Sequence record: MT446392.1
Reading direction: 5' to 3' (one strand)
Length of the DNA stretch: 64,000 nt
From: Escherichia virus TH15
A model generated the notes under the pieces. That model was given only the letters and a program-made list of their open reading frames with translations. It did not search any database and was not told the origin of the DNA. The position numbers and the translations under genes are program-made. This document shows positions 1 to 64,000 of this stretch, piece by piece. How positions within the stretch are numbered: position 1 is the stretch's first letter; each line of letters starts with the position of its first letter.

Positions 1-4
1 TAAA

Positions 5-385
5 ATGTATAAAGTGTACGCGGATTATCAGGCAAACCCATCTGACAAACCAGAATGTCAAATTGGGTGGGCGCATGACACCCTGCTTGAAGCGGTAGAT
101 AACGCCCAGAAATTAGGATATAGTTACGTAGATATTGTTCAACCATCTGGAACGGTTATTACTCTTGAAGAATTCAAGAATATCAAAACAAACTTTTTAC
201 TCTTTGCTGGCGATAGCTATTATCCCCGGGGCGGTTATGCAGACCTAATCGCAAAAGCCGCTACCGAAGATGAACTGCGTGATATCATTAAAGAAAACGA
301 GAATAAGCCTCAATATGGTTCTAACCGTTTTGACTGGTGGCAGATTGTTAATGCCAATACTCATACTATTGTTGATGAAGGTTGA
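5..385 (+). CDS. hypothetical protein
   Basis: 126-aa ATG ORF; stop overlaps start region of next gene. Confidence 0.55.
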   Translation: MYKVYADYQANPSDKPECQIGWAHDTLLEAVDNAQKLGYSYVDIVQPSGTVITLEEFKNIKTNFLLFAGDSYYPRGGYADLIAKAATEDELRDIIKENENKPQYGSNRFDWWQIVNANTHTIVDEG

Positions 386-387
386 TT

Positions 388-864
388 ATGAATATTAAAT
401 TTGGTCAGACCATCCCTAAAGGTTATGTGATTGAAATTGAAACCTGGGAAAATGATGGTGACAACTATAAAACCCAGACAATATTTGGTGTAGAAGAACA
501 AGAAATCCAGCAGTACAAATATATCCTGGAACTTTTTCAAGGCTCTCATTGTAACTATCCAGATAAATGTGGTAATTCAGAATGGGACGTAGTTAAAGAC
601 TTTCTTATCGCACACATTGAATCTGGTGTAAAATCTGGTCAATTAACTCCTGAATTCATTAACAAAACACTTTGTATTGAAAATCTGGAAAACCTGGTTG
701 AAGGTGACAACGGCCAGGAATTTGAATTATTGTGTTCTCTCCAGGAATTGCTGGGCGAGCCGGTGGAATATGATAGCGTTTTGCGCGTAGTTTCGTGGGT
801 AAAATTATACATCATCGAAGAAGAAATCCAAATACCAAACGTTAAAGCACTTAATATGCTTTAA
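388..864 (+). CDS. hypothetical protein
   Basis: Track start 382 is TTG; ATG at 388 follows GAAGG SD. Confidence 0.55.
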   Translation: MNIKFGQTIPKGYVIEIETWENDGDNYKTQTIFGVEEQEIQQYKYILELFQGSHCNYPDKCGNSEWDVVKDFLIAHIESGVKSGQLTPEFINKTLCIENLENLVEGDNGQEFELLCSLQELLGEPVEYDSVLRVVSWVKLYIIEEEIQIPNVKALNML

Positions 865-942
865 GAGTTATGTGTTATTATTAATAAGTACCCTCTATTA
901 CCAAAGGTTCTTCCCTCAAAGAACCTCTCATAATAGAATTAA

Positions 943-1016
943 GGCCCTGTAGCTGGACGGTCAAGCGAGCGACTCATAATCGCTGGATGGTGGTTCGATT
1001 CCACCCAGGGCCACCA
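943..1016 (+). tRNA. tRNA, anticodon CAT (Met or lysidine-type Ile)
   Basis: Cloverleaf: acceptor GGCCCTG/CAGGGCC, anticodon stem AGCGA/TCGCT loop CTCATAA, T-arm GGTGG-TTCGATT-CCACC, encoded CCA. Confidence 0.85.
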
Positions 1017-1150
1017 AACTTATTTTAAATTATCATGGCGATAGGTATTGTAGATGCGGTTCGATTCCGTCCGGGGTAAGTGCCCTAGCATGCTTGGAGC
1101 ATGAGTGACTTAATATTGGTGGTTCGAGTCCACCCCGCTATGAACAAACA

Positions 1151-1226
1151 CGAGGCATAGCTCAGAAGGAAGAGCAAGGACCTTCTAAGTCCTAGGTCGT
1201 AGGTTCGATTCCTACTGTCTCGACCA
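1151..1226 (+). tRNA. tRNA-Arg, anticodon TCT
   Basis: Acceptor CGAGGCA/TGTCTCG, D-arm AGCTCAG, anticodon stem AGGAC/GTCCT loop CTTCTAA, T-arm GTAGG-TTCGATT-CCTAC, CCA. Confidence 0.85.
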
Positions 1227-1540
1227 AACAAGAAACCGGGTCGCTACCGGTAAGTCGTCGGACTGAAGTTCCCTGTTTAAGGACTGACATTAATAAATCT
1301 TTATGTTTTGTTAATGACCCCTTATCTCACAGCTGAAACGGCGCACCTAATTATCGATTCGAGGAAATATCTTTGCCGTAAGCCGAGTGGCGTTTTTGAC
1401 GGAACGTTCGGATATGGTCGAGATATGGCCTTTTAAAAATATTGAGTAGCGTCAACTACTTGATAACCGGGTTCGAATCCCGGCGTATCGTACAAACACT
1501 TGCCTAGCAGGTGGAACCCCGACAAGGTTACCCTAGGTTA

Positions 1541-1571
1541 AAGCCCCTCCCGAAAGGTTGGGGCTTTTTTA
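1541..1571 (+). terminator. rho-independent terminator after tRNA cluster
   Basis: GC stem AGCCCC/GGGGCT then T6. Confidence 0.6.
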
Positions 1572-1577
1572 TAAATA
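1570..1577 (+). promoter_or_regulatory. T4-type late promoter TATAAATA
   Basis: Exact TATAAATA ~27 nt upstream of ATG 1604. Confidence 0.45.
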
Positions 1578-1603
1578 TAACGTACCCATAACTAAGGAAA
1601 TTT

Positions 1604-2158
1604 ATGAAACTTTTAAAATATCTAAGCTGGATTCTGTTAGTGCCACTGGATTTCATTTCAATGATTCTGGCTGTTATCCTTGCACCATTTGTAGTGCCGT
1701 TCCATAACAAAAAGACTGGTAAGCTTCCGTTCGGATTTGACTGGATGATGACATACGATAATCCAATTGATGGTGACCGTGGTCATGTTAAACGTTGGGA
1801 AAAAATCAGAAAATGGCCGTTAGGTGTTTACTTCCAGCGAGTGGCCTGGCTCTGGCGAAATAAAGCCTACAATTTTGCTTATCATAAGCTGGGTCGCGAT
1901 TGCGATTCTAAATTCCATTATAAAGGTAATCCTGATGTTGAATCGGGCTCCCCGGATAAAGCTCACCATGGCTGGCTCTGGATGTGGAATGATAATGCAT
2001 GGGGCGTGTTCGCTTCCGTACCTTATCTTAAAGTTGGTGGAATCACCTTTTATCTGCGCGTGTATTGCGGTTGGAAGCTCAAAAGTCTTCTGTCCCGTCC
2101 TATCCCGAAAGCTATGTTAGCCTTTCATATCAATCCCTTCCGTTTTTATAAGAACTAA
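1604..2158 (+). CDS. hypothetical membrane-anchored protein
   Basis: 184-aa ORF, N-terminal hydrophobic helix, AAGGAAA SD. Confidence 0.6.
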   Translation: MKLLKYLSWILLVPLDFISMILAVILAPFVVPFHNKKTGKLPFGFDWMMTYDNPIDGDRGHVKRWEKIRKWPLGVYFQRVAWLWRNKAYNFAYHKLGRDCDSKFHYKGNPDVESGSPDKAHHGWLWMWNDNAWGVFASVPYLKVGGITFYLRVYCGWKLKSLLSRPIPKAMLAFHINPFRFYKN

Positions 2159-2162
2159 TCGA

Positions 2163-2186
2163 ACCCGCTCCGGCGGGTTTATTTTT
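2163..2186 (+). terminator. rho-independent terminator
   Basis: Stem ACCCGC/GCGGGT then T-rich run. Confidence 0.55.
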
Positions 2187-2205
2187 AATATTTCTTCAAA
2201 AAGTA

Positions 2206-2235
2206 GTGTACATCCGGATTGACCGGGTGCATAAT
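2206..2235 (+). promoter_or_regulatory. T4-type early promoter
   Basis: -35 GTGTACA, 17-nt spacer, -10 CATAAT; A-rich upstream. Confidence 0.6.
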
Positions 2236-2285
2236 GATTCCATACTGAGTTACACACTGAATCACAAAAACTTTGGAGAAATAAA

Positions 2286-2711
2286 ATGAACTTTCTGACC
2301 CTGACCTCTGCATTCTCTGTTACCCGCATCACTAACAAAATGGTTGCTGATGAAGTATGTGAAATCTGCATTCGTGAAGATGCACTTATCCATCTGACTT
2401 CAACCCAAATTGTTGCCATCGCCAAGTCCCTTAATTCTGAACTGAAGGTAAACACCAAACAGTCAAAAGAATCCATCATTGAATTAATCCAAGCTGAAAT
2501 GATTGAATTCCCAATTGAAGAAGTTAAAGAAGAAAAAATCCAGTCCAAATCTGGTAACGCCCGTGACATTTGCTTCCAGGCATTTGCAGAAATTGATATG
2601 AATGATAATGCAGCTCGTCGCGCTCTGATTGATGACCTGGTTACTACCCATGATATCAAAAAGACTGTTGTTCAGTCTTATGCTTCCAACTTCCGCAAAG
2701 CTCAAAAATAA
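2286..2711 (+). CDS. hypothetical protein (paralog of 2795..3238)
   Basis: 141 aa; C-terminal NxAARRALID...VQSYASNFRK shared with next gene. Confidence 0.6.
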   Translation: MNFLTLTSAFSVTRITNKMVADEVCEICIREDALIHLTSTQIVAIAKSLNSELKVNTKQSKESIIELIQAEMIEFPIEEVKEEKIQSKSGNARDICFQAFAEIDMNDNAARRALIDDLVTTHDIKKTVVQSYASNFRKAQK

Positions 2712-2722
2712 TTGAGAAAAGT

Positions 2723-2752
2723 GTTTTACTTCCAAGTGGGATAGTGTATAAT
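2723..2752 (+). promoter_or_regulatory. T4-type early promoter
   Basis: -35 GTTTTACT, -10 TATAAT, followed by conserved leader. Confidence 0.55.
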
Positions 2753-2794
2753 TATCCCATACTGAGTTACCAAATAAACAAACGGGATAATAAA

Positions 2795-3238
2795 ATGAAA
2801 ACTTCAAAACTGGTTAAGTACGTTAAACTGGCATTAAACAACTCTTCTGAAGCTGAAGCGCAATCCGCAGCGCGTATGTTCTTCAAACGTCTGACAGCTG
2901 AAGGTATTTCATTTAACCCGGCAGTATTTGGTATCACTCGTGGCGAAGCTGCTAAACTGGCAACTCTGGCAGGTAAAATTTTTAAAGGTCTGAATGATGG
3001 ACAGGTTAAACCAGAAGTTAAACCTACTCCTAAAGCTGAACCAAAAGCTGAGTGTAAGGCACCTAAACGCTCCGGTATGAGCAACAAAGATTTATGCTAT
3101 GATATGTTCAAAACTGTTAATATGTCTAATGGTGCTGCTCGCAGAGCTGTTATTGATATGATTGTGCGTGAGTTTGGATTCAACAAAGCATCAGTTCAAT
3201 CTTATGCTTCCAACTTCCGCAAAGAATTTGAAATTTAA
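2795..3238 (+). CDS. hypothetical protein (paralog of 2286..2711)
   Basis: ATG at 2795 after GGGATAATAAA; track ATG 2744 lies inside promoter. Confidence 0.6.
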   Translation: MKTSKLVKYVKLALNNSSEAEAQSAARMFFKRLTAEGISFNPAVFGITRGEAAKLATLAGKIFKGLNDGQVKPEVKPTPKAEPKAECKAPKRSGMSNKDLCYDMFKTVNMSNGAARRAVIDMIVREFGFNKASVQSYASNFRKEFEI

Positions 3239-3245
3239 TTCAAAA

Positions 3246-3265
3246 AGGGGGTATACAAGCCCCCT
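3246..3265 (+). terminator. GC hairpin (terminator-like) containing a promoter -35
   Basis: Stem AGGGGG/CCCCCT, 8-nt loop holding GTATACA. Confidence 0.5.
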
Positions 3266-3280
3266 GCTTTAAGGCATAAT
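3251..3280 (+). promoter_or_regulatory. T4-type early promoter embedded in hairpin
   Basis: -35 GTATACA in hairpin loop, 17-nt spacer, -10 CATAAT. Confidence 0.55.
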
Positions 3281-3319
3281 GATTCCATACTGAGTTACCA
3301 AATAAAACTGGAGAATAAA

Positions 3320-3625
3320 ATGAAATTCATCATCAACCTGGCGCTTGTTGACTTTGATAAAACTGGTAATTTCGCATCTGCTGAAAATATGATTCGCAAC
3401 ACTAAGTTCAAAGTGCAAGTCCAGCAGGCGGTAGCAAAAGAGTTCTTTACTGATAAATTAACCCACGTTGTCAATCACCTGAATGTGCAAGTTAAATTCA
3501 CTCGTAAAGCAGAAACTACAGTTGAATTTGATTTTGAATGTCGTTACCATGATGAATATGTTCGCCGCATCCTTAATATTGTATCTGATGAACTTTACTA
3601 TGGTGTGCAGGAAAACAAAATCTAA
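3320..3625 (+). CDS. hypothetical protein
   Basis: 101-aa ORF with GGAGAATAAA SD. Confidence 0.55.
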   Translation: MKFIINLALVDFDKTGNFASAENMIRNTKFKVQVQQAVAKEFFTDKLTHVVNHLNVQVKFTRKAETTVEFDFECRYHDEYVRRILNIVSDELYYGVQENKI

Positions 3626-3629
3626 ATCA

Positions 3630-3659
3630 GTGTACGCTTTAACGGGAACATGATAGTAT
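3630..3659 (+). promoter_or_regulatory. possible early promoter
   Basis: -35 GTGTACG, 17-nt spacer, weak -10 TAGTAT; overlaps 8-bp inverted repeat GGGAACAT/ATGTTCCC. Confidence 0.35.
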
Positions 3660-3701
3660 GTTCCCTGGATAATAAAACATTAACCAACTGAAGGAAATAC
3701 C

Positions 3702-4295
3702 ATGAATACTTTAAAGAAACTTGTTGAATTCATCCGCTCCAAACTGGGTACTGCAATGGCACAAAACCTGTCTATTGAAGACCAATATACTAAAGCGGCA
3801 ACAACCCTGATTGACAAGATTACTGAGCTCCAGACTGCCCACGTTAAGTCTGTTAATGAAGAAAAACGCATCCGCGAGTTAGCGAATGAAAAAGACCAGC
3901 TCGCTGCTTCAAAAGAGCGTGAAATCCGTAAACTGATTGCTGATGGTGCTGATGTTCAGGTCCATGCTAAACTAGGTCTCCTGTATCGCCACACGGCTAA
4001 ACAACTTCGTAAGAAGGCAGATGATTATGTTGAAATGCGTAATGAAATTAAATTGAAAGTTAAAGAGCTGGATGATTCTCGTCAGGAACTAGCTGTTAAA
4101 CTGGAATACATCCGCGAAACTCGTAAGGTATCTGCCCTGGGTATTGCGACTGCAGATGATGTTGTTGAAATCGCTGCATTGACTAAGATTGATATTGAAG
4201 ACACTCTGATGCGTGTTGAAACCTTCAAAGGCCCACAGGTTGGTGTGGATACCACATCCGCTGACATTGAAGAATACATCAATTCACTTAAGTAA
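3702..4295 (+). CDS. hypothetical coiled-coil protein
   Basis: 197 aa, charged heptad-rich sequence, AAGGAAA SD. Confidence 0.6.
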
Positions 4296-4301
4296 GATAA
4301 A

Positions 4302-4318
4302 AGGGGGCTTTGCCCCCT
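4302..4318 (+). terminator. GC hairpin, weak terminator
   Basis: Stem GGGGGC/GCCCCC loop TTT; no strong T-run. Confidence 0.4.
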
Positions 4319-4338
4319 AATTGGGAGAGGAGAATATT

Positions 4339-4893
4339 ATGACTTCATACGATAATCTTATATCAAATGTAGAATGGTTTGGCGGCAGTGGTCTTGCCAC
4401 TGAAACTAATACAGTTCTTTATAGAATCCGTGGTGACCTAGGTTATTCCAATGATTTCTTAAGAAGAACAACTAGTCGGGGCGATACTACCAAATTACCT
4501 TTTATTTTTGCTTTGGCTGAAGACCTTTCTTTCGCAGATGCCTTGGAAATTATTGACGTGAATCTGGGCATTCAACGAGTGGAATTCGCTGGACTACGTT
4601 ATTCAGTGTATGCATTAAACGACCCTAGCGATTATAGACAACTTATTGATGCAGACGATGATTATCATTTAGTGTGTTATTTGATGTTAGAAAATGGTGA
4701 CCACTTTGGAATGGTTGACCGCCGTCCAACTTACTCTGATATTAAAAATTATGATAAAGATGAGCTTACTATTTTGGCTGCTGAGTATACATCAGAGAGT
4801 CGTAAGCAACAACGGAAGCTTAATCGTTTTATTACTGAATGTCGTGAATATGCTAAAGGGGTTCAAAATGCGAACGCTATATCTGCCAAGTAA
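4339..4893 (+). CDS. hypothetical protein, C-terminal FITECR tail
   Basis: Track start 4321 is TTG; ATG 4339 after GGAGAGGAG SD. Confidence 0.55.
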   Translation: MTSYDNLISNVEWFGGSGLATETNTVLYRIRGDLGYSNDFLRRTTSRGDTTKLPFIFALAEDLSFADALEIIDVNLGIQRVEFAGLRYSVYALNDPSDYRQLIDADDDYHLVCYLMLENGDHFGMVDRRPTYSDIKNYDKDELTILAAEYTSESRKQQRKLNRFITECREYAKGVQNANAISAK

Positions 4894-5227
4894 ACCAGAA
4901 AAATTTGTATACGCGGACAAGATTGATAAAGACCTTATGCCTCCATTTGGAGCTTTGTCCATGTGCATCGTTGGGGTTATAATGATGGTGCTTTGTGGGG
5001 ATATGGATATCATTAGTGTCGGAGTCGCCTGGACACTAATAATCGCAACTCCTTTTATTACAGTCCTGAGTATGATTTTGATAAATGTGTGGCATCAAAA
5101 TCATATGAATAAAGGATATCGTGGACGAGTTAAAGAGTGGGAACAAAAATGTGTTTCCCTACAAAAAGAGCACAAAATTAAATGTGCAGAAGAATTTATC
5201 AAGGAGGTTCGCAATGGAACGGCCTAG
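4868..5227 (+). CDS. hypothetical membrane protein, C-terminal FIKEV tail
   Basis: ATG 4868 after AAAGGGG SD; hydrophobic helices; overlaps upstream gene end. Confidence 0.5.
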   Translation: MRTLYLPSKPEKFVYADKIDKDLMPPFGALSMCIVGVIMMVLCGDMDIISVGVAWTLIIATPFITVLSMILINVWHQNHMNKGYRGRVKEWEQKCVSLQKEHKIKCAEEFIKEVRNGTA

Positions 5228-5567
5228 TCTTGCACTACATGTTTATCAATTGGCTGAATATGATATTGGTGCCAATTTATTATTAGGGATTGTTACCGCT
5301 ATGCTCGGGGGCTTGGTTGGCCTGGTAATGACCACAGTTATGGCTGCAATCGAGGGAGTCATGCCTATTGAGATGGGCTTCTTTATGATAATTGCTCCGG
5401 CTGTTGTAGCCTATTTTATCCCGGTTGTGTATGATATCTGTCACACAAACACCTTGAATGCTCCCATCCGTAAGAGATACGCTTTGGCAATGGCTGAGTA
5501 TAATAAGTTCCTGGACAAAACAAAACGTAATGAACTTGAAACCTTTATTAAGGAATGTAAATCATGA
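5214..5567 (+). CDS. hypothetical membrane protein, C-terminal FIKECK tail
   Basis: ATG 5214 after AAGGAGG SD; hydrophobic helices. Confidence 0.55.
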   Translation: MERPSLALHVYQLAEYDIGANLLLGIVTAMLGGLVGLVMTTVMAAIEGVMPIEMGFFMIIAPAVVAYFIPVVYDICHTNTLNAPIRKRYALAMAEYNKFLDKTKRNELETFIKECKS

Positions 5568-5854
5568 ATAAAATTGAAATCGCTATCCCTAAGTATTATG
5601 ATGAGAAATCTGCAGAAAAAGCTATCTATTCTCTTCTAAATAAGACTTCTGAAATTGAAACACATTGTGAAGAAATCGCTGATGAATATGGCATTGAATT
5701 CAGCACCGGCGATTACGGCACAGGTCGTACATACCACCCAGTCGGTTATGAATGCTCTGAATGGTTTACCCATCATATTGAAGCCAATGGCGGTCGGGTT
5801 GAAAATGGTGTTGTTACCGTTGGTGCTTGGGTCTCCTCTTCTGAGATGTGTTAA
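5564..5854 (+). CDS. small protein, WVSSSxxC-tail family member 1
   Basis: 96 aa; ends GAWVSSSEMC; ATGA overlap with upstream gene. Confidence 0.55.
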   Translation: MNKIEIAIPKYYDEKSAEKAIYSLLNKTSEIETHCEEIADEYGIEFSTGDYGTGRTYHPVGYECSEWFTHHIEANGGRVENGVVTVGAWVSSSEMC

Positions 5855-5863
5855 GGAAATGGT

Positions 5864-6145
5864 ATGATGAACGATTACAGTAAAAATAAAGAACTGGCCA
5901 ACGCAGTAAACGAAATCCATAAAGCTATTCGGCGCGCCGAGGAAATTGCAGACAAATATGAGACTCATTTTAATATATACCCTGCTCGCGGTATGGGCGG
6001 TGACTATTATTCTCCTGGCGCCTTGAAAGCTGACCTTGCTCATTGGGAAAACTACGGTGAAGCCCAATACGCCATTGTTAACCAACATGACTACACAACG
6101 GACCTTGAAAAAGGTGGTTGGGTTTCCTCTTCTTCTGAATGTTAA
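5864..6145 (+). CDS. small protein, WVSSSxxC-tail family member 2
   Basis: 93 aa; ends GGWVSSSSEC; TAAGGAA stop-SD junction. Confidence 0.55.
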   Translation: MMNDYSKNKELANAVNEIHKAIRRAEEIADKYETHFNIYPARGMGGDYYSPGALKADLAHWENYGEAQYAIVNQHDYTTDLEKGGWVSSSSEC

Positions 6146-6153
6146 GGAATTAT

Positions 6154-6351
6154 ATGTCCCGTGAATTAGATTGTGCAATCCGTACTGCTGCGGCAGCTAT
6201 TGAAAACGTTATCCAGATTTGCAAAGAAGAACGCGAAGAAGCTGATATCTATATTGACGGTCAGCGTAATCTGGAACAACATATTACGCTTTATAATGGT
6301 TGTATTACTATTAGTGGTACCTCTTGGGTGTCCTCCTCTTACGAATGCTAA
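6154..6351 (+). CDS. small protein, WVSSSxxC-tail family member 3
   Basis: ATG 6154 after TAAGGAA; ends TSWVSSSYEC. Confidence 0.55.
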   Translation: MSRELDCAIRTAAAAIENVIQICKEEREEADIYIDGQRNLEQHITLYNGCITISGTSWVSSSYEC

Positions 6352-6359
6352 GGAAATAA

Positions 6360-6587
6360 ATGACTACTAAAACTGTTAAAGAAATTGAAGACCAAATCCG
6401 TGCACTAATCTGTGAAGGTGAACAGCTGGCCGATAAAACTGGTGAATACTTTCATGTATATGCTGACAGTCTTCAACGATATATTCCTGCGGGCTGTCCA
6501 GAATATGAAGAATATGACTGGATTCGCGGTGATTATGGTATCCCAGAAGGTAAAGGTTTCTGGTACACCTCCTCTATGTCTTGCTAA
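6360..6587 (+). CDS. small protein, WxSSxxC-tail family member 4
   Basis: 75 aa; ends GFWYTSSMSC; TAAGGAA junction. Confidence 0.55.
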   Translation: MTTKTVKEIEDQIRALICEGEQLADKTGEYFHVYADSLQRYIPAGCPEYEEYDWIRGDYGIPEGKGFWYTSSMSC

Positions 6588-6596
6588 GGAATAAAA

Positions 6597-6821
6597 ATGT
6601 CTGATATTAATGAATTAGAAAAAGCAGCTCTTGAACTGGCTGCGCTGTATAAGAAAGTTAAAGATATGGCTTCTGCTCAAGATTTCGGTATTGAGCTCGA
6701 TGATTATGATGGCGAAGTTCGTCTTGAAGACTGGTTGAACAGCTCTTGTTATGGTGAAGAAGCTGGTCGAACCTTCGTTGCTCACCCGGATGGTAAAATC
6801 TGGTACCCGAGCAGCTGCTAA
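6597..6821 (+). CDS. small protein, WxSSC-tail family member 5
   Basis: 74 aa; ends KIWYPSSC; TAAGGAA junction. Confidence 0.55.
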   Translation: MSDINELEKAALELAALYKKVKDMASAQDFGIELDDYDGEVRLEDWLNSSCYGEEAGRTFVAHPDGKIWYPSSC

Positions 6822-6865
6822 AATTATCACAAGGATGTGATAGGAGGACTTATGCACAAGATTTA

Positions 6866-6895
6866 GTATACAAGTCTAAAGAAACATAGTATCAT
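6866..6895 (+). promoter_or_regulatory. T4-type early promoter
   Basis: -35 GTATACA, 17-nt spacer, -10 TATCAT. Confidence 0.5.
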
Positions 6896-6923
6896 TATCT
6901 CGTCAACTAATGAGGAAATCAAT

Positions 6924-7154
6924 ATGTGGTATTACGCCCCAATGGCTGATGAGCCTGTGAAAATTAGTCGCGCTAAGTTTACAAAGATTTACGGCCTCGT
7001 TTATAAGAAGTCTGATTACGGTGTTCGTTTTGAAGATGCACACTGTATCAACGACCCTTATAATGAAGACCTCTATGGCAAATTGGTTCCTATCGTTAAG
7101 GGGTCCGCCTCTGAGATGATAGATGAATCTAATATCTCTGCTGCTGAAATTTAA
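6924..7154 (+). CDS. hypothetical protein
   Basis: 76-aa ORF after TGAGGAAA SD. Confidence 0.5.
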   Translation: MWYYAPMADEPVKISRAKFTKIYGLVYKKSDYGVRFEDAHCINDPYNEDLYGKLVPIVKGSASEMIDESNISAAEI

Positions 7155-7172
7155 GTTACTGAGGAAAATATT

Positions 7173-8132
7173 ATGATGTTAGTTATTGGCTCTCGCGCAT
7201 TACATAACGCCGGTCTGATTGAAAGTAAGAAAATTGAAAACTCTGATTGGGATTTTATCGCTGACCAGGGTTCCTGGAACAGCTTTAAAACCCAGATGAT
7301 GGGGCAGCATGTTCATGTGGATAACCCAGATGTGCAAGCTTTTAAATGTATGCACAATGGTAAAGAAACTTATTTTGAAGCGTACATCGTCCGCGCACTG
7401 ACAAGTGTTCGTGAGTTGACTGATGAGTTGCAAGAGGAAGATTTTACTTCCAGTTATCGTCTGCTCAAATATGCAAAGGCAAATATTCAGAAAGACCGTC
7501 TATCTGGTTTTTACTGGGCGACCCCTGATATTTGTCTGGCAATTAAATTGTCTCATCGTTACCTGAAGAACAATCCATTCTTCCTGAAGACAATGAGCCA
7601 TATTAATTACCTTCGTAATAAGGGTGTTGTTCTTAATGATGAACTACAAAAAATCATGCAACAACGACAGGCAGAAACACTGTCATATAGTCACCCTAAA
7701 CTAGACGTGGGCAAGAAAACTTTCTTTAATGATACAATCTATACCCTTGACCATGACTCCATCCACGAGGCCGTGGCGCTTGCTGATAAGCCTGCATATA
7801 AGTTCTATATGAAGGATGATTCAGAAGTCATGACCTCACGTGAAAAATTTGAAGCACTCCCTGATGTTATTAAACTGGCAGGGGTTTATGAAGAAGCATG
7901 TGTGCTCGCTCTGGAGCGTTCGCAGGTTCCTAACGAGTTTAGTATCCCGGCCAGTCATAGCTTCCATATGGCTCTGGAAAAAGTCTGCACCTCCATTACT
8001 TCTGGATGGTTTCGTGAGTATGCCTGGGAACATTACCAGGATGTGGTTAATATGTACAACACCCTGGGTCGCGAAGACTATGTTAAACGTTTCAAGGCTA
8101 ACCAGCATTTAATTCGTCCTTTTTCAAAATAA
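7173..8132 (+). CDS. hypothetical protein with possible nucleotidyltransferase-fold motif
   Basis: 319 aa; N-terminal IGSRALH...SDWDF resembles GS...DxD. Confidence 0.6.
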   Translation: MMLVIGSRALHNAGLIESKKIENSDWDFIADQGSWNSFKTQMMGQHVHVDNPDVQAFKCMHNGKETYFEAYIVRALTSVRELTDELQEEDFTSSYRLLKYAKANIQKDRLSGFYWATPDICLAIKLSHRYLKNNPFFLKTMSHINYLRNKGVVLNDELQKIMQQRQAETLSYSHPKLDVGKKTFFNDTIYTLDHDSIHEAVALADKPAYKFYMKDDSEVMTSREKFEALPDVIKLAGVYEEACVLALERSQVPNEFSIPASHSFHMALEKVCTSITSGWFREYAWEHYQDVVNMYNTLGREDYVKRFKANQHLIRPFSK

Positions 8133-8134
8133 GT

Positions 8135-8164
8135 GTGTACAACCAAATGGGGCTATGACATAAT
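8135..8164 (+). promoter_or_regulatory. T4-type early promoter
   Basis: -35 GTGTACA, 17-nt spacer, -10 CATAAT. Confidence 0.6.
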
Positions 8165-8191
8165 GGTCCCACAATCAATGAGGAAAATATT

Positions 8192-8878
8192 ATGAACGGT
8201 CCTAAAACTTTTAATAGTCAAGCTCGTGCAGTTGGTGGTTTTGCACATAACGTACAAAATGACCAAATCAAAAATGAACCAATGTTCTTTAACTGTGATT
8301 TGAGTTTTGCTTGGGATAATGGTGGTCCAATCACTCGTAGCTTTATTGCCAATCTCCCAATTGATTGGACTAATCAACATGTTGTGTTTGATTCACGTGC
8401 GCATATGTTAATGCCAGGTTGGTATCCAGCTATCCCTGGCTATCATCATGATGATGTTCCTCGTCCACCCATTCCAACAGGACAACATTTTATTACTGCA
8501 GGACAACCTGATTATGACAATCCTCGCTATTTGTCTGAACACATTCTTGGTCTTGTTAACGCTGATGTGTGCCCTACCCATTTTGCTACAGGCGAAGCCA
8601 CCTTTAGTGAAATCCCAGAAGGTGAACTGATTTATCGCCAATGGCATAAAGAAGTTCTGGCTAAAATTGAATCAGGTGAATTAGAGCAATGGGAAGCTCC
8701 TGACCGCACACTCCTGCAGTTTAATTGTCATACCTGGCATACTGGTTCCCAGACAGTGCGCAATGGCTGGCGTTGGTTTGGTCGTGTATCTCGTAACACT
8801 GACCGTGTTAAAAATATTACCAATGAAATCCGCGTTAATGCCCAAGTATATCTGGAATTCCCTATGGAGGGATGGTAA
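8192..8878 (+). CDS. hypothetical protein
   Basis: 228-aa ORF after TGAGGAAAA SD. Confidence 0.6.
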   Translation: MNGPKTFNSQARAVGGFAHNVQNDQIKNEPMFFNCDLSFAWDNGGPITRSFIANLPIDWTNQHVVFDSRAHMLMPGWYPAIPGYHHDDVPRPPIPTGQHFITAGQPDYDNPRYLSEHILGLVNADVCPTHFATGEATFSEIPEGELIYRQWHKEVLAKIESGELEQWEAPDRTLLQFNCHTWHTGSQTVRNGWRWFGRVSRNTDRVKNITNEIRVNAQVYLEFPMEGW

Positions 8879-9453
8879 TGATGTATGAACCCGGTTGCAT
8901 GGGTGATATGAAAGGTCCACAAGGATGTGCAGGTATTCCAGTTCCAAGAGATGAATTTATGATTACCAAAAGATATTGGGCAAACCTTGATGATGGTGAT
9001 GAAGGAATCAAGGTGGAAAACGTTGATTGGTCGCACTGTAACCGTCATATGAAAGAGCTTTTGATTGAGGAATATAAAATGAAGCACATCGTTAAAGGTT
9101 GGCAACCAGAACCACATAAAGAACAAACACCTGACCCATTGATTTGTTATAGTGAAAAATATGGTTTTCGTACATGGAGCGATGAATATGACAAGTTGGT
9201 GTGCTCCAGGTTCTATGTTTGGATGGGAATACTATTTTTTCCAATCCTGTGGTTTTTCCTGACAACGAAAAATGACTTGCCAATTTGCGTATTCGGGGCA
9301 GCAGTATCTGCGGCCATTGCAGGTATTATCGCATCATTTTTGTGGACCTCTGTTATTGAAGTACCTTTTCGTATTTCTAAAGTTAAAAAGGTATATGACA
9401 ATATCACAAAGAAAAATACATTAAACTCTTTTATTGAGGAATGTCGTAAATGA
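8878..9453 (+). CDS. hypothetical membrane protein, C-terminal FIEECRK tail
   Basis: GGAGG SD then ATG 8878/8881; hydrophobic helices; tail matches 4339-5567 family. Confidence 0.55.
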   Translation: MMYEPGCMGDMKGPQGCAGIPVPRDEFMITKRYWANLDDGDEGIKVENVDWSHCNRHMKELLIEEYKMKHIVKGWQPEPHKEQTPDPLICYSEKYGFRTWSDEYDKLVCSRFYVWMGILFFPILWFFLTTKNDLPICVFGAAVSAAIAGIIASFLWTSVIEVPFRISKVKKVYDNITKKNTLNSFIEECRK

Positions 9454-9686
9454 GTATTGCAATTTATATTAAATCAGAGTCATGTGATTCTTACCTGTAT
9501 TCCTATGATAAAGGTACGCCCGAAGTTGAAATCAAAGATGATTTAGAAATTGACCTGGACTTGTTCCGCCCGATTTCTGAATACAGAGTTCAAACTTCTA
9601 GTAGTGAATCGCCATCAACAGAAACACGTATTGAAATTATTATGGCCGAAATCTTTAAAAAATCTTGGGAACGTGATGATGAGTAA
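9450..9686 (+). CDS. hypothetical protein
   Basis: 78-aa ORF, ATGA overlap with upstream gene. Confidence 0.45.
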   Translation: MSIAIYIKSESCDSYLYSYDKGTPEVEIKDDLEIDLDLFRPISEYRVQTSSSESPSTETRIEIIMAEIFKKSWERDDE

Positions 9687-10137
9687 GAAAAACGTGGTGA
9701 AAGAATTATCTGCTGGCATTATTTTCATGACTGAAGATAAAGAGTTATTCATGGGTCGTGTGACTGGTTCTCGCAAACCGGGTATGCCTGCACATAAATG
9801 GGATATCCCTAAGGGTCATGTTGAAGCCGGCGAATCCCCGATTGAAGCGGCTATGCGTGAATGTGAAGAAGAAACAGGCTTTACCCAGTATGACCCGGCA
9901 TTCTTAAAAGACCTAGGCGAGTTCCGTTATTCAGATAACAAAAACCTTCACCTGTTTTTGTACACGGTCCCGGTCGAGCATGAGCAATTCAGACATAGTA
10001 AATGCTCCGCATATCATACATTCCCGGATGGTAGTTCGGTCCCAGAGTTTGATGCATTTGCTCTGATTAAACCGAGTCAATGGCAATACGTAATGGGTAA
10101 ATCGATGTATAAGGTTTTGACTCAAATTTTCGGATAA
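9676..10137 (+). CDS. nudE: Nudix hydrolase (T4 NudE-like)
   Basis: Nudix box GHVEAGESPIEAAMRECEEETG; ATG 9676 after GGAACG; position upstream of e as in T4. Confidence 0.8.
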   Translation: MMSKKNVVKELSAGIIFMTEDKELFMGRVTGSRKPGMPAHKWDIPKGHVEAGESPIEAAMRECEEETGFTQYDPAFLKDLGEFRYSDNKNLHLFLYTVPVEHEQFRHSKCSAYHTFPDGSSVPEFDAFALIKPSQWQYVMGKSMYKVLTQIFG

Positions 10138-10148
10138 TAAATACACAT

Positions 10149-10904
10149 ATGAATTATCTAAAAATATATGAATCTTTAATAGTATCTGCTATTAAAAGAC
10201 CTCTTACACAAGGATACACCGAAAAACATCATATTTTACCGAAATCGATGGGTGGTAATGATTCTATTGATAATTTAGTTACCCTTACCGCCCGTGAACA
10301 TTTTATTGCACACTTATTATTGGCAAGAATTTTTAAGAATCGCGAAATGTGGTCCGCTGCATATATGATGGCTTCAACAAGTCTAACTAACTCGGATAGA
10401 CATAGATGCTCGTCACATTTATATGAATTATTGCGTAAACAAGCGTCGGTATATAATTCAGGTGAAAATTCTCCAAATTGGGGAATAAAACGTTCTGAAG
10501 AAACACGATTAAAAATGTCAATTTCAAAAATGGGTATCAGGAATCCAATGTACGGTATTCCACAATGTTTGGAACACTCTCATAAAATTAGCCTTGGTGT
10601 TACCGAAGCTTTTAAAAATCCAGAAATGAAAGAACGCCACCGTCAAAGTGTTTCTGGAGAGAATAATGGGTTTTATGGAAAAAAACATTCCGAAAAAAGT
10701 TTGGAAAAACAGCGGAATACAAAACGGAAAGGATTTCCTTGGGACAATTATTTGGAATTGTACCCAATTTGGGTTTCATTAAATTGCCCCAAGCATCCAA
10801 CATTCACAAATGAACTTGTTAAATTGGGATACCCCAAAAAGAAGCTTGTTCGAATAGTGGAAGAGTTTAAAAATGAATATATTCGAAATGCTACGCATAG
10901 ATGA
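10149..10904 (+). CDS. HNH homing endonuclease
   Basis: HNH motif [31 protein letters not shown]; inserted between nudE and e. Confidence 0.8.
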
Positions 10905-11361
10905 AGGTTGTAAATTAGATTTGTATAAAGATACCGAGGGGTACTATACCATTGGTATCGGGCAACTGATAACTAAGAACCCATCGAAAGATGTTGCTCG
11001 TGCCGAGCTCGACAAGCTCATGGGTCGCGTCTGTAATGGTCGCATAACCCAGCACGAAGCTGAAACATTGTTTAACCGTTCGGTCGAAAAAGCTAAAGCC
11101 GGAATATTGAGGCATCCTGTCTTAAAACCTGTTTATGATGTACTGGATGAAGTTCGTCGTTGTGCACTCATTAATATGGTATTCCAGATGGGTGTTGCCG
11201 GGGTTGCTGGTTTTCCTAAGGGACTGCGATTGCTCAAGGCCAAATCGTGGGAAGCTGCTGCTAAGGAACTGGCGGACTCAAGATGGTATAAAGTCCAGAC
11301 TCCAAACCGGGCCAAACGAGTTATTGAAACTTTCCGTACTGGAACTTTTGACGCTTATTAG
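10873..11361 (+). CDS. e: lysozyme (T4 gene e endolysin)
   Basis: Near-identity in N-terminal [12 protein letters not shown]...[13 protein letters not shown] to T4 lysozyme. Confidence 0.95.
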
Positions 11362-11390
11362 TTTACATCTCCAAACGATAGGGTTATAAT
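11361..11390 (+). promoter_or_regulatory. T4-type early promoter
   Basis: -35 GTTTACA, 17-nt spacer, -10 TATAAT. Confidence 0.65.
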
Positions 11391-11416
11391 GACCCTATCA
11401 ACTACGGAGAACAAAC

Positions 11417-11833
11417 ATGACTCGCATTAATTTAACCCTGGTATCTGAACTTGCTGACCAACACCTTATGGCTGAATACCGCGAGCTTCCTCGCGTGTTT
11501 GGTGCTGTTCGTAAGCATGTGCAAAATGGTAAAAAGGTGTCTGACTTTAAAATCCCATCATCTTTTCTTTTAGGAACTGGTCATGTCACCTTCTTTTATG
11601 ATAAGCTTTTGTTCCTTAAAAACCGTCATCAAGAACTTATTGCTGAATGTTTAAAGCGAGGGTTTAATATAAAAGATATTTCTACCCAAGATTTAAATGA
11701 TATTCCTGATGAATGGAAGAATGATTATCAACCATCAATCTGGTCAATTGAAATCAGTCAATCCAGACTGAATGAGAAAATTTCTCAAAAGCCTACCTGG
11801 TACAAATACTATGGGAAAGCTGTGTACGCTTAA
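11417..11833 (+). CDS. denV: pyrimidine dimer DNA glycosylase (endonuclease V)
   Basis: [34 protein letters not shown] matches T4 DenV. Confidence 0.95.
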
Positions 11834-11851
11834 CTAAAAAGGTTGTATAAT
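11822..11851 (+). promoter_or_regulatory. T4-type early promoter
   Basis: -35 GTGTACG, 17-nt spacer, -10 TATAAT. Confidence 0.65.
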
Positions 11852-11881
11852 GATTTTATCAACCAAACAATGGAATATAAA

Positions 11882-12145
11882 ATGAAAACTTATCAAGAAT
11901 TTATTACTGAATCTGCCAAAGCTCCTGCTGGTTCCTTTAAAGTCCGTGCCTTCGCTGGTGATGCTGAAGACTTTGGCTCACTGAAGCGCAACGGTTATTC
12001 TTTCTTTGGTGGTGATGGTAAAGAAATTGTTACCTATGCAAAACGTCGCGAAATCGCATTCGTGGTTGCTGGTAAGAAAGTATCCCCAGAAGATATTGAA
12101 GTTGACTTTGAGACCTTTGGTATTGTTTCTGGCGGTAAAGCTTAA
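11882..12145 (+). CDS. internal-protein-like (capsid targeting sequence)
   Basis: Starts MKTYQEFITE, matching the T4 internal-protein capsid targeting sequence MKTYQEFIAE. Confidence 0.6.
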   Translation: MKTYQEFITESAKAPAGSFKVRAFAGDAEDFGSLKRNGYSFFGGDGKEIVTYAKRREIAFVVAGKKVSPEDIEVDFETFGIVSGGKA

Positions 12146-12147
12146 CT

Positions 12148-12176
12148 GTTTACTTTATGATGGGATAGTGTATAAT
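12148..12176 (+). promoter_or_regulatory. T4-type early promoter overlapping the next start codon
   Basis: -35 GTTTACT, 16-nt spacer, -10 TATAAT whose last bases form the ATG at 12175. Confidence 0.55.
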
Positions 12177-12474
12177 GTTAACTTATCAAGAATTTATCAC
12201 AGAAGCCAAAGTTCCTAAAGCATTTCAAATTGGGGTTCAAGGCAATTTAGACCAACAATATGTTGATGCTATTGTAGCAAGCCTCGGTAAACAAGGGGTG
12301 CAAGTGGATTTGGTTGATTTTACCAAAGGCAATACTTTTAATATTGTTACATCTAAAGGTTCTTTAGCTAAAGTTAAAAAGGCCTTTGGCGTAGCACAAG
12401 CATACGAAATCGACCATTCTGAATTCGAAAATAAAGGTCGCCAGAACACAATTAAAGGCTCTGGTTCTTTTTAA
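12175..12474 (+). CDS. internal-protein-like (capsid targeting sequence)
   Basis: Starts MLTYQEFITE; paralog of 11882..12145. Confidence 0.55.
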   Translation: MLTYQEFITEAKVPKAFQIGVQGNLDQQYVDAIVASLGKQGVQVDLVDFTKGNTFNIVTSKGSLAKVKKAFGVAQAYEIDHSEFENKGRQNTIKGSGSF

Positions 12475-12570
12475 TAAAGGCAAACCGACCCTCTCCTCAT
12501 GAACGTCGTGTCCTCTGAGTGATGGACCTTTCCCTACCTGTAATAAGGTCGAGCCCGAGTGCGGTAAGGG

Positions 12571-12600
12571 GTTTACATTCGGATACATGGATGAATTAAT
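12571..12600 (+). promoter_or_regulatory. possible early promoter
   Basis: -35 GTTTACA, 17-nt spacer, weak -10 ATTAAT. Confidence 0.4.
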
Positions 12601-12638
12601 GTGCCAAGGAATGGCCCCAAAACCTTAAGAGAAACAAT

Positions 12639-13184
12639 ATGAGAACTTTTTTAACTGGACCTTATCTATCCCTGATGAATGCTTTTACCCACCATTCTGA
12701 TGCTCGAATAGAAGAACTTTGTAAGACCGATTGTTATATTCCTCCAATGGAAGTCTTGCTCAAAGAATACTGCACACTCCGTATGGATGGCGGGCGACAA
12801 TCAGGTAAATCTACTGCAGTAACTAATTTTGCTGCTAACTGGATTTATGACGGAGGTACAGTAATTGTCCTGTCTAATACCTCGGCTTATGCAAGAATTT
12901 CATCCGATTCTATCAAAAATGATTTTATTCGTTTTAGCGCGGAAGATATTCGTTACCGGCTTTTCCATGATTCATTACGTAGCTTTATCGGTAATAAAGG
13001 TTCTAAATTCCGTGGCCTTGCGCTTTCACGCGTATTGTATATAATTGATGAACCTATTAAAGCTCCTGATATGGACAAGATTTACGATATCCATATGAAA
13101 ACTGTACAACACTGCTGCCATGCTCATTGTTTTAAAACGGGTGAAACAGTTCGTCCTCAATTTTTTGTGATTGGAATGCAATGA
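12639..13184 (+). CDS. small P-loop NTPase
   Basis: Walker A GGRQSGKST and Walker B VLYIIDEP. Confidence 0.65.
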   Translation: MRTFLTGPYLSLMNAFTHHSDARIEELCKTDCYIPPMEVLLKEYCTLRMDGGRQSGKSTAVTNFAANWIYDGGTVIVLSNTSAYARISSDSIKNDFIRFSAEDIRYRLFHDSLRSFIGNKGSKFRGLALSRVLYIIDEPIKAPDMDKIYDIHMKTVQHCCHAHCFKTGETVRPQFFVIGMQ

Positions 13185-13537
13185 TGAATACTATCGAAGT
13201 TTTTGAATATTGTTATAGCAGCTCCGCTTGTAATAAAAAGGCCCTCGTAGAAAACTATGAGATATTCCATTTTAAACCTAAACGGTATCGTTTGACTAAA
13301 GGTCCATTCAAGGGACAACAGGTTCTCTGTACCGCACCAAATGAACGTCTGATGAATATCATTCCATATTTCAAAATGGAATTCATTGGCAGACGTTATA
13401 AAGGGCTAATCACTCAAAGCCTGATGGCTTATGGCTCTGATCCGATTTTGATGGAACAAACCGAATTTAAAAAGTTTTATACAGGTTCAGCCGTTTTAGC
13501 TGAACCTAAAGGCTTTACGGTGGCCCATCATGGCTAA
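13181..13537 (+). CDS. hypothetical protein
   Basis: 118-aa ORF, ATGA overlap. Confidence 0.55.
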   Translation: MMNTIEVFEYCYSSSACNKKALVENYEIFHFKPKRYRLTKGPFKGQQVLCTAPNERLMNIIPYFKMEFIGRRYKGLITQSLMAYGSDPILMEQTEFKKFYTGSAVLAEPKGFTVAHHG

Positions 13538-13748
13538 ATTGATTATCGAAGGTTCTGATGAAGCCTTGAAAAGATTCGTTGAATGGTTTAATGGCCCGGG
13601 CGAACAAGACTTTCTGGAAGTCTGGGACGGTGGTCAATGGAATGGTAAAGAAATGGTTTACCCAACTACCTATATCTCCGTGCAAGGGTGGACTGACAGA
13701 CTTCGTTTGGTAGAATATGATATCGCAACTGGCGAGGAAGTGAAATGA
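13530..13748 (+). CDS. hypothetical protein
   Basis: 72-aa ORF, overlapping start. Confidence 0.5.
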   Translation: MAKLIIEGSDEALKRFVEWFNGPGEQDFLEVWDGGQWNGKEMVYPTTYISVQGWTDRLRLVEYDIATGEEVK

Positions 13749-14008
13749 TTGAAGATATCAAAGGTTACAAGCCACATACCGACGATAAAATCGGTAAAGT
13801 GAACGCTATTAAAGATGCAGAAGTTCGTCTTGGATTGATGTTTGATGCTCTGATTGAAGAAGCATATATCTTGAAAGAAAATGAAACAGAGCAACAAACC
13901 AAAGAAGATATGGATGCAGTGCAGGCTCTTAAGTATGCTAAGCAACATCTAAAAGAAGCCAGCATGTGGGCATGTCGTGCAGTATTTCGACCCGAGGAAA
14001 AATACTAA
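13745..14008 (+). CDS. hypothetical protein
   Basis: 87-aa ORF, ATGA overlap. Confidence 0.5.
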
Positions 14009-14313
14009 TGGCGCAGATTAATTCTGGTTTTGGTTATGAGTTATCAACCGCTTCTCATCGCCGCATAAATGATTCCAATCCGTTTGGATTCACATCGAAA
14101 CAGCCAAAAATTCAAAGTCTAGACGATTTCCAGGAAGTTATTCGTAAGGCCTTTCAGGACTACGGGAACTATCTTAAAGAAGATTCAAACGACTGTCTTG
14201 AAGAAGATGAAATTGCTTACTACGAGCAACGCCTTGAACAGCTTAAGAATTTGCACGCTGTTCGTGCCGAAGTCTCACAATCATTAAATAAGCTAATTCG
14301 TTTTAAAGAATAG
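14008..14313 (+). CDS. hypothetical protein
   Basis: ATG 14008 after GAGGAAAAA SD. Confidence 0.5.
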
Positions 14314-14342
14314 TGTACAAGCAGGTTGAAATGAGTTATGAT
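14314..14342 (+). promoter_or_regulatory. T4-type early promoter
   Basis: -35 GTGTACA, 16-nt spacer, -10 TATGAT. Confidence 0.5.
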
Positions 14343-14369
14343 TATCCCATCAAACAAAAGGAGATAATC

Positions 14370-14828
14370 ATGACTACTATCGATTCAAGTGTTTACATTC
14401 GCCGCAATAAACTTCGTCGTATTTTTGAAACGGAGTTCCTCAAAATTAATAATGCTATCAACAAGGCTTGTAAAGAAGCAGGCCTTGAAGCATTCTTCAT
14501 TAAGTACAGTCCACACCTGTTGGACCGTGCAATCCAACGTGAAATTGACGAACAATATGTTTTTGACTTGTTTGGAAAAATCACACCACATGTAAAAGAA
14601 ATTGTTGAATTCCTGGAGATGAAACCACTCCCGGAAGTTGAAGCACAAATTGACCCGAATGTGAACTACCGTCCACTTCGTCTGGAAATCACAGACAAGA
14701 ACCTATGGTTAGGAATGACAGTTAACCCAGCTCTTCCTGGGAAGTCTCCAACCATGTGTTGTCGTATGGCGTTTGTTAACTCTAATCGTCTGGAAGGAAA
14801 AATTAGCACAAAAGTGATTTATATCTAA
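14370..14828 (+). CDS. regB: RegB endoribonuclease
   Basis: MTTIDSSVYIRRNKLRRIFETEF...HLLDRAIQREIDE matches T4 RegB; ATG 14370 after AAGGAG. Confidence 0.85.
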   Translation: MTTIDSSVYIRRNKLRRIFETEFLKINNAINKACKEAGLEAFFIKYSPHLLDRAIQREIDEQYVFDLFGKITPHVKEIVEFLEMKPLPEVEAQIDPNVNYRPLRLEITDKNLWLGMTVNPALPGKSPTMCCRMAFVNSNRLEGKISTKVIYI

Positions 14829-14838
14829 TGGGGAATTC

Positions 14839-15381
14839 ATGAAAAAAGTAATAGCCACTTTACTATTGACAGTTAGTATGTCTGCCCATAGCGTAGAGCC
14901 TACTTTCAGTAATGAACAGATGGAAAATCTTCAATATGCGTATGCATTTGGAGAACAGTTCCAGAAAAATGGTAAGTACAAAGAAAATCCGCACCAACAT
15001 AATGGTTTGGGATATATCATGGCTGGATTAACCTGGCAGGAAAGTTCTGCCGGGGTTAATACAGGATTAAATAAAGATAAGCATCATGCATATGGTATAT
15101 TCCAAAATTATCTTCCAACCGTGCGCGAGCGCGTAAAACAGGTTGGGTGGACAATGACAGATAAAGAAATAATCAAGATGATAAGCAAGAGAGAGAACAG
15201 TGCACGCTGGGCTTATATTGAGCTTTCATACTGGTTGAACATTCACAAGGGGGACATAAGAAAAACACTATCATCATATAACGCAGGGTGGAATGTGAAA
15301 GCTGGAAATACGTATGCTTCACAGGTCCTAGAAAAAGCTAACTACTTAAAATCACGAGGCCTATTAAAAACGGTGGATTAA
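14839..15381 (+). CDS. periplasmic lytic transglycosylase (SLT-like) with signal peptide
   Basis: Signal peptide MKKVIATLLLTVSMSAHS; motifs WQESSAG, AYGIFQ, SYNAGWN. Confidence 0.65.
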   Translation: MKKVIATLLLTVSMSAHSVEPTFSNEQMENLQYAYAFGEQFQKNGKYKENPHQHNGLGYIMAGLTWQESSAGVNTGLNKDKHHAYGIFQNYLPTVRERVKQVGWTMTDKEIIKMISKRENSARWAYIELSYWLNIHKGDIRKTLSSYNAGWNVKAGNTYASQVLEKANYLKSRGLLKTVD

Positions 15382-15741
15382 ATGGTAAGAGTCATAACTT
15401 TAGCCATAGGGTTAGTATTCAGCACGGGAGGAATAGCTTCAGTACAGAGCGATGATAATAATAGCATCATAGAATATGCAACGAGGACGGCCAAAGATTA
15501 TTGTGCATCAAGCAATGTGGATTGTGTAATCCAGTTTAGTGCCAAACTCACTGCTGCATATAAAGACGGTCAAAATGATGTTGAACACACTCTTATGAAA
15601 AAGAGTATTTTATCCAACAAATATGAAAAGAAACTATTTGAAATGGATTGTATTCTGTCGAGTGCCAAATATAAAGCGGCCTGCACCAGTATGGTTGACA
15701 GGTTAGTCGATTCCTATAACAGAGGATTGAACTCTAAATGA
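15382..15741 (+). CDS. hypothetical secreted protein
   Basis: 119 aa; hydrophobic signal-like N-terminus; several Cys. Confidence 0.55.
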   Translation: MVRVITLAIGLVFSTGGIASVQSDDNNSIIEYATRTAKDYCASSNVDCVIQFSAKLTAAYKDGQNDVEHTLMKKSILSNKYEKKLFEMDCILSSAKYKAACTSMVDRLVDSYNRGLNSK

Positions 15742-16202
15742 TTGTTAACTATATTAAGGGCGATATTGTCGCCCTTTTTCTCGAAGGAAACATCATAGCT
15801 CATGGCTGTAATTGTTTCCATACAATGGGTTCAGGCGTTGCTGGCCAACTGGCAAAGGCTTACCCAAAAATTTTAGAAATGGATAAGACATCAACTGAAT
15901 ACGGTTCCCGAGAAAAACTCGGTGATATGTCTATCGTTTTTAAACATAAACCAACTGGATTTGGTATGTGCTATAACCTTTATACCCAGTATGAACCGGG
16001 TCCAAATCTGGATTATGGTGCTTTAGTAAATTGCATGATAGAATTAAATCGACAAGCAGAATCCCTTTTGTTCAAGCCTGTGATTTATATTCCCAGGATT
16101 GGATGTGGTATTGCAGGTGGTGATTGGGATAAGGTTTCCCGGTTAATTGATATGTTTACTCCTGACATTGATTTGATAGTGGTGGATTATGAGTCAAACT
16201 AG
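15738..16202 (+). CDS. macro-domain-like protein (putative ADP-ribose binding/hydrolase)
   Basis: GDIV...GNIIAHGCN...GSGVAGQL and IPRIGCGIAGG resemble macro-domain motifs. Confidence 0.55.
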   Translation: MIVNYIKGDIVALFLEGNIIAHGCNCFHTMGSGVAGQLAKAYPKILEMDKTSTEYGSREKLGDMSIVFKHKPTGFGMCYNLYTQYEPGPNLDYGALVNCMIELNRQAESLLFKPVIYIPRIGCGIAGGDWDKVSRLIDMFTPDIDLIVVDYESN

Positions 16203-16395
16203 TATTCTTAAAAATGCTCACTGTGAAAAGTGTAAATGGCCAGTTGTTTTTGCTTTATGCAACGATGAAATGATATGTGATTTTGATTATTGGTGCTATT
16301 GTTCTAATAAAGGGTGTGTGAATCATGCAGGCGCCGGTTTCTATTCCGGGTTTCAACCGTATCCAGACTTTGTAAAACAAGGTGAACCGAAATGA
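16189..16395 (+). CDS. hypothetical Cys-rich small protein
   Basis: 68 aa with 9 Cys. Confidence 0.5.
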   Translation: MSQTSILKNAHCEKCKWPVVFALCNDEMICDFDYWCYCSNKGCVNHAGAGFYSGFQPYPDFVKQGEPK

Positions 16396-16577
16396 GTTTA
16401 AGTATTAGTCAGAAAAGTAGATTGTTTGAGCTTATCCATGAGCTTTTGGACGAGCATACGGAAGCGAACGCTTTTTATGATGAATACGGCCCGATAGATG
16501 CCGAACATCAGGAAGAATTTGCTAATCGGTTTGATGAGAAAGAAAACGAATTAATTGCTTATGTGAATACTCTTTAA
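16392..16577 (+). CDS. hypothetical protein
   Basis: 61-aa acidic ORF. Confidence 0.5.
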   Translation: MSLSISQKSRLFELIHELLDEHTEANAFYDEYGPIDAEHQEEFANRFDEKENELIAYVNTL

Positions 16578-16586
16578 GAAGGTGAT

Positions 16587-17159
16587 ATGGCGAGTTTAAT
16601 TTATCATTACGCAGCAATGAATGCAGGCAAAACAGCTTCATTGCTGACTGCAGCTTATTCCTATAAAGAGCGTGGAATGAGTGTGCTTTTGCTAAAACCT
16701 GTTATTGATAATCGGGACTCGGAATCTGAAATTAAATCACGTATTGGTATTAGCCAGGAAGCAAACCTGGTAACGGCCGACATGAACCTGTTTGAATTCT
16801 ATAAATGGGCCGAGTCTCAAAAGGATATCCATTGTGTCCTGGTTGATGAAGCTCAATTTTTGTTACCAGAGCAAATTGACCAGTTAGCACGAGTGGTTGA
16901 TAATTACAATATCCCCGTTATGTGTTACGGGTTAAGAACAGATTTTCGGGGTCAATTATTTCCCGGTTCAGCCAGACTTCTGGCTATTTCGGATAAACTG
17001 GTTGAATTAAAGGGCGTCTGCCATTGCGGCCGGAAAGCAACCATGACCGCTCGAGTAATCGACGGTGCTGCTGTAAAGGACGGCGAGCAAGTGTTAGTCG
17101 GTGGGAATGAATCGTACGTATCTTTATGCAGGAAACATTGGCTCGAATTGACAAGCTGA
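16587..17159 (+). CDS. tk: thymidine kinase
   Basis: P-loop NAGKTASLL, VDEAQF, C-terminal CHCGRKAT zinc ribbon. Confidence 0.95.
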   Translation: MASLIYHYAAMNAGKTASLLTAAYSYKERGMSVLLLKPVIDNRDSESEIKSRIGISQEANLVTADMNLFEFYKWAESQKDIHCVLVDEAQFLLPEQIDQLARVVDNYNIPVMCYGLRTDFRGQLFPGSARLLAISDKLVELKGVCHCGRKATMTARVIDGAAVKDGEQVLVGGNESYVSLCRKHWLELTS

Positions 17160-17166
17160 GGTCCTT

Positions 17167-17442
17167 ATGATATATAAGATTTGGACGTATATCTCTATTT
17201 TTGTTATTGCTGGAATTGCATTTATCCCCACACAAACAGATAGCGAGAGATATGAAAGGGAAATTGAAATAGTAGCAAGCACGTACCATTCTGTTAATAA
17301 AGAATGCCCGAATAAAAATGGAATAAATTTACAAAAAGCACATTATATGCTGACTGTTACTAGCCCAGTGCAAAGAATATGGGTTGATAGACATTTTTCT
17401 GATTTATTTGCAATATATTGTTTCAAGTTTAAAAGATTATAA
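17167..17442 (+). CDS. hypothetical membrane-anchored protein
   Basis: 91 aa, N-terminal TM helix. Confidence 0.5.
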   Translation: MIYKIWTYISIFVIAGIAFIPTQTDSERYEREIEIVASTYHSVNKECPNKNGINLQKAHYMLTVTSPVQRIWVDRHFSDLFAIYCFKFKRL

Positions 17443-17445
17443 ATA
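17438..17445 (+). promoter_or_regulatory. T4-type late promoter TATAAATA
   Basis: Exact TATAAATA upstream of rI. Confidence 0.4.
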
Positions 17446-17516
17446 CAGTTACTAACTAGTATTCCGCTATGTTAAGGCTGCAAAGCGTAATCATGACCAA
17501 CAATAAGGAGTCCTTT

Positions 17517-17813
17517 ATGGACCTTATTCGAGGACTTTCTCTAAGTCTATTACTAATGGGCTGTTTAGGCCCAAATCTGTCCTCTGCTACAGATGGTAAA
17601 TTTACCCAGTATGCAGATAGTGCGATGCAAATCTATTCGCAATTCAAAGAACCCAGCGTCGAGCAGTCCGAACAATTTTGGGCTTTTATTAAAACCGAAT
17701 GGAACAATAAGAGTCAATGTGTAAATGAAATCACATGTCAAATTGATGGCCGGGCTGCTGCAGTCGAATACGCTAAATTAATGAAGGTAAAATTGGAAGA
17801 TGAAATTCGATGA
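17517..17813 (+). CDS. rI: lysis inhibition regulator rI
   Basis: Signal-anchor then EQSEQFWAF...AAAVEYAKLMKVKLEDE resembles T4 rI; position next to tk. Confidence 0.75.
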   Translation: MDLIRGLSLSLLLMGCLGPNLSSATDGKFTQYADSAMQIYSQFKEPSVEQSEQFWAFIKTEWNNKSQCVNEITCQIDGRAAAVEYAKLMKVKLEDEIR

Positions 17814-18183
17814 TTTCGTAACAGGTCGTGGGTCTGAGGTGGATTCATACATTGGGTGGCTATTAACCTCTTTAGCATATTTTAAGTCCGCCCATCTTGA
17901 AACCAAAAGTTACGCCCGCCATAAAGCTTATGATTTCTACTTCACAGAAATCCAAGGTCCACTCGACCAGTTCAGTGAGCAATGGTTAGGTTACAGCGGG
18001 AAACAATACAAAGCTGCATTACCGTCCGCCTCGGACTTGCCGAAAGATACAATTTTGTTTTTAGATGAAATGATTAAAAGCTCGGAAAGAGTCTATAAAG
18101 TTGTACCCAAGGCTATTCAATCGACTCTGGACGATATCGTTGGAGTTTTCTTTCAGACTAAGTATCTGTTAACACTAGAGTAA
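17800..18183 (+). CDS. hypothetical protein
   Basis: 127-aa ORF overlapping rI end. Confidence 0.5.
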   Translation: MKFDDFVTGRGSEVDSYIGWLLTSLAYFKSAHLETKSYARHKAYDFYFTEIQGPLDQFSEQWLGYSGKQYKAALPSASDLPKDTILFLDEMIKSSERVYKVVPKAIQSTLDDIVGVFFQTKYLLTLE

Positions 18184-18190
18184 TTCAAAA

Positions 18191-18216
18191 GGTCTGCCTT
18201 CGGGTGGACCTTTTTT
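18191..18216 (+). terminator. rho-independent terminator
   Basis: Stem GGTCTGCC/GGTGGACC, loop TTCG, T6. Confidence 0.6.
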
Positions 18217-18225
18217 CATTTAGGG

Positions 18226-18255
18226 GTTTACATCCTCATAAAAAGGGTGTACTAT
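18226..18255 (+). promoter_or_regulatory. T4-type early promoter
   Basis: -35 GTTTACA, 17-nt spacer, -10 TACTAT. Confidence 0.5.
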
Positions 18256-18283
18256 TATCCCATCAACTACTGAGGAGAACACA

Positions 18284-18487
18284 ATGAGAATTAAAAATAT
18301 CAAGATTGATGCAGTTAATACTGGTGATGAGGTTGTTATCTATCTTAATGATTATGCAATCTTTATGGACAGTGCCACTGATGAAGAAGTGGTTGAACTC
18401 TTACAGAAAGCTCCATTTGAACTGTGTGAAGAAGATGCTACTCATCTTTCATCAGCAATTTTCTCATTATCATATGTGGTGGAATAA
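18284..18487 (+). CDS. hypothetical protein
   Basis: 67-aa ORF after CTGAGGAG leader. Confidence 0.5.
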   Translation: MRIKNIKIDAVNTGDEVVIYLNDYAIFMDSATDEEVVELLQKAPFELCEEDATHLSSAIFSLSYVVE

Positions 18488-18723
18488 TGAAACTTACAAA
18501 TACCATGGTTTCATTGGAATATGAAACCAATAATCATATTCTTGAAATTAAGATATTTGATGACAGAAGCATATTTGCTGATTACAGGGGGTACAGAATC
18601 CGCTTGGAAAAGGAACAGCTTAAAGATGTTGAGCTTTTTAAAGAAACATTAAAAAGTTGCGGGTGTAAACTGAAAAATACTCAAGTCCAAGAATTAATTT
18701 CTACCATTATCAAATACTGGTGA
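18487..18723 (+). CDS. hypothetical protein
   Basis: 78-aa ORF, TAATG overlap. Confidence 0.5.
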   Translation: MKLTNTMVSLEYETNNHILEIKIFDDRSIFADYRGYRIRLEKEQLKDVELFKETLKSCGCKLKNTQVQELISTIIKYW

Positions 18724-18726
18724 TAT

Positions 18727-18909
18727 ATGATTACTTTAGAACAAATTGAAAAAATTATTAAACTCGCTCGCGATATTGAAATTGACTCATATGAACTAGC
18801 TGTTGAACATTGCGAAGGATATTCATATTCTGGGATAGAGCAGTGCAAACGTGATTTAAATGGTTCTAAAGAAAAATTAGTCGCTTATCTAAACGAGTTG
18901 AAAGCATAA
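18727..18909 (+). CDS. hypothetical protein
   Basis: 60-aa ORF. Confidence 0.5.
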   Translation: MITLEQIEKIIKLARDIEIDSYELAVEHCEGYSYSGIEQCKRDLNGSKEKLVAYLNELKA

Positions 18910-19166
18910 TGGCTGTTGGATTTGCAAAAGATGGTGCTGAACAGTTAGAGATGGAAGCGGTTGTACAAGCCGCTATCACCCATGCGAGAGCACAGGTTTC
19001 AGTTGAAAGGGAGTCTGCTAAATTCTGTTTTGACTGCGATGAAAAAATTCCTGAAGCGCGGAGACAAGCGATTAAAGGTGTGATATATTGTGTTGGTTGC
19101 CAATCAATGCATGATAAAGTTTTTAAACGTGAGCCACGTAACTGTTGGCATAGGAGCATGAGATGA
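18909..19166 (+). CDS. TraR/DksA-family C4 zinc-finger protein
   Basis: CFDCDEKIPEARRQAIKGVIYCVGCQ C4 motif. Confidence 0.6.
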   Translation: MAVGFAKDGAEQLEMEAVVQAAITHARAQVSVERESAKFCFDCDEKIPEARRQAIKGVIYCVGCQSMHDKVFKREPRNCWHRSMR

Positions 19167-19258
19167 TTTACTATCTTGAACCTTGGGCTTGGTTAATAAT
19201 GGCTGTAGGGCCTGTTTTAATTGGTTTATTCTTTTCATGGTTAGCGAGGAAACTGTAA
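19163..19258 (+). CDS. hydrophobic micro-protein (31 aa)
   Basis: ATG after TAGGAGCATGAG; single TM helix; TAATG junction to next gene; below track cutoff. Confidence 0.3.
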   Translation: MIYYLEPWAWLIMAVGPVLIGLFFSWLARKL

Positions 19259-19473
19259 TGTTATACGACCCTAGTGGTAATTCTGAAAATGGTGTGATTG
19301 TTCTGGAGCCTGAGCATCCGACTGGTGATGTATACCGTACCGTTGAAGTGTGTGAATGTAATTTCGTTGAAGGAAATACCGGTGGGATTTCCATTGAGCA
19401 AGATGATGATGTTATTTACCTGGATGCAAGCCAAGTAGAAGCTCTTTATAGTATTTTAAAACATAACCGTTAA
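19258..19473 (+). CDS. hypothetical protein
   Basis: ATG 19258 after GCGAGGAAA; track start 19183 lacks SD. Confidence 0.45.
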   Translation: MLYDPSGNSENGVIVLEPEHPTGDVYRTVEVCECNFVEGNTGGISIEQDDDVIYLDASQVEALYSILKHNR

Positions 19474-19485
19474 GAGGAAATTAAA

Positions 19486-20040
19486 ATGATTATTGAAAAA
19501 TCTGGGTTGTTTGGTGACCTGACTGCCGATGTAATTGATAATGCAATCGTGCTTAAACAAGAAGATGATACAGTCGTTTTGACCATTCAAGATATTCAGA
19601 ACCTGTACGAGTTGTCTGTTATTGATGCAGAGCAGTATATTCGAACTCGTAATCGTGTCTTTAAAATTAACGATGAAGTTGTGGCTTGGTTGTATCGAGG
19701 TGAAAATGGCTTTAATCTGGAAACCGAATGGGCTTGTTTATCCATTAAAAACCGTTCAGAATTTTTAGAGAAAATTTTTAAACTCTTCCAAGAAGAGTGT
19801 GTACCTGAGCTCGAATGGAAAATCCCCGGTTGTGATGCTATTATACATTCAAGCGAAACCTTTGAAGGTGATGAAGAAGGTGATTATAATACTGAATTCA
19901 GTGTCTACCAATATCAAGGTCGCGATATGTTATCTATCATCCAGACCCACGGTGGTGAAGCTGAAGTAGTATTCACTAAAGACGAATTAAAAGTTCTGGT
20001 AAAATACCTGAACACTGTTATCCCAACTATGAACCCTTAA
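19486..20040 (+). CDS. hypothetical protein
   Basis: 184-aa ORF after AAGAGGAAA SD. Confidence 0.6.
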   Translation: MIIEKSGLFGDLTADVIDNAIVLKQEDDTVVLTIQDIQNLYELSVIDAEQYIRTRNRVFKINDEVVAWLYRGENGFNLETEWACLSIKNRSEFLEKIFKLFQEECVPELEWKIPGCDAIIHSSETFEGDEEGDYNTEFSVYQYQGRDMLSIIQTHGGEAEVVFTKDELKVLVKYLNTVIPTMNP

Positions 20041-20050
20041 GGAAAATATT

Positions 20051-20503
20051 ATGATTATCAATACAAACTCTTGGCACGCTAAATTACACGACCGTTTTTA
20101 TGACCGTCATTCTCGACCACACTCTTTGTGTGCTTACTTCTGGAAAATTGTATGGGCCTGTTTTGTTTGTGCAGGTTTTATTGGCAGTACAGTCTTCTGC
20201 TTAACTGTTGCAGGTGCTGGTGTATTGGAGCAGTTCTTTGTATTAAGTATTCCGGTTGGTTTAGGGCTAGGGTTTATTTTAGGACTGGCTACAATGGCTA
20301 TTATTCTGGCGGTAGTATTTGGTTTAATGTATGGTCTAATGAATTTATGGTCCTGGTATGATTTACGTAAAGAAGAAAAAGAATGGGAACGAATTAAAGC
20401 TGGGCGTGAAGGCCGAGAAACTAAAGAAAACGTTTTCATTCAATATATCAAAGCTCGTAAATCTAAGATGTGCCCGGTAATCCATTTTGAGGCGAAGAAA
20501 TGA
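20051..20503 (+). CDS. hypothetical multi-pass membrane protein
   Basis: 150 aa with several hydrophobic helices. Confidence 0.55.
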   Translation: MIINTNSWHAKLHDRFYDRHSRPHSLCAYFWKIVWACFVCAGFIGSTVFCLTVAGAGVLEQFFVLSIPVGLGLGFILGLATMAIILAVVFGLMYGLMNLWSWYDLRKEEKEWERIKAGREGRETKENVFIQYIKARKSKMCPVIHFEAKK

Positions 20504-21510
20504 GAACAGTTATGAAGGGCTATTTTGGCTCACATCTTTATGGAACAAGTACTCCGGAATCTGATGTTGATTTTAAAGAAATCTTTGTTCCACACCCACG
20601 TGACATTCTGTTAGGTACGGCTATGAACCATACCAACTTGAACACGAATAATACGGCATCCAAAAACACTAAAGACGATGTTGACCACGAGCTTTATAGT
20701 CTGAAATATTTCTTTAAACTGGCGGCTGAAGGCGAAACTGTTGCTCTGGACATGATTCACACTCCGGCTAACCTGGTAGTCAAATCCGATTTACCAGATG
20801 TATGGAAGTTTATCCAAGACAACCGTTCACGGTTCTATACGACCAACATGAAAGCATATTTGGGGTACGTCCGTAAGCAAGCTTCAAAATATGGTGTTAA
20901 AGGTTCTAGACTGGCTGCTTTACGTGGTGTACTGGCAATTGTTAACCAGATTCCTGAACAGTGGGTTGACTACCAAGAAGATGGTTCGACTAAACAACGT
21001 CGCACTAAAGTTGAAGATATTAAGCATCGTCTCCCAGAGAACGAATTCTGTGAATGGGTATTCCATAACCATGAGAAAACTGGCCCTCAAACGTTTTATA
21101 CTGTTCTCGGTCGCAAATACCAAACTACTTTGTCATTAATCGAGCTTAAGCAATCTCTGAATAAACTTGATGCTGAATATGGTGAACGTGCTCGTAAGGC
21201 TGAAGCTAACGAAGGTATTGACTGGAAAGCTCTGAGCCACGCTTATCGTGCTGGATATCAGTTGAAGGAAATTTATATGACCGGTGACCTTCAATATCCT
21301 TTACGAACAGCCCCATTTATCCTTGAAATCAAACAAGGGCTACATGCTTTTAAAGATGTACAGGCTGAACTTGAAGCTATCGTTGATGAAGTCGAAACTA
21401 ATGCCATCTGGGCTGCTAAGAACGGTATGCCCGATAAGGTAGACATGAAGTTCTGGGACAAGTTTGTTGAAGAGGTATATCTTGACAACCACAATTCCTA
21501 TTATTGTTAA
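20500..21510 (+). CDS. putative nucleotidyltransferase-fold protein
   Basis: N-terminal GSHLYGTSTPESDVDF fits GS-x(9-13)-DxD nucleotidyltransferase motif; ATGA overlap with membrane gene. Confidence 0.65.
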   Translation: MRTVMKGYFGSHLYGTSTPESDVDFKEIFVPHPRDILLGTAMNHTNLNTNNTASKNTKDDVDHELYSLKYFFKLAAEGETVALDMIHTPANLVVKSDLPDVWKFIQDNRSRFYTTNMKAYLGYVRKQASKYGVKGSRLAALRGVLAIVNQIPEQWVDYQEDGSTKQRRTKVEDIKHRLPENEFCEWVFHNHEKTGPQTFYTVLGRKYQTTLSLIELKQSLNKLDAEYGERARKAEANEGIDWKALSHAYRAGYQLKEIYMTGDLQYPLRTAPFILEIKQGLHAFKDVQAELEAIVDEVETNAIWAAKNGMPDKVDMKFWDKFVEEVYLDNHNSYYC

Positions 21511-21516
21511 ATTCTA

Positions 21517-21540
21517 AGGACCCTTCGGGGTCCTTTTTTA
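21517..21540 (+). terminator. rho-independent terminator
   Basis: Stem GGACCC/GGGTCC, loop TTCG, T6. Confidence 0.65.
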
Positions 21541-21552
21541 TTTTAAAAAGTA

Positions 21553-21582
21553 GTGTACAACAAGATGGTCATGAGGCATAAT
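21553..21582 (+). promoter_or_regulatory. T4-type early promoter
   Basis: -35 GTGTACA, 17-nt spacer, -10 CATAAT. Confidence 0.6.
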
Positions 21583-21622
21583 GATTCCATACTGAGTTAC
21601 CAAATAAAAACGGGAGAATAAA

Positions 21623-21829
21623 ATGTTAGAATTAATCAAAGCTGCTGGTGAAAAAGGTCTGATGGTTAACACTCGTGACCCTGAACAACGTCAAGCATTT
21701 GGTGAGTTAAAAGCCAAAGGTCTGGTTAAAGCATCCCTTGGTATTGGTAATGCTTTGCGTGTGACTTTGACCCCTGCAGGTAAAGCAATGTTCTTCCCTA
21801 AACCATTACCAAAACGTCGTCGCAAGTGA
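21623..21829 (+). CDS. hypothetical basic protein
   Basis: 68 aa, C-terminal KRRRK. Confidence 0.5.
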   Translation: MLELIKAAGEKGLMVNTRDPEQRQAFGELKAKGLVKASLGIGNALRVTLTPAGKAMFFPKPLPKRRRK

Positions 21830-21835
21830 GGAATT

Positions 21836-22138
21836 ATGAAAAAGTATGAAATTGACATGATTGATGCATGTCTTAAATCTGCTGACCATTTTAAGTTGAA
21901 AATGCACAAGTTAAGAGGAATGGTCAAAACTCCAGAAGAGAAGAAACGTTATGCTCTGAAGGAGAAATGTAAAGCTCTTATCATGATGGATAAGATGCAA
22001 ATGGTCGCCGCAGAAGCCCACAGGACAAGAAAAGCAGAGGCCCTTGGTGTTTATATGGCTGAACAGATTCATCGCGCACAGCAAGCCGTTAAGAGCGCCT
22101 GGTTCAGTGGCAGTGATGGTGAAAGAACTTTTAATTAA
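21836..22138 (+). CDS. hypothetical protein
   Basis: 100-aa ORF after GAGGAA. Confidence 0.5.
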   Translation: MKKYEIDMIDACLKSADHFKLKMHKLRGMVKTPEEKKRYALKEKCKALIMMDKMQMVAAEAHRTRKAEALGVYMAEQIHRAQQAVKSAWFSGSDGERTFN

Positions 22139-22140
22139 AT

Positions 22141-22170
22141 GTGTACACCAGTATGGGAGCGTGACATAAT
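22141..22170 (+). promoter_or_regulatory. T4-type early promoter
   Basis: -35 GTGTACA, 17-nt spacer, -10 CATAAT. Confidence 0.6.
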
Positions 22171-22208
22171 GTTCCTATACTGAGTTACCAAACAAACGGG
22201 AGAATAAA

Positions 22209-22733
22209 ATGGAAGCCAAATCAATCTTTAATCTGATTAATTACAATAATGGTAATTTTAAATCAGAAGCACAAAGCAAGTTCTTTAATGATGTTGCTTG
22301 TGCAGGTGAGATTACAGTATCAGGCGGTCAAACTTATAAAAACGCCTGGAACTGGATTGTAAATGTTGATTCAGTTGGTATTGTTGATGTGTATAAAAAC
22401 ACCAACAAAAACCGCTCTTTGTTCTGGTCAAGAGAGACTAATGCTGAGTATCAGGCAACAAGAGCAAAGAAAAATATGCCTACTGAATCTGATGTACAGA
22501 ACATCAAATCAGATATCCAATATTATGATGGTCTGATTGCTGAACAACAAGCAGTGCTTGATAAGTTCAATGAAATCAAAGCATGTAAAGAGATTCCTGA
22601 ATTCATGAGGGAATCAGTTAATGAACAATACAATCTCACTTCAGAGCGTATTGAAACCTATACCAAACAAAGAGCAGAGCGCCAGGTACTCCTTCAGAAG
22701 TTTGAAGAGCGTTTAAAGACGGTTCTCGCATAA
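22209..22733 (+). CDS. hypothetical protein
   Basis: 174-aa ORF. Confidence 0.6.
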   Translation: MEAKSIFNLINYNNGNFKSEAQSKFFNDVACAGEITVSGGQTYKNAWNWIVNVDSVGIVDVYKNTNKNRSLFWSRETNAEYQATRAKKNMPTESDVQNIKSDIQYYDGLIAEQQAVLDKFNEIKACKEIPEFMRESVNEQYNLTSERIETYTKQRAERQVLLQKFEERLKTVLA

Positions 22734-22759
22734 ACGCTTTATACCAAGGATGGTATAAT
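22733..22759 (+). promoter_or_regulatory. possible middle-type promoter (MotA-box-like)
   Basis: AACGCTTTA, 12-nt spacer, -10 TATAAT. Confidence 0.4.
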
Positions 22760-22796
22760 GGTTCTGACCTTTGATTAATCTATTGAGGAAAATAAT

Positions 22797-23210
22797 ATGT
22801 CACAAGCAATTAATGAAATTCGTTCTGAAGTTAAAAAAGCAGTTAAATTTAACAGTATTCCGAGCACTAAAGATGTGGTTTTAAATGTTTTATATATGAT
22901 GTGGAATAAGTTCAATGTTTGTACTAATTCTGCTGAATTCACTAAAATCTTTAATAAAACAACGGGCTTGCTTACATTAGAAGACCGAGTCATGAAATCT
23001 CTTCATCGTTCAGGTATGTTGTCTCGTGCTAATGCCAAAATTTTACTTAAAAATTATAATAAAGGTTATGACCTTTATGGTCGTGCGATTAGCACCATGA
23101 CATTTGATGAAGTGGTCAAAGACCTTCATACTAACCAACGCCGTTTATTGGCATTAGGTGCTCGTTTAGCAAGCGGTCAAGATAAACAAATGACCTTTAA
23201 AAACCAATAA
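22797..23210 (+). CDS. hypothetical protein
   Basis: 137-aa ORF after TGAGGAAAA. Confidence 0.6.
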   Translation: MSQAINEIRSEVKKAVKFNSIPSTKDVVLNVLYMMWNKFNVCTNSAEFTKIFNKTTGLLTLEDRVMKSLHRSGMLSRANAKILLKNYNKGYDLYGRAISTMTFDEVVKDLHTNQRRLLALGARLASGQDKQMTFKNQ

Positions 23211-23319
23211 TTCTTTAGATTATAAACTATTTAATGTTATTAAAGGTCAAAATGAAGGCGAATACAGTATTTCTTCTTTTAGTGGATGTCAATACGAAAA
23301 CTGGAAATTCCATCTTCGT

Positions 23320-23646
23320 TTGGCTTTGTCTGAACTCGAACATCATGGGGTTCTTACCTTCTATGATGTTAAAACTGGAGGCGTCCAGCGTATTAAACTA
23401 TGTCAAATTAAAGACCGAGTTGTAGTTGATAGTCCTTCAGAACAAGCTCCTAAAATGGAACCTGTTCCAGTGCGAAGCAATGAAAAATATTCAGAGCAAA
23501 TTGAGCTTTTCACTAAACAGATTGAAGAGCTTAACATCACCATCCAGCAGCAAGATGATGAAATTTTCCGTCTGTCAGGACTGAATAATGCAGCGAAAGC
23601 CGAACGTCAGAAACTGATGAACGTTATTAAATTGCTTAAGGATTAA
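23320..23646 (+). CDS. hypothetical coiled-coil protein, start unresolved
   Basis: Frame open from 23236 with no in-frame ATG; track start is TTG; nearby ATG 23252 is in another frame. Confidence 0.35.
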   Translation: MALSELEHHGVLTFYDVKTGGVQRIKLCQIKDRVVVDSPSEQAPKMEPVPVRSNEKYSEQIELFTKQIEELNITIQQQDDEIFRLSGLNNAAKAERQKLMNVIKLLKD

Positions 23647-23648
23647 TT

Positions 23649-23729
23649 ATGGAATGGCTTGCTGTTCTTGGTTATGTATTCGTTGCCACAGGTATTCTGT
23701 GGCTGATATTCTCAAATATTGTAGGTTAA
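23649..23729 (+). CDS. hydrophobic micro-protein (26 aa)
   Basis: Single TM helix; TAATATG junction to next gene. Confidence 0.3.
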   Translation: MEWLAVLGYVFVATGILWLIFSNIVG

Positions 23730-23730
23730 T

Positions 23731-23946
23731 ATGGAAATTGTAGGTTTTATTCTCCTTTACTTTATGTTAGGATTCATGACGACCATTATCATTCATAAAT
23801 CGGGTGATTGGAATCCAATCGAAATTGAATCAAGTTATGATGCAGTATTCATTACACTAGTATGGCCTCTGCTTTGGTTTGCTTTGGCAATTATGATGGT
23901 GTTTTGGCCTATTGCTAAATTCTATGAAAAATTATTTGGACTATGA
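23731..23946 (+). CDS. hypothetical membrane protein
   Basis: 71 aa, two hydrophobic helices. Confidence 0.5.
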   Translation: MEIVGFILLYFMLGFMTTIIIHKSGDWNPIEIESSYDAVFITLVWPLLWFALAIMMVFWPIAKFYEKLFGL

Positions 23947-23947
23947 T

Positions 23948-24847
23948 ATGAAAATTAAAACTCGCGCTGAATATGCTAGTAGTTATGAACCACATGACGG
24001 TCGTGTGACTCGTCTTATCGCAATGAATTCTTTGGTTAACTTTGGCAAAATCAAATCAGGTTCTGCTACCCAGGGGTATGGTCAACGTATTGTAAGAATT
24101 AACTCTCTGAATGATTACTGCCGCCGCCCAGCGTTTTTGTTTGGTGCCACGGTTCGTAAGAGTATCAAGGAAATTCTGGCCGGCGGATTTCGTATTCGCA
24201 AAGCTCCGGTTAACATCAAGAACTATAATTTTAACTCTGACAACTTGATTATCAATATCAAGAATGATGGTGTACAGATTAAGTTCAAACCAACTACCAA
24301 GGGCGATGTTGCTCTTTGTCATAACTTTAAAGAGGTTATGGGTATTGCGCTGTTTTATATGCGCCATGCTGTTGAATCGTACACGTTTGATGAAGATACA
24401 AATTATATCCACCAAACGGAAAAATTCCTCAAAACTATAGTCATTGATATTAAATTAACTAAAGAATATCTTTTGTCTTATGCTCCTTATCAAGAGAAAA
24501 ATGAACCAGAAGAGGAAAAGGAACCAGAAATGGAACGTATCCCTACCGCATCATATGGCCCAGCATTTGCAGGTCAGTTTAAATCTTACGACCAGACTAA
24601 AATTTCACCACTGGAAGTTAAAAATATGTATCAATGGAAAATCCAGCCAAACAGCTCTCTTGAAATCTTTAACCCACCAATGAAGCCTATTGAGAGCTAT
24701 CATGCTGATGCTATCCGGGAATCAGTTAACCGCTTAAATGGTCTGATTGAAGATGAGAAAAAGGGTATCCAGGATGTTCTGAATCGCATCAAGAATATGG
24801 AAAAACAACGCAATAAATTGCAAGCGGCAATCAAAGCATTAAAATAA
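23948..24847 (+). CDS. hypothetical protein
   Basis: ATG 23948 just after upstream stop; 299 aa. Confidence 0.65.
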   Translation: MKIKTRAEYASSYEPHDGRVTRLIAMNSLVNFGKIKSGSATQGYGQRIVRINSLNDYCRRPAFLFGATVRKSIKEILAGGFRIRKAPVNIKNYNFNSDNLIINIKNDGVQIKFKPTTKGDVALCHNFKEVMGIALFYMRHAVESYTFDEDTNYIHQTEKFLKTIVIDIKLTKEYLLSYAPYQEKNEPEEEKEPEMERIPTASYGPAFAGQFKSYDQTKISPLEVKNMYQWKIQPNSSLEIFNPPMKPIESYHADAIRESVNRLNGLIEDEKKGIQDVLNRIKNMEKQRNKLQAAIKALK

Positions 24848-24848
24848 T

Positions 24849-24878
24849 GTTTACTTCCAAGGATGGAGGGAGTATAAT
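24849..24878 (+). promoter_or_regulatory. T4-type early promoter
   Basis: -35 GTTTACT, 17-nt spacer, -10 TATAAT. Confidence 0.6.
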
Positions 24879-24905
24879 GAATTCCTACTTTATGAGGAGA
24901 ACACT

Positions 24906-25898
24906 ATGACACGTAATGAATATATCCAGGCCTTTAACTCAACTATCGACACAAAAGTAAAACCATTAATAGGTGAATCGGCTATCCTTTTAATTATCAA
25001 TTTCTGGTTAAATCAGATTGACTCGACAATTGTTGCATCTGGACGCTTCAAGAAAGACATTGCAACTATTGCGAGTCGTGCTGGTAACGATGATATCAAG
25101 AAAACTTTTAAAAGTTCCCGAGTCCTGGCATACCTGGTTAATAAAGACCTTCTTAACAAGTTTGGTGTTGAATCCAGACGTGGTAAAGGTACAATTGGAT
25201 ATCATTGGTTTGGCGATGTTGAAAAATACTATCTTGATAAACAAGGCTATACTGCTTCTGAATTCGCAAATTGTTGGGCTCGTGAATTCAGAGATAACAA
25301 AATGTCTATCATCAAATCAGCGACAAAATTGATGGGTGGTGATTTTCGCACTATCTCCCATTTGGCTGAGCACATGATAAATGTTAAAGATTCTGGTGAA
25401 AACCAGGTAATTATTGCAGTTAAGTATGAATTCTTTACGCCAGTGGCTACTCCAGAAAATGTCAAAAAGTACCTTGATGTTGCCTGTACGCTTACTCATC
25501 AGCTGCAGTGTGCACTTAATTATATGCGCACTGTTGAAAAAATTAAAGTAGACCCTATCACCAGTGCTCATGGTTGGAAAGGTTGGAAAATTGTGGTGAC
25601 ATTACGCGAAGTTAAATGTGCAAAGCAACCAACTGTTGCAGAAATCTATAAAAAGAAAAGTGAGGAAATTATGAATGCTCCGCATGAAGTTACTACCCTT
25701 GAAGACCTGATTGATAACCTGAATAATGAGCCAGTGAAACAAAAAGCGCCTGAAATTGTTGCCCTGGAAACAGCGTATAATGAAGCTCTTGCTGTTAATA
25801 AAAAGGCAACTGAAGACTATACAAAAGCCAAGCGACTTTGGGAAGAATCAACCAATCGTCTGGATAAACTGGAACAGGCTCTGGAGCTGTTGAAATGA
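24906..25898 (+). CDS. hypothetical protein
   Basis: 330-aa ORF after TGAGGAGAA. Confidence 0.65.
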   Translation: MTRNEYIQAFNSTIDTKVKPLIGESAILLIINFWLNQIDSTIVASGRFKKDIATIASRAGNDDIKKTFKSSRVLAYLVNKDLLNKFGVESRRGKGTIGYHWFGDVEKYYLDKQGYTASEFANCWAREFRDNKMSIIKSATKLMGGDFRTISHLAEHMINVKDSGENQVIIAVKYEFFTPVATPENVKKYLDVACTLTHQLQCALNYMRTVEKIKVDPITSAHGWKGWKIVVTLREVKCAKQPTVAEIYKKKSEEIMNAPHEVTTLEDLIDNLNNEPVKQKAPEIVALETAYNEALAVNKKATEDYTKAKRLWEESTNRLDKLEQALELLK

Positions 25899-26212
25899 AA
25901 AATCGTTTAAGAGAAGATATTGCTGCAGCCTCTAATACAGATTTATTGAAATTTATTAAAGAAGCCGAGCTCGATGAAATTAAATTGAATGGAAAAATTC
26001 ATGGCTGTGATGATTATAGCCGAGATATTCCTGATTGGAATGCTATTATTAAAATTGTCGAACGTCGTGAAAAAGCTTCTAAGAACGTTCCTAACTGTCC
26101 TATGTGTGGAACTGAACAAGTCCAGTTGATTCAATGGCGACATAATCCGCTTCAGTATAAATGTCGCATGTGTAAACACAAATTTGAGAGAGATGAAAAT
26201 GGCAAAGCGTAA
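25895..26212 (+). CDS. hypothetical zinc-ribbon protein
   Basis: CPMCG...CRMCKH motif. Confidence 0.55.
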
Positions 26213-26444
26213 AGAATATGTTGAGACCGCCGAAAGGGTGGTCCGTGAATTAACTCTGGCCTATTATAAAGAACACGGCAAATTTCCGGATAGTTATTCG
26301 GTATTGAAATCCGCTTTAACCCGTTCGTATAATAATATCCTTACTGAAGTGCATGATATCAGAAATGCACACCTTAAAGAAACTGGAACAGAGCTTGACC
26401 GCTCTGAAGTATTCAAACAAGTATTAGGAATTCAAGATGTTTAA
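26199..26444 (+). CDS. hypothetical protein
   Basis: ATG 26199 after GAGAGAGATGAAA. Confidence 0.5.
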
Positions 26445-26700
26445 AGTATATGGCTATGATTCAAACATTCATCGTTGTGTTTTCTGCGACAATGCAAAAC
26501 GTCTACTTGACGTTAAAAAACAGCCTTACGAATTCATCAACGTGATGCCTGAAAAAGGTGTGTTTGATGATGAGAAGATTGCTCAACTCCTGGCTGCACT
26601 TGGTCGCGAATCCCAAATTGGTTTGACTATGCCACAAGTGTTTGCTCCTGACGGAAGTCATATTGGTGGCTTCGACCAACTGCGAGAATATTTCAAATGA
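26437..26700 (+). CDS. nrdC: glutaredoxin/thioredoxin NrdC
   Basis: [24 protein letters not shown]... near-identical to T4 NrdC. Confidence 0.9.
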
Positions 26701-26864
26701 TTGAATTAATGTTGGGTGTTTTGTATCTTATCATTGGTATTGGTTATGCTAAGACCCTAGCTAAATTAGATGATTTCGGTGCAGGTGATTTTTGTTGGTG
26801 GCTGACGTCTATGATTTGTTGGCCTTTATTTCTGGTTGGTGCTTCATTCTGGAACTTTAAATGA
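26697..26864 (+). CDS. hydrophobic small membrane protein (55 aa)
   Basis: ATGA overlap with nrdC stop; two TM helices; below track cutoff. Confidence 0.4.
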   Translation: MIELMLGVLYLIIGIGYAKTLAKLDDFGAGDFCWWLTSMICWPLFLVGASFWNFK

Positions 26865-26886
26865 TTGACGAATTTATGGTGGAATT

Positions 26887-27195
26887 ATGATTGGATTAAA
26901 TGAACAGACTATTTTTCTAGGTGATGGTACCGAAGATGACCTAGAATATAAACTCTATGAATACATGGTAGCCCTGGCGAAAGAAGAAGGTATTGACTTT
27001 GCTGTGGCTAATCCATATGGCGAGAACACCGTTGTAATCGGTGGCACTGCTTATGAAGTCCAATGGCAATACGTTGGGCTTGAATCTGAAGAATATGAAG
27101 AAGATAAGCATGGCGATTGGCATCCGGTTGGTCCTTGGTATTGGGACGACGGCGAGCCTGATTTTGAAGTAAGTAGTTATTGGTGTGACCGTTAA
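26887..27195 (+). CDS. hypothetical acidic protein
   Basis: 102-aa ORF. Confidence 0.55.
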   Translation: MIGLNEQTIFLGDGTEDDLEYKLYEYMVALAKEEGIDFAVANPYGENTVVIGGTAYEVQWQYVGLESEEYEEDKHGDWHPVGPWYWDDGEPDFEVSSYWCDR

Positions 27196-27311
27196 GCCAT
27201 GGTATACCGCTCGATGGGAAACTGTCGAGCCAGAGGAACCGGTTTACAACGGTTTCGAAACAGAGTATAATGAACCTTCAAACAATGATTTAATCGATAT
27301 GGAGTTTGGAT

Positions 27312-27485
27312 ATGAGTACCAAAATTGAAGTTGGCCGTCACAAAGGCCGTTTAATTGAACATTCTCTTTACGAGTTGTCGGATTCTCGTAAGTTACCTGA
27401 TGAAGAATCTGCTTTAATTTTTGCCGCGGCAGATTATATTCATTGGCTTGAAGCCCAACTTCGCTTTTCTGATGAGGTCTTTTAA
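27312..27485 (+). CDS. hypothetical small protein (57 aa)
   Basis: GGAG SD; TAATG junction to next gene. Confidence 0.35.
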   Translation: MSTKIEVGRHKGRLIEHSLYELSDSRKLPDEESALIFAAADYIHWLEAQLRFSDEVF

Positions 27486-27754
27486 TGTTTTTAGAAATTG
27501 TTAATATTCATGCTGCTCAATCAGGTTTTATGAAAGAGCTTCAAGACGCGGGATTTAAAAATGGTGATGTTATCCAGGCGTTAAGACAACGTTTTGACCC
27601 TGATGTTGAATGTAATGTTTGGGACGTTGTTGAAGCAGATGAATACCTTTTTGATACCATAGAAATTGAAGGGTCATGGACCTGTATCACTGAGTATATG
27701 ATAATTGATAATGGTAACGTTGAATGCCATTATCCTTGTTTTAGGATTGTTTAA
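27485..27754 (+). CDS. hypothetical protein
   Basis: 89-aa ORF. Confidence 0.5.
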   Translation: MFLEIVNIHAAQSGFMKELQDAGFKNGDVIQALRQRFDPDVECNVWDVVEADEYLFDTIEIEGSWTCITEYMIIDNGNVECHYPCFRIV

Positions 27755-27930
27755 TGAAAACTAAATTAGTCTATACTGAAAAATTAAATGGTGCCAAGGT
27801 CTGGAAACTTCTTATCAAAGGAAGTCCTACCGACCAGTTTATGGCCACCTGTGTGGGATTGTATACTCGTCCTACCAAAAAGATGATTCGTCAATTTAAA
27901 CGGTTGCATCGCTCTTTCTATAATATTTAA
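27754..27930 (+). CDS. hypothetical small basic protein (58 aa)
   Basis: TAATG junction; below track cutoff. Confidence 0.35.
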   Translation: MKTKLVYTEKLNGAKVWKLLIKGSPTDQFMATCVGLYTRPTKKMIRQFKRLHRSFYNI

Positions 27931-27966
27931 TAAATACCCTTATCTAATAATGGTAGGGGTTAAATT

Positions 27967-29043
27967 ATGCAAGATTATGGCCATTGGTCTGTATTTGAAG
28001 AAGTTGACATTAAAAATTATATTGGGTTTGTGTACGTGATTACATTTGAAGACGGTCGCAAATATGTTGGTGCTAAAAAGATTTGGAAACGAATCAAAGC
28101 AGCTCCATGCACATTCAAGCGCGGTCCCAAAAAAGGTTTTGAAGAATCTGATTGGAAAACCTACACATCCTCATCAAATGAGTTAAACTCAATTCTGGAA
28201 AATGGTATAAAGCCAAAAGAAATGATTATCATGGGTTGGTATCCAACTTGGGGTAAAACACTTATGGCTGAAATGGAAATGCAACTAGCTAATGATGTTT
28301 TGCGAGACCCAATGTGGCTCAACAAACAGATTGGTGGTCATTTCAACCCCAACTGTTTTGATGATTTGACTCAAGATGATATTGCTCGATGGATTGAATT
28401 TGACAAAGGCAATGAACATGTTAATTGGCCTGTGATGTATAAAATGGGTCAGAAAACTAAATATGTTAAACCTGACGAAGTTGAAAATTATTTGGCGAAG
28501 GGTTGGCAGTTTGGGCGTTCTCGTTCAGAAAAGCATGGAATAATTACCAATTGTTCTTCGTATAAAATTTGGGATTACCAGACTGATACGGAAGTTGAAG
28601 TCGTTAACCAAACCGAGTTCGCGCAAGAAAATGAAATCTCTGCAAGTCATTTAACCAGACTGTTACAGGGTGATTTAGACCTAATTCAGGAACGTTGGGG
28701 CTTACCTCCGACCATTGCACGACAAAGATACAAATTTGCTTTGGCTGATGATAGTGTAAAATTTATATCGAACGCTGATGTTGAACAATATTTTGGTGTT
28801 GGTCGCGGTGGTTGTGCAAAAATATTAAAAGATGGAAAAATTAAAAAGTTGGTCGTGGAAGACAAAAAATCGCATAAAGCAAAACTTGCAACCATGGATT
28901 TAGTCAAAACAGTTCGACATGAAAAAGTTTCACAAATGGAATTAAACTTTTTCAAAGATATGGTTAATCCGCTATCTCAAACTGAAAGAGATAACTTAAC
29001 AGTATGGCTCGAAAGCTATATACAGTATTTAAAAAACAACTGA
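27967..29043 (+). CDS. GIY-YIG homing endonuclease-like protein
   Basis: N-terminal IGFVYVITFEDGRKYVGAKK GIY-YIG-like motif; 358 aa. Confidence 0.65.
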   Translation: MQDYGHWSVFEEVDIKNYIGFVYVITFEDGRKYVGAKKIWKRIKAAPCTFKRGPKKGFEESDWKTYTSSSNELNSILENGIKPKEMIIMGWYPTWGKTLMAEMEMQLANDVLRDPMWLNKQIGGHFNPNCFDDLTQDDIARWIEFDKGNEHVNWPVMYKMGQKTKYVKPDEVENYLAKGWQFGRSRSEKHGIITNCSSYKIWDYQTDTEVEVVNQTEFAQENEISASHLTRLLQGDLDLIQERWGLPPTIARQRYKFALADDSVKFISNADVEQYFGVGRGGCAKILKDGKIKKLVVEDKKSHKAKLATMDLVKTVRHEKVSQMELNFFKDMVNPLSQTERDNLTVWLESYIQYLKNN

Positions 29044-29181
29044 GGAAATCGCTCAAATGATTAATTTTTATGGCTACATATTTTATGCTTTAGCTGAATC
29101 TATGAATGATATTATCCGCCGCATGGGTGACGAGTATCCTTCTCAATGGCTATTCCTCGTAACCAATACAGGACCTTTCTA

Positions 29182-29397
29182 ATGAATAATTTTCGCAATG
29201 CGGCGGCAGATATCCTGGCAAACATAACGCTTGTGTTGTTCATCGTTTGTCTGCTTATTCTGGCTATCCCGTTTGGTTTGCTGTTTGTTATCATCGGTTG
29301 GTTAAGCACTAATCCTGGCCTCGAAAGCTCTGAATTCAACAAAAGAATCCAGGCTATTCATAATACCATTGCAAAAATGCTGAAGGTGAAAGAATGA
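29182..29397 (+). CDS. hypothetical membrane protein
   Basis: ATG 29182; TM helices. Confidence 0.45.
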   Translation: MNNFRNAAADILANITLVLFIVCLLILAIPFGLLFVIIGWLSTNPGLESSEFNKRIQAIHNTIAKMLKVKE

Positions 29398-29693
29398 AAC
29401 GTTTTGAAGAATATGTAGCTACTAATTGGACCGCATGGGACAAGTTCGGTGATGAATGGTACTTCCATGACTGTGACTTGGACCCGAAATTCTTTGCTGA
29501 TAAAGAAGAAGACCTTAAAGATATCTATGCTCTATCTGAGATTCATGGAATCAAACCGACGGTTTATTTCTCTTTCGACGACACTGGTTTCCTTGTACAG
29601 GTTTATGTCCCGTATGCAACCGCCAGCGATGAAGAAGTTATTAAAACCTGGAACTACCAAGGAGTGATTTCCTGTGGGCCAAAACTCGACTAA
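29394..29693 (+). CDS. hypothetical protein
   Basis: 99-aa ORF, ATGA overlap. Confidence 0.5.
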   Translation: MKRFEEYVATNWTAWDKFGDEWYFHDCDLDPKFFADKEEDLKDIYALSEIHGIKPTVYFSFDDTGFLVQVYVPYATASDEEVIKTWNYQGVISCGPKLD

Positions 29694-29991
29694 GATTGAA
29701 ATCTATGGTATCCCCGAAGAAGTCGGTCGATGCCCTGGTTGTATGCACGTCAGGAGCCTTCTGGGCTCCTTAAACCTTCCTTATACATTCTATTCAGTCC
29801 TTAACAAACAAGGCTCTGAAATCGCTTATGACAGGCCATTAATCGTGTCTTTGGCTAAGCGTGCTGGATATCCTACCCTTAACATTCGTTACCCAGTGAT
29901 TTTTGTCAATGATGAAAAAATGACCAATATTCCTGCCTTTAAAACAAAACTGATATCCCTGGGGTATGACCAGGACTTAATTGAAGATTAA
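29674..29991 (+). CDS. thioredoxin/glutaredoxin-like protein
   Basis: CPGC motif after first beta-strand; GTG start preceded by AAGGAG. Confidence 0.5.
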   Translation: MGQNSTKIEIYGIPEEVGRCPGCMHVRSLLGSLNLPYTFYSVLNKQGSEIAYDRPLIVSLAKRAGYPTLNIRYPVIFVNDEKMTNIPAFKTKLISLGYDQDLIED

Positions 29992-30013
29992 AAAGGGGTG
30001 TACAAGCCCCTTT
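29992..30013 (+). terminator. GC hairpin (terminator-like) containing a promoter -35
   Basis: Stem AAAGGGG/CCCCTTT with GTGTACA in loop. Confidence 0.5.
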
Positions 30014-30027
30014 GAATGATGTATCAT
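29998..30027 (+). promoter_or_regulatory. T4-type early promoter embedded in hairpin
   Basis: -35 GTGTACA, 17-nt spacer, -10 TATCAT. Confidence 0.5.
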
Positions 30028-30058
30028 TATCCCATCAACTACTGATGAGGAAAACAAA

Positions 30059-30241
30059 ATGGTTATTCAAGATAAAGAAATTAAAGTTGACCGGTATTAT
30101 TCTGTAAATGGCTATCCTGTACAGGTAACCAAAGTGACTGACCAAGATGTATGGTATCGTCCTTTGAAATGGCCTGATGCTCCGTTGATGGTGTGTGACC
30201 GTAGCTTGTTCAATACAGTTGCAAAAGGACCTAAATTATGA
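30059..30241 (+). CDS. hypothetical protein
   Basis: 60-aa ORF after TGAGGAAAA. Confidence 0.45.
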   Translation: MVIQDKEIKVDRYYSVNGYPVQVTKVTDQDVWYRPLKWPDAPLMVCDRSLFNTVAKGPKL

Positions 30242-30486
30242 GCCTTAAATTGCACGCAATGAAAAATATCATTACCCTTAATCTGGATGATGAGCGTCTG
30301 ATTTTTCTCACCATCACTGATAAGAATATTGAAATTGCAAATGGTCCTAAGACTTATTGTTGCCCAGTAAAAAATTGGAAGCATGTAACCTTTTTGTCCC
30401 TGGGCGAACGTCTGGAAGACCTTAAGTTGGATTTGGGTATCAAAGATATCCAGTATATCAAAAATCTTATTGACGCTAACTGCTGA
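30238..30486 (+). CDS. hypothetical protein
   Basis: 82-aa ORF, ATGA overlap. Confidence 0.5.
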   Translation: MSLKLHAMKNIITLNLDDERLIFLTITDKNIEIANGPKTYCCPVKNWKHVTFLSLGERLEDLKLDLGIKDIQYIKNLIDANC

Positions 30487-30493
30487 GGTAACT

Positions 30494-30787
30494 ATGGGTA
30501 AAACTATTCGTCGCAAAGAATTGTCTGTAAAAGATTTTTATTATTCAGGGCGTCGTCAGGCGCGCTGTGGTGTAAGTCAGGAACAAGTTGAAGAAAATAT
30601 CTTCCGTTCAGACAAATGGAAGCGTATGCGTGGTGTTGATTCAGAAGTTAAGAATGAGATGAATCGTCAACTGCGTAAAGAAGTTCGTCAGTTGAAAAAA
30701 GATGTGTACGTTGAGGATGATTTTGATTATAATACTTCTCATCGTGTTGCAAAGCGTAAATCAAATGAATGTTACCGTTATAGCTGA
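30494..30787 (+). CDS. hypothetical basic protein
   Basis: Track start 30470 is TTG; ATG 30494 after GAGG. Confidence 0.5.
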   Translation: MGKTIRRKELSVKDFYYSGRRQARCGVSQEQVEENIFRSDKWKRMRGVDSEVKNEMNRQLRKEVRQLKKDVYVEDDFDYNTSHRVAKRKSNECYRYS

Positions 30788-30794
30788 GGAAAAT

Positions 30795-30926
30795 ATGAAT
30801 ATCAAACGAATGTTTTTTAAGCAGGGGTTATACACTTTAAATGCTACTCCAAAGGGTGATACAACTAAGTGGTCAGTAAATGACTGGATTAAATTCATTG
30901 ATGAAAATGGCAATTGGAAAATTTAA
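30795..30926 (+). CDS. hypothetical small protein (43 aa)
   Basis: ATG after TGAGGAAAA; upstream part of track ORF overlaps previous gene. Confidence 0.35.
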   Translation: MNIKRMFFKQGLYTLNATPKGDTTKWSVNDWIKFIDENGNWKI

Positions 30927-31124
30927 ATGAATCCTGAATCTAAATTATCACAGCGAATTGCCGAATCTCGTCGTCAGTTCTTTGAAAATATGATGGCCCA
31001 AGGTATTGATGACGAAGTTTTTCTGAACTGGTTTTGGAATCACAAATATTCAAGCTGTTCAGGAGCAATATTAATATCCGTCGCATTGATGTATGAAGGA
31101 TGGAAAGCCGCTAAAGCGCAGTAA
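30927..31124 (+). CDS. hypothetical protein
   Basis: 65-aa ORF. Confidence 0.45.
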   Translation: MNPESKLSQRIAESRRQFFENMMAQGIDDEVFLNWFWNHKYSSCSGAILISVALMYEGWKAAKAQ

Positions 31125-31191
31125 AAACCAACGGGGTCATGGTATAATGACCCCAAGGATAATAAAATTTTAATTGAATGAGGAATATATC

Positions 31192-31518
31192 ATGACTGCA
31201 TCTATCACTAACACCATCGCTAATTTCGCATTTGCTAAAGTCAACACTCTGATGAAATCTGGTTTCGTTACTCCTGAGATTCTGGACCAGTGGGAAGGTG
31301 ATGTACAGAAGTTGATTATTGCAGAAGGTCAGACAATGGGTAAAGCACGTATTCGTGAAAGCCTTGTTCAGTATATCCTGAATGAATTTGATGTAGTAGC
31401 GTTTGGTCTGCCGCTCCCACGTGAAAACAAAGAAGTTTCTGACAAAGCCATCAAGCGCATGAATTCCCAGCGCAAGAAAGGTTTTGTTGACCTGAAAATT
31501 GTTAAGGGCGAGAAATGA
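31192..31518 (+). CDS. hypothetical protein
   Basis: ATG 31192 after TGAGGAA. Confidence 0.55.
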   Translation: MTASITNTIANFAFAKVNTLMKSGFVTPEILDQWEGDVQKLIIAEGQTMGKARIRESLVQYILNEFDVVAFGLPLPRENKEVSDKAIKRMNSQRKKGFVDLKIVKGEK

Positions 31519-31781
31519 TTAAAATTAAACTCTCTCATTATGAGAAAAACCTGGAAATGATTACTATGAAAGAAGAACTCCTAAATGATATCCGCTTTAC
31601 GGGTTACGCAGTTCAATTTAATGATGTTGGTGTCCTCCAGATTGAAGGCGACCACTTTATTATTGAATATGAATTCAAGCAGTATTGGTTGTATGCCAAA
31701 GATGAAGTTGGCGGGATTGATTATGTTGACCAGTTTGATAAGCTTGATGATGTTTTAGAAGCTGCCCAATTGGTGCACTGA
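31515..31781 (+). CDS. hypothetical protein
   Basis: 88-aa ORF, ATGA overlap. Confidence 0.5.
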   Translation: MIKIKLSHYEKNLEMITMKEELLNDIRFTGYAVQFNDVGVLQIEGDHFIIEYEFKQYWLYAKDEVGGIDYVDQFDKLDDVLEAAQLVH

Positions 31782-32047
31782 TGCACATCAATCATACAAT
31801 GATATCCGTCCAGGACCTGGGAACGTTTTGGGTGGATGAATTCATGAAAATAACATTCTTCCCACACGCAGAAGGGTATGGCTCCTGGGAATCTCATATC
31901 AGCATGTTGAATGAAGGTCAATACCGCAACGAGCATGACCGGCTGATGGAATTCATTAGTGATGCTGAGGTTATCCCTTATATTGACATCCACGAATTTA
32001 AGGCAATTATGGAGAAGGTCTTCCAGGCTTACTGTTTACTTCGCTAA
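31781..32047 (+). CDS. hypothetical protein
   Basis: 88-aa ORF, overlap with upstream stop. Confidence 0.5.
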   Translation: MHINHTMISVQDLGTFWVDEFMKITFFPHAEGYGSWESHISMLNEGQYRNEHDRLMEFISDAEVIPYIDIHEFKAIMEKVFQAYCLLR

Positions 32048-32072
32048 CGCTTTGTATCAAGGATGATATAAT
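32046..32072 (+). promoter_or_regulatory. possible middle-type promoter upstream of gene 55
   Basis: AACGCTTTG, 12-nt spacer, -10 TATAAT. Confidence 0.4.
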
Positions 32073-32095
32073 ATTCATATACTAAGTGAGGCGAT

Positions 32096-32653
32096 ATGAA
32101 CGAAATTAAATTAACCAAGAATAACTATGTAAATAATAAAGAGCTTCTGAAAGCTATTTCGGAGTGGAAACAGAAGCTGAATGCGAACACCGACCCAAAT
32201 AAAATTATTCGCCAGAACGATGTTATTGGTCTGGCAATTATGCTTATAGCCGAAGGTCTTAGCAAACGTTTCAACTTTTCAGGATATACCCAATCTTGGA
32301 AGCAGGAAATGATAGCGGACGGAATTGAGGCCGCAATAAAAGGTCTTCATAACTTCGACGAAACAAAATACGATAATCCACATGCTTACATAACAATGGC
32401 TTGCTTCAATGCTTTCGTTCAGCGTATCAAAAAAGAACGTAAAGAAATGGCAAAGAAATATAGCTACTTCGTCCATAACGTGTACGATTCACGTGACGAC
32501 GATATGGTGGCTCTGGCTGACGAAACATTTATCCAGGACATCTATGACAAAATGACACAGTACGAATCCTCCTTAGTTAAAGCGCCAGGGTCTGATAAGA
32601 GCGCCAAAGATAAAGAAGGTGATTTGGATTTTTTATATGGAACATCAATTTGA
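32096..32653 (+). CDS. 55: late-transcription sigma factor gp55
   Basis: [16 protein letters not shown]...[19 protein letters not shown] matches T4 gp55. Confidence 0.9.
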
Positions 32654-32870
32654 TATTACCGATTTTTTAGATAAAATCGAGGAAGACTTTACAGCGCTCC
32701 CATATTTCATTAAACTTTATCTGCGAGACATAAAAGGTCTTCCAATTGATATCGACCCTTTAAACGTCCGGAATCTGGAATTTACTTCACCGGATAATAA
32801 CGTTGATTACCGTTATCATGTGGATAATGCTAATCTATATTTTACAATTGAGTTAACTCCCAAGGATTAA
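32637..32870 (+). CDS. hypothetical protein
   Basis: ATG 32637 overlapping end of 55. Confidence 0.45.
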
Positions 32871-32871
32871 T

Positions 32872-33183
32872 ATGCAAGCTCCAGATATTTCTCAACTGAC
32901 CGATAAGCAGATTGAAGAAGCACAGGAACGTCTCGAAGAAGCGAACGCACTCGAAGCTACCAGCCAGGCAGCAAAGATTCTGAAAAAGAATGCTCGTGAA
33001 ATTGAACGCCTGAATAAGCATGCTCAAGGGGCAGTGCTGGAAAACAATTTTGAAGCATACAAATATGCTTTAGTTAAACTGCGTGGAATTTACCGCCAAC
33101 CAGTTACGGAAGACCTGATTAAGTTGATGTGGGAAACTACTCGCAAGCAAATTTGGGAAATCGTAAATGGCATTAGTAAATAA
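32872..33183 (+). CDS. hypothetical coiled-coil protein
   Basis: 103-aa ORF. Confidence 0.5.
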   Translation: MQAPDISQLTDKQIEEAQERLEEANALEATSQAAKILKKNAREIERLNKHAQGAVLENNFEAYKYALVKLRGIYRQPVTEDLIKLMWETTRKQIWEIVNGISK

Positions 33184-33367
33184 ACCTTTTAAACGGCTTC
33201 TTGTTGGAGCCGCTTTCAGACTTCGCTCATATGGTAATATCTGTATTAAGCAGACTGAAACCGAATACAAAATGATTGGCCAGTATTCTGACGGTATTTT
33301 TCAGATTGAGCCAGTAGCGAAGGTGTGGGTTGATTCACATCAACTTAAGAAATGGTGGCAAAGGTGA
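33167..33367 (+). CDS. hypothetical protein
   Basis: 66-aa ORF. Confidence 0.35.
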   Translation: MALVNKPFKRLLVGAAFRLRSYGNICIKQTETEYKMIGQYSDGIFQIEPVAKVWVDSHQLKKWWQR

Positions 33368-33459
33368 TAACATGGACGGCGGGCTAATGAAAGACGAACA
33401 TCCAGATTTTTAAGAGGTCATATGAATGACGAGTACGAAAAAGTTTAAGAGACTACGTT

Positions 33460-33633
33460 ATGATGAATTCGACGGATTTTGATAAGATTAAATCTGACAA
33501 AAATGAGATGATGCTTCAATTTGAAGCCGCTCGTATTAAAGCAGAAAATGAAGGTACTATTACCTATAAACCCATCAAGTTCAAGTCTTCTCATGAACCT
33601 CTGTATGGTGTATTAATTGGAAAGGAAGCCTAG
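33460..33633 (+). CDS. hypothetical small protein (57 aa)
   Basis: ATGATG start, weak SD; stop inside terminator hairpin. Confidence 0.3.
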   Translation: MMNSTDFDKIKSDKNEMMLQFEAARIKAENEGTITYKPIKFKSSHEPLYGVLIGKEA

Positions 33634-33646
33634 TGCTTCCTTTTTT
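33623..33646 (+). terminator. rho-independent terminator
   Basis: Stem GGAAGC/GCTTCC then T6. Confidence 0.6.
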
Positions 33647-33670
33647 GCTTTATAGTCGGGATGATAAAAT
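33644..33670 (+). promoter_or_regulatory. T4 middle-type promoter (MotA box)
   Basis: TTTGCTTTA, 12-nt spacer, -10 TAAAAT; upstream of gene 47. Confidence 0.5.
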
Positions 33671-33690
33671 GAACCAACTGAGGAGAACAT

Positions 33691-33834
33691 ATGGAATTAT
33701 TTTTAGGATATGTCGTGTTATTCATGGCATTCTACACATTCACACGAACTTGTTGGATAGGATTCTTTTCTACTCCTGACGGGTTCATCTCATTAATTTT
33801 ATTTTGCATTGCGATAACGGCGCTTGGCTTATGA
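33691..33834 (+). CDS. hydrophobic small membrane protein (47 aa)
   Basis: ATG after TGAGGAGAACAT; ATGA overlap with gene 47. Confidence 0.4.
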   Translation: MELFLGYVVLFMAFYTFTRTCWIGFFSTPDGFISLILFCIAITALGL

Positions 33835-34850
33835 AAATTTTAAATTTAGGTGATTGGCACTTAGGTGTCAAAGCTGACGACCCATGGGCTCAAAACATTC
33901 AACGCGATGGTATTTTACAGGCGATTGCATATTCCAAGGCAAATGGGATTAAAGTCTGGATTCAATATGGTGATATTTTTGACGTCCGTAAGGCCGTAAC
34001 GCATAAGACGATGGAATTCAGCCGCGAGATTATGGAACTCCTTCGTGAAGCAGGAATTACTATGCACACGATAGTCGGGAACCATGACATGAATCTGAAG
34101 AATAAGATTCATCCTAATGCTATCACTGAACTCCTGAATAAGTATGACCATGTTAAAATCTACGACAAGCCAACGACTGTTGATTTTGACGGTTGTCAGA
34201 TTGATATGATTCCATGGATGTGTGACGAGAACGCGACTGACATTCATCAACACATCAAAACTTCTGGTGCCGAATATTGCATCGGTCATTGGGAATTAAC
34301 TGGGTTTTATTTCTATAAAGGATTGAAATCTCACGGACTTGAGCCTGATTTCCTTAAGAAGTACAAGCAAGTTTGGTCTGGTCACTTTCACACCATTTCA
34401 GAAGCTGCAAACGTTAAGTACATCGGTACACCATGGACATTAACAGCAGGTGATGAGAATGACCCGCGCGGATTCTGGGAATTTGATACCGAAACCGAAG
34501 AGATGAAATTTATTCCGAATGAAACCACCTGGCATCGGAAGATTTTCTATCCAAACGAAACTATTAACTACGACGACTTCAAAGACTTATCAGTCCGTGT
34601 TATTGTAGAAAAAGTCGATAAAGACCTGACCAAGTTCGAATCTGAATTAGAAAAGCGTGTGCATGAATTGCGTGTTGTCAATAAGGTTGATAACAGTGTT
34701 GATACATCAGATTCCGAAGAAGAGTTAGACATAAAACGCTTAACTGATATGATGGCAGAATATATCGATGCATTACCTGATGCCAATGAGAAAGAATCAA
34801 AAGCTCTCAAAGCATTGGCCAACAAATTATATCTTGAGGTGCAACCGTGA
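33831..34850 (+). CDS. 47: recombination endonuclease subunit gp47 (Mre11-like)
   Basis: MKILNLGDWHLG, GDIFD, GNHD phosphoesterase motifs; matches T4 gp47. Confidence 0.9.
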   Translation: MKILNLGDWHLGVKADDPWAQNIQRDGILQAIAYSKANGIKVWIQYGDIFDVRKAVTHKTMEFSREIMELLREAGITMHTIVGNHDMNLKNKIHPNAITELLNKYDHVKIYDKPTTVDFDGCQIDMIPWMCDENATDIHQHIKTSGAEYCIGHWELTGFYFYKGLKSHGLEPDFLKKYKQVWSGHFHTISEAANVKYIGTPWTLTAGDENDPRGFWEFDTETEEMKFIPNETTWHRKIFYPNETINYDDFKDLSVRVIVEKVDKDLTKFESELEKRVHELRVVNKVDNSVDTSDSEEELDIKRLTDMMAEYIDALPDANEKESKALKALANKLYLEVQP

Positions 34851-35110
34851 GACTTTATGATTTTAATGAAGCGGGACTTGAACATATCCGCGAATGTGAT
34901 GTGGTTGACGATGATAACCAACCGAATACGATTAAGTATTGGTTTGAAGCCATTACTGACCGGGAAACCGGCCAACTTATCAAAGTCTATGTAGTCACTG
35001 ATTGGGCTGTAGAATTTAGCTTTAATGTAATGGAAGATGATACTCCAGAGACATTAATTCATATGGCTGAATCATGTATCAAGGATGCTTATTACGATGA
35101 AGACTTTTAA
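34847..35110 (+). CDS. hypothetical protein
   Basis: 87-aa ORF between 47 and 46. Confidence 0.55.
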   Translation: MRLYDFNEAGLEHIRECDVVDDDNQPNTIKYWFEAITDRETGQLIKVYVVTDWAVEFSFNVMEDDTPETLIHMAESCIKDAYYDEDF

Positions 35111-36779
35111 GCTAAAGAAAGTTATCTATAAAAATATCATGTCAGTTGGAGCGCAAGCAATTACGGTTCAACTTGATAAAGTCCAGAAAACTCTGGTGAC
35201 CGGTAAGAACGGTGCAGGTAAATCAACCTTCCTTGAAGCCGTTACATTTGCATTGTTTGGTAAGCCTTTTCGTGATGTTAAGAAAGGGCAGTTGATTAAC
35301 TCGAGCAACAAAAAAGATATGCTCGTTGAATTGTGGATGGAATATGATGGAAAAGAATACTATATCAAGCGTGGGCAAAAACCCAATGTTTTTGAAATCT
35401 CTTGTGGCGGTGAACGTCTTGATGAATCTGCCAGCAGTAAAGACTTCCAAGCAGAATTTGAACAGCTTATCGGAATGTCATACGCCAGTTTCAAACAGAT
35501 TGTCGTGCTCGGCACAGCTGGATATACCCCTTTCATGGGCCTATCCACTCCTGCAAGAAGAAAACTTGTCGAAGACCTGTTAGAGGTTTCTGTACTGGCG
35601 GATATGGATAAGCTGAACAAATCTCTTATCCGTGAAGTCAACAGTCAAATCCAGGTGATTGATGTTCAGCATGATGGTGTTGTGCAACAGATTAAAATCT
35701 ACCAGGACAACGTTGAAAAGCAGAAAAAATTATCAGGTGATAATCTGCTGCGGTTGCAAACGATGTATGATGATTTGGCTTCAGAAGCTCGTGATATCAA
35801 ATCAACGATTGATGAAGCAACGACAAGATTGACCGAGATTATTTTGGGCGAAGACCCTGAACAGGAACTGACGAAAGTCAAGCAAGAATCGTTCCTGATT
35901 AAATCGAAAATCGATAGCTTCCGTAAAGTAATCGGTTTGTACGAGAAAGGCGGTTGTTGCCAAACGTGTTTGAGTCAATTGTCGCCAGGAGACTCCATAG
36001 TCCCCAGGATTGAGACAAAGATTGAAGAGTATAATCGTGAGTCTGATAGCCATAAAGCTCTCCAGGCCTCCATTCAGGAGCGATTTGATGCGTACGCTGA
36101 AGCAAGACAAAACCAACGTACAATAGCTCAAGAGATTCAAACTAAGAAACAAACATTAATCCAGACTGTGGATAAAGCTAAAAAGGTTAAGACGTTAATT
36201 GAACAAGCTAAGTCTGAATTCATTGACCATGCCGATGATATTAAAACGCTTCAAGACCAGCTTGATAAAATAGTCAAACAGAAATCTGACCTTGTTATGG
36301 AAAAATATCAACGTGGTATCTTAACTGATATGTTGAAAGATTCTGGAATCAAAGGCGCGATTATTAAGAAATATATTCCTATCTTTAATAAGCAAATTAA
36401 TGCTTATCTGAAAGTTATGGAAGCTGATTATAGTTTTACGCTTGATGAAGAATTCAACGAAACAATTAAATCTCGTGGGCGTGAAGACTTTAGCTATGCA
36501 TCATTTAGCCAGGGTGAAAAAGCTCGTATCGATATTGCATTGTTGTTTACATGGCGTGATATTGCTGCGAAAGTATCTGGTGTGCAAATTAGTACGTTGA
36601 TTCTGGATGAGGTCATGGATTCAGCCACTGACGCCGAAGGCATCAAAGCTATCCAGGCAATTATCAATAAATTAGAAGGTCAAAACGTGTTTATCATTAG
36701 CCATCGTGAACACGACCCAGAAGCATATGGGCAGCATCTTCAAATGAAAAAAGTTGGTCGATTTACTGTTCTGGAATGA
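35097..36779 (+). CDS. 46: recombination endonuclease subunit gp46 (Rad50-like ATPase)
   Basis: Walker A GKNGAGKST, coiled coil with CxxC hook, C-terminal signature/Walker B; ATG 35097. Confidence 0.9.
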   Translation: MKTFKLKKVIYKNIMSVGAQAITVQLDKVQKTLVTGKNGAGKSTFLEAVTFALFGKPFRDVKKGQLINSSNKKDMLVELWMEYDGKEYYIKRGQKPNVFEISCGGERLDESASSKDFQAEFEQLIGMSYASFKQIVVLGTAGYTPFMGLSTPARRKLVEDLLEVSVLADMDKLNKSLIREVNSQIQVIDVQHDGVVQQIKIYQDNVEKQKKLSGDNLLRLQTMYDDLASEARDIKSTIDEATTRLTEIILGEDPEQELTKVKQESFLIKSKIDSFRKVIGLYEKGGCCQTCLSQLSPGDSIVPRIETKIEEYNRESDSHKALQASIQERFDAYAEARQNQRTIAQEIQTKKQTLIQTVDKAKKVKTLIEQAKSEFIDHADDIKTLQDQLDKIVKQKSDLVMEKYQRGILTDMLKDSGIKGAIIKKYIPIFNKQINAYLKVMEADYSFTLDEEFNETIKSRGREDFSYASFSQGEKARIDIALLFTWRDIAAKVSGVQISTLILDEVMDSATDAEGIKAIQAIINKLEGQNVFIISHREHDPEAYGQHLQMKKVGRFTVLE

Positions 36780-36802
36780 GCCTCTTATTGAGGCTTCATT
36801 TT
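36779..36802. terminator. bidirectional terminator hairpin between convergent genes
   Basis: Stem GAGCCTC/GAGGCT(T)C with T-rich flank. Confidence 0.5.
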
Positions 36803-37501
36803 GCAGTTATCAAAATGCCAACGTTTCATATTAGCTGGTGTACCGACTACATTACAGTGTGGACACTGAATTTTGGGGTCCACCTTTTTCTTCCGGTTTG
36901 GATTGGATTTGCAGAATTGTCGGTGAGTGGATATAACACACTTTTTACCTTCAATACCACAAAATTCACAAGTTAAAATTTCATGTTTAGCTTGTTTTAA
37001 TCCTACTGAAATTTTTTGCTTTCGTTCTTCTGAAATAGTATGAACAACCTTGTTTGGACCTTTGGAACAGTTATCAAAATGCCAACGATTCATATTGCCA
37101 ACGAGACCGGTTTTTCCACAATGTGGACATTCAACTCTCGGTTTTAATTTGGCAGATTCTGACATTTTCTTTCTGGTTTCATCGGAGAAAATTTTATTTT
37201 GTTGAGCTTCCAAGTTTTTACGACGAAGCCATCCAAATAATTTGTTTTTGCTTCTGTCGGTGTTTGGTGCAGAAACTGTCATCATGCGTGCGGCATAGAC
37301 CAAAGAAGCATTATTTGGATGCATTTTGACCAACAGTTGATGACAAACGAAATGTTCCTCGGGAGTTAAATCAACAAGATTTGAAGCGTCGTCTGCCCCA
37401 CCCATACAACGGGGTATAATGTGATGACTTTCAGAGTATGTGGTTAATTTGCGATTCAATGCTCTGCTAATAAGCTTTTGGTAAATGATGTTATAATTCA
37501 T
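36785..37501 (-). CDS. HNH homing endonuclease with zinc-finger repeats
   Basis: SESHHIIPRCMGGADDASNLVDLTPEEHFVCH plus repeated CPHC...WHFDNC; start at internal ATG with AAGGG SD. Confidence 0.7.
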   Translation of the reverse strand: MNYNIIYQKLISRALNRKLTTYSESHHIIPRCMGGADDASNLVDLTPEEHFVCHQLLVKMHPNNASLVYAARMMTVSAPNTDRSKNKLFGWLRRKNLEAQQNKIFSDETRKKMSESAKLKPRVECPHCGKTGLVGNMNRWHFDNCSKGPNKVVHTISEERKQKISVGLKQAKHEILTCEFCGIEGKKCVISTHRQFCKSNPNRKKKVDPKIQCPHCNVVGTPANMKRWHFDNCKMKPQ

Positions 37502-37541
37502 ATCAGACCCTTGTTTGATACTGCAACGGATAATATTATTT

Positions 37542-37733
37542 ATGAGCAATTTTTTAACCGGGCAGCATTTACTGGCTGTCCCCGAAATTAAACGATATGT
37601 GTTAGTTAATACCTTTTCGAAAGATGAACACCTAGTTACTGAACGTGACTTACAAAACGCTTTCGGTGAAGAATATGTTAAAATAATCGCGAACAGACAC
37701 AAAGCCTGGTTCGCATATGAATACTTTGATTAA
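37542..37733 (+). CDS. hypothetical protein (uncertain)
   Basis: 63-aa ORF in divergent intergenic region; weak SD. Confidence 0.3.
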   Translation: MSNFLTGQHLLAVPEIKRYVLVNTFSKDEHLVTERDLQNAFGEEYVKIIANRHKAWFAYEYFD

Positions 37734-37756
37734 TTGAATTGAATAGAGAGAATATT

Positions 37757-38164
37757 ATGAACAACGTAACTGCTAAAGATATCCAAGTTAAAACCATCCG
37801 CACCGACGCTAACCCACATAACCAAAACCGCATCCGTAAATCCTGGGTCCTGGCATGTGATGAAGTATCTGCCACCCGTCTGAAATCACTTCCTCAAGAA
37901 GTTAAATTTATGTTGTATGGTGTTATTGATACTGATGTATCTGATAAGTGGATTGAACTGATGCAACGTCATTACACCGAATCTCTGGCAGCTGGTGCTA
38001 AACTGGTTATCGACCGTGACGGCTCCGAACGTCTAGAAGATGATTACTGTGTTGACTTCGATGACCACCTGGTCCAAGCTGGTTCTATTATTGCTGCGCA
38101 ACTTCCAGAGTATATTGAATCTCTTCCGGAAGCTATCCGCAAACAAATGGCAGTTGTTGCGTGA
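37757..38164 (+). CDS. rpbA: RNA polymerase-binding protein RpbA-like
   Basis: Position between 46 and 45 as in T4, similar size; not sequence-verified. Confidence 0.45.
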   Translation: MNNVTAKDIQVKTIRTDANPHNQNRIRKSWVLACDEVSATRLKSLPQEVKFMLYGVIDTDVSDKWIELMQRHYTESLAAGAKLVIDRDGSERLEDDYCVDFDDHLVQAGSIIAAQLPEYIESLPEAIRKQMAVVA

Positions 38165-39048
38165 ATTTGATTTATAAAATAACCTTTATAACAAGGGAAC
38201 AAAATAACGAATTCCCTTGTTATTATATTGGTTCAAAGGTTGATGCGACATTTAACGGTCAAAATATTCTCGACAAAAATAATAAAATTTATACAGGTTC
38301 TCCGAATTCAAAATACACTAAGCTGTATAATGAATTGATTGATAGAGGTGACTATATTGTTACTATCATTGGAGAAACAAAGCAGGACCCAAGAAAAATA
38401 GAAAATATTTTTCAAATGTCAGTTAAAGCTGTAACCAATGAGAAGTACTTTAATAAAACGTATGCTCACGACCAAAGCCGGTATGATGCTCCTGGATATG
38501 CTCCATACCGAAACTTGAAAACAGGTAAAGTCGTTAAATTGCATCCATCTGAACTTACATCTGATTATGTTGGTGTTCGTAAAGACTGCTCAATTTCGGA
38601 TAAGCACATTCAAGCAATTAAAGACTTTCAAAAAGAATATTGGACTGCCGAAGCTCGACAAGCAAGGTCTATTGAAGTCAAAAATCGTTATAAAGATGCC
38701 GAGTATGCTTTAAAATTCAAAGTTATAATGAATACATCTGAAGTATACGAAAAATATTTAAAATCAATTACTGAATATTGGAATAATTCAGATAATAGAA
38801 TAAAGGCTTCAAAACGAGCAACTGAAAGAAATGCTAGTCCTGAGTTTAAAGAAAAATTTAGGAAATCCAAAGCAAGGGGAACCTGGTTGCAGTATGAAGA
38901 TGAACTTAAAACATTGTGGAATGCTTTAGGTCAACCGGGGTATATTAAGTTTAGAAAACACGCCATTGAACATGGGTTTAATGATGAAAATTATCAGGGT
39001 GCAATCCGGTCCTGGTCAAATTATTATGTTAATAGGAAAATGAAATGA
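38161..39048 (+). CDS. GIY-YIG homing endonuclease-like protein
   Basis: N-terminal IYKITFITREQNNEFPCYYIGS motif; GTG/TTG start; inserted between rpbA and 45. Confidence 0.65.
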   Translation: MNLIYKITFITREQNNEFPCYYIGSKVDATFNGQNILDKNNKIYTGSPNSKYTKLYNELIDRGDYIVTIIGETKQDPRKIENIFQMSVKAVTNEKYFNKTYAHDQSRYDAPGYAPYRNLKTGKVVKLHPSELTSDYVGVRKDCSISDKHIQAIKDFQKEYWTAEARQARSIEVKNRYKDAEYALKFKVIMNTSEVYEKYLKSITEYWNNSDNRIKASKRATERNASPEFKEKFRKSKARGTWLQYEDELKTLWNALGQPGYIKFRKHAIEHGFNDENYQGAIRSWSNYYVNRKMK

Positions 39049-39740
39049 AATTTAGTCGTGACACCATCGCAGTTCTGAAAAACTTCACCTCCATCTACTC
39101 TGGCATTATGCTTAAGCCGGGTAATACCATCTTGACTCGTTCCGTAACTGGAGCGTCATATGGCGAAGCCGAAATCAATGATACAATTGACTTTGAAGCT
39201 GCGATTTATGACCTGAACGGCTTCTTAAGTATCCTGGGCCTGGTAACTGACCAAGCTGAAGTATCTCTAGCTGAAGACGCATCAAACATCATTATCAAAG
39301 ACCAACGTTCAACGATTCACTGGCCTGCAGCAGACCCGAGCACTATCGTGTTCCCTGCTAAGAAGATTCCTTTCCCGGTAGCTAAGGTTATCTTCGACCT
39401 GAAAGGCAGTGACCTGCAGCAGCTTCTGCGTGTGGCTGGTGGTTTGTCTCTGGATACTTTTGCAATCACCAACAAAGACGGTAAGATTGTTATCCATGGT
39501 TATAACCAGCTCGAAGATAAAGAATTAGCGCGTCCATTGTATTCCCTGGTGTGTGGTGATTACGAAGGTGATGCAGCGTTTAAATTTATCATTAACAAAC
39601 TGAACATGAAAATGATTCCGGCTGATTACCGTGTTATGCTTTGGGCGAAAGATGATAAATTTGCTACGAAGTTTGAAGGCACACAAGCAAGTTATGTGAT
39701 TGCAATGGAACAAGGCTCTAGCCACGAATTCCAAGATTAA
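39045..39740 (+). CDS. 45: sliding clamp gp45
   Basis: 231 aa; extensive match to T4 gp45 (IHWPAADPST, FIINKLNMKM, LWAK). Confidence 0.95.
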   Translation: MKFSRDTIAVLKNFTSIYSGIMLKPGNTILTRSVTGASYGEAEINDTIDFEAAIYDLNGFLSILGLVTDQAEVSLAEDASNIIIKDQRSTIHWPAADPSTIVFPAKKIPFPVAKVIFDLKGSDLQQLLRVAGGLSLDTFAITNKDGKIVIHGYNQLEDKELARPLYSLVCGDYEGDAAFKFIINKLNMKMIPADYRVMLWAKDDKFATKFEGTQASYVIAMEQGSSHEFQD

Positions 39741-39743
39741 TAA

Positions 39744-39761
39744 ATGGGGCTTCGGCCCCAT
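39744..39761 (+). terminator. GC hairpin with UUCG loop
   Basis: Stem ATGGGGC/GCCCCAT; no T-run. Confidence 0.4.
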
Positions 39762-39794
39762 GGAGTATTGAGTAGAAACTAATGAGGAAAATAT

Positions 39795-40754
39795 ATGTTA
39801 ACGGTTAATGACAAAGAATTCATGTGGGAACAAAAATACCGCCCAGGTACATTATCAGAGTGTATTCTGCCGGCTCATGATAAAGAAACATTAGAGGCGA
39901 TTGTTAAAAAAGGTTTGATTCCTAACTTGATTCTGGTCAGTAGTTCCCCTGGTACTGGTAAGACAACAGTTGCGAAAGCTATGTGCGCGGATACGAATTC
40001 TGATATGCTGTTTGTTAACGGCTCCGATTGCCGAATTGACTTTGTGCGTAATGAATTGACTCGCTTTGCATCATCCAAATCAATCGAAGGACGCCGTAAG
40101 GTAATCGTGATTGACGAGTTCGACCGCGCGGGTCTGGCGGAATCCCAGCGACACCTCCGTAGTTTCATGGAAGCTTATTCAAGCAACTGTTCTATCATTA
40201 TGACCGCGAACAACATCGATGGTATCATCACTCCATTGCAGTCCCGTTGTCGTGTGATTAAATTCGGTGAGTCAACCGATGAAGACCGCACCTCCATGCT
40301 TAAGCAGATGATTCATCGTTCAGTGGCTATCTGTAAGAACGAAGGTGTTGAAATCGAAGACCTGAAAGTTGTTGCTGCCCTGGTTAAGCATAACTTCCCG
40401 GACTTGCGTAAGACAATTAACGAGCTTGACCGTTACTCTGCGAAGGGTGTTATCGATTCTGGTATCTTAAGTATCGTGACAAATAATCGCACTCCAATCG
40501 ATGATGTGATTGATGCCCTTAAAGACCGTAACTTTAAAGTTCTTCGTGGTCTGGCACCGAAATTTGCAAACGATTATTCAAACTTCATTGCCAAGCTCGC
40601 TGATGAAATGTATGGCAAACTGACTGGTGCAAGCATCATCCGTATGTATGAAATTGTGGGTGAGAACAATCAGTATCACGGGCTGGCAGCGAACACCGAA
40701 GTTCACCTGACCTACTTGTTTGCTCAACTGGCTGGGGAAATGAAATGGCTGTAA
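39795..40754 (+). CDS. 44: clamp loader large subunit gp44
   Basis: AAA+ Walker A SPGTGKTT, Walker B VIVIDEFD, SRC motif. Confidence 0.95.
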   Translation: MLTVNDKEFMWEQKYRPGTLSECILPAHDKETLEAIVKKGLIPNLILVSSSPGTGKTTVAKAMCADTNSDMLFVNGSDCRIDFVRNELTRFASSKSIEGRRKVIVIDEFDRAGLAESQRHLRSFMEAYSSNCSIIMTANNIDGIITPLQSRCRVIKFGESTDEDRTSMLKQMIHRSVAICKNEGVEIEDLKVVAALVKHNFPDLRKTINELDRYSAKGVIDSGILSIVTNNRTPIDDVIDALKDRNFKVLRGLAPKFANDYSNFIAKLADEMYGKLTGASIIRMYEIVGENNQYHGLAANTEVHLTYLFAQLAGEMKWL

Positions 40755-41323
40755 GTCTCTTTGATGATGACGTTCAATTAAACGAACATGAGGTTGCGTG
40801 GAAATCACGCGACTTTAACAAAATTCAGGAATTGTCTGATTCATACAAAGAGAAAGCCGAAAATGAATTGTTTGCGATTCTTAATGATGTCACCGTGAGT
40901 AAAAAGCCTCGGTGTCTGATTCAATCGGAAAACTATAATAAATTTTGGTTGGACAATGCCCTGAGCCAACATGTTGATTGTATTATGCAGGTCAATGTGA
41001 TGAACTTAATCGGGGCCGGGTTAACAGACCAGCAGCATTACAATTATCTGTTGCATGCAGTTCCACAAGGCAAGCGTTATGGCAAATGGGCGAAGGCTGA
41101 GCCGGATGTAGTCAGCGTCCAGCTTGTGTTAAAGCTTTTAATGAAATATTATACAATTAATGCAGATGATGCTTTGATGTATATGGAAACATTGAAAGTC
41201 AAAGGTAGTCTTAAAGATGTTTTGAAAAAGACAAAGGGTCTGGTGACGGATGAATTCTTAAAGACCGTTACCAGTAATGTGAAAGAACAAAAAGAAATTA
41301 AAAAACAAATATTGGAATGGTAA
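40745..41323 (+). CDS. 62: clamp loader small subunit gp62
   Basis: 192 aa directly after 44 with overlap; T4 synteny. Confidence 0.85.
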   Translation: MAVSLFDDDVQLNEHEVAWKSRDFNKIQELSDSYKEKAENELFAILNDVTVSKKPRCLIQSENYNKFWLDNALSQHVDCIMQVNVMNLIGAGLTDQQHYNYLLHAVPQGKRYGKWAKAEPDVVSVQLVLKLLMKYYTINADDALMYMETLKVKGSLKDVLKKTKGLVTDEFLKTVTSNVKEQKEIKKQILEW

Positions 41324-41324
41324 A

Positions 41325-41693
41325 ATGATTGAAATTACATTAAAGCAACCTGAAGACTTCCTGAAAGTTAAAGAAACTCTGACCCGTATGGGCATCGCAA
41401 ATAATAAAGACCGTGTGCTGTACCAGAGCTGTCACATCCTCCAAAAGCAAGGTCGTTACTATATTGTTCACTTCAAAGAAATGCTGCGCATGGATGGCCG
41501 CCAGGTGGATATTGATGGCGAAGACTATCAGCGCCGTGATTCCATCGCTCAACTGCTCGAAGACTGGGGCTTAATCGCTATCAAAGAAGAAGAGCATAAT
41601 GAATTGTTCGCAGTAACAAATAACTTCCGTGTTATCTCATTCAAACAAAAAGACGACTGGAAGCTCGTGGCCAAATATACAATTGGAAATTAA
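41325..41693 (+). CDS. regA: translational repressor RegA
   Basis: MIEITLKQPEDFLKVKETLTRMGIANNKD... near-identical to T4 RegA. Confidence 0.9.
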   Translation: MIEITLKQPEDFLKVKETLTRMGIANNKDRVLYQSCHILQKQGRYYIVHFKEMLRMDGRQVDIDGEDYQRRDSIAQLLEDWGLIAIKEEEHNELFAVTNNFRVISFKQKDDWKLVAKYTIGN

Positions 41694-41694
41694 T

Positions 41695-41913
41695 ATGAAT
41701 ACTGAAATTAAACAAGAATTGATGAATGACATTAAAGTTGCTTATGGATTGACTGAAGACCAGACCGTATTTGACCTTGATGAAGATTTACAGCTAGAAT
41801 TCCAAAAAGAATTTGAAAGGGCTGTTAATCCAAACTGCAAAGTTTTCCAAGCCGTTATTAAAACTATTACATCCGAAGGCGTAAGGTATACTCGTCATGC
41901 GGTAGAAATTTAA
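41695..41913 (+). CDS. hypothetical protein
   Basis: ATG 41695 overlapping regA stop. Confidence 0.5.
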   Translation: MNTEIKQELMNDIKVAYGLTEDQTVFDLDEDLQLEFQKEFERAVNPNCKVFQAVIKTITSEGVRYTRHAVEI

Positions 41914-41916
41914 AGC

Positions 41917-41937
41917 AAAGGGACTTCGGTCCCTTTT
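41917..41937 (+). terminator. rho-independent terminator
   Basis: Stem AAAGGGAC/GTCCCTTT loop TTCG. Confidence 0.6.
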
Positions 41938-41998
41938 GTAGTATAATAGCGTCAAGTCATAAAACAAAAGTCAATCACTCGACTATAAAGGAAACCAA

Positions 41999-43522
41999 AT
42001 GCAAGAATTTTATTTAACTATCGAACAAATCGGTGACAACCTGCTCGAACGGTACATTGACAAGAATGGTCATGAACGTGTTCGTGAAATCCCTTATGCT
42101 CCATGCTTGTTTATGCATGCTCGCGAAGACCAGGCTGCAAAGTATACAGACATCTATAATAAAGGTTGTGTGAAAAAAGAATTCGATTCCATGCGTGATG
42201 CATCCCAGTGGATGAAGCGCATGAACGATATGGGCCTCGAAGCTATGGGTATGGACGATTTCAAACTCGCGTACCTGAGCGACCGTTACCCACATGAAAT
42301 CAAATACGATTCAAGTAAAATCCGTGTGGCTAACTTCGATATCGAGGTGACATCTCCTGATGGGTTCCCTGAGCCGTCTGAAGCACGTCACCCTATCGAT
42401 GCCCTGACGCACTATGATTCGGTAGACGATAAATTCTATGTCTTTGACCTTTTGAGCTCGCCATACGCCACTGTGGAGCAATGGTCTATTGATATTGCTG
42501 CTAAGCTGCAGGAAGATGGCGGTGATGAAGTCCCCGAAGAAATCCTGGAAAAAATTGTTTATATGGCTTTCGATTCAGAAGAAGAAATGCTCCAGCAGTA
42601 TTTGGTATTCTGGAACGAGAAAACTCCGGTTATGTTAACTGGTTGGAACATCGAGAAATTTGATATTCCGTATATCTACAACCGCATTAAAAATGTATTT
42701 GGTGAAGCTACGGCCAAACGTCTGAGCCCACATCGTCGTACAAAAGTTAAAGTCATTAACAACGGCTTTGGTGAAGAACAAGAAATCATTCAGATTCTGG
42801 GTATCTCTGTTCTGGATTATCTGGACCTGTACAAAAAGTTCAGCTTCACAAACCAACCGTCTTACTCGTTGGACTATGTTGCGGAATCTGAGCTGGGTGT
42901 TGGTAAACTTCCGTATGATGGCCCGATTTCTAAATTACGTGAATCCAATCACCAGCGATACATCAGCTATAACATCATTGACGTTTATCGTGTTGTGCAG
43001 ATTGACCGTAAGCGACAGTTCATTAACCTGAGCCAATCGATGGGTTATTATGCAAAGATGCAGATTCAGTCTGTATTCAGCCCAATCAAAACTTGGGATG
43101 CGATTATCTTTAACAGTCTGAAGACTCAAAACAAGGTTATCCCTGAAACCAAATCACATGTTCGTCAATCGTTCCCTGGTGCATTTGTTAAGGAACCGAT
43201 TCCGAACGCATACAAATATGTAATGAGCTGTGACTTAACATCTCTGTATCCGAGCATCATCCGACAGATTAACATCAGTCCAGAAACGATTGCCGGGTCA
43301 TTTGCACCAGCCCAGATGCACGAATACATCGCAGGAACTGCTGACCGTCCATCTGATGCATTTAGTTGTGCGCCAAATGGTATGATGTATTTTAAAGATG
43401 TTGCGGGTATTATTCCGACAGAAGTTGAGAAAGTTTTTAATCAACGAAAAACCGAAAAGAAAAAGATGTTGGCGGCACAACGTAATAGTGAATTGATTAA
43501 AGAAATTTTACATGGAAAATAA
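41999..43522 (+). CDS. 43: DNA polymerase gp43, N-terminal fragment
   Basis: 507 aa: 3'-5' exonuclease region and pol motif A (DLTSLYPSII); ends where the endonuclease gene begins. Confidence 0.9.
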   Translation: MQEFYLTIEQIGDNLLERYIDKNGHERVREIPYAPCLFMHAREDQAAKYTDIYNKGCVKKEFDSMRDASQWMKRMNDMGLEAMGMDDFKLAYLSDRYPHEIKYDSSKIRVANFDIEVTSPDGFPEPSEARHPIDALTHYDSVDDKFYVFDLLSSPYATVEQWSIDIAAKLQEDGGDEVPEEILEKIVYMAFDSEEEMLQQYLVFWNEKTPVMLTGWNIEKFDIPYIYNRIKNVFGEATAKRLSPHRRTKVKVINNGFGEEQEIIQILGISVLDYLDLYKKFSFTNQPSYSLDYVAESELGVGKLPYDGPISKLRESNHQRYISYNIIDVYRVVQIDRKRQFINLSQSMGYYAKMQIQSVFSPIKTWDAIIFNSLKTQNKVIPETKSHVRQSFPGAFVKEPIPNAYKYVMSCDLTSLYPSIIRQINISPETIAGSFAPAQMHEYIAGTADRPSDAFSCAPNGMMYFKDVAGIIPTEVEKVFNQRKTEKKKMLAAQRNSELIKEILHGK

Positions 43523-44210
43523 ATTGCATTTTGTGTATAAAATTACAAATAACATTAATGGTAAAATTTACATCGGTGTTCACAGCACCGATGATATTAA
43601 TGATGGATATTTGGGCAAAGGTACTTTAATTCAGAAAGCTATTAAAAAATATGGGAAATCTAATTTTAAAAAGGAAATTTTGGAATTTTTCGAGGACCGC
43701 ACTTCAGCCTTTGACAAAGAGCGAGAGCTTGTAACCAGAGAATTTGTCAGTTTGACAACAAACTATAATTTAAAAACTGGCGGCGAAGGTGGTGCAATGT
43801 ATGGTAAAACCAATCCGATGTATGGTCGAACATATAGGAAGTCGGAATCAGAGAAGACCCAAATTTCGTTGCGATTTAAAAATGTTCCCAAAACCAACCA
43901 GCACAAACAAAACCTATCCAATTCATTACTCGGTAAACCCAGACCGGACATCGCTGAGAGACAGCGCGGATTGTTACCCTGGAATGTTAATTCTATTCGC
44001 AATAACAAAACCAGACTAAGAAAATTCGCCGACCTGGATATTATTTTCGATTATTGGTCTAGTCATAAATGTGGTGTTAAAGCATTAGCGAATTGGTATC
44101 AACTGGCGACGTATAATGAATTAGCATCCGTTATGCGATTCATTAAAAAGTATGGTGACCCGCGACTGAATGGTGATTGGAAAAAATTTAAGGCTGACTA
44201 TGAATATTGA
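43512..44210 (+). CDS. GIY-YIG homing endonuclease inserted in gene 43
   Basis: N-terminal HFVYKITNNINGKIYIGVHS GIY-YIG motif; overlaps both polymerase ORFs. Confidence 0.75.
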   Translation: MENKLHFVYKITNNINGKIYIGVHSTDDINDGYLGKGTLIQKAIKKYGKSNFKKEILEFFEDRTSAFDKERELVTREFVSLTTNYNLKTGGEGGAMYGKTNPMYGRTYRKSESEKTQISLRFKNVPKTNQHKQNLSNSLLGKPRPDIAERQRGLLPWNVNSIRNNKTRLRKFADLDIIFDYWSSHKCGVKALANWYQLATYNELASVMRFIKKYGDPRLNGDWKKFKADYEY

Positions 44211-45375
44211 TTATAATGCTGATTTTACAGAAGAACAAATCGAATACTTAAAAACTTTGTCTAAAGATGAATTGGAACACCATTTATACAATTCTCAAAT
44301 GGCTGAAGTAGCTGCAAACACCGCGCAGATTAACCGTAAACTGCTTATCAATAGCTGTTATGGTGCTCTGGGCAATATCTGGTTCCGTTACTTTGACCTG
44401 CGAAATGCAACTGCGATTACATCTTTCGGGCAACTTGCATTGCAGTGGATTGAGCGTAAAGTTAACGAATACTTCGATAGTGTTTGTGGTACAAGTGGTG
44501 AGACTTACGTATTCTATGGCGATACTGACTCCATTTATATCCAGTGCGATAACCTGATTAAAAAGGTTGGTGGTGAATCTAAATTCCGCGATACAAACCA
44601 CCTGGTTGACTTCATGGACAAGTTTGCAAAAGACCGTCTGGAACCGGCAATTGATAAAGCTTTCCGTGAACTGGCCGAATACATGAACAATAAACAGCAC
44701 CTTATGTTTATGGACCGTGAAGCGATTGCATGTCCTCCGCTGGGTTCTAAAGGCGTGGGTGGATTCTGGACGGCGAAGAAGCGTTATGCGTTGAACGTGT
44801 ATGATATGGAAGGCACACGATATGCTGTTCCGAAACTGAAAATTATGGGTCTGGAAACTCAAAAGTCGAGCACTCCAAAAGCATGTCAGAAAGCTCTGAA
44901 AGAATGTATCCGTCGCATGCTGCAAGAAGGTGAAGAATCTCTGCAGACATACTTCAAGGAATTCAATAAGGAATTTAATGAGCTTAACTACATGACCATC
45001 GCAGGTGTATCATCGGTTAACAACATCCAGAAATATAATGAGGGCGGTTTCCCTGGATTTAAGTGCCCGGCTCATATCAAAGGTGTGCTTGCATATATGC
45101 GTGCAACTAAAGGGCTGAAGACTGTTCCGCAAATCATGGAAGGGGAAAAGGTGTATGTGCTTCCTCTTAAAGTTGGTAATCCGTTTGGCGAAACCGTGAT
45201 TGCGTGGCCATCAGGGATTGAACTCCCGATTGAAATTCGTGACCAAGTCTTGCAGTGGATGGACTACAACACACTGTTCCAGAAGACTTTTGTTAAGCCA
45301 TTGACAGGGTTCTCTGAAGCAGCTAAGGTTGATTACGAGAAAAAAGCATCTCTTTTTGATATGTTTGATTTTTAA
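44200..45375 (+). CDS. 43: DNA polymerase gp43, C-terminal fragment
   Basis: 391 aa: pol motif B KLLINSCYGALG and motif C YGDTDS; 507+391=898 aa, the length I recall for T4 gp43. Confidence 0.9.
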   Translation: MNIDYNADFTEEQIEYLKTLSKDELEHHLYNSQMAEVAANTAQINRKLLINSCYGALGNIWFRYFDLRNATAITSFGQLALQWIERKVNEYFDSVCGTSGETYVFYGDTDSIYIQCDNLIKKVGGESKFRDTNHLVDFMDKFAKDRLEPAIDKAFRELAEYMNNKQHLMFMDREAIACPPLGSKGVGGFWTAKKRYALNVYDMEGTRYAVPKLKIMGLETQKSSTPKACQKALKECIRRMLQEGEESLQTYFKEFNKEFNELNYMTIAGVSSVNNIQKYNEGGFPGFKCPAHIKGVLAYMRATKGLKTVPQIMEGEKVYVLPLKVGNPFGETVIAWPSGIELPIEIRDQVLQWMDYNTLFQKTFVKPLTGFSEAAKVDYEKKASLFDMFDF

Positions 45376-45377
45376 GT

Positions 45378-45407
45378 GTTTACAATGGCAAAGGATTGCC
45401 GTATGAT
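45378..45407 (+). promoter_or_regulatory. T4-type early promoter
   Basis: -35 GTTTACA, 17-nt spacer, -10 TATGAT. Confidence 0.5.
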
Positions 45408-45447
45408 TACTCCATCAATTACTGATGATTAACTTAAGGATATTAAA

Positions 45448-45690
45448 ATGGAAACATTAATTGCGGGTACTGTTGTTCTTGGTGCTGGTTCTTTCTTCTT
45501 GGCTGCACTGACCTATTTTCTACCGTGGATTATCGCGCTACTGCGTGGAACCAAAAGTAATTGCGGAATCTTCTTTGTTAACCTTCTGTTAGGTTGGACA
45601 ATGGTTGGGTGGTTTATTGCGTTTATTTGGGCACTCGTTGCTGAACGTAAATCAAACGCACAGTTAATTATCATCAAGGAAACCAAATGA
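45448..45690 (+). CDS. imm: small membrane protein, Imm-like
   Basis: 80 aa, two TM helices, adjacent to 43 as T4 imm; not sequence-verified. Confidence 0.45.
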   Translation: METLIAGTVVLGAGSFFLAALTYFLPWIIALLRGTKSNCGIFFVNLLLGWTMVGWFIAFIWALVAERKSNAQLIIIKETK

Positions 45691-45830
45691 AGATAATTAC
45701 AATTATTGTACTGATTGCATTTTTTAGTATGTCAATCTATTGGGCAATAATGACTCCGCATATGATTCCAACTTTAATTTTGGGTTGGATATTTTTGGGA
45801 CTCCAAGCCCGTTATGAATGTTTTAATTGA
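45687..45830 (+). CDS. hydrophobic small membrane protein (47 aa)
   Basis: ATGA overlap with imm-like gene; below track cutoff. Confidence 0.35.
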   Translation: MKIITIIVLIAFFSMSIYWAIMTPHMIPTLILGWIFLGLQARYECFN

Positions 45831-45840
45831 GGAAAATACA

Positions 45841-46344
45841 ATGAAAAAGTTAGCTATCGCAGCTGTTATGCTGCTATCTGGTTGTGCTTACCAGGGTGAT
45901 GTAGTTAATGTCAGTGAAATTGGTAAAGCGCGAATTGCTGCAGACCGTCAGGTGCATAATGGTTCCTTTGATTTCAAAGGTGGTACTGGGCTTATCTACA
46001 AACGCGACAATAGTCAGTGTGGAAATAACTGCGCGAAATATGCTCAACAAGAAATTGAGTACAAACGCGAGCAAGCTGCGAAGCATGATGAAGTAATCGC
46101 TAAATTAGAAGCAGAAACTAAGCGACAAAATGACTTGGATACTGTTAACCAGATTTCACAGGTCTGCATGTCTTACATCAATATGCAGATAAACATCATG
46201 CGCGCGGAAGCTTATCAGGCAGCGGAGACTGGTTCTCCAAAAGCCAATGAGTATCGCGATATGTATCAGCGTTCTGCTCAAAATCGTCTGAGCTATATTA
46301 ATAAATGTGTGGCTAAAGAGAAAGCCCGCCAAGGTATTAACTAA
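45841..46344 (+). CDS. putative lipoprotein
   Basis: ATG 45841 after TGAGGAAAA; signal peptide with lipobox LLSGC. Confidence 0.6.
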   Translation: MKKLAIAAVMLLSGCAYQGDVVNVSEIGKARIAADRQVHNGSFDFKGGTGLIYKRDNSQCGNNCAKYAQQEIEYKREQAAKHDEVIAKLEAETKRQNDLDTVNQISQVCMSYINMQINIMRAEAYQAAETGSPKANEYRDMYQRSAQNRLSYINKCVAKEKARQGIN

Positions 46345-46348
46345 CATT

Positions 46349-46376
46349 AATTGCTCTAAAAATACAGTGATATAAT
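46349..46376 (+). promoter_or_regulatory. T4 middle-type promoter (MotA-box-like) for uvsX
   Basis: ATTGCTCTA, 13-nt spacer, -10 TATAAT. Confidence 0.5.
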
Positions 46377-46429
46377 TATCCTATCTTAAACCTGTGAGAA
46401 AAATATAATGGTGCCTATGGAAAAAATGA

Positions 46430-47608
46430 ATGTCTATTGCAGATTTGAAATCCCGTTTGATTAAAGCTTCTACATCCAAAATGACCGCGACTCTTACCAA
46501 GTCCAAGTTTTTTAATGATAAAGATGTAGTTCGTACAAAAATCCCGATGCTGAACATTGCAATCAGCGGTGCACTAGATGGTGGTATGCAGTCAGGTTTG
46601 ACTATTTTTGCTGGTCCGTCAAAACACTTTAAATCCAATATGGGTTTAACGATGGTCTCTGCATATATGAACAAATACCCCGAAGCAATCTGTTTGTTCT
46701 ATGATTCAGAATTTGGTATCACAGAAGCCTATCTGCGTGCAATGAAAGTAGACCCGGAACGTGTTATTCATACACCAATCCAGTCGGTTGAACAATTGAA
46801 AGTTGATATGGTTAACCAGCTTGAAGCAATTGAGCGTGGTGAAAAAGTCATTATCTTTATTGACTCAATCGGTAACATGGCGTCGAAAAAAGAAACAGAA
46901 GATGCGATGAACGAAAAAGTCGTTGGTGATATGACTCGCGCTAAATCCCTGAAATCTCTGTTCCGTATTGTTACCCCATATTTTAGTATCAAGGATATTC
47001 CTTGTGTCGCGGTTAACCATACAATTGAGACGATTGAGATGTATAGCAAAACCGTTATGACCGGTGGTACAGGTGTTATGTATTCTGCGGACACCGTATT
47101 CATTATCGGCAAACGCCAGATTAAAGAAACCGGTAAAGAGCTTGAAGGTTTCCAATTTGTACTGAACGCCGAAAAATCTCGTATGGTCAAAGAGAAAAGT
47201 AAATTCTTCATTGATGTAAAATTCGATGGTGGTATTGACCCGTATTCTGGCCTGCTTGATATGGCAATGGAAATTGGATTTGTGGTGAAGCCGAAAGTTG
47301 GTTGGTATAACCGTGAATATCTTGATGTTGAGACCGGTGAAATGGTCCGCGAAGAAAAATCATGGCGAGCAAAAGATACTAACTGCACTGAATTCTGGGG
47401 CCCGCTGTTCAAGCACGAACCTTTCCGTGATGCAATCAAACGTCATTACCAACTGGGTGCAATCGATAGCAATGCTGTTGTTGATGCCGAAGTTGATGAG
47501 CTTATTAGTTCGAAAGTTGAAAAATACTCTGCACCAGAAGGCAAATCAAAACCATCTGCGGCAGACATCGAAAACGATTTAGATATGATGGAAGACCTTG
47601 ATGAGTGA
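46430..47608 (+). CDS. uvsX: recombinase UvsX (RecA-like)
   Basis: 392 aa; long identical stretches to T4 UvsX (KSRLIKASTS, FAGPSK, KSKFFIDVKFDGGIDPYSGLLDMA). Confidence 0.95.
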   Translation: MSIADLKSRLIKASTSKMTATLTKSKFFNDKDVVRTKIPMLNIAISGALDGGMQSGLTIFAGPSKHFKSNMGLTMVSAYMNKYPEAICLFYDSEFGITEAYLRAMKVDPERVIHTPIQSVEQLKVDMVNQLEAIERGEKVIIFIDSIGNMASKKETEDAMNEKVVGDMTRAKSLKSLFRIVTPYFSIKDIPCVAVNHTIETIEMYSKTVMTGGTGVMYSADTVFIIGKRQIKETGKELEGFQFVLNAEKSRMVKEKSKFFIDVKFDGGIDPYSGLLDMAMEIGFVVKPKVGWYNREYLDVETGEMVREEKSWRAKDTNCTEFWGPLFKHEPFRDAIKRHYQLGAIDSNAVVDAEVDELISSKVEKYSAPEGKSKPSAADIENDLDMMEDLDE

Positions 47609-47942
47609 TATCGATTTATCTGATTTAGATAATTTCGAGAAAGATGCGGAGGGAGCTAAGGCTCCTTCTGTGCCTTACTACGAAAAAAGTTTGGAGATTA
47701 TCCGGCAATCCATGGGAACTGTACGACAGGAAATTCTGTTATCACTTCCCGATGGGTCCAGTCACATCGTGTACGTAACCGGAATTAAAATTGAACCATC
47801 TGGAAAAGTTTCAGTTGATTTCGGCACCCCTTCTGAAGACCGCAAAGCGGAGCTTGCAGTGCATGTAGAAAAGTGTGTTACAATGCAAATACAAGATGAA
47901 ATTGATAAGATTAAAATGAAAAAGAGGTGGTGGAAGTGGTAG
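47601..47942 (+). CDS. 40: gp40-like protein
   Basis: Size and position between uvsX and 41 as T4 gene 40; ATG 47601. Confidence 0.5.
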   Translation: MSDIDLSDLDNFEKDAEGAKAPSVPYYEKSLEIIRQSMGTVRQEILLSLPDGSSHIVYVTGIKIEPSGKVSVDFGTPSEDRKAELAVHVEKCVTMQIQDEIDKIKMKKRWWKW

Positions 47943-49366
47943 AAACTATTTTATCCCAGCTACTCTTTAACAAGGAATATTTTGTTAAAGTCTGGCCATA
48001 TCTGAATAATACATATTTTGAAAAGGGTCCTGCGAAGACCCTTTTTAATACGATTAACGAACATGTAAAAGAATATCAAGCAGTGCCAACTAAGACTGCA
48101 CTTGATATCGCGCTCGACGGTTCTGACCTTTCTGAAGTTGAATATGAAGGCACAAAGAAACTCTTAGGAGTCCTGGCCGATACTCCAGAAGACCAGGAAT
48201 GGTTGGTCAGAGAAACCGAGAAGTATGTACAGAAGTCTGCGATGTTCAATGCCACATCCAGGATTATCGAAATCCAGAGTAATGCCGAACTTCCGAAAGA
48301 TAAGCGTGATAAACGAATCCCGGATATCGGGGCTATCCCTGACATTATGCGCGATGCATTGTCTATTTGTTTTGACTCTGCTCTGGGCCATGACTGGTTA
48401 AACGATTACGAAGCTCGATTCCAGACTTATCTGAACAAATCGAAGAAAGTTCCGTTCCGTATTAACATCCTGAATAAAATTACGAAGGGTGGAGTTGAGT
48501 ACGGTACAGAGAACGTTTTACTAGCCGGGACAAACGTCGGGAAATCCCTTGGACTCTGTTCATTAGCCGCTGACTATCTTCAGACTGGTCATAACGTTCT
48601 TTATATAAGCATGGAAATGGCTGAAGAAGTATGTGCCAAACGTATTGATGCCAACTTGCTGGATGTGTCTCTGGATGATATTGATGAAGGTCATATATCA
48701 TGGGCGGAATATAAAGCTAAGATGGAAAAATGGCGTGCTTCCGGGACTCTCGGGACTCTGAAGATAAAACAATATCCAACTGGGGGCGCGCATGCGGATA
48801 CCTTCCGTGCATTACTGAACGAGTACAAACTGAAGCAAGGATTTGTACCAGATGTGATTATTGTTGACTACCTGGCAATCTGCGCAAGCTCAAGACTGAA
48901 AACGTTTACCGAAAACAGTTACGGCCTGATTAAGATGGTTGCAGAAGAACTTCGTGGTCTGGCGGTCGAGAAAAATGTGGTCCTATGGACCGCGGCGCAG
49001 ACAACCAGGGGCGCGAACGTTGCAGCTGAGATTGATATGGCTGACATCGCAGAATCCTTTGGTATTGCTCACACGGCTGACTTTATGTTGGGTGTTGTTG
49101 AGACCGAAGAATTCGCTCAAATGGGACTGCAGTTAATCAAACAGCTTAAGTCTCGTTATGGCGATAAGAACTACTATAATAAATTCAAGATGGGTGTTAA
49201 GAAAGGTAATCAACGCTGGTATGAGGTTGATGATGATTCAGCTCCTAAACAAGGCCCTACGGTGAAAGAAGCCACTGGTGAGATGAATCGTCAGGCTGAA
49301 ATGAATAGACAAACCAGGGTCAACAGGAGCGACCTGGATGACCTTGCCGCTCAAATGAAATTTTAA
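47936..49366 (+). CDS. 41: replicative DNA helicase gp41
   Basis: DnaB-like; Walker A AGTNVGKS; GTG at 47936 gives MVETILSQL matching T4 MVEIILSHL. Confidence 0.9.
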   Translation: MVETILSQLLFNKEYFVKVWPYLNNTYFEKGPAKTLFNTINEHVKEYQAVPTKTALDIALDGSDLSEVEYEGTKKLLGVLADTPEDQEWLVRETEKYVQKSAMFNATSRIIEIQSNAELPKDKRDKRIPDIGAIPDIMRDALSICFDSALGHDWLNDYEARFQTYLNKSKKVPFRINILNKITKGGVEYGTENVLLAGTNVGKSLGLCSLAADYLQTGHNVLYISMEMAEEVCAKRIDANLLDVSLDDIDEGHISWAEYKAKMEKWRASGTLGTLKIKQYPTGGAHADTFRALLNEYKLKQGFVPDVIIVDYLAICASSRLKTFTENSYGLIKMVAEELRGLAVEKNVVLWTAAQTTRGANVAAEIDMADIAESFGIAHTADFMLGVVETEEFAQMGLQLIKQLKSRYGDKNYYNKFKMGVKKGNQRWYEVDDDSAPKQGPTVKEATGEMNRQAEMNRQTRVNRSDLDDLAAQMKF

Positions 49367-49374
49367 AATATTTT

Positions 49375-49397
49375 AAAAGGGGCTTACAGCCCCTTTT
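49375..49397 (+). terminator. terminator hairpin containing a promoter -35
   Basis: Stem AAAAGGGG/CCCCTTTT, loop CTTACAG. Confidence 0.6.
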
Positions 49398-49411
49398 TCT
49401 TATGTTATAAT
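49383..49411 (+). promoter_or_regulatory. T4-type early promoter embedded in terminator hairpin
   Basis: -35 CTTACA in loop, 17-nt spacer, -10 TATAAT. Confidence 0.5.
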
Positions 49412-49437
49412 GACCCTATCAACTACTGGAGAATAAA

Positions 49438-49755
49438 ATGAAAACTATTGATTGCAAAGCGGAATACAAAGTTTATTATCATGGCTCAAGCTCTAATGCT
49501 GGAATCCAAAATATGCTTTGCCCTCCTGATGCAACTGGTGTTCTGTCAGAAGTTGGGCGCAAGAAAAATTTAGGGCGTGTGTTTTTTACTGAAGATATTG
49601 GTTTGGCACGTATCTATGCAGGAAGAGCAGCTCGTTCAGTGGGAGGAGAACCCCGTCTTTATCGTGTGATTGCACCTGTTGATGTGGTTTGTTTAAATGA
49701 TACTAAAGGCGCAACAGTTTATCACGCAGACTGGGCGTTTTGTGAGGAAATCTAA
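49438..49755 (+). CDS. hypothetical protein
   Basis: 105 aa; ends EEI with GAGGAAATCTAA forming SD of next gene. Confidence 0.55.
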   Translation: MKTIDCKAEYKVYYHGSSSNAGIQNMLCPPDATGVLSEVGRKKNLGRVFFTEDIGLARIYAGRAARSVGGEPRLYRVIAPVDVVCLNDTKGATVYHADWAFCEEI

Positions 49756-49968
49756 ATGTATAAATTAGAGAACGTAGTGTTTATTGGTTGGTTTGAAAAT
49801 GGTAATATGTTTACCAAAGAAACCGCGCTGGATGTTAGTGACCAAAAAATGATTGAATGGGTTACGGTGCAGTATGCAGAGGTGAATAATGCGCTGGTGA
49901 AAGCCTTTGTTAATGACAATAAAGTTTTTGAATGTGATTATCGTATCCACTTATCTGAGGAAATCTAA
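49756..49968 (+). CDS. hypothetical protein
   Basis: 70 aa; NALVKAFVNDNKVF shared with next gene; ends EEI. Confidence 0.5.
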   Translation: MYKLENVVFIGWFENGNMFTKETALDVSDQKMIEWVTVQYAEVNNALVKAFVNDNKVFECDYRIHLSEEI

Positions 49969-50310
49969 ATGGCTTTTAATCCAGAAGACCGCGTAAAAGT
50001 AACAATCAAAGTGAGTGCTGTTGGCGTTCCATCTTTTGAGCGCTCAAGTATGTTCCATCCCGCAGGTATTCACTGGTATGTTCAGAAGACTGCTGATAAC
50101 TATAATGCGCTTGTTGAAGCTTTTGTTGATGACAAGCTAATTCATAAAGTAGACATGCGTAAGGGTACCGCATTGCGTAATCTGATTTTGACCGTTGAAG
50201 CGCAACTGTTAAATGAAGAAATCTGCCTTACTGATATTGAAGCAGCTCTTCATATTGCACGTGCTGAATATTACAACTTGACCGGTTTTTCAGTTGAAGG
50301 CGAAAAATAA
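49969..50310 (+). CDS. hypothetical protein
   Basis: 113 aa; paralogous core NALVEAFVDDKLIH. Confidence 0.5.
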   Translation: MAFNPEDRVKVTIKVSAVGVPSFERSSMFHPAGIHWYVQKTADNYNALVEAFVDDKLIHKVDMRKGTALRNLILTVEAQLLNEEICLTDIEAALHIARAEYYNLTGFSVEGEK

Positions 50311-50340
50311 GTGTACAACAAAGGGATAATGCAGTATATT
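50311..50340 (+). promoter_or_regulatory. T4-type early promoter
   Basis: -35 GTGTACA, 17-nt spacer, -10 TATATT; flanked by 9-bp inverted repeat AGGGATAAT/ATTATCCCT. Confidence 0.5.
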
Positions 50341-50368
50341 ATCCCTATCAACTACTGAGGAGATTGAA

Positions 50369-50662
50369 ATGAAAAAGTTATTAATCGCGGCAATTCTTAC
50401 CGTAGCATCATGTGGTACAGCTCCTGTAACCGCTGGACTTGATAAAGACCTTTGTGAGTGGTCTATGACTGCTGACCAGACTGATGTTGAACATCAGATT
50501 TATGCTGATATCATGAATATTACTAAACGTGACCGCCCAGATATGGTTAAAGAAGTATCTGACCAACTGGCTTCTGGCGACGTTATGCAGTATAACTATG
50601 TTCTGTATTGCGATGCTTCATTTGACAACAGCAAGATTGTTCAATGGGTTACAGGTGAATAA
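50369..50662 (+). CDS. putative lipoprotein
   Basis: Signal peptide with lipobox TVASC. Confidence 0.55.
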   Translation: MKKLLIAAILTVASCGTAPVTAGLDKDLCEWSMTADQTDVEHQIYADIMNITKRDRPDMVKEVSDQLASGDVMQYNYVLYCDASFDNSKIVQWVTGE

Positions 50663-50663
50663 A

Positions 50664-51104
50664 ATGATTAACAGAAATTTAGTTATCAAAAAACTTCGTT
50701 GTAAAAATCAAAATGCACAGGCATACAGGATGTTTTGGAGCGACGACCCCATCCAATACCTGGGTTATTTTCTTGTTGATAGTGATAATAGAATTACGTT
50801 TGCTCATAAACTTCTTAACAAAGAATTAAACCATTGGCAAGAACTTATTGCGGTCAAGTCTAAATTATTTTCGCGCAATACAATGCACCAATTGGTTTAT
50901 TTTTTCGCTGATGGTATTCCTGACAAGGTTGAATTTGATGGGTTTGAATTTAAAGACATCAACCCTGATAATGAATTGAATGACAGTATTGTTAATATGG
51001 GTATCCCGGGTAAGTACATCAAAAACAGTCTTTTGAAACTTCTGGAAACTCCTGTATATTCAGTTGACGACCAAATTTTTAATGCCTTCATGAAGCGAGA
51101 TTAA
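50664..51104 (+). CDS. hypothetical protein, C-terminal DDQIFNAFMKRD tail
   Basis: ATG 50664 after GGTGAATAAA; track ATG 50529 overlaps upstream gene. Confidence 0.55.
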   Translation: MINRNLVIKKLRCKNQNAQAYRMFWSDDPIQYLGYFLVDSDNRITFAHKLLNKELNHWQELIAVKSKLFSRNTMHQLVYFFADGIPDKVEFDGFEFKDINPDNELNDSIVNMGIPGKYIKNSLLKLLETPVYSVDDQIFNAFMKRD

Positions 51105-51105
51105 T

Positions 51106-51465
51106 ATGAGTTATTATAATTTTCTGAATTTTGAACTGGTGAGCAATAATGATGGTAATGCCCGTTATGAATTTCGTGAGCCTCGGTTTAATCAGGCGAT
51201 TGGTTATATTATCGTTAAAGATGATGTTATCATAAAGGCTCGCTCATTTATGGTAATGAGTGGACCTTATGAAGATACTCGTGGCTATCCATTTGATAAA
51301 AAGAATGTACGCGATTGTGCAGCATGGATAACCGGAAACCCTGAAATTGGGGTCATGATATCTACTGAAGCAAATGACATTCTGGAAGGGGCTTGGGTTA
51401 AAGCTCAAGAACTGCCTACTGATATTGATGACCAGATTTTTAATGCCTTCATGAAGCGAGGTTAA
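51106..51465 (+). CDS. hypothetical protein, C-terminal DDQIFNAFMKRG tail
   Basis: 119 aa; last 12 codons repeat those of previous gene. Confidence 0.55.
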   Translation: MSYYNFLNFELVSNNDGNARYEFREPRFNQAIGYIIVKDDVIIKARSFMVMSGPYEDTRGYPFDKKNVRDCAAWITGNPEIGVMISTEANDILEGAWVKAQELPTDIDDQIFNAFMKRG

Positions 51466-51466
51466 T

Positions 51467-51688
51467 ATGTTTGTTTTGACCCAATTCTCTAAAGCAATAT
51501 ATAGTTACTCTTGTCAGTGGGAAGTCTTTATTGATACTCCTTCGCCTAAGTATGGTGTTTTTGGACGAGTAACTACACAAGCTTACGTTGCGCGACCGAC
51601 TAAACGTCAGATTCGTAAGCTTAAAAAGGCACATCGTCAATTGATTAAAAGAAGGGAACAATATGAGTGCAATGTGTACGGGCTCTAA
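51467..51688 (+). CDS. hypothetical basic protein
   Basis: 73-aa ORF. Confidence 0.45.
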   Translation: MFVLTQFSKAIYSYSCQWEVFIDTPSPKYGVFGRVTTQAYVARPTKRQIRKLKKAHRQLIKRREQYECNVYGL

Positions 51689-51854
51689 GATTTCGGTCTT
51701 CCAGATTTTTGAAGAATATGAAATCGTGTCGCAAGACCAAGAAGCAATCCATGTTATCGCTGATGATGGTGTTACCTGGATTATTCCATTGTATCATGAA
51801 GACACTTATGAAGTGACTGATGCAAATGGTGATAAAGCTATCTTCGTTGTATAA
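51663..51854 (+). CDS. hypothetical protein
   Basis: 63-aa ORF. Confidence 0.4.
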   Translation: MSAMCTGSKISVFQIFEEYEIVSQDQEAIHVIADDGVTWIIPLYHEDTYEVTDANGDKAIFVV

Positions 51855-51857
51855 ATA
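51850..51857 (+). promoter_or_regulatory. T4-type late promoter TATAAATA
   Basis: Exact TATAAATA 17 nt upstream of ATG 51874. Confidence 0.45.
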
Positions 51858-51873
51858 GCGGAAAGGGGGTGTT

Positions 51874-52041
51874 ATGAAAACATTCAAAGATTTTATAAAC
51901 GAAGATATGGTTGCAGGTGATGCAGGTGGAAACCCAACTAATATCGCAACAGGTACCACTTCCGGGGCAGTTGTCAATAAAGGCCCTGAACAAATCCCAT
52001 CAAAAAAGCGTAAGAATAAAGACGATAAACCTACAGTATAA
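51874..52041 (+). CDS. small protein with capsid-targeting-like N-terminus
   Basis: 55 aa starting MKTFKDFINED after GGAAAGGGGG SD; below track cutoff. Confidence 0.4.
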   Translation: MKTFKDFINEDMVAGDAGGNPTNIATGTTSGAVVNKGPEQIPSKKRKNKDDKPTV

Positions 52042-52058
52042 TGGTCCTTCGGGGCCAT
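52041..52058 (+). terminator. GC hairpin with UUCG loop
   Basis: Stem ATGGTCC/GGGCCAT. Confidence 0.4.
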
Positions 52059-52073
52059 TGAAATGAGGAAACT

Positions 52074-53102
52074 ATGTCATATATTGATAGAGAATTTGCA
52101 ATCAGAGCTTTATCGTATCAACCACGTTATAGAGAAGTCACCGGGAGCACATTTAAGGCAAACTGTCGTTGTAAGGTTTGCGGTGACTCCCAGAAAGATT
52201 CACACAAGGCCCGATTCTGGGCGTATACCAATCCGTCTGATGGTGCGGTTTACGTGAAATGTTTTAACTGTGACTACTCCACGCATATAAGCAAATACAT
52301 AAAAGAGTTTGAGCCGGATTTGCACCGGGAATATATGGTTGAGAAGTACAAGGAAAACGCCTTCGGTCGACAACGTAATGAAGTTGCAGAAGCTCCGAAA
52401 GAACAAGAAAAAACTCCGGTTATTGAAGAGCTTGCTTTTTGCGAAAGAATCGATACTTTACCAGAAGAGCATCCGATAGTTAAGTATGTAAAAAGTCGGT
52501 GTATTCCGAGCAATGTTTGGAACCGGTTATGGTTTACAAACAAATGGCCTGCATTAGTTAACTCCGTTAATCCTGGGACGTATAAGAATGAAACGAATGA
52601 ACCACGCTTGGTTATTCCTATCTTCAACGGCAAAAAAGAAATCGAATCTTTCCAAGGACGAGCTCTTCGCAAAGATGCACCACAAAAATATATCACAATC
52701 AAAGCTCACCCAGAAGCTTCCAAAGTCTACGGAGTAGACAAGATTGATGAGCGCAAACGTGTGTGGGTAATGGAAGGTCCGATTGATAGTTTGTTTATCC
52801 CTAACAGCATTGCGATAACTGGCGGCACATTGTCATTGGAAGCGGTTCCTTATCCAGAAACCAGAGTATGGGTAATGGACAACGAGCCAAGACATCCTGA
52901 TACGATTAAACGTATGAAGAAGCTCGTTGAGGCTGGTGAAGCCGTTATGTTCTGGGATAATGCGCCATGGCATACAAAAGACATAAATGAGATGGTTAAA
53001 TCAGAAGGGGCAACCCCTGAACAAATCGAATCATATATGGCTGATAACGTTGCCCAAGGGTTGATGGCAAGAATGCGACTTTCGAAGTACGCAAAAGTTT
53101 AG
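52074..53102 (+). CDS. 61: DNA primase gp61
   Basis: 342 aa; zinc-binding CRCKVCGD...CFNCDY, C-terminal TOPRIM; matches T4 gp61. Confidence 0.9.
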   Translation: MSYIDREFAIRALSYQPRYREVTGSTFKANCRCKVCGDSQKDSHKARFWAYTNPSDGAVYVKCFNCDYSTHISKYIKEFEPDLHREYMVEKYKENAFGRQRNEVAEAPKEQEKTPVIEELAFCERIDTLPEEHPIVKYVKSRCIPSNVWNRLWFTNKWPALVNSVNPGTYKNETNEPRLVIPIFNGKKEIESFQGRALRKDAPQKYITIKAHPEASKVYGVDKIDERKRVWVMEGPIDSLFIPNSIAITGGTLSLEAVPYPETRVWVMDNEPRHPDTIKRMKKLVEAGEAVMFWDNAPWHTKDINEMVKSEGATPEQIESYMADNVAQGLMARMRLSKYAKV

Positions 53103-53299
53103 GAAGGGATTCCGGTAAAGTAACCGATGATGGAATGGATATGCTCCATTGTGACCTGGGGTAAGATAACCCCTTGTGTTGCGGCGATAGGCACAACCAG
53201 TAAGTTCCATAGGAAAACATCAAGAGCTAAAAAACCCATGATAAGCTTCTTGTCTTTCTTACTGGTTAATTTCCATATCTGATAGAATAATGTTCCCAT
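53099..53299 (-). CDS. small hydrophobic membrane protein (antisense paralog B)
   Basis: Minus strand; start at internal ATG with GGTGGA SD; paralog of 53308..53505. Confidence 0.45.
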   Translation of the reverse strand: MGTLFYQIWKLTSKKDKKLIMGFLALDVFLWNLLVVPIAATQGVILPQVTMEHIHSIIGYFTGIPS

Positions 53300-53307
53300 A
53301 ATTCCAC

Positions 53308-53505
53308 CTATACAAGGCCGATTAATGCCAGTGAAACATCTACAACTGATTCGAAGGCAACGACTGGAAGCACAAGACCGTGCGCCAGTGCAATCGGTGC
53401 TACAATAAAGTTCCATAAAAGAACTATACCTAGCACAGAAAACGTCAGAATCATTCGCTTGCGACTGCCTTTGATGGCTTGAATTAAACTAGAAAGTTTT
53501 AGCAT
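53308..53505 (-). CDS. small hydrophobic membrane protein (antisense paralog A)
   Basis: Minus strand; strong SD AGGAGG 4 nt before ATG; 65 aa, two TM helices; no + strand ORF here. Confidence 0.5.
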   Translation of the reverse strand: MLKLSSLIQAIKGSRKRMILTFSVLGIVLLWNFIVAPIALAHGLVLPVVAFESVVDVSLALIGLV

Positions 53506-53524
53506 ACATCCTCCTTTCTTTTAT

Positions 53525-53551
53525 TTATGCTTCAACTCAATATGATATAAT
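53525..53551 (+). promoter_or_regulatory. T4 middle-type promoter (MotA box) for gene 56
   Basis: TTTATGCTTCA, 11-nt spacer, -10 TATAAT. Confidence 0.5.
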
Positions 53552-53587
53552 TAACATACAAACAACATGAATTGATAAGGAAAAATA

Positions 53588-54106
53588 ATGGCACATTTTA
53601 ATGAATGCAGTGGTCTGATTACTGGTGTTGATAAAGCTGAAGAAGCTTATTTTAATGCTCTGATTCACGAAGATAAAGACCCTCTGCAAGTTATGCTTGA
53701 TATGCAGAAATCATTGCAGGTTCGTCTGGCTAATGACCGCGAATATTGCTATCATCCAGATAAACTGGCCACTGCGGGTGATGTTGTTGCCTGGATGCGT
53801 GAACAAAAAGATTGTATTGATGACGAATTCCGTGAACTTCTGACATCCCTTGGTGAAATGTCCAAAGGTGAAAAAGATGCGTCGGCTGTGTGGAAAAAAT
53901 GGAAAGCTCGTTACCAAGAAGCTCAAGCCAAGCCAATTTCTGAAATGTCTCCTGAAGACCAGCTTGAAATTAAATTTGAACTAATTGACATTATGCACTT
54001 TGTATTCAACATGGCTATTGGCCTTAATATGTCAGCAGAAGAAATATTCAAGCTTTATTATCTGAAGAATAAAGCCAACTTTGAGCGTCAAGACAACGGT
54101 TATTAA
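53588..54106 (+). CDS. 56: dCTP pyrophosphatase gp56
   Basis: MAHFNECSGLITGVDKA...REYCYHPDKLATAGDVVAWMREQKDCIDDEFRELLTSLGEMS near-identical to T4 gp56. Confidence 0.9.
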   Translation: MAHFNECSGLITGVDKAEEAYFNALIHEDKDPLQVMLDMQKSLQVRLANDREYCYHPDKLATAGDVVAWMREQKDCIDDEFRELLTSLGEMSKGEKDASAVWKKWKARYQEAQAKPISEMSPEDQLEIKFELIDIMHFVFNMAIGLNMSAEEIFKLYYLKNKANFERQDNGY

Positions 54107-54109
54107 TGA

Positions 54110-54117
54110 TATAAATA
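54110..54117 (+). promoter_or_regulatory. T4-type late promoter TATAAATA
   Basis: Exact TATAAATA ~32 nt upstream of soc. Confidence 0.55.
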
Positions 54118-54148
54118 CATCTGTAATTAAACAACAAAGGAGTTTATT

Positions 54149-54382
54149 ATGGGTGGTTTCGTTAATATCAAAACCTTTACGCATGCAGCTGGTGAAGGTA
54201 AAGAAGTTAAAGGTACCGAGGTTTCGGTTCCGTTTGAAATCTATTCTAATGCGCATCGTATTGCTAATGCTCATTATCAGACTTTCCCTTCGGCGGTAGC
54301 GGCCTACTCAACTGTGGTCACTGATGCTGCTGACTGGAAGACCAAAAACGAGGCAATGTTTACGCCGACTGCTATTGTTTAA
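54149..54382 (+). CDS. soc: small outer capsid protein Soc
   Basis: GFVNIKTF...AHYQTFPS..AAYSTV matches T4 Soc. Confidence 0.8.
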   Translation: MGGFVNIKTFTHAAGEGKEVKGTEVSVPFEIYSNAHRIANAHYQTFPSAVAAYSTVVTDAADWKTKNEAMFTPTAIV

Positions 54383-54384
54383 TT

Positions 54385-54410
54385 AAAGGGAACCTTCGGG
54401 TTCCCTTTTT
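54385..54410 (+). terminator. rho-independent terminator
   Basis: Stem AAAGGGAACC/GGTTCCCTTT loop TTCG then T-run. Confidence 0.65.
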
Positions 54411-54433
54411 GCTTTTAATAGAGATGGTATAAT
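54408..54433 (+). promoter_or_regulatory. possible middle-type promoter
   Basis: TTGCTTTTA box-like, ~10-nt spacer, -10 TATAAT. Confidence 0.35.
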
Positions 54434-54458
54434 TATTTCAATTACAGAGGAGAATACT

Positions 54459-54656
54459 ATGTTAAACCGTTGGATTAAACCAAATAAAACTTTAGATGAA
54501 GTTATTGCCCATGATGTCCATTTTAAGTATGGCCTGGGTGTGTTTGATGAGGTTATCGTACATTCATTCATGATGCACGATGATGATTCTTTAGAATTCA
54601 ATATTGAAATCCGTTGTGATGATGGTAAAGTTGAATTTAAACGAGGTTTCCTATGA
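54459..54656 (+). CDS. hypothetical protein
   Basis: 65-aa ORF after AGAGGAGAA. Confidence 0.5.
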   Translation: MLNRWIKPNKTLDEVIAHDVHFKYGLGVFDEVIVHSFMMHDDDSLEFNIEIRCDDGKVEFKRGFL

Positions 54657-55000
54657 TTAGTTGGCTCAAGAATTTATTCAAGACTAAACCAGGTGAAGGT
54701 GTGGTTCCTATTGCGCCATCGGATGTTAAACTAAGAGAATATGTTTACATGGGTGATGGTATGATGGAAGAAGTTATTCGTCAACCAGAAAAAGCTGGTA
54801 ATGTTGGCACAGGTGCATTGCCGTTGAATTCTAAAAAGTTAAAAGAACATTTGGATGCTCGCCGTACAAGTCATATCGGTACTACTTCGATTGTGGTGAC
54901 TGCGGCTGCGGTTAGTTCGTGGACAGGTGATTCATCTTATTCATCTTATTCATCATATGATTCAGGAAGCTGCGATTCGTCTTCCAGCTCGTGTGATTAA
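54653..55000 (+). CDS. hypothetical protein with Ser/Tyr-rich C-terminal tail
   Basis: 115 aa ending SSYSSYSSYDSGSCDSSSSSCD. Confidence 0.5.
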   Translation: MISWLKNLFKTKPGEGVVPIAPSDVKLREYVYMGDGMMEEVIRQPEKAGNVGTGALPLNSKKLKEHLDARRTSHIGTTSIVVTAAAVSSWTGDSSYSSYSSYDSGSCDSSSSSCD

Positions 55001-55195
55001 ATGAGAATTACAAGTTGGCTTAAAGATTGGTTAGTTACTCCAGGGATTGATGATTCCTGGGTAGCCCGAGCCGAGGAAGAAATGCAACGTGAAGCCGAAG
55101 AATGGGCTGCTAATGGTATTAAAGCCATGCAGGAAAAGAAGACTGAACGAGCAGCCCTTAAACTGATGCGTGATATCTACGGAGATAAATCATGA
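55001..55195 (+). CDS. hypothetical protein
   Basis: 64-aa ORF. Confidence 0.45.
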
Positions 55196-55341
55196 CACAA
55201 GAAGAAGCTGAACGCCAGGCAAAAGAAGCACTGGATTTGCTTTTGAAAATTGGCAGTAAAATGATGGAAGAAAACGAAAAGTACATCAAGGAAAATAAAG
55301 TTCCTGATGGTCCATTAGTCGGTAAGAGGAAAACATTATGA
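55192..55341 (+). CDS. hypothetical small protein (49 aa)
   Basis: ATGA overlaps both neighbours. Confidence 0.35.
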
Positions 55342-55826
55342 AAGTATACGAATTAGAATTTTACGTCCGTGATTCGGCAGGCCAAACACGACCTTACGAT
55401 GCAACAGCCTGTCTTATCTTTGCATATAATGGCATGGATTCGGTTACTGAGTTGGAAACAAAATTAATGAACCTGACGATGCCAGAAAATGTCACGATGA
55501 AGGTATTTCATAACAAAAACGTTAATGTGGCTGAAGGGTGTCCGTTTACTGTTTCCGAAGCTCTACACATCAAAGGCTATCGCCACCCGGACCCATATGC
55601 AGAAGGTACTGCGGATATTTTCTATAAAGATAGAGATAAAATGGCCACTGAACGACTTAAAGGTCGCACATATCTGATTTCCACTACCGACGACCTTGCT
55701 GAAGTTGAACGTCAGATTTGGAAGCACTTTGATATTGGTCTACGCTTTACTTTAACAGAAGAAGCTATTCAAGATACTAAAATGCGTGCTCGTATGTATG
55801 GTTACGGTCCGATTGGTGGTTACTAA
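55338..55826 (+). CDS. hypothetical protein (mrh-position)
   Basis: 162 aa; position between soc and the ART genes corresponds to T4 mrh; not sequence-verified. Confidence 0.55.
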
Positions 55827-56002
55827 TGGATTTATTTGAACTTTTTGAAGAGCCTAAAGCGCATACGGAAGCCCGTGTGGACCTAGTTGACGAACTTGAT
55901 GCGATTATACAGAAGCATGGTTTTAGTCTCCCATTGGAAGTTCTACGCGACCTGGCCTCATATTACGACGACCCACCTCCGTGGGCACCATGGGGGAAAT
56001 GA
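55826..56002 (+). CDS. hypothetical small acidic protein (58 aa)
   Basis: TAATG junction; below track cutoff. Confidence 0.3.
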   Translation: MDLFELFEEPKAHTEARVDLVDELDAIIQKHGFSLPLEVLRDLASYYDDPPPWAPWGK

Positions 56003-56235
56003 TGAACTGGTTAACAAATATTCCCACATCGGCGCAGGATATCGACCGTAAACACGCTCATAAGGAAATCGAGCAACAAAAAATTAATCGTGTACAAAGG
56101 CTTAAGATTGAATCCGAGACAATTAAAGCCAAACGACCAACAGAATCGAAAAGTTCTTACTCATCATGCCAATCCCCAATTGGCATGGCCGCAGACATCG
56201 CTATCTTCGGCGTCCCACTTGGAGTATTTAAGTAG
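55999..56235 (+). CDS. hypothetical protein
   Basis: ATG 55999; track start 55981 is GTG. Confidence 0.4.
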   Translation: MMNWLTNIPTSAQDIDRKHAHKEIEQQKINRVQRLKIESETIKAKRPTESKSSYSSCQSPIGMAADIAIFGVPLGVFK

Positions 56236-56264
56236 TTTACTTACTCCCCTCCTAATGACATAAT
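56235..56264 (+). promoter_or_regulatory. T4-type early promoter
   Basis: -35 GTTTACT, 17-nt spacer, -10 CATAAT. Confidence 0.6.
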
Positions 56265-56291
56265 GGCCTTTCTTACAACAGAGAGGCCATT

Positions 56292-56852
56292 ATGAACATC
56301 ATCAAATCTGATACCGAACCCAACCAGTTAAAATTTAGTGAAATGGAGATAGCTTCATTGTTTGAATGTCGCACATCAAAGGTTGACAAAACCTTGCATT
56401 CAAACGTCAACTCAATCATCAAGTCAAGGTTATCTGTACCTGATACAGTCTTGTATCGCGGGGTTACCCAGCAAGAGATTGATTTGTTAGATGAAGCAAA
56501 AGAATCAATGCAACCTTTTGAATTTGGAAGAATAACTTCCTTTACAGAAGACTACGGTATTGCCAGGGATTTTGCTGCAATGGAATATGTGACAAGGACT
56601 ATCGTCAGATTGAATCAGACCAAAGCTTTTTGTTACCATGATGCGATGCGCAAAATCGCGCTTGATGTTCCACTGGAATTCTTCAATACTGCTTCTGGTT
56701 CCAAACAGGCAGCTACATTAAGGCGTGAAGAATACATGGACATGATTGATTCTGAGCTTGAATGGTTTGTTCCAGTTGACCAGAAATACGTGATAGTTGA
56801 TGCTGGATTTGTTGGTGATTATTATGTTCTTGACTGTGTACAAGAACAATAA
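56292..56852 (+). CDS. ADP-ribosyltransferase-like protein (ModB position)
   Basis: R-S-E-type motifs: LYRGV, TSFTED, SELEW; T4 synteny soc-mrh-modB-modA-srd. Confidence 0.6.
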   Translation: MNIIKSDTEPNQLKFSEMEIASLFECRTSKVDKTLHSNVNSIIKSRLSVPDTVLYRGVTQQEIDLLDEAKESMQPFEFGRITSFTEDYGIARDFAAMEYVTRTIVRLNQTKAFCYHDAMRKIALDVPLEFFNTASGSKQAATLRREEYMDMIDSELEWFVPVDQKYVIVDAGFVGDYYVLDCVQEQ

Positions 56853-56865
56853 GACACGTTAAGAT
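56836..56865 (+). promoter_or_regulatory. possible early promoter
   Basis: -35 GTGTACA inside upstream coding end, weak -10 TAAGAT. Confidence 0.35.
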
Positions 56866-56896
56866 GTTCCTATCAACTACTGATGAGGATAATAAA

Positions 56897-57511
56897 ATGC
56901 TGTACACTGATGACGTTTTGAATGGAATTATTGACACTGCCGCTTCTAGTGAGTCTTTTCGTGACCAATGTCAAGCAGAGATTGATGCTCTTTATACAGA
57001 TAATGAGCAATCAGTACTCTGGCAGTGTATGGAAAATAAACCCGACCTGATTCAAGAAGACTTAACCAGGATTATCCGCAACAATCTGACTAAAGAAATT
57101 CCTACAAAATTGTATCGTGGGATTTCGCAGAAAACCATGGAATACCTGGAATCAGAAGGGTGTGTTGGCGGGATTATCAACTTTGACAGAGTGATGAGTT
57201 TTTCCAGGGACTGGCAGGTTGCAAGAAATTTCGCATCATATAGCTTCTATGGTACAAGGAATATTTTCTGCATAAACAATGCACCTTATGCGTATAACTA
57301 TCAGGAAGCAATCTTTAAAATGATTTGCGGCGCTCCTCCTGAAGAGTTCAATGGTGCATATCCAGAAGCAACCAGGAAGTCAAACTTACACCTGGTTAAT
57401 GATGAGGATGAGTTTATGTTTCCCGCTGGGACTACGCTTCGCGTAGATTTAATTGAGACACACCCATTGAATAACCTGTATACTGTTTGGCATTTAACTG
57501 TTTTGAACTAA
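56897..57511 (+). CDS. ADP-ribosyltransferase-like protein (ModA position)
   Basis: LYRGI, MSFSRD, EDEF motifs; ATG 56897 after TGATGAGGATAATAAA. Confidence 0.6.
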   Translation: MLYTDDVLNGIIDTAASSESFRDQCQAEIDALYTDNEQSVLWQCMENKPDLIQEDLTRIIRNNLTKEIPTKLYRGISQKTMEYLESEGCVGGIINFDRVMSFSRDWQVARNFASYSFYGTRNIFCINNAPYAYNYQEAIFKMICGAPPEEFNGAYPEATRKSNLHLVNDEDEFMFPAGTTLRVDLIETHPLNNLYTVWHLTVLN

Positions 57512-57570
57512 CTAAAGACCTTAGAACCATTATACACAGTAAAAATAAAAGCGTTAAAGGTGAAAAAGTA

Positions 57571-57599
57571 GTGTACATAAAAGATGAATAGTGTATAAT
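57571..57599 (+). promoter_or_regulatory. T4-type early promoter
   Basis: -35 GTGTACA, 16-nt spacer, -10 TATAAT. Confidence 0.6.
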
Positions 57600-57646
57600 G
57601 ATTCCGTACTGAGTTATTCAATCGTCCGTAAGATGAGAAAAATATC

Positions 57647-58393
57647 ATGACTTTATCAAAAACCAAAACGCTGAAAGTTAAACGTCGTCTGGAACACACT
57701 CAAGCTTCTGCTAAACGTCGCGGTAAGGACTTTAACCTGGATTTCAATTACCTGGTTAACATTCTTGACCAAAAAGTTTGTGCTTATTCTGGTGAAGCAT
57801 TTAATAACTCTATTGAAGGTGAGAAGTTATCATTAGAGCGTTTTAACAATGATATTGGTTATATCAAAGGTAATGTTATTCCTGTTAAAAAGAAATACAA
57901 TACCATGCGTTCTGATTGGTCCCTGGGTGAGCTTAAACAACGTCGTGATGATGTTGCTGTAAAAATTGCTCGCCCATCTGCCAAGAAGATTGAAAAGTTA
58001 AATCTGACTTCAGAGAAATGGGAACAGATTAAAAAGTCATACAACCATATAAAGAACATCCAGCACAAACGTGAGAATCGCGTTAAGCATTATGCCCAAA
58101 TGAGTAAATCAGAGCAGTCAAAAGAAAACCAATTAAAAATGGTTGCTCTGAAGGCTCGCATTGATGGTTCCCGTATTGCGGAAGGTCATGAGCTTACTAA
58201 ATTGAACGTCTTACTCAAAGGTAATGACTGGAAAGTTACCAAGAAATTAACTGATGCTGAAACGCTTTTTGATTGCTATGATAAAATCATTCAAGGTCTT
58301 GAGCGTTTTGAGAAGATTGGTTTTATTGGTAAATTAAAACTGAAACGTGGTCTACCTTTGAACGCGTCAATTTTTAAACTGATTAGAGGTTAA
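57647..58393 (+). CDS. hypothetical basic protein (srd-position)
   Basis: 248 aa between ART genes and dda, where T4 srd lies; not sequence-verified. Confidence 0.5.
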   Translation: MTLSKTKTLKVKRRLEHTQASAKRRGKDFNLDFNYLVNILDQKVCAYSGEAFNNSIEGEKLSLERFNNDIGYIKGNVIPVKKKYNTMRSDWSLGELKQRRDDVAVKIARPSAKKIEKLNLTSEKWEQIKKSYNHIKNIQHKRENRVKHYAQMSKSEQSKENQLKMVALKARIDGSRIAEGHELTKLNVLLKGNDWKVTKKLTDAETLFDCYDKIIQGLERFEKIGFIGKLKLKRGLPLNASIFKLIRG

Positions 58394-58394
58394 T

Positions 58395-58694
58395 GTGATG
58401 TACTACGCTTATGTATTGGTTTACAAAGATAAGGATGGATTTGAACATCCATTGGAGTATGATGGGAAGGTTACCTTGTATACCACAAAGTTCGCCGCGG
58501 ATTATGAACTTGCCAACTATTCATACACCACAAAAAGATATTTAAGTATGGGACGTATTGAAACTTTGTACATTCCAAGAAAATGGTGGTTTGATAAGCG
58601 GGAAACCAAAACTGTGTTCCCTACAGAAGACCGTGCAAGAGAACTGAAATTGGTTTTAGATACTGTTAATGTTAAGCGAGTAAAATTGGCATGA
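58395..58694 (+). CDS. hypothetical protein
   Basis: 99-aa ORF. Confidence 0.5.
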   Translation: MMYYAYVLVYKDKDGFEHPLEYDGKVTLYTTKFAADYELANYSYTTKRYLSMGRIETLYIPRKWWFDKRETKTVFPTEDRARELKLVLDTVNVKRVKLA

Positions 58695-60019
58695 TTAAAT
58701 TTGAAGACTTGAACACAGGACAAAAAGAAGCTTTTGATTATATCACCCAAGCTATTCAGCGACGTTCAGGGGAATGTATCACTCTGAATGGTCCAGCTGG
58801 TACAGGTAAGACTACTCTGACAAAATTTGTCATTGACCACCTAGTACGTAATGGAGTTTTGGGAATTGTGCTTGCTGCACCAACTCACCAGGCAAAAAAG
58901 GTTTTATCCAAATTGTCTGGTCAAACAGCGAATACAATCCATAGCATCCTGAAGATTAACCCAACCACATATGAAGACCAAAACATTTTTGAACAGCGCG
59001 AAATGCCTGATATGTCAAAATGTAATGTTCTGATTTGTGATGAAGCAAGTATGTATGACGGGCCTCTGTTTAAGATTATTTGCAATTCTGTTCCTGAGTG
59101 GTGTACCATTCTTGGGATTGGTGATATGCACCAGCTGCAGCCAGTTGACCCAGGAAGCACACAGCAAAAGATAAGTCCATTCTTTACACATCCTAAGTTC
59201 AAACAGATTCATCTGACTGAGGTCATGCGAAGCAATGCTCCTATCATTGAAGTGGCGACAGAAATTCGTAATGGTGGTTGGTTCCGTGATTGCATGTATG
59301 AAGGCCATGGTGTACAAGGTTTCACCTCACAAACCGCTTTAAAGGATTTCATGGTAAACTATTTCAGTCATGTAAAAGATGCTGATATGTTGATGGAAAA
59401 CAGGATGTATGCGTACACGAATAAATCAGTTGAAAAACTGAATAATATTATTCGTCGCAAGCTCTATGAAACGGATAAAGCATTTTTACCGTATGAAGTC
59501 CTGGTTATGCAAGAGCCGCACATGAAAGAGCTGGAATTTGAAGGTAAGAAATTCAGCGAAACCATTTTTAATAATGGTCAGTTGGTTCGTATCAAGGATT
59601 GCAAATACACTTCCACCATTCTCCGTTGTAAAGGGGAATCGCACCAGTTGGTAATTAATTACTGGGACCTGGAAGTTGAGTCAATTGATGAAGATGAAGA
59701 GTATCAGGTTGACCGTATCAAAGTTTTACCAGAAGACCAGCAACCAAAATTCCAGGCATATCTGGCGAAAGTTGCTGATACATACAAACAGATGAAAGCT
59801 GCTGGTAAACGTCCAGAGTGGAAAGACTTCTGGAAAGCACGCCGGACCTTCTTGAAAGTTCGTGCTCTTCCAGTCAGTACAATCCACAAGGCGCAGGGTG
59901 TTTCAGTAAACAAAGCATTCATCTATACTCCATGCATCCATATGGCTGAAGCTTCATTAGCGAGCCAGTTGGCTTATGTAGGAATCACACGAGCGAGGTA
60001 CGACGCATATTATGTATAA
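58691..60019 (+). CDS. dda: DNA helicase Dda (SF1B)
   Basis: Walker A GPAGTGKTT, LICDEASM, C-terminal KAQGVSV; matches T4 Dda. Confidence 0.9.
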   Translation: MIKFEDLNTGQKEAFDYITQAIQRRSGECITLNGPAGTGKTTLTKFVIDHLVRNGVLGIVLAAPTHQAKKVLSKLSGQTANTIHSILKINPTTYEDQNIFEQREMPDMSKCNVLICDEASMYDGPLFKIICNSVPEWCTILGIGDMHQLQPVDPGSTQQKISPFFTHPKFKQIHLTEVMRSNAPIIEVATEIRNGGWFRDCMYEGHGVQGFTSQTALKDFMVNYFSHVKDADMLMENRMYAYTNKSVEKLNNIIRRKLYETDKAFLPYEVLVMQEPHMKELEFEGKKFSETIFNNGQLVRIKDCKYTSTILRCKGESHQLVINYWDLEVESIDEDEEYQVDRIKVLPEDQQPKFQAYLAKVADTYKQMKAAGKRPEWKDFWKARRTFLKVRALPVSTIHKAQGVSVNKAFIYTPCIHMAEASLASQLAYVGITRARYDAYYV

Positions 60020-60251
60020 GGTATATAAAGAAGATTTAGATAATCTTATCTACGGTATTCATGATGCCGTTGAATTTTACGAAGATAATCCGACTATCGT
60101 CCAACAGGGCAATTATGTTTTACTGGAACTGAGTCTTATCCAGAAACGTATGGCTGCGATTGAATATTTTAACAATGAAGAGCCAGGGATTTTTATCTCT
60201 GACTATGTTGCTGGTGAAATTCAGAAATTAAAAGAGATGTGCGATGATTGA
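60012..60251 (+). CDS. hypothetical protein
   Basis: 79-aa ORF. Confidence 0.5.
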   Translation: MYKVYKEDLDNLIYGIHDAVEFYEDNPTIVQQGNYVLLELSLIQKRMAAIEYFNNEEPGIFISDYVAGEIQKLKEMCDD

Positions 60252-60927
60252 TGCTATTATTGACTTTGAAACTCTGGGAAACGGCTCGAAGGGAGCCGTT
60301 ATTGACCTGGCTCTGATTACATTTGAATCTGACCCTGCTATTGTGGAATCGTTCGAAACTCTGGTTAATCGCGGTAAACGAATTAAGTTCAGCCTAGAAT
60401 ACCAGAAAGGTAAACGTCTGTTTGACACAACAACTATGGGTTGGTGGAAAAAGCAATCTCCAGAAGCTCGTGTTAACCTGGCGCCGACGGCACAAGATGT
60501 TGATACTCTGACTGGTATCCAACAAGCGATTGATTATCTGAAGGGTAATGGAATTAACAAATACGAAAGCCTTATGTGGTGTCGTGGAATGTCTTTTGAC
60601 TTCCCGTTGTTTGTTGACCTTATTCGCGACCTGCAGCGCAATGAGGGTATCCCTGAGCGCGAATTGAATACCTATGACCTGGAACCAGTTGTATTCTGGA
60701 ACCAGCGAGATATCCGAACAGCAATCGAAGCACTGTCACTCGTCCGTAAGATGTGTGAAACTCCGTTACCGAAGGGGACTTTGGATGGATTTGTAGCGCA
60801 TGATAGTGTGCATGATTGTGCGAAAGATATTCTTATGTTGAAGTACGCCCAGCGCTATGCTCTTGGTTTAGATGAAGTTCCTGCCGAAGAAGATGCAGAC
60901 CCGTTATCTTTACCAAAAAAACGATAA
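60244..60927 (+). CDS. dexA: exonuclease A (DEDD family)
   Basis: 227 aa; IIDFETLG, HDSVHDCAKD; matches T4 DexA. Confidence 0.9.
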   Translation: MIDAIIDFETLGNGSKGAVIDLALITFESDPAIVESFETLVNRGKRIKFSLEYQKGKRLFDTTTMGWWKKQSPEARVNLAPTAQDVDTLTGIQQAIDYLKGNGINKYESLMWCRGMSFDFPLFVDLIRDLQRNEGIPERELNTYDLEPVVFWNQRDIRTAIEALSLVRKMCETPLPKGTLDGFVAHDSVHDCAKDILMLKYAQRYALGLDEVPAEEDADPLSLPKKR

Positions 60928-60933
60928 AAAGTA

Positions 60934-60963
60934 GTGTACAAGGCCAATGGAAAGAGACATAAT
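60934..60963 (+). promoter_or_regulatory. T4-type early promoter
   Basis: -35 GTGTACA, 17-nt spacer, -10 CATAAT. Confidence 0.6.
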
Positions 60964-60994
60964 CATCTCATCAACTACTGATGAGGAAAACAAA

Positions 60995-61252
60995 ATGATT
61001 ACTTCTTTTAAAATTGGTCAACAATATGAAATGTCTGCTATTCAAGCTGCTGAAGCAGGTCTGACCAAAGCGTTTGAATGTGCATTTACAAATATTCGTG
61101 GTAAAATCTTTACTGTCAATAAAGTTGCAGTATATGATAAAGAAACAGACATGAACAAAGGCATCTACCTGAACGTGTCAAACGCAAAAGGTCGTCGTGA
61201 AATTATGGTTGTGCAACCTAATCAACTAGCGATGTTCAACGAGGTGGCATAA
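60995..61252 (+). CDS. hypothetical protein
   Basis: ATG 60995 after TGATGAGGAAAACAAA. Confidence 0.5.
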   Translation: MITSFKIGQQYEMSAIQAAEAGLTKAFECAFTNIRGKIFTVNKVAVYDKETDMNKGIYLNVSNAKGRREIMVVQPNQLAMFNEVA

Positions 61253-62007
61253 TGAAACCAGAATTTATTGACTTTGATATCACAAGCATGTATGTTTGCC
61301 CAATTAAACCATTAAAACTTGAGAAACAAAATATGACTATTGAAATTAACAAAACTTATCATCTGATTGAACCTATTATTCAAAACGCAGCTATGATTTC
61401 TGGGTATGAAACTCTGACTGATGCTTTAGGTGAAGGTGAATTTGTTGTTGAAACTTTTGTAAAAAGTAACTGGTTTGATAAAGCATATATTTTGCATGCC
61501 CGTCGTCTGGATACTAATGAAGTAGAAAAAATTATGGTTTATGAAGCTGAGATTGAACTTTTCAAAGAAGTTGAAGAAACTCCTATTAAAGTTGGTAAAA
61601 CATATCAGCTTATTGAAGATGATAGTCAGTTTGGAAAGACTGTCGCACTGCATGCAGGTTGGCGTGTGCTGAAAGGTATTTTTGGATTTACTCCATTTAC
61701 CGTAAAAACAGTTAAGTACCGCACTCACTTAAGCATCTTTGAATTTACTGCAGTCAATGAATCAGGCGAGCATCTTGAAGCTATCCTTTACCCGCGTGAA
61801 TCTGTACTGCTGGAAGAAGTTAGCGAGCTGGGTGACCCTATTGACTTGCTATGTAAACCAGTTCAAATCAAACGCCCATTTAACAGTTCCATTTGTGGTT
61901 GGGTAACAGACCAGTGGATTGAAGATGGTGTTGAACTCCTGAACGTCGTCCATGCTGGTGAATTTACTGTTGTCCCGCGTTCCATGGTTGTTCAAATTTT
62001 TAATTAA
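61252..62007 (+). CDS. hypothetical protein
   Basis: 251 aa; C-terminal GWVTDQWIEDGVELLNVV shared with next gene. Confidence 0.6.
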   Translation: MKPEFIDFDITSMYVCPIKPLKLEKQNMTIEINKTYHLIEPIIQNAAMISGYETLTDALGEGEFVVETFVKSNWFDKAYILHARRLDTNEVEKIMVYEAEIELFKEVEETPIKVGKTYQLIEDDSQFGKTVALHAGWRVLKGIFGFTPFTVKTVKYRTHLSIFEFTAVNESGEHLEAILYPRESVLLEEVSELGDPIDLLCKPVQIKRPFNSSICGWVTDQWIEDGVELLNVVHAGEFTVVPRSMVVQIFN

Positions 62008-62012
62008 GTTTA

Positions 62013-62042
62013 GTGTACAAACTCTTGGGGCCAGAGTATAAT
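62013..62042 (+). promoter_or_regulatory. T4-type early promoter
   Basis: -35 GTGTACA, 17-nt spacer, -10 TATAAT. Confidence 0.6.
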
Positions 62043-62084
62043 GGTCCCACTGGAGAATAAACTTATTAACCAAGAGAGAAAATT

Positions 62085-62639
62085 ATGAAAGTTGAAGCTG
62101 GCGAAATCGCTCGTGTATCCAAAAAATCTCGTTCAAGAGCTGCTGGACGTTTTGTTGAGGTTGTCGGTATTCGTACTAATTTAGTAGGCGGAATTAAAGA
62201 AGTTAAAGTGCGCATCATTCCTAAAAATGGTCAGACTGAAACTCAATTCGCTTACGTGCATCCTAAATTCCTGGAATCAACCGAATTTACTGGGTATATC
62301 GCTCCTGTGGTTGAAGAAGTTGAATCCCATGATGGATACGTATGCGAAAGCAATGATATTCGTGGTGTGATTGCCCAAGACGTTGAAACCATTGACCAGT
62401 CTCATGTTGGGGTTGATTTTAAATGGAAATTAGGTAAAGGTGTCTTTTTTGTTTCGCCTAAGCCATTTGAATACATTTGCAAGTATGGTCCGACTTATGA
62501 AACCACTAGTATGTCTGGTTATATCACAGACCAATGGGTTGAAGATGGGGTTAAACTGTATAATATTGTGTTCCTTGGTACCTTTAAGGTAATTCCTGAA
62601 AGCTTTATCGTTGAGTATGCTGATATTCATTTTGCTTAA
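62085..62639 (+). CDS. hypothetical protein
   Basis: 184 aa; C-terminal GYITDQWVEDGVKLYNIV paralogous segment. Confidence 0.6.
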   Translation: MKVEAGEIARVSKKSRSRAAGRFVEVVGIRTNLVGGIKEVKVRIIPKNGQTETQFAYVHPKFLESTEFTGYIAPVVEEVESHDGYVCESNDIRGVIAQDVETIDQSHVGVDFKWKLGKGVFFVSPKPFEYICKYGPTYETTSMSGYITDQWVEDGVKLYNIVFLGTFKVIPESFIVEYADIHFA

Positions 62640-62689
62640 ATTATAAAATAATGATAGGGTAATTTTGCCCTATCAATGAGGAGAATATT

Positions 62690-62914
62690 ATGTTCAATGA
62701 AGATTGTGTGACCACTTCCCTGACCGCTGAAGAGTTTTGGGACACCGCTGAAAGTGATAAAGTGATTGTTAAGAAAAACATCAATGAGTTTCTTTGCACA
62801 ACTGATATCATTTATGTGTATGAAAATAAAGACGCACAGCTACCAAGCTATGCTTTGTTCCGCGAAGAGTCAGAAGATGGTACAGATTTTTGGAAGGAGA
62901 CTTATAATGTCTAA
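62690..62914 (+). CDS. hypothetical protein
   Basis: 74-aa ORF after TGAGGAGAA. Confidence 0.45.
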   Translation: MFNEDCVTTSLTAEEFWDTAESDKVIVKKNINEFLCTTDIIYVYENKDAQLPSYALFREESEDGTDFWKETYNV

Positions 62915-63266
62915 ATTTGAAACTGATAAATGGTATTATTTTAAAGACAATGCTTCTGAAAGTAGATTCCGTTTGTTATGCACGGATAATGATAATATAG
63001 CTGATGCTATAATCAATGGCGAAGGGTTTAGACCAGTCAAAATTGAAGGTGGCGATGTGTATAAAATAGAATTGTCAACCGGTGGGATGGAGAGTCTATT
63101 CATAACAGAAGAGGAATTCCATTTCTTTGAAGAAGAAAAAGATGACGGCGATGAAGAAACTGAAGCTCCAGAAATCACTGCATTCCCATTGACTAAAATC
63201 ACCATTAGTAATAATGAAGAAGCCTGGTCAGTTTTCCAGATGTTGAAAGCACACTTTAAGGAATAA
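62907..63266 (+). CDS. hypothetical acidic protein
   Basis: ATG 62907 after GGAGACTTATA. Confidence 0.5.
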   Translation: MSKFETDKWYYFKDNASESRFRLLCTDNDNIADAIINGEGFRPVKIEGGDVYKIELSTGGMESLFITEEEFHFFEEEKDDGDEETEAPEITAFPLTKITISNNEEAWSVFQMLKAHFKE

Positions 63267-63273
63267 TTTAGAG

Positions 63274-63447
63274 ATGCCACTTTATGATTACAAATGTCAA
63301 TCCAAAGACTGTGCGAAAGAATACGAAAAAATCAAGAAAATCTCTGAAAGAGATAATGATGTTTGCCCTGATTGCCATCGGCTGGCTGTTCGGCTAGTCT
63401 CGGCCCCTAAACATGTTAATGGCGGGTTTTACGACCTGCTTAAATGA
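63274..63447 (+). CDS. FmdB-like zinc-ribbon small protein (57 aa)
   Basis: MPLYDYKCQSKDC...CPDCH pattern; below track cutoff. Confidence 0.4.
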   Translation: MPLYDYKCQSKDCAKEYEKIKKISERDNDVCPDCHRLAVRLVSAPKHVNGGFYDLLK

Positions 63448-63453
63448 GGAAAT

Positions 63454-63714
63454 ATGAAATATATTAATCGTTCTATCGCCGGGCTGGTTTTGGCTGTTTC
63501 ATTGGCTGGTTGTACTGACGCAGATAATGCCGTTCGTGTATTAGATGCAAACGGCTATGAGCAAATCCAAATCACCGGATATAACTGGTTTGGATGCTCT
63601 AAAGATGATTTCCAGCATACTGGTTTTACAGCAGTGGGTCCAACTGGTAAGAAAGTTGAAGGAACTGTTTGTTCTGGATTGTTGCTCAAGAACAGTACCA
63701 TCCGATTTGAATAA
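63454..63714 (+). CDS. putative lipoprotein
   Basis: Signal peptide with lipobox LAGC. Confidence 0.55.
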   Translation: MKYINRSIAGLVLAVSLAGCTDADNAVRVLDANGYEQIQITGYNWFGCSKDDFQHTGFTAVGPTGKKVEGTVCSGLLLKNSTIRFE

Positions 63715-63720
63715 GGCCTT

Positions 63721-63747
63721 ATTGCTTTAAAATATGTGACTTATAAT
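63721..63747 (+). promoter_or_regulatory. T4 middle-type promoter (MotA box)
   Basis: ATTGCTTTA, 12-nt spacer, -10 TATAAT. Confidence 0.45.
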
Positions 63748-63753
63748 ACCTCC

Positions 63754-64000
63754 ATGAACTTAAAACAATTTATTGAAGAAAATCTTTTAACTAAAAATCC
63801 GAATAGACTAAACGGAAATTTATTTAAAAATGATTTAGAATTTGCAAAGAAATTTTGGGAAAAACATCCCGAGGAAGCAAATGCCTTTAGAGCAGAAGCA
63901 CTGGAATGTCAGGGAGGTAAAAGAGAACAACATCCGTATAACGAGGTCTGTTATCGTATTTTACATGATATAAAAGGGAAAGTCCTGTGTAAGTGTGGCA
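63754..64000 (+). CDS. hypothetical protein, 3'-truncated by window end
   Basis: Frame open to window end; ATG only 6 nt after the -10, so start uncertain. Confidence 0.35.
   Translation, partial: MNLKQFIEENLLTKNPNRLNGNLFKNDLEFAKKFWEKHPEEANAFRAEALECQGGKREQHPYNEVCYRILHDIKGKVLCKCG

Follow-up and report, generated by a model that had tools for sequence, protein, structure and literature searches.

Introduction

The classic tRNA-repair pathway of phage T4 is made of Pnkp and Rnl1, and it has long been expected that excision of the wobble base defeats phage repair. The RlaP family takes its name from the linkage of its genes to RNA ligase. Its canonical members, PfRlaP and PaRlaP of Pseudomonas, are encoded in RtcB-RlaP-RtcA operons and add one or two NMPs to the 3'-OH of RNA, with a preference for Mn2+ (PMC12776372). 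Both enzymes are inactive on DNA and protein and prefer mimics of cleaved tRNA. PfRlaP favours the 5' half of such a mimic, and it also labels full-length tRNA and rRNA, with little specificity for the NTP (PMC12776372). In the structure of PfRlaP, an N-terminal nucleotidyltransferase (NTase) domain is followed by a C-terminal helical domain whose last helix packs back on the NTase domain (PMC12776372). Among jumbo phages, RlaP and RNA ligases are reported to follow the same distribution (PMC7824862). The idea that such enzymes restore the nucleotides removed by trimming anticodon nucleases such as RloC is already published (Burroughs and Aravind 2016), going by the passages of PMC12776372 and PMC7824862 that cite it. 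A 2025 preprint also names T4 NrdC.11 as an RlaP, in cluster 5 of its SSN (PMC12776372). Here, we describe the nrdC.11 locus of a T4-like coliphage and compare it with these systems.

Results

The locus closes a predicted early transcription unit

The window that we analysed is a stretch of 64,000 nucleotides of Escherichia virus TH15 (MT446392.1). The locus lies in the hyperplastic tk-nrdC region of this T4-like (VR/Gaprivervirus-type) coliphage. Its DNA is 92-96% identical to that of phages TH22, VR26, VR25, and VR5, and the orthologues in relatives are annotated mobD.1, 'membrane protein', and nrdC.11. The three tightly packed ORFs described in the first-pass annotation are present on the + strand, which also carries the other features located below between 18187 and 21541: ORF1, the mobD.1 orthologue (19486..20040, 184 aa); ORF2, a phage-specific small membrane protein (20051..20503, 150 aa); and ORF3, nrdC.11 (20500..21510, 336 aa). 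A gap of 10 nt separates ORF1 from ORF2, an ATGA overlap joins ORF2 to ORF3, and a Shine-Dalgarno-like sequence precedes each of the three. The strong terminator reported after the third gene is equally real: the hairpin GGACCC-UUCG-GGGUCC (21516-21535) and the U-run that follows it (the whole at 21516..21541) reach -14.2 kcal/mol, with z = -2.8 relative to shuffles.

The close spacing is not limited to these three genes, because it extends to eight ORFs (18284-21510). These are packed between the terminator at 21516 and an upstream pair of signals: an intrinsic terminator that closes the preceding unit (18187..18214; 12-bp stem, UUCG-type loop, and T-run) and a T4 early-type promoter-like site (18226..18255, GTTTACA-17-TACTAT). 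The latter is a consensus match only, which we infer to be the start of the eight-gene unit closed by nrdC.11. The mobD.1, membrane protein, and nrdC.11 genes form the 3' end of this early transcription unit and not a separate unit. No MotA-type middle promoter was found inside 17-22 kb, and the Rfam scan returned two tRNAs and nothing else; the phage's own tRNA genes are those of tRNA-Met and tRNA-Arg (943-1226).

The small ORF noted just upstream of the three genes (19258..19473) matches DUF7189 (PF23819, E 5.7e-31; phrog_4844, E 9e-40), and the match begins at the ATG at 19258, itself preceded by a Shine-Dalgarno sequence. Another small ORF of the unit (18909..19166, 85 aa) encodes a putative zinc finger of the DksA/TraR type (PF01258, E 3.3e-9). 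ORF1 is acidic (pI 4.3) and matches the Pfam T4_y05I families of y05I-like N- and C-terminal domains, both above threshold: PF24449 with E 2.5e-30 (105.5 bits, cut-off 24.9) and PF24448 with E 4e-21 (75.6 bits, cut-off 27). It also matches phrog_1502 (E 2e-67) and, using phmmer, T4 MobD.1 (E 2.3e-17), and is on these profiles a MobD.1/y05I-like protein.

ORF3 is orthologous to T4 NrdC.11

The third protein is identical to its counterpart in TH22 (100%) and very similar to those of VR25 and VR7 (99%), T2 (83%), and T4, where it matches NrdC.11 over its full length (82% identity, 336 aa in both). The map position is also shared, between mobD.1 and the nrdC.10/nrdC.8 region. This high full-length identity and the conserved position make ORF3 the orthologue of T4 NrdC.11, which likewise follows mobD.1 among the early genes of the tk-nrdC region. 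The immediate neighbours differ: in T4, nrdC.11 is flanked by the HNH homing endonuclease gene mobD upstream and by nrdC.10 downstream, whereas here the upstream gene encodes the membrane protein and nrdC.10 is missing.

Profile searches confirmed the NTase fold proposed for ORF3. The protein matches the Pfam family RlaP (PF10127) with E 1.2e-10 and 41.9 bits (gathering cut-off 23), in a match limited to residues 8-134 of the protein and positions 25-142 of the 249 of the profile. PF10127 is precomputed on all 120 listed homologues except one fragment. The match to phrog_388 ('nucleotidyltransferase') is much stronger (E 1.9e-132), and NrdC.11 was found in 1,547 phage records. The identity of the gene and the family of its NTase domain are thus direct results of these comparisons, and the protein as a whole is best classed, from its sequence, as a divergent 'long' RlaP-family Pol-beta NTase. 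Of the subfamilies mentioned in the first-pass annotation, the Pol-beta assignment stands and the profile specifies it as RlaP; the cGAS/DncV-like and minimal NTase options find no support. Homology to a characterised protein of the T4 nrdC region, named there as grounds for refutation, does exist in part, the T4 protein being known from a family assignment (PMC12776372). The finding is therefore real but ordinary: the RlaP membership of NrdC.11 is already in the literature and the window brings no new kind of system. Its contribution is a clean annotation, observations on the gene context, and a fix for the widespread mislabelling of the protein as 'thioredoxin'.

The catalytic core matches canonical RlaP and the C-terminal half does not

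The N-terminus of NrdC.11, MRTVMKGYFGSHLYGTSTPESDVDF, places the NTase motif at G10 S11 - x10 - D22 V D24 (20527..20571), D22 and D24 being the predicted metal-binding carboxylates. The signature reported at the start of ORF3 is thus genuine, and it is not a chance match, because translating the entire 64-kb window in all six frames yields a single instance of the strict pattern hG[GS]x9-13Dh[DE]h. The conservation of these residues was observed directly: G10, S11, D22, and D24 are invariant in 71 out of 71 diverse homologues. The third catalytic aspartate of the triad is predicted to be D62 (20683..20685), which lies in strand 61-67 and is at least 90% conserved in the same 71 homologues. In the hhalign alignment, G10 S11/D22xD24 fall on G27 S28/D39xD41 of canonical RlaP and D62 on its invariant D72, placing the putative Pol-beta catalytic set of NrdC.11 in register with that of canonical RlaP.

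The AlphaFold2 model (pLDDT 93.7) consists of an NTase core and a helical C-terminal domain ending in helix 316-335, a predicted succession of domains that would be that of canonical RlaP. NrdC.11 differs by being around 70-80 residues longer and by having an insertion between strands 2 and 3 of the NTase core and a further beta-rich insertion at residues ~154-208 (~55 residues, 20959..21123, from the AlphaFold2 secondary structure), the latter being where T4-like orthologues differ most from one another. The C-terminal helical domain (21136..21507) carries the invariant residues K243, H247, and R250, in a DWKAxSHAxR motif. Its resemblance to a K-x3-[HY]-x2-R pattern of canonical RlaP was seen by eye and dropped for lack of statistical support. 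The C-terminal 200 residues, beta insertion included, gave no significant alignment with canonical RlaP (best E 0.065, last helix only). Since only the N-terminal ~120 residues align, the substrate specificity of NrdC.11 could differ. Searches of the PDB by single sequence and by profile, with NrdC.11 and with canonical RlaP, returned nothing relevant.

The best structural neighbours of the model are NTases throughout, of other types than RlaP, including ANT(4'), LinB, AadA, and MNT/HEPN complexes, and the C-terminal bundle resembles HEPN/KNTase-C domains. With the cGAS/DncV-like CD-NTases, NrdC.11 has in common the GS...DxD motif of the Pol-beta superfamily alone. We found no Pfam SMODS or PADLOC match to these CBASS cyclases, none of them among the top 50-60 fold matches listed, and no effector gene.

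The membrane protein and its association with nrdC.11

ORF2 (pI 9.3) was described as a multi-pass membrane protein. It is indeed a membrane protein, hydrophobic over residues ~26-102, but a two-helix hairpin is more likely than many passes: a low-confidence AlphaFold2 model (pLDDT 66) predicts two long helices, 26-62 and 67-119, and the hydropathy agrees. The N- and C-terminal tails are conserved, as are the motifs SWH, LCxYF, and KARKxKxCP. The protein matches phrog_944 (E 3e-55) and no Pfam, NCBIfam, or PADLOC family, and its named homologues are all from phages.

The combination of a membrane protein and an NTase recalls Hailong, in which the NTase HalB is associated with the channel HalA, and one could imagine that ORF2 and NrdC.11 form a functional pair, be it a module for signalling or of the Hailong or CBASS kind, or something made by the phage that imitates such a module. 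The ATGA overlap in this phage is in favour of such a pair, as is the recurrence of adjacency and overlap in Dhakavirus and in two T-even-like contigs (83% identity in NrdC.11), with a membrane protein just 30-39% identical. However, the distribution of the genes largely refutes the pairing. In T4, mobD stands where the membrane gene is here. Among 77 IMG/VR loci, the homologue of ORF2 was undetected in 39, was downstream in 1, and was separated from nrdC.11 by other genes in 27. The overlap at the start of nrdC.11 is kept whatever gene family precedes it. The immediate upstream neighbour has at least two hydrophobic segments in none of the 41 distant viral loci and in only 3 of the 66 bacterial ones, and no homologue of the membrane protein was found in the bacterial loci of NrdC.11 homologues. 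The two proteins also evolve at very different rates, with 78% (ORF2) versus 99% (NrdC.11) identity to VR25. The three-gene module suggested by the first-pass annotation is thus contradicted by the replacement of the membrane gene in T4, by the unrelated genes that precede nrdC.11 directly in other phages and that, in most other T4-like phages, lie between it and the membrane gene, and by the absence of the membrane gene beside distant viral and bacterial homologues.

Hailong itself provides no better match. HalB (PDB 9dbh/9dbj) is 12% identical to NrdC.11, without sequence or PADLOC match, and its fold match is as generic as those of 3c18 and ANT(4'). With 217 aa it is smaller than NrdC.11 (336 aa), and its synthesis of oligo-dA is tyrosine-primed. 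The predicted 150-aa hairpin of ORF2 is unlike HalA, which forms a tetrameric channel bearing a cytoplasmic crown, and we do not class the locus as Hailong. None of the three proteins had a usable match in PADLOC or NCBIfam. We thus regard a functional pair as very improbable. We give just as little credence to the idea that NrdC.11, like HalB, the solved structure nearest to it, would make an oligonucleotide or a nucleotidylated product acting via a membrane protein, either ORF2, whose gene overlaps its own, or a Hailong-type channel of the host, as a phage signal mimic or anti-defence device. The mobD.1 gene and ORF2 look like neighbours of nrdC.11 by synteny, not partners.

Relatives of NrdC.11 are found in RNA-repair contexts

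The NrdC.11 clade has relatives next to RNA-repair genes, which we observed directly. In one viral contig, the homologue is followed head to tail by an RNA ligase (PF09414) and a T4-type Pnkp; this is the only one out of 31 distant viral loci examined with an adjoining RNA-repair gene. A census of Pfam families around the distant viral homologues showed mixed neighbours and no conserved partner. In bacteria, a canonical RlaP is directly downstream in 21 out of 80 loci with full-length NrdC.11 homologues; the NrdC.11-type protein is there a separate paralogue adjoining the canonical one. Such loci also include RtcB (4), RtcA (2), Ro60 (4), and Pnkp-ligase and Hen1 (2 each). We found no RNA-repair gene within the 64-kb window, nor beside nrdC.11 in T4-like loci. 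The close relative VR25 encodes rnlB, pseT, and rnlA, distant from nrdC.11.

Canonical RlaP was not found in T4-like coliphages. None of the 86 phage records with a match is an Escherichia phage, 61 are from phages of Pseudomonas, and each of the 25 records listed is a phiKZ-like jumbo phage. We considered T4 nrdC.10 as a second RlaP mirroring the bacterial tandem pair and discarded it, since it has only weak matches to AAA/STAND-type NTPases. The tandem pairing in bacteria hints that the long NrdC.11-type RlaP may have a role distinct from that of the canonical one. T4-like phages lack the canonical RlaP that usually accompanies the clade in bacteria, and the long form may therefore need a partner or act differently.

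Discussion

On balance, we think that NrdC.11 probably extends broken RNA by one or two nucleotides without a template and that tRNA halves can then be resealed by the phage Pnkp and ligases, mobD.1 and ORF2 being mere neighbours. We extrapolate the RNA substrate, the size of the addition, and the anti-nuclease role from gene context and from the biochemistry of PfRlaP and PaRlaP. In this scenario, NrdC.11 would hold two metal ions via D22, D24, and D62 and extend the 3'-OH of the broken RNA. Its likely substrates would be supplied by RloC-type anticodon nucleases of the host, namely tRNA halves cut and trimmed in the anticodon loop. Once extended, the end could be resealed by the polynucleotide kinase-phosphatase PseT and the RNA ligases RnlA and RnlB of the phage, encoded elsewhere in the genome. 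The block from nrdC.11 to mobD.3 is lost in viable genome-reduced T4 mutants (PMC9825161), which would be expected of a counter-defence gene needed only under certain conditions. Among the functions put forward in the first-pass annotation (signalling, modification, or anti-defence), anti-defence is thus plausible as the repair of RNA cut by host nucleases, whereas the distribution of the genes and the lack of PADLOC matches argue against a signalling pair.

The evidence from the RlaP family applies equally to other uses of RNA 3' ends, such as mending or completing the 3' CCA of phage or host tRNAs, or tagging host RNAs for decay or protection. The labelling of full-length tRNA and rRNA by PfRlaP with little NTP specificity (PMC12776372) would fit these uses, as would the tRNA-Met and tRNA-Arg genes of the phage and the lack of ligase linkage in T4-like genomes. 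We nevertheless hold them to be rather unlikely, given that the genes linked to the clade are for end healing and sealing (RNA ligase and Pnkp, RtcB/RtcA, Pnkp/Hen1), not CCA or decay machinery, and given the preference of PfRlaP for the 5' half when it is offered a mimic of cleaved tRNA (PMC12776372). It is more doubtful still that NrdC.11 nucleotidylylates something other than RNA, either a small molecule, in the manner of ANT(4'), or a protein, in the manner of MNT antitoxins; AMPylation and neutralisation of a host HEPN ribonuclease would be one example. The fold neighbours, the HEPN/KNTase-C-like bundle, and the C-terminal half that cannot be aligned with canonical RlaP all point in this direction. 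The top Foldseek match, the aminoglycoside-modifying ANT(4')/KNTase (1kny, 6p06), does combine an NTase core with a helical substrate-binding domain, as NrdC.11 does, but at E 5.5e-3, TM 0.28-0.36, and 12% identity, and without gene-context or sequence support here. The minimal NTases were rejected on their profiles (PF01909, 13.8 bits for a cut-off of 21; NCBIfam MntA, 13.2 for a cut-off of 60), on size (~100-150 aa versus 336 aa), and because there is no HEPN neighbour.

If NrdC.11 does restore the nucleotides removed by RloC-like trimming nucleases, it would be a missing third component of T4 tRNA repair, and it would answer the expectation that wobble-base excision defeats repair by the phage.

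Identity and conservation of NrdC.11

The last of the three genes, ORF3 (20500-21510, + strand, 336 aa), is almost certainly nrdC.11, a gene of the T4 family that is already known and already classified, beside two syntenic neighbours. Its product begins with MRTVMKGYFGSHLYGTSTPESDVDF and matches phrog_388 'nucleotidyltransferase' (E 1.9e-132). The GS...DxD motif of Pol-beta nucleotidyltransferases (NTases) noted there by the first-pass annotation is confirmed: a six-frame translation of the 64-kb window contains the strict pattern hG[GS]x9-13Dh[DE]h a single time, in ORF3, so that it is not a chance match, and the structural model has an NTase fold. The protein is 100% identical to that of phage TH22 over residues 1-335, 99% to those of VR25 and VR7, and 82-83% to those of T4 and T2. 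The family comprises 1,547 phage records and 2,612 clusters in a 90%-identity collection; at 50% identity there are 3,052 representatives with E ≤1e-3, 787 of them ≤1e-30. Across 71 homologues (34-83% identity), G10, S11, G15, S21, D22, D24, Y131, K243, H247, R250, P267, K278, and G280 are invariant, and conservation reaches at least 90% at D60, D62, and D84.

Databases often name NrdC.11 'thioredoxin' (GenBank, UniRef), and also 'HNH homing endonuclease', 'polynucleotide kinase', or 'ArsR regulator'. NrdC.11 has no thioredoxin domain, and that label is presumably an error spread from the gene name. The C-terminal part of the gene (21280-21460, residues ~261-320) is mosaic among close orthologues: the variant block of the window is common to one orthologue (P0048) and partly to another (P0064), whereas otherwise closer relatives differ there, a sequence pattern that suggests recombination within nrdC.11.

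Relation of NrdC.11 to canonical RlaP

The AlphaFold2 model, built with the alignment of the 71 homologues (pLDDT 93.7), starts with an NTase core (residues about 1-117), continues with a long helix (118-149) and a beta-rich insertion (about 154-208), and ends in a helical C-terminal domain. Its matches to solved structures are all weak and all NTases: Foldseek gave ANT(4') at E 5.5e-3, plus 3c18, HalB, Tam41, and LinB. The cGAS/DncV-like type mentioned at first pass found no backing, with no SMODS or PADLOC match in profile scans and no CD-NTase among the structural matches listed.

The Pfam family RlaP (PF10127) matches residues 8-134 only (41.9 bits, cut-off 23). We compared NrdC.11 with a profile of 18 canonical RlaPs adjoining bacterial NrdC.11 homologues, and the two align over ~120 N-terminal columns (90.5% probability, E 1.3e-6). 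In this register, G10 S11 corresponds to G27 S28, D22xD24 to D39xD41, D62 to the invariant third catalytic Asp (D72), and D84 to E94, which places the expected active-site triad at D22, D24, and D62. Neither the beta insertion nor the last 127 residues match canonical RlaP significantly. Because the match is confined in this way, we class NrdC.11 on sequence grounds as a divergent 'long' RlaP. Consistent with this, a recent preprint places NrdC.11 in sequence-similarity cluster 5, apart from the assayed RlaPs in cluster 1a (PMC12776372).

Organization of the locus

The two upstream genes, mobD.1 (ORF1, 19486-20040, +, 184 aa) and a membrane protein gene (ORF2, 20051-20503, +, 150 aa), are, like nrdC.11, preceded by Shine-Dalgarno-like sequences. 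All three ORFs, the ATGA overlap of ORF2 with ORF3, and the strong terminator after ORF3 were found as first annotated; the latter (21516-21535, -14.2 kcal/mol, z = -2.8) has a GGACCC/GGGUCC stem, a UUCG loop, and a U-run. Minus-strand ORFs within the region are all ≤101 aa and unsupported. Upstream, a strong terminator (18187-18214) is followed by a site matching the consensus of T4 early promoters (18226-18255, GTTTACA-17-TACTAT). From there to the 21516 terminator run eight ORFs (18284-21510), spaced by -4 to +12 nt with a single 91-nt gap. They include a DUF7189 ORF (19258-19473) and, four genes upstream of nrdC.11, a DksA/TraR-type C4 zinc-finger ORF (18909-19166, 85 aa; PF01258, E 3e-9). 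The transcription unit would thus be larger than three genes, an operon structure that we infer, given that the promoter is recognized by its consensus match alone.

ORF1 is homologous to T4 MobD.1 and carries y05I-like domains (PF24449, E 2.5e-30; PF24448, E 4e-21; also phrog_1502). ORF2 matches phrog_944 'membrane protein' (E 3e-55) and no family in Pfam, NCBIfam, or PADLOC scans; its named homologues all come from phages. Hydropathy marks residues 26-102 as hydrophobic, and a low-confidence AlphaFold2 model (pLDDT 66) has two long helices (26-62 and 67-119), tentatively a two-helix hairpin. In distant homologues (alignment A7, loci L008-L056) the membrane part varies, and what is kept are the N-terminal motifs SWH and P..LCxYF and the C-terminal motif KARKxKxCP. 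These terminal motifs, which include two conserved cysteines and one histidine, together with the modelled hairpin hint at a function on the soluble face or a metal site. ORF2 evolves much faster than NrdC.11 (78% versus 99% identity to VR25).

The 2-kb region, whose T4 counterpart is the tk-nrdC early region, matches 735 phage records, with 95.7% identity to Escherichia phage TH22, 92.5-94.6% to the Gaprivervirus phages VR26, VR25, and VR5, and ~83% to Dhakavirus phages; annotated relatives label the genes mobD.1, 'membrane protein', and nrdC.11. Downstream, nrdC.10 adjoins nrdC.11 in T4, IME08, JS98, and VR5. The window lacks it and has two small ORFs instead (21623-21829, phrog_6001; 21836-22138, DUF7203), an arrangement common to VR25, VR26, and the close relative L004. 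In 13 of 35 close loci (e.g., L010:6014-6268), all in a T4-like group of 64-73% identity (L010-L039), the gene directly 3' of nrdC.11 encodes a protein of 78-93 aa that has two hydrophobic segments; the window lacks such a gene. The window also has three ORFs homologous to the T4 HNH homing endonuclease MobD (10149-10904, +, E 8e-42; 36785-37702, -, E 3e-19; 38161-39048, +, E 2e-7), none at the T4 mobD site, and phage tRNA-Met (CAT; 943-1016, +) and tRNA-Arg (TCT; 1151-1226, +).

Association of nrdC.11 with its neighbours

The first-pass interpretation of a three-gene module was not upheld. In T4, the HNH homing endonuclease gene mobD lies between mobD.1 and nrdC.11 and the membrane gene is absent; VR26 carries both, and there an inserted mobD separates the membrane gene from nrdC.11. 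Of 77 IMG/VR loci with a NrdC.11 homologue, 10 have the membrane gene directly next to nrdC.11 and 27 have it 0.35-2.3 kb upstream, beyond other genes; in 1 it lies downstream, and in 39 it is undetected. The intervening genes belong to families of about 180 and about 140 aa, both absent from the window, and share the ATGA overlap with the start of nrdC.11. The overlap is therefore a mark of tight operon packing and not of a specific coupling. An immediate upstream neighbour with at least two hydrophobic segments occurs in 10/35 close viral, 0/41 distant viral, and 3/66 bacterial loci. The mobD replacement in T4, the 77-locus distribution, and these neighbour counts argue against the module. 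MobD.1, the membrane protein, DUF7189, and three downstream ORFs have no homologue in 80 bacterial loci. Overall, the first-pass observations are confirmed and their interpretation partly supported.

RNA-repair genes around NrdC.11 homologues

The 64-kb window encodes no RNA ligase or Pnkp, and VR25 encodes rnlB at 108 kb, pseT at 136 kb, and rnlA at 139 kb, a long way from its nrdC.11 near 49 kb. In one viral locus (L076:4962-8176, IMGVR_UViG_3300033153_001952), the gene of a NrdC.11 homologue with 43% identity precedes those of an RNA ligase (PF09414) and a Pnkp of the T4 type (HAD_PNKP, E 2e-38; VR25 PseT, E 1e-45), head to tail and 0-1 nt apart; judged from its sequence, the trio is a putative compact RNA-repair cassette that includes a member of the NrdC.11 clade. 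Around other distant viral homologues the gene content is heterogeneous. Bacteria and archaea carry full-length NrdC.11-type genes (33-51% identity), and in 21 of 80 such loci the gene directly 3' encodes a canonical RlaP (about 255-280 aa; PF10127, E down to 1e-81) (range L083-L159; e.g., L083:5001-6714, L119:5001-6743, L159:5001-6784). This tandem arrangement suggests that long and canonical RlaP act jointly or split labour. Further RNA-repair neighbours in these sets are RtcB (4), RtcA (2), Ro60 TROVE/vWA (4), Pnkp-ligase (2), and Hen1 (2). We found no canonical RlaP in T4-like coliphages; T4 nrdC.10 was considered and rejected, its matches being weak ones to AAA/STAND-like NTPases.

A candidate role in tRNA repair

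Two RlaPs from Pseudomonas extend RNA 3'-OH ends by one or two NMP, prefer Mn2+, and are inactive on DNA and protein (PMC12776372, bioRxiv, December 2025). With a mimic of cleaved tRNA they favour the 5' half, and they partially return aminoacylation to a tRNA lacking one anticodon-loop nucleotide; the authors proposed RlaP as an antidote to ribotoxins which first cut and then trim, e.g., RloC, and marked T4 NrdC.11 as 'RlaP of unknown function' (PMC12776372). Wobble-base excision by RloC is expected to hinder reversal by phage tRNA-repair enzymes (PMC3458546), and in jumbo phages the distribution of RlaP mirrors that of RNA ligases (PMC7824862). Viable genome-reduced T4 mutants have lost the nrdC.11-mobD.3 fragment (PMC9825161). 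Starting from what is established here (gene identity, NTase fold, conserved catalytic residues, N-terminal family membership, and the RNA-repair context of relatives), we regard it as somewhat probable, by analogy, that NrdC.11 extends trimmed tRNA halves ahead of repair by Pnkp and ligase. As in the RlaP family, it would add 1-2 untemplated nucleotides to RNA 3'-OH ends; in vivo it would act on tRNA halves that host anticodon nucleases have trimmed, and phage Pnkp and Rnl1/Rnl2 would then complete the repair.

Some other role at RNA 3' ends is possible, if unlikely, and a non-RNA acceptor seems improbable. That the membrane protein and the NTase, adjacent as they are in the window, form a functional pair is very improbable given their scattered arrangement elsewhere. 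Whether NrdC.11 supplies a nucleotide-restoring step so far missing from T4 tRNA repair is a testable question that others have already raised.

What the first reader, a model, noticed from the sequence alone, without database searches (positions are those of the whole stretch)
23236..23646. Coiled-coil protein gene with no in-frame ATG: possible frameshift, non-canonical start or pseudogene
The frame encoding a protein-like sequence is open from 23236 to 23646 but has no ATG until well inside; the track start at 23320 is TTG without a good Shine-Dalgarno. The only nearby ATG with a plausible context (23252) is in the +1 frame and gives a hydrophobic low-complexity translation that ends at 23425.
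Basis: seen in the sequence. Interest (0 to 1): 0.4.

Follow-up and report, generated by a model that had tools for sequence, protein, structure and literature searches.

The report
Frameshifted phage gene nrdC.6

Summary
The frame ending at 23646 has no ATG before 23455, the TTG at 23320 has no Shine-Dalgarno, and the ATG at 23252 is out of frame. However, the frame is open from 23194, not 23236, and it overlaps the end of the upstream ORF (22797-23210).

The window comes from a T4-like coliphage (Gaprivervirus, about 95% identical to VR25 and VR7). All 11 relatives aligned, and all 60 best phage records, carry one uninterrupted 846-852 nt gene, nrdC.6 (about 282 aa), at this position. The window differs by a single extra A in the run at 23199-23203 (A5 instead of A4). 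Removing one A restores a 282-aa protein that matches phrog_2257 end to end (E=1e-122).

As the sequence stands, it encodes a 137-aa N-terminal fragment. The C-terminal α/β domain and coiled coil are left without a start.

There is no decay downstream: 0 window-unique substitutions in 443 nt. The change is therefore either a very recent loss-of-function mutation in a dispensable accessory gene (about 0.6) or a homopolymer sequencing error (about 0.35). Programmed recoding and an independent TTG-started gene are both very unlikely. Interest is low.

The parts
22735..22759 (+). Putative promoter of nrdC.6: CGCTTTA (22735-22741), a 12-nt spacer, then TATAAT (22754-22759). It resembles a T4 middle promoter (MotA box plus -10).
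   Evidence: Read from the sequence. The comparison with the T4 middle-promoter consensus is from memory and was not tested. The generic sigma-70 scan found no excess of sites.
22785..22799 (+). Shine-Dalgarno GAGGA (22785-22789) and the true nrdC.6 start codon ATG (22797-22799).
   Evidence: This is the same start as the annotated nrdC.6 CDS in VR25, VR7, VR20, VR26, RZ, JS98, DK-13, MN01, UPEC01 and NC-G.
22797..23210 (+). 5' part of nrdC.6 as it reads in the window: 137 codons, then a premature TAA (23208-23210). Residues 1-135 are native; the last two (N, Q) are out-of-frame.
   Evidence: This part is 97-99% identical to the N-half of VR25, VR7 and VR26. It corresponds to the confidently predicted helical domain, residues 1-124.
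23199..23203 (+). The lesion: a run of five A (TTT AAAAA CC) where all relatives have four (TTT AAAA CC). This is a +1-nt insertion at codon 135/136.
   Evidence: It is the only frame-breaking gap column in the MAFFT alignment of the window with 11 relatives. It is also the single 1-nt gap in blastn against the VR25 ORF (o163, position 23203).
23204..23646 (+). 3' part of nrdC.6 (codons 136-282 plus TAA 23644-23646), now in the +1 frame and without its own start. It encodes a small α/β domain, a linker and the C-terminal coiled coil.
   Evidence: dN/dS is 0.05-0.25 in this half. There are no window-unique substitutions.
23320..23322 (+). TTG used as a start by ORF and gene callers. In intact orthologs it is an internal Leu codon (invariant L175 in alignment A1), so it is not a real start.
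   Evidence: The 108-aa TTG product exists in the protein collection from one 171,591-bp contig only.
23252..23425 (+). Out-of-frame ATG ORF with an AAAGG upstream. It gives a hydrophobic translation and is incidental.
   Evidence: The ATG is not conserved: RZ and MN01 read AAG there.

Best explanation
The ORF is the C-terminal 147 codons of the T4-type early/middle gene nrdC.6. It has been separated from its own start codon (ATG 22797) by one extra A in the homopolymer at 23199-23203.

Shown:
- The window is a Gaprivervirus-like T4-type phage.
- Every relative has a single gene of about 849 nt between nrdC.8 and nrdC.5.
- The window's only length difference from its close relatives is A5 instead of A4.
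- Deleting one A restores a full-length family member.

Consequence of the sequence as written: translation from ATG 22797 ends at TAA 23208 and gives a 137-aa product. That product is the whole N-terminal helical domain plus part of the invariant DKQMxFKTN linker motif. The α/β domain and the highly conserved coiled coil (PVPVRSNEK...DDEIFRL...LLK) have no SD-led in-frame start and are essentially not made.

Inferred: this is a very recent, real slipped-strand (Streisinger-type) +1 insertion that inactivates or truncates a dispensable accessory gene. The gene belongs to the nrdC.x cluster, which in T4 is deletable and includes at least one anti-defence gene (nrdC.5, which counters Dsr1).
For: Gene identity and lesion:
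- The alignment with 11 relatives shows a single frame-breaking gap, at 23199-23203.
- Annotated relatives all show one nrdC.6 CDS of 846-852 nt in the same synteny, nrdC.8 | nrdC.6 | (small ORFs) | nrdC.5 | nrdC.4.
- The repaired protein hits phrog_2257 at 1-282 against 1-303/303, E=1.1e-122.
- All 104 homolog clusters at E<=0.001 in the 5.8-billion-protein search belong to this family; most are 273-298 aa and none ends near codon 137.
- All 60 best of 741 phage records give one-piece, single-frame tblastn matches.
- Both halves are under purifying selection in relatives, dN/dS 0.09-0.24.

Real mutation rather than error:
- The scan of 173 VR25 ORFs against the whole window found no other conserved gene broken by an uncompensated homopolymer indel. 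The assembly is therefore not generally indel-prone.
- Both split products are listed with sources 'NCBI, Logan', meaning they are also seen in a re-assembly of public reads.
- The T4 segment nrdC.1-6 can be deleted with viable phage (PMC9825161).
- The neighbouring nrdC.5 is a non-essential host-range gene (PMC9391042).
Against: - There are no window-unique substitutions in the 443 nt downstream of the shift, and only one in the whole gene. There is therefore no sign that the 3' half has ever evolved as non-coding. This fits an artefact as well as it fits a very recent mutation.
- The A5 allele was found nowhere else: 0 hits in IMG/VR and in JGI metagenome contigs.
- Homopolymer length is the classic sequencing or assembly error.
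- I could not retrieve the source contig or any read-level data, so the 'Logan' hint could not be checked.
Confidence: 0.6

Rival explanations
1. Sequencing or assembly artefact. The phage really has A4 and an intact 282-aa nrdC.6, and the extra A is a homopolymer miscall in the deposited consensus.
For: - The difference is a single base in a homopolymer.
- There is no downstream decay: 0 unique substitutions in 443 nt.
- The window's C-half against VR25 shows 9 synonymous and 2 non-synonymous changes, dN/dS 0.05.
- The allele is unique among 741 phage records and 104 protein clusters, and absent from IMG/VR and JGI metagenomes.
- The break removes invariant residues (T136, N137) and the most conserved part of the protein, which selection would normally resist.
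- The source contig carries no protein names in the collection, as unannotated submissions do.
Against: - No other conserved ORF in 64 kb shows an uncompensated homopolymer frameshift, which argues against an error-prone platform.
- The same truncated proteins are credited to Logan as well as NCBI.
- The gene is dispensable in T4, so a real loss is tolerable.
Confidence: 0.35
2. Programmed recoding. Full-length NrdC.6 is still made, either by +1 ribosomal slippage of tRNA-Lys on UUU-AAA-AAC (AAA to AAA) two codons before the TAA, or by RNA-polymerase slippage on the A run.
For: - tRNA-Lys can re-pair perfectly in the +1 frame on A5, and the 0-frame stop follows two codons later (read from the sequence).
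- A 10-bp inverted repeat (23191-23200 with 23240-23249) exists.
Against: - The site is not conserved. Every relative has A4 and needs no shift.
- The A-site codon AAC is not a slow codon or a stop, and there is no SD-like stimulator upstream (sequence).
- A5 is far shorter than the runs of 8-9 or more known to give appreciable transcriptional slippage (established knowledge, not tested here).
- The hairpin includes the slip site itself, is not better than shuffles (z=-1.6, 13/200), and is not conserved in JS98.
- There is no Rfam frameshift element.
Confidence: 0.03
3. A split gene in which both halves work: the 3' half is an independent coiled-coil protein started at TTG 23320 (or ATT 23239, or ATG 23455), perhaps by re-initiation after the TAA at 23208.
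For: - Gene callers do emit a 108-aa TTG product.
- The structure model has separate modules joined by low-confidence linkers at residues 128-140 and 207-227, so fragments could fold on their own.
Against: - No SD precedes TTG 23320, ATT 23239 or ATG 23455.
- TTG 23320 would start in the middle of helix 169-182 of the α/β domain.
- The best-placed start nearby (ATG 23252, with AAAGG upstream) is out of frame.
- No relative has a split arrangement.
- The arrangement is too young to have been selected.
Confidence: 0.02

Closest known systems
nrdC.6 of T4-type phages (phrog_2257; precomputed Pfam PF26899 on all homologs), e.g. VR25 AIZ02437.1, VR7 ADR32470.1, JS98 ABX11071.1
   Same: - Same position between nrdC.8 and nrdC.5, and same start codon.
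- 98.6% amino-acid identity to VR25 once one A is removed.
- Same predicted three-module architecture: helical domain, small α/β domain, C-terminal coiled coil.
Streisinger-type slipped-strand frameshift mutations in homopolymer runs (first described in phage T4)
   Same: A single-base gain within a short run of identical bases, producing a premature stop a few codons downstream.
   Different: Here it cannot be distinguished from a homopolymer sequencing error without reads.
Programmed +1 frameshifting (E. coli prfB type)
   Same: A P-site tRNA could re-pair in the +1 frame, and a 0-frame stop lies nearby.
   Different: The stop is not at the shift site, there is no upstream SD stimulator, and the site is absent from all orthologs.

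Membership tests
NrdC.6 family (phrog_2257 / PF26899) | End-to-end sequence match to the family profile | tested here: met
   The repaired 282-aa sequence matches residues 1-282 against profile 1-303/303, E=1.1e-122. There are 104 homolog clusters, the best at E=1e-178.
NrdC.6 family (phrog_2257 / PF26899) | Conserved genomic position (nrdC.8 upstream, nrdC.5 and nrdC.4 downstream, same strand) | tested here: met
   Annotated regions of 10 relatives. Window neighbours hit phrog_2274, DUF7235/phrog_2351 and phrog_1435.
NrdC.6 family (phrog_2257 / PF26899) | One uninterrupted reading frame of about 280 codons | tested here: not met
   The window reads 137 codons to TAA 23208, and the rest is in the +1 frame. 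It is a disrupted copy of the gene, not an intact member.
Programmed +1 ribosomal frameshift site | Shift site and two-frame arrangement conserved among orthologs | tested here: not met
   All 11 aligned relatives have A4 and one frame. The 60 best phage records give one-piece tblastn matches.
Programmed +1 ribosomal frameshift site | Slow or stop codon in the A site, and a stimulatory element (upstream SD-like sequence or downstream structure) | tested here: not met
   The A-site codon is AAC. There is no SD-like sequence in GACCTTTAAAAAC. Local folding is no better than shuffles, z=-1.6. Rfam gives no hit.
Transcriptional slippage site | Long homopolymeric A/T run (about 8-9 or more) | tested here: not met
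   The run is 5 A. The length threshold comes from established knowledge.
Thioredoxin (the label carried by many relatives' NrdC.6 records) | Match to a thioredoxin-fold domain model | tested here: not met

The most novel reading that the evidence does not exclude
The A5 allele is real and not simply null. The phage makes the free 137-aa N-terminal helical domain of NrdC.6 as its main product. A small fraction of full-length protein might also be made by spontaneous +1 slippage of tRNA-Lys on AAA-AAC. This would be a naturally occurring separation-of-function allele of an uncharacterised accessory (possibly anti-defence) gene, and it could be used to dissect what the domains do.
Probability: 0.04. 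Interest if true: 0.35.

Novelty: already known. Interest (0 to 1): 0.08.

Why it matters
It matters mainly for annotation. The two ORFs (22797-23210 and the TTG-started 23320-23646) should be merged and flagged as one frameshifted nrdC.6 (pseudogene or possible sequencing error), not reported as two hypothetical proteins, one with an odd start.

If the mutation is real, this isolate is a natural nrdC.6 truncation mutant. It could be compared with close relatives for host range, because the neighbouring nrdC.5 in T4 is an anti-Dsr1 gene. That is a modest practical use, not a new biological principle.

Tried and rejected
rejected. The alignment shows no gap there among close relatives; JS98 alone has an in-frame 3-nt insertion at 23248.
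- **Finding the A5 allele elsewhere:** exact-pattern scans of IMG/VR and JGI metagenome contigs gave 0 hits. The A4 pattern found only three IMG/VR contigs whose lengths equal those of the VR20, VR25 and VR26 genomes.
- **Retrieving the source or Logan contig to check an independent assembly:** five exact-protein look-ups found nothing on record.
- **Testing for general indel errors in the window:** most flagged ORFs in the VR25 comparison were antisense ORFs, compensated indel pairs in diverged patches, intergenic differences or non-homologous replacements. The 20-nt difference in mrh.2 is a duplication in VR25, not a window defect.
- **Assigning a function to NrdC.6:**
  - Pfam gave nothing and PHROGs gave 'unknown function'.
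  - The HMM search of 1.84 billion representatives gave only 16 hits, mostly fragments.
  - A literature search for 'nrdC.6' found 0 papers.
- **Paralogy of nrdC.4/5/6/8 through their coiled-coil tails:** only weak similarity was found (E 0.02-0.2 in a four-sequence database), so it is not claimed.
- **Promoter/terminator scan:** no more sites than in shuffles.
- **Guess that the window might be phage VR5:** rejected. VR5 is in the database and its NrdC.6 is only 69.6% identical.

Full report
**What is in the sequence**

I read window 22900-24000 and listed the ORFs.
- The frame that ends at TAA 23644-23646 contains no ATG before 23455.
- The longest ATG/GTG/TTG-started ORF in that frame begins at TTG 23320. 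Its upstream 20 nt are actggaaattccatcttcgt, with no Shine-Dalgarno at a usable distance.
- ATG 23252 is preceded by AAAGG, lies in another frame, and that ORF ends at 23425.

One point needs correcting, and it is the key to the interpretation. The frame is open from 23194 (after TGA 23191-23193), not from 23236. It overlaps the last 17 nt of the upstream ORF 22797-23210 (137 aa, ATG start).

**What the region is**

A megablast of 23100-23800 against the phage collection found 49 records, all T4-type coliphages of the genera Gaprivervirus and Dhakavirus. The best was 96% identical. Over 24 kb the window is about 95% identical to VR25, VR7 and VR26.

In every annotated relative I fetched (VR25, RZ, JS98, VR7, VR26, VR20, DK-13, UPEC01, MN01, NC-G), the stretch between nrdC.8 and nrdC.5 holds one CDS of 846-852 nt. 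It is labelled nrdC.6 or 'hypothetical protein'. That CDS spans both window ORFs.

**The lesion**

I aligned window 22797-23646 with the 11 relatives using MAFFT. The window is 850 nt and its close relatives are 849 nt. The only frame-breaking gap column is one extra A in the run at 23199-23203:
- window: ACC TTT AAA AAC CAA TAA
- all relatives: ACC TTT AAA ACC AAT AAT

The same single gap appears in blastn against the VR25 ORF (o163) and in the whole-window comparison. There is no indel at 23252-23260. Removing one A gives a 282-aa protein that is 98.6% identical to VR25 NrdC.6.

**Is nrdC.6 a real, constrained gene?**

- The repaired protein matches phrog_2257 from end to end, E=1.1e-122.
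- The word-indexed search of 5.8 billion proteins returned 104 clusters, all carrying the precomputed Pfam domain PF26899. Most are 273-298 aa (two shorter and one longer exception), and none ends near codon 137.
- A tblastn search of the phage collection found homologs in 741 records. The 60 best were all single-piece, single-frame matches covering 98-100% of the query.
- In the 90% identity clusters that hold the window's two fragments, the listed members are 281-282 aa, apart from the window's own two fragments and two 249-aa ENA entries.
- Nei-Gojobori dN/dS between relatives is 0.09-0.24 in both halves.

The frameshift falls inside the most conserved stretch of the family, NQRRLLALGARLAxGxDKQMxFKTN. 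F134, K135, T136 and N137 are invariant in the 29-sequence alignment A1.

**Consequence for the protein**

An AlphaFold2 model of the VR25 protein, built from alignment A1 (mean pLDDT 78.5, pTM 0.65), shows these modules:
- a confident helical domain (residues 1-124, pLDDT about 90);
- a low-confidence linker (128-140);
- a small β-β-α-β-β domain (145-202);
- a second disordered linker (207-227);
- a C-terminal helical hairpin or coiled coil (232-281).

Read as it stands, the window sequence gives the whole N-terminal domain plus part of the linker (…DKQMTFK-NQ*). The 3' part has no SD-led in-frame start. TTG 23320 is the codon for invariant L175, in the middle of helix 169-182.

The native start looks well equipped. 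GAGGA lies 7 nt before ATG 22797, and upstream there is CGCTTTA, 12 nt, then TATAAT. By my recollection of the consensus this resembles a T4 middle promoter; I did not test it.

**Real mutation or artefact?**

Arguments for an artefact:
- The change is a homopolymer length change.
- There are no window-unique substitutions in the 443 nt downstream, and only one (22841) in the whole gene.
- The window's C-half differs from VR25 by 9 synonymous and 2 non-synonymous changes, so it has been under selection until essentially now.
- The A5 allele was found nowhere else.

Arguments for a real mutation:
- I compared 173 VR25 ORFs (at least 80% covered) with the window and listed all indels in 46.6 kb of alignment at 90% identity or better. 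No other conserved gene is broken by an uncompensated homopolymer indel. The other flagged cases fall into these groups:
  - antisense ORFs;
  - compensated pairs in diverged patches;
  - intergenic differences;
  - a non-homologous gene replacement;
  - one case that is a defect in VR25, not in the window.
- Both split products are listed with sources 'NCBI, Logan'. This suggests that a re-assembly of public reads shows the same frameshift. I could not retrieve any contig to check this.
- The gene is dispensable in T4. The segment nrdC.1-6 is one of seven removable blocks in genome-reduced T4 (PMC9825161). The neighbouring nrdC.5 is a non-essential accessory gene that counters the Dsr1 defence (PMC9391042).

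I put a real, very recent mutation at about 0.6 and an artefact at about 0.35.

**Recoding and split-gene alternatives**

A +1 slip of tRNA-Lys on AAA-AAC is sterically possible, but the evidence is against it:
- The site is absent from all orthologs.
- The A-site codon is ordinary.
- No SD-like stimulator precedes the site.
- The local hairpin contains the slip site itself and folds no better than shuffles (z=-1.6).
- Rfam finds nothing.
- Five A's are too few for appreciable transcriptional slippage (established knowledge).

An independent TTG-started coiled-coil gene is contradicted by the lack of an SD, by the TTG lying inside a helix, and by the absence of this arrangement in any relative.

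**Function of NrdC.6**

The function remains unknown.
- Pfam gave no hit.
- Foldseek against BFVD found only uncharacterised proteins of T4-like phages, down to 13-16% identity in Acinetobacter, Pectobacterium and Enterobacter phages.
- The exhaustive HMM search found 16 hits in all.
- No paper in the library mentions nrdC.6.
- The 'thioredoxin' label on many relatives has no support.

**Verdict**

This is an ordinary finding. It is a known conserved-hypothetical phage gene interrupted by a one-base homopolymer insertion.

Noticed in passing
window 23649-23729 (+): There is a 26-aa hydrophobic mini-ORF (MEWLAVLGYVFVATGILWLIFSNIVG) directly after nrdC.6. It is annotated as an 81-nt CDS in RZ and DK-13, destroyed by a 16-nt deletion in VR25, and absent from VR7 and NC-G. 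It could be a variable small membrane peptide.
   Followed up: partly
window 54459-54660 (+); VR25 record 13894-14115: The mrh.2 homolog is intact in the window. VR25 carries a 20-nt tandem duplication (TTCAATATTGAAATCCGTTG) that frameshifts its own copy. Frameshifted accessory genes therefore do occur in this group of phages.
   Followed up: yes
window 30238-30491 (+): The homolog of VR25_072 (VR7 gp075) has a different C-terminus (last ~7 codons) from VR25. The cause is a 1-nt indel in a diverged patch, not in a homopolymer.
   Followed up: partly
window 22209-25898 (+): Four consecutive genes (nrdC.8, nrdC.6, nrdC.5/DUF7235, nrdC.4) all end in a C-terminal coiled coil. Pairwise sequence similarity of the tails is only weak (E 0.02-0.2). 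T4 NrdC.5 is reported to counter Dsr1 (PMC9391042), so the cluster may be an anti-defence or accessory island with a shared oligomerisation module.
   Followed up: partly
relatives' annotations (H12, H24, H26, H105 and others): NrdC.4, NrdC.5, NrdC.6, NrdC.8 and NrdC.9 homologs are labelled 'thioredoxin' in many GenBank and UniRef records, and the ESCO10 copy is labelled 'inhibitor of host transcription'. Neither label has Pfam or fold support. It looks like name propagation from the nearby nrdC.
   Followed up: partly
window 22735-22799 (+): CGCTTTA, 12 nt, TATAAT, then GAGGA, 7 nt, ATG. This resembles a T4 middle promoter (MotA box) with a strong SD in front of nrdC.6. The consensus was recalled from memory and not tested.
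   Followed up: no
window about 6600-7150 (+): This stretch is not homologous to the corresponding VR25 genes (VR25_135 to VR25_137). It is a gene replacement in a hypervariable segment.
   Followed up: partly
P0106 (Shigella phage Sf25, 378 aa), alignment A1 columns 181-267: The Sf25 NrdC.6 homolog contains an internal duplication of about 80 residues covering the α/β domain and the start of the coiled-coil region.
   Followed up: no

What the first reader, a model, noticed from the sequence alone, without database searches (positions are those of the whole stretch)
36785..37501. High density of homing-endonuclease-like genes, including one antisense HNH gene
Five endonuclease-like genes occur in 64 kb: HNH at 10149..10904 and 36785..37501 (minus strand, paralogous N-termini MNY...HHI(L/I)P...MGG) and GIY-YIG at 27967..29043, 38161..39048 and 43512..44210. 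Three sit inside the conserved replication block (between 46 and rpbA, between rpbA and 45, inside gene 43). The antisense HNH gene shares a bidirectional terminator with gene 46.
Basis: partly seen in the sequence, partly recalled or inferred. Interest (0 to 1): 0.5.

Follow-up and report, generated by a model that had tools for sequence, protein, structure and literature searches.

The report
Antisense Mob-type homing endonuclease gene
The minus-strand gene between phage genes 46 and 45.2 is an intact relative of the T4 MobE homing endonuclease, and the flanking DNA shows it was copied in from a related phage; this is ordinary biology for T4-like phages.

Summary
The window is a T4-like coliphage segment of the Gaprivervirus type, about 96% identical to VR26. 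The ORF at 36785..37501 (minus strand, 238 aa) is real. Its N-terminal HNH domain is 44% identical to T4 MobE, and it carries three C-terminal CCHC zinc fingers.

- **Distribution:** the gene is absent from VR26, VR7, SP18 and T4. It sits at the same site and in the same antisense orientation in phages of four named genera plus an unclassified Klebsiella phage.
- **Promoter:** the sequenced orthologues outside this genus have an exact T4 late-promoter box (TATAAATA) upstream. The window has CATAAATA.
- **Acquisition:** the window is VR26/VR7-like up to 36479, matches gene-carrying phages such as P479 from 36584 to 37574, and is VR26-like again from 37703. This is a homing-type co-conversion tract.
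- **Terminator claim:** the "bidirectional terminator" is a conserved hairpin with a T-run on the plus strand only.
- **Other four genes:** all are nuclease-like, though 38161..39048 is supported only by PHROGs and a predicted fold.
- **Side findings:** gene 43 is split at the same site as in Aeromonas phage 25. The 27967..29043 gene occupies the endonuclease VII (gp49) slot.

Verdict: a new member of a known kind, of modest interest.

The parts
36785..37501 (-). Free-standing Mob-class HNH homing endonuclease gene, 238 aa: HNH domain (about aa 1-100), helical linker, and three CCHC zinc fingers (about aa 122-145, 175-197, 210-233).
   Evidence: ORF and sequence. PHROG 655 at 2.7e-68. 44% identity to T4 MobE, E 6e-31. 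Invariant E24 H26 H27 N41 H50 H54 and C213 C216 H229 C233 in 48 homologues. AF2 model pLDDT 90.7. Foldseek matches HNH domains and zinc-finger arrays. dN/dS 0.08-0.24 among orthologues.
37537..37544 (-). Late-promoter-like box CATAAATA (7 of 8 matches to TATAAATA), 35 nt upstream of the HNH start codon. Its CAT is the reverse complement of the 45.2 start codon.
   Evidence: Sequence. An exact TATAAATA sits at the equivalent place in IME281, F2, Roth04 and UFV01. The first position (-13) is the most tolerated deviation in T4 late promoters (PMC2988020). Function is inferred.
37502..37536 (-). Conserved leader of the HNH gene (TTATCnGTyGCwGTrTCAAAyArGG), with a Shine-Dalgarno-like AAGGG at 37512-37508.
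   Evidence: Alignment by eye of six orthologous upstream regions. The predicted fold is no more stable than shuffled sequence (z -0.86). Any role beyond ribosome binding is unknown.
36771..36806 (.). Imperfect palindrome/hairpin at the convergent ends of gene 46 and the HNH gene. The core is GAGCCTC-TTATT-GAGGCTT, and the HNH stop codon lies in the loop. A T-run follows on the plus strand only.
   Evidence: RNA folds of -15.3 kcal/mol (plus) and -12.0 kcal/mol (minus), z -3.5 and -3.6. Conserved in IME281, F2 and UFV01. Not called by the terminator scan.
36584..37574 (.). Minimal gene-conversion (co-conversion) tract carrying the endonuclease gene. The left breakpoint lies in 36480-36583 and the right breakpoint in 37575-37702.
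   Evidence: Of 178 informative sites in gene 46, the window is VR26/VR7-type up to 36479 and P479/P8-type at all 51 sites from 36584 to 36779. It is donor-type at 37545-37574 and backbone-type from 37703. The 100-bp identity profile agrees.
35085..36779 (+). Gene 46 (SbcC/Rad50-like recombination nuclease subunit). Its last roughly 200 bp belong to the imported haplotype and are the most likely place for the endonuclease target.
   Evidence: Alleles lacking the endonuclease gene are only about 65% identical at 36600-36700.
37542..37733 (+). Gene 45.2. Codons 2-4 differ from alleles that lack the endonuclease gene, and its upstream Shine-Dalgarno site is displaced by the insertion.
   Evidence: Alignment with VR26, sequence, annotated orthologues.
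10149..10904 (+). Second Mob-class HNH gene (HNH plus NUMOD3), inserted between nudE and e (lysozyme).
   Evidence: Pfam and PHROGs. 38% identity to VR26 MobD. Absent from VR26. Only one record in the phage collection carries it at this site.
27967..29043 (+). 358-aa protein with a SegE-type GIY-YIG domain, occupying the slot of gene 49 (endonuclease VII). A gp49 remnant lies at 29013-29057.
   Evidence: PF19835 at 3e-33 and PHROG 7363 at 1e-174. Replacement of gp49. The same slot is filled this way in PSD2001, Bp7, phiR1-RT and Melville.
38161..39048 (+). 295-aa ORF between rpbA and gene 45, with a probable divergent GIY-YIG N-terminal domain. It starts at a GTG that overlaps the rpbA stop codon.
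43512..44210 (+). GIY-YIG homing endonuclease gene that splits gene 43. Its start overlaps the 43A stop codon and its stop overlaps the 43B start codon.
   Evidence: Pfam GIY-YIG and SegE_GIY-YIG. Junction sequences. Three different reading frames. No group I intron found. 46% identity to the N-terminal domain of the Aeromonas phage 25 gene-43 endonuclease.
41999..43522 (+). Gene 43A, the N-terminal cistron of the split DNA polymerase. It matches VR26 gp43 residues 1-504.
44200..45375 (+). Gene 43B, the C-terminal cistron of the split DNA polymerase. It aligns from RB69 polymerase residue 515, corresponding to VR26 gp43 residues about 514/516-904.
63715..64000 (+). N-terminal 95 codons of a homologue of the VR26 gp006 'endonuclease VII'-motif protein, cut off by the end of the window. 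It sits between 39.1 and 39.
   Evidence: tblastn at 99% identity, E 3e-60.

Best explanation
The ORF at 36785..37501 is a free-standing homing endonuclease gene of the T4 Mob class. It has an N-terminal HNH nuclease domain homologous to MobE, joined by a helical linker to three CCHC zinc fingers that most likely give DNA-site specificity.

It lies in the 46/45.2 intergenic space, convergent with gene 46.

Inferred mechanism:
1. The gene is transcribed late in infection from its own gp55-type late promoter (CATAAATA here, TATAAATA in the four orthologues examined from other genera). It is therefore not expressed from the early and middle transcripts that run the other way.
2. In a mixed infection with a relative that lacks the gene, the enzyme nicks or cuts that relative's DNA. 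The likely site is in the last roughly 200 bp of gene 46 or in the 46/45.2 junction.
3. The T4 recombination-repair machinery repairs the break using the gene-carrying genome as template. This copies the endonuclease gene together with flanking markers.
4. The gene-carrying genome is protected by sequence differences in that flank.

Shown directly: the window's genome carries exactly such a footprint. A tract of about 1.0-1.2 kb of P479-like sequence, centred on the endonuclease gene, sits inside a VR26/VR7-like backbone.

Inferred only: enzymatic activity, the target site and promoter use.
For: - **Identity:** PHROG 655 at 2.7e-68. 44% identity to the experimentally studied T4 MobE, E 6e-31. 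The HNH motif aligns with McrA and Cas8-HNH domains. E24, H26, H27, N41, H50 and H54 are invariant in 48 homologues down to 38% identity. The AF2 model (pLDDT 90.7) shows a beta-beta-alpha nuclease core plus three beta-beta-alpha fingers.
- **Mobility:** VR26, VR7, SP18 and T4 lack the gene and have a spacer of about 35-55 nt instead. P479, P8, MN01, DK-13 and PSD2001 carry it at 96.5-98% identity.
- **Mosaic footprint:** the SNP-level pattern has sharp breakpoints at 36480-36583 and 37575-37702.
- **Maintenance:** dN/dS is 0.08-0.24 among orthologues. Site and orientation are the same in Gaprivervirus, Dhakavirus, Tequatrovirus, Karamvirus and a Klebsiella phage. 285 phage records hold a full-length relative.
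- **Expression:** an exact TATAAATA lies roughly 35-50 nt upstream of the start codon in four other genera. T4 late promoters tolerate changes at position -13, and late transcripts can have either polarity (PMC2988020).
- **Mechanistic precedent:** MobE makes an HNH-dependent nick in the neighbouring gene of the recipient phage, and repair yields high-frequency inheritance with flanking polymorphisms (PMC2790892). Nuclease genes commonly mark boundaries of genetic exchange in phages (PMC10448857).
Against: - No biochemical or genetic test of cleavage was possible.
- Pfam HNH is below its gathering score (16.8 against 21.4 bits), and PDB sequence and Foldseek matches are weak (E 0.086 and 0.026).
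- The window's promoter box has one mismatch. An 8-mer of this kind is not rare in AT-rich DNA: the exact motif occurs 4 times in the window against about 5 expected by chance.
- No positions separate all gene-carrying alleles from all gene-lacking alleles across genera, so the target site could not be located.
- T4-like phages recombine very frequently, so a mosaic tract alone does not prove that the endonuclease started the exchange.
Confidence: 0.78

Rival explanations
1. The gene is an intact-looking but inactive passenger, a decaying homing endonuclease. Ordinary homologous recombination, or another nuclease acting in trans, carries it along, and the mosaic tract reflects general T4-type recombination.
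For: T4 holds defunct endonucleases that are mobilised in trans by a neighbour, as I-TevIII is by MobE (PMC2790892). T4 segD, also antisense, has no identifiable promoter and is thought to be barely expressed (PMC2988022). The window's promoter box is imperfect. MN01 carries a patch of the gene-lacking sequence type inside the gene-carrying haplotype of gene 46, which shows that ordinary recombination acts here.
Against: The reading frame is intact in every orthologue examined. Catalytic and zinc-binding residues are invariant. dN/dS is 0.08-0.24 across genera. The late-promoter box and leader are conserved. The conversion tract is centred on the gene with breakpoints within about 100-300 bp on either side.
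Confidence: 0.1
2. The nuclease has been co-opted for a function that benefits the phage. Candidates are exclusion of competing relatives (marker exclusion), stimulation of recombination or amplification near the replication genes, or antisense control of the 46/45.2 transcripts. In this reading its long retention is not purely selfish.
For: The site and orientation are identical across four named genera plus an unclassified Klebsiella phage, under purifying selection. A recent report shows that the T-even endonuclease SegB helps immune evasion by amplifying anti-defence loci (PMC13096335, abstract). The late antisense transcript would be complementary to read-through RNA from gene 46 (inference).
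Against: The gene is patchily present among close relatives: it is absent from VR26, VR7, SP18, VR25 and T4. That is the expected pattern for a selfish element and shows it is dispensable. No evidence of any such function was obtained here.
Confidence: 0.1
3. The minus-strand ORF is a chance or mis-called ORF, and the region is simply a long variable spacer.
For: It lies antisense to all neighbouring genes. The list of mechanical ORFs contains many antisense ORFs.
Against: It has 3960 database homologues, strong family matches and a high-confidence fold. It shows codon-level purifying selection and is annotated as a CDS in several genomes.
Confidence: 0.01

Closest known systems
T4 MobE, a free-standing HNH homing endonuclease between nrdA and nrdB (Wilson & Edgell 2009, PMC2790892)
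   Same: The N-terminal HNH domain is homologous: 44% identity over 116 aa, E 6e-31. Both are free-standing intergenic genes next to a conserved DNA-metabolism gene. The progeny and mosaic pattern fits break repair with co-conversion of flanks.
   Different: MobE has no promoter and is co-transcribed with nrdA in the sense orientation. The gene here is antisense and has its own late-promoter-like box. T4 MobE is 141 aa with no zinc fingers, whereas this protein has three. The insertion site and presumed target gene also differ (46/45.2 rather than nrdB).
T4 segD, the only antisense homing endonuclease gene in T4 (Edgell et al. 2010, PMC2988022)
   Same: A free-standing endonuclease gene oriented opposite to the essential genes that flank it, with hairpin or terminator structures nearby.
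   Different: segD is a GIY-YIG gene with no identifiable promoter of its own and is thought to be barely expressed. This gene is HNH, and its orthologues carry a conserved consensus late promoter.
I-TevIII and other HNH endonucleases with zinc fingers; Mob-like genes of vibriophage ICP1 (Barth et al. 2023, PMC10448857)
   Same: The architecture is an N-terminal HNH domain plus a C-terminal zinc-finger DNA-binding module.
   Different: I-TevIII is encoded in an intron. The finger here is a repeated CPHC...RWHFDNC (CCHC) unit. The same unit also occurs on GIY-YIG endonucleases, namely the Aeromonas phage 25 gene-43 endonuclease and P0125, which indicates module shuffling.
Split DNA polymerase 43A/43B of Aeromonas phages 25 and 44RR, with a seg-like endonuclease (Petrov et al. 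2010, as summarised in PMC2988022)
   Same: Gene 43 in the window is split at the same point. Phage 25 43A ends at VR26-equivalent residue about 511 and 43B starts at about 515. The window's 43A ends at about 504 and 43B starts at about 514. In both, a GIY-YIG gene lies between the two cistrons, with 46% identity in the N-terminal domain.
   Different: The window has no group I intron in 43B. It has no untranslated spacer, since stop and start codons overlap on both sides. The host range is Escherichia-type rather than Aeromonas. No record in the phage collection has this insertion. Two metagenomic contigs do.

Membership tests
Mob-class free-standing HNH homing endonucleases (T4 MobA-E) | HNH (beta-beta-alpha-metal) catalytic motif with a conserved His general base, Asn, and metal-binding His | tested here: met
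   SHHIIPRCMGGADDASNLVDLTPEEHFVCH aligns with the McrA and Cas8-HNH motifs. H26, H27, N41, H50 and H54 are invariant in 48 homologues. The model shows strands 24-27 and 42-45 followed by helix 47-60. Pfam HNH alone is below its cut-off.
Mob-class free-standing HNH homing endonucleases (T4 MobA-E) | Sequence homology to a characterised member | tested here: met
   T4 MobE: 44% identity, E 6e-31. VR26 MobD: 48% identity over 75 aa, E 4e-20. PHROG 655 at 2.7e-68.
Mob-class free-standing HNH homing endonucleases (T4 MobA-E) | C-terminal DNA-binding module (a zinc finger in the Mob class) | tested here: met
   Three CCHC units are present. C213, C216, H229 and C233 are invariant. The predicted beta-beta-alpha fingers match zinc-finger arrays weakly. 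The class definition is taken from PMC10448857. DNA binding itself was not tested.
Mob-class free-standing HNH homing endonucleases (T4 MobA-E) | Free-standing intergenic location, present in some close relatives and absent from others | tested here: met
   A 765-nt cassette replaces a spacer of about 35 nt between 46 and 45.2. The gene is present in P479, P8, MN01, DK-13 and PSD2001, and absent from VR26, VR7, SP18 and T4.
Mob-class free-standing HNH homing endonucleases (T4 MobA-E) | Unidirectional gene conversion with co-conversion of flanking markers | tested here: met
   There is a comparative footprint only: a donor-type tract from 36584 to 37574 inside a VR26/VR7-type backbone. Directionality and dependence on the enzyme could not be tested.
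Mob-class free-standing HNH homing endonucleases (T4 MobA-E) | Site-specific nicking or cleavage of the allele that lacks the gene, and HNH-dependent preferential inheritance | not testable with these tools
   This needs in vitro cleavage or mixed-infection experiments. No diagnostic target positions were found by comparison.
Genes driven by a T4-type late promoter (gp55/gp33/gp45-dependent) | A TATAAATA box a short distance upstream of the gene, on the coding strand | tested here: inconclusive
   The window has CATAAATA at 37544-37537, a 7 of 8 match. The exact box is present in four orthologues from other genera. Deviations at the first position occur in T4. The motif alone is not enriched in the window. 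No transcript data are available.
Bidirectional intrinsic terminator | A G+C-rich hairpin followed by a U-tract on both transcripts | tested here: not met
   The hairpin is stable on both strands. However, the minus-strand transcript continues with AUUCCAG and has no U-tract. The consensus scan reported no terminator here on either strand.
GIY-YIG homing endonucleases (for ORF 38161..39048) | GIY-YIG fold with the catalytic Tyr, Tyr, Arg, Glu and Asn residues | tested here: inconclusive
Split PolB (43A/43B) with an intervening seg-like gene, as in Aeromonas phage 25 | Two cistrons split at the fingers tip, a GIY-YIG gene between them, and (in phage 25) a group I intron in 43B | tested here: met
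   The split site is the same and the endonuclease N-domain is homologous. The intron feature is absent here: there is no Rfam hit and the 43B ORF is continuous. Reassembly of an active polymerase could not be tested.

The most novel reading that the evidence does not exclude
One of the five listed "homing-endonuclease-like" genes, the 358-aa SegE-type GIY-YIG protein at 27967..29043, may not be a selfish element. It may be a non-orthologous replacement of the T4 core enzyme endonuclease VII (gp49), which resolves branched DNA for packaging.

- It sits exactly in the gp49 slot, leaving only a 15-codon gp49 remnant.
- It fills the same slot in PSD2001, Bp7, phiR1-RT and Melville, which belong to four genera.
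- The complete PSD2001 genome has no intact gp49 and no other gene with the endonuclease VII motif.

If correct, a GIY-YIG nuclease would serve as the junction-resolving and packaging nuclease in several genera of T4-like phages.
Probability: 0.35. Interest if true: 0.6.

Novelty: new member of a known kind. Interest (0 to 1): 0.3.

Why it matters
- **A ready test system for homing.** The case is unusually clean. Backbone-type phages (VR26, VR7) and donor-type phages (P479, P8) are both isolated, and the conversion tract is mapped to within about 100 bp on each side. Homing, target-site immunity and late antisense expression of a Mob-class enzyme could therefore be tested directly.
- **Relevance to comparative genomics.** It illustrates how these elements scramble the conserved replication module of T-even-type phages that are used in therapy and in phylogenetics. 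Gene 46 and 45.2 alleles, a split polymerase and a replaced resolvase gene all affect phylogenies and gene calls.
- **No new principle.** The finding itself adds none. High endonuclease density, intergenic insertion next to essential genes, one antisense member and co-conversion are all established for T4.

Tried and rejected
- **Weak or empty searches on the focal protein.** Pfam gave a sub-threshold HNH hit. A PDB sequence search gave only McrA at E 0.086. Full-length Foldseek gave a best E of 0.026, because the model is an elongated multi-domain protein; the HNH part matched Cas8-HNH with probability 0.98. NCBIfam gave only faint IscB and HlpB hits.
- **Terminator scan.** It did not call the 46/HNH hairpin.
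- **Target-site search.** I looked for positions that separate all gene-carrying from all gene-lacking gene-46 alleles across genera. None were useful, so the target site stays undefined.
- **Leader structure.** The HNH leader folds no better than shuffled sequence.
- **MotA-type middle promoter.** Considered and rejected by eye, because the TGCT element is too close to the -10-like hexamer.
- **Intron in gene 43.** Rejected: no Rfam group I intron, and the insert is a compact ORF with overlapping stop and start codons.
- **Intein in gene 43.** Rejected: the three ORFs are in three different frames.
- **Sequence-level GIY-YIG support for ORF 38161..39048.** Pfam on all six family members, a profile search of PDB sequences, and BLASTP against the SegE-like protein all found nothing.
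- **Extra endonuclease genes.** Ten ORFs, most in segments diverged from or absent in VR26, showed no nuclease domains.
- **Literature.** I found no paper describing an endonuclease gene at the 46/45.2 site. Petrov et al. 2010 (J Mol Biol) could not be retrieved, so I used its summary in PMC2988022 together with the phage 25 record itself.
Full report
**Context.** The window is a segment of a T4-like coliphage. A 12-kb stretch around the finding is 96% identical to Escherichia phage vB_EcoM_VR26 and 93-95% identical to other members of the genus Gaprivervirus, but no record matches it over its full length. ORF listing and the annotation of relatives give this gene order: 47 (33804-34850), 46.2, 46 (35085-36779), a minus-strand ORF (36785-37501), 45.2 (37542-37733), rpbA (to 38164), a 295-aa ORF (38161-39048), 45, 44, 62, regA, a truncated gene 43 (41999-43522), a 232-aa ORF (43512-44210) and the rest of gene 43 (44200-45375).

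**Observation check.**
- The minus-strand ORF is real. It runs from ATG 37501 to TAA 36785-36787 and encodes 238 aa. The closest homologues and annotated orthologues are about the same length.
- The other HNH gene (10149-10904) is on the plus strand and has HNH plus NUMOD3.
- The two N-termini are paralogous: 37% identity over 146 aa, E 2e-22.
- Pfam supports GIY-YIG for 27967-29043 (SegE type, 3e-33) and for 43512-44210.
- The focal HNH itself is below Pfam's threshold (16.8 against 21.4 bits), and 38161-39048 has no Pfam hit at all.
- PHROGs assigns all five ORFs to families annotated as homing endonucleases. The focal protein matches PHROG 655 at 2.7e-68.
- Five ORFs cover about 6.5% of the window. 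In T4, 15 such genes make up 11% of coding potential (PMC2988022). VR26 carries five differently placed nuclease-annotated genes (at least three of them homing-endonuclease-like) over the region fetched for comparison. The density is typical of this group.

**Anatomy of the focal protein.**
- Residues 1-116 are 44% identical to T4 MobE (E 6e-31), the experimentally studied free-standing HNH endonuclease. Residues 1-75 are 48% identical to VR26 MobD.
- The motif SHHIIPRCMGGADDASNLVDLTPEEHFVCH aligns with the HNH motifs of McrA and Cas8-HNH.
- In an alignment of 48 homologues down to 38% identity, E24, H26, H27, P30, C32, G35, N41, H50 and H54 are invariant. So are C213, C216, H229 and C233 of the last zinc finger.
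- An AlphaFold model built on that alignment has mean pLDDT 90.7. It shows a beta-beta-alpha nuclease core, two linker helices and three beta-beta-alpha fingers built on the repeated unit CPHC...RWHFDNC.
- Foldseek matches are weak for the whole chain but point to zinc-finger arrays and HNH domains.
- This is the architecture described for the Mob class: N-terminal HNH plus C-terminal zinc finger (PMC10448857).

**Distribution, orientation and signals.**
- VR26, VR7, SP18 and T4 lack the gene and have a spacer of about 35-55 nt between 46 and 45.2.
- P479, P8, MN01, DK-13 and PSD2001 carry it at 96.5-98% nucleotide identity.
- Orthologues at 45-74% protein identity lie at the same place, always convergent with gene 46. 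They occur in Dhakavirus (IME281, Bp7), Tequatrovirus (F2, RB51), Karamvirus (UFV01) and Klebsiella phages.
- Some records already call it a "Mob-like HNH homing endonuclease".
- Pairwise dN/dS among orthologues is 0.08-0.24.
- On the coding strand, roughly 35-50 nt upstream of the start codon, IME281, F2, Roth04 and UFV01 all have an exact T4 late-promoter box, TATAAATA. The window and P479 have CATAAATA (37544-37537), whose CAT is the complement of the 45.2 start codon.
- In T4, the first position of the box is the most frequent site of deviation, and late transcripts can have either polarity (PMC2988020).
- The exact 8-mer is not enriched in the window: 4 occurrences against about 5 expected, none on the minus strand. 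The evidence therefore rests on conservation across genera, not on the motif itself.
- The leader between the box and the start codon is also conserved but has no significant fold.

**The hairpin.** At the 3' end, an imperfect palindrome (36771-36806, core GAGCCTC-TTATT-GAGGCTT) contains the gene-46 stop codon and holds the HNH stop codon in its loop. It is conserved in other genera and folds stably on both strands (-15.3 and -12.0 kcal/mol, z about -3.5). Only the plus-strand transcript has a U-run after it, and the consensus scan did not report a terminator. "Shared hairpin" is correct. "Bidirectional terminator" is not established.

**Evidence of homing.**
- A 100-bp identity profile shows three phases. 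The window is 95-100% identical to VR26/VR7 and only 70-98% (mostly 80-93%) identical to P479/P8/MN01 through gene 46 from about 35100 to 36500. It then becomes 93-100% (mostly 97-100%) identical to the gene-carrying phages from 36500 to about 37750. From about 37800 it returns to the VR26 type.
- At single-site resolution there are 178 sites in gene 46 where VR26 and VR7 agree with each other and differ from P479 and P8. The window carries the VR26/VR7 base at nearly all sites up to 36479. It carries the P479/P8 base at all 51 sites from 36584 to 36779.
- On the other side it is donor-type at 37545-37574 and backbone-type from 37703.
- The genome therefore contains a tract of about 1.0-1.2 kb of donor sequence centred on the 765-nt cassette. 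This is the co-conversion footprint expected from break-initiated homing.
- Alleles that lack the gene are only about 65% identical to carrier alleles at 36600-36700. This region encodes the Walker B, D-loop and H-loop part of the SbcC/Rad50-like gp46. It is the most likely location of the target and of the protective differences, but no diagnostic positions shared across genera were found.

**Most likely mechanism.**
- *Shown:* the gene is an intact, selectively maintained MobE homologue. It is present in some close relatives and absent from others, and it arrived in this genome together with its flanks.
- *Inferred from T4 knowledge:* it is expressed late from its own promoter on the antisense strand. 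The enzyme nicks or cuts the gene-lacking allele in or near the 3' end of gene 46. T4 recombination-dependent repair then copies the gene and adjacent markers. This matches what was shown for MobE, which nicks nrdB of T2 in an HNH-dependent manner (PMC2790892).
- *Rivals:* an inactive passenger moved by ordinary recombination, a co-opted function, or a spurious ORF. The last is excluded. The first two cannot be excluded without experiments, but constraint on the catalytic residues argues against inactivity, and patchy distribution among close relatives argues against an essential role.

**The other listed genes.**
- *10149-10904.* This is a MobD-like HNH/NUMOD3 gene inserted between nudE and e. 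It is absent from VR26, and only one record in the phage collection has it at this site.
- *43512-44210.* This GIY-YIG gene splits gene 43. 43A matches VR26 gp43 residues 1-504, and 43B aligns from RB69 residue 515. By established knowledge of RB69 polymerase (fingers domain, residues 469-572), this is the tip of the fingers domain.
  - The three ORFs are in different frames, stop and start codons overlap on both sides, and Rfam finds no intron.
  - No record in the phage collection has this insertion, and the nearest phage proteins are 35-44% identical.
  - Two metagenomic contigs have the same architecture. One is 99% identical in DNA. The other is only 71% identical, with 65% identity in the endonuclease, so the split state is maintained in diverged lineages.
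  - The split is at the same position as in Aeromonas phage 25, whose intervening endonuclease is 46% identical in its N-terminal domain. It is therefore a new member of the arrangement described by Petrov et al. (summarised in PMC2988022), here without the intron.
- *27967-29043.* This is not a plain insertion. It replaces gene 49 (endonuclease VII) at its conserved locus, leaving 15 codons of gp49 at 29013-29057.
  - The same protein fills this slot in PSD2001, Bp7, phiR1-RT and Melville.
  - In the complete PSD2001 genome, tblastn finds only a 38-residue gp49 remnant and no other gene with the endonuclease VII motif.
  - Substitution of gp49 by other nucleases has been suggested for RB16 and Aeromonas phage 65 (PMC2993671). 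A similar substitution by a GIY-YIG nuclease is therefore plausible here but untested.
- *63715 to the window end.* A sixth nuclease-like ORF, homologous to VR26 gp006 with an endonuclease VII-type motif, begins here and is cut off.

**Comparison with known systems and verdict.** The focal gene works like MobE, and by every feature testable here it is a member of the Mob class. It differs from MobE in orientation, in having its own late promoter, in carrying three zinc fingers and in its target locus. Its antisense placement has a T4 precedent in segD, which however lacks a recognisable promoter. Near-identical copies are already annotated as homing endonucleases in public genomes, and the general phenomena are well established. 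These are high endonuclease density, placement beside essential genes, and nuclease genes at recombination boundaries (PMC10448857). I rate it a new member of a known kind, with modest interest (0.3). Its value is as a clean, experimentally tractable example. The more unusual items are the split polymerase and the gene in the gp49 slot, and both lie outside the focal coordinates.

Noticed in passing
window 27967-29043 (gp49 remnant at 29013-29057); L006, L007, L018, L019; PSD2001 L020-L023: The SegE-type GIY-YIG gene sits in the conserved slot of gene 49 (endonuclease VII) and replaces it. The same arrangement occurs in phages of four genera. The complete PSD2001 genome has no intact gp49 or other gene with the endonuclease VII motif. 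This may be a non-orthologous replacement of the resolvase.
   Followed up: partly
window 41999-45375; L016, L017; L025 1088-4957: Gene 43 (DNA polymerase) is split into 43A and 43B at the fingers tip by a GIY-YIG gene, with overlapping stop and start codons on both sides. No record in the phage collection has this. Two metagenomic contigs do (99% and 71% DNA identity). The split site is the same as in Aeromonas phage 25.
   Followed up: yes
window 63715-64000: This is the N-terminal part of a homologue of the VR26 gp006 protein (252 aa, C-terminal endonuclease VII-type motif), lying between 39.1 and 39 and cut off by the window end. It may be a sixth endonuclease gene.
   Followed up: partly
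window junctions near 8114-8126, 20490 and 54107; L004 11133-11804; L005 13699-14463 and 26094-26741: VR26 carries segF, mobD and a 215-aa 'restriction endonuclease' at sites that are empty in the window. Occupancy of endonuclease sites therefore differs site by site between genomes that are 96% identical.
   Followed up: partly
window 36785-37130 (fingers); P0125; L025 2613-3416: The zinc-finger unit CPHC...RWHFDNC of the focal HNH protein also ends two GIY-YIG proteins: the Aeromonas phage 25 gene-43 endonuclease and P0125, a relative of ORF 38161-39048. DNA-binding modules appear to be shuffled between nuclease families.
   Followed up: partly
window 37515-37545: In gene-carrying genomes the late-promoter box abuts the 45.2 start codon and displaces the GAGG ribosome-binding site seen in VR26. 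Expression of 45.2 may therefore be altered by the insertion.
   Followed up: no
L012 about 2960-3000 (MN01 gene 46 3' end): MN01 has a short patch of the gene-lacking sequence type (AGTCACCGAGACCATGACCC) inside the gene-carrying haplotype of gene 46. This is either a secondary recombination event or a hint about which positions do not matter for immunity.
   Followed up: no
T4 record MT984581 139733-140419 (hit H219): The focal 238-aa protein aligns over 99% of its length, as a single tblastn piece, to T4 DNA spanning mobE and the adjacent nrdB.1. T4 MobE (141 aa) may therefore be a truncated or split version of a longer finger-bearing ancestor.
   Followed up: no
window 943-1013 and 1151-1223: There are two tRNA genes (Rfam tRNA, 62.6 and 68.4 bits) in a segment that differs from VR26, which has a single tRNA-Met there.
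   Followed up: no
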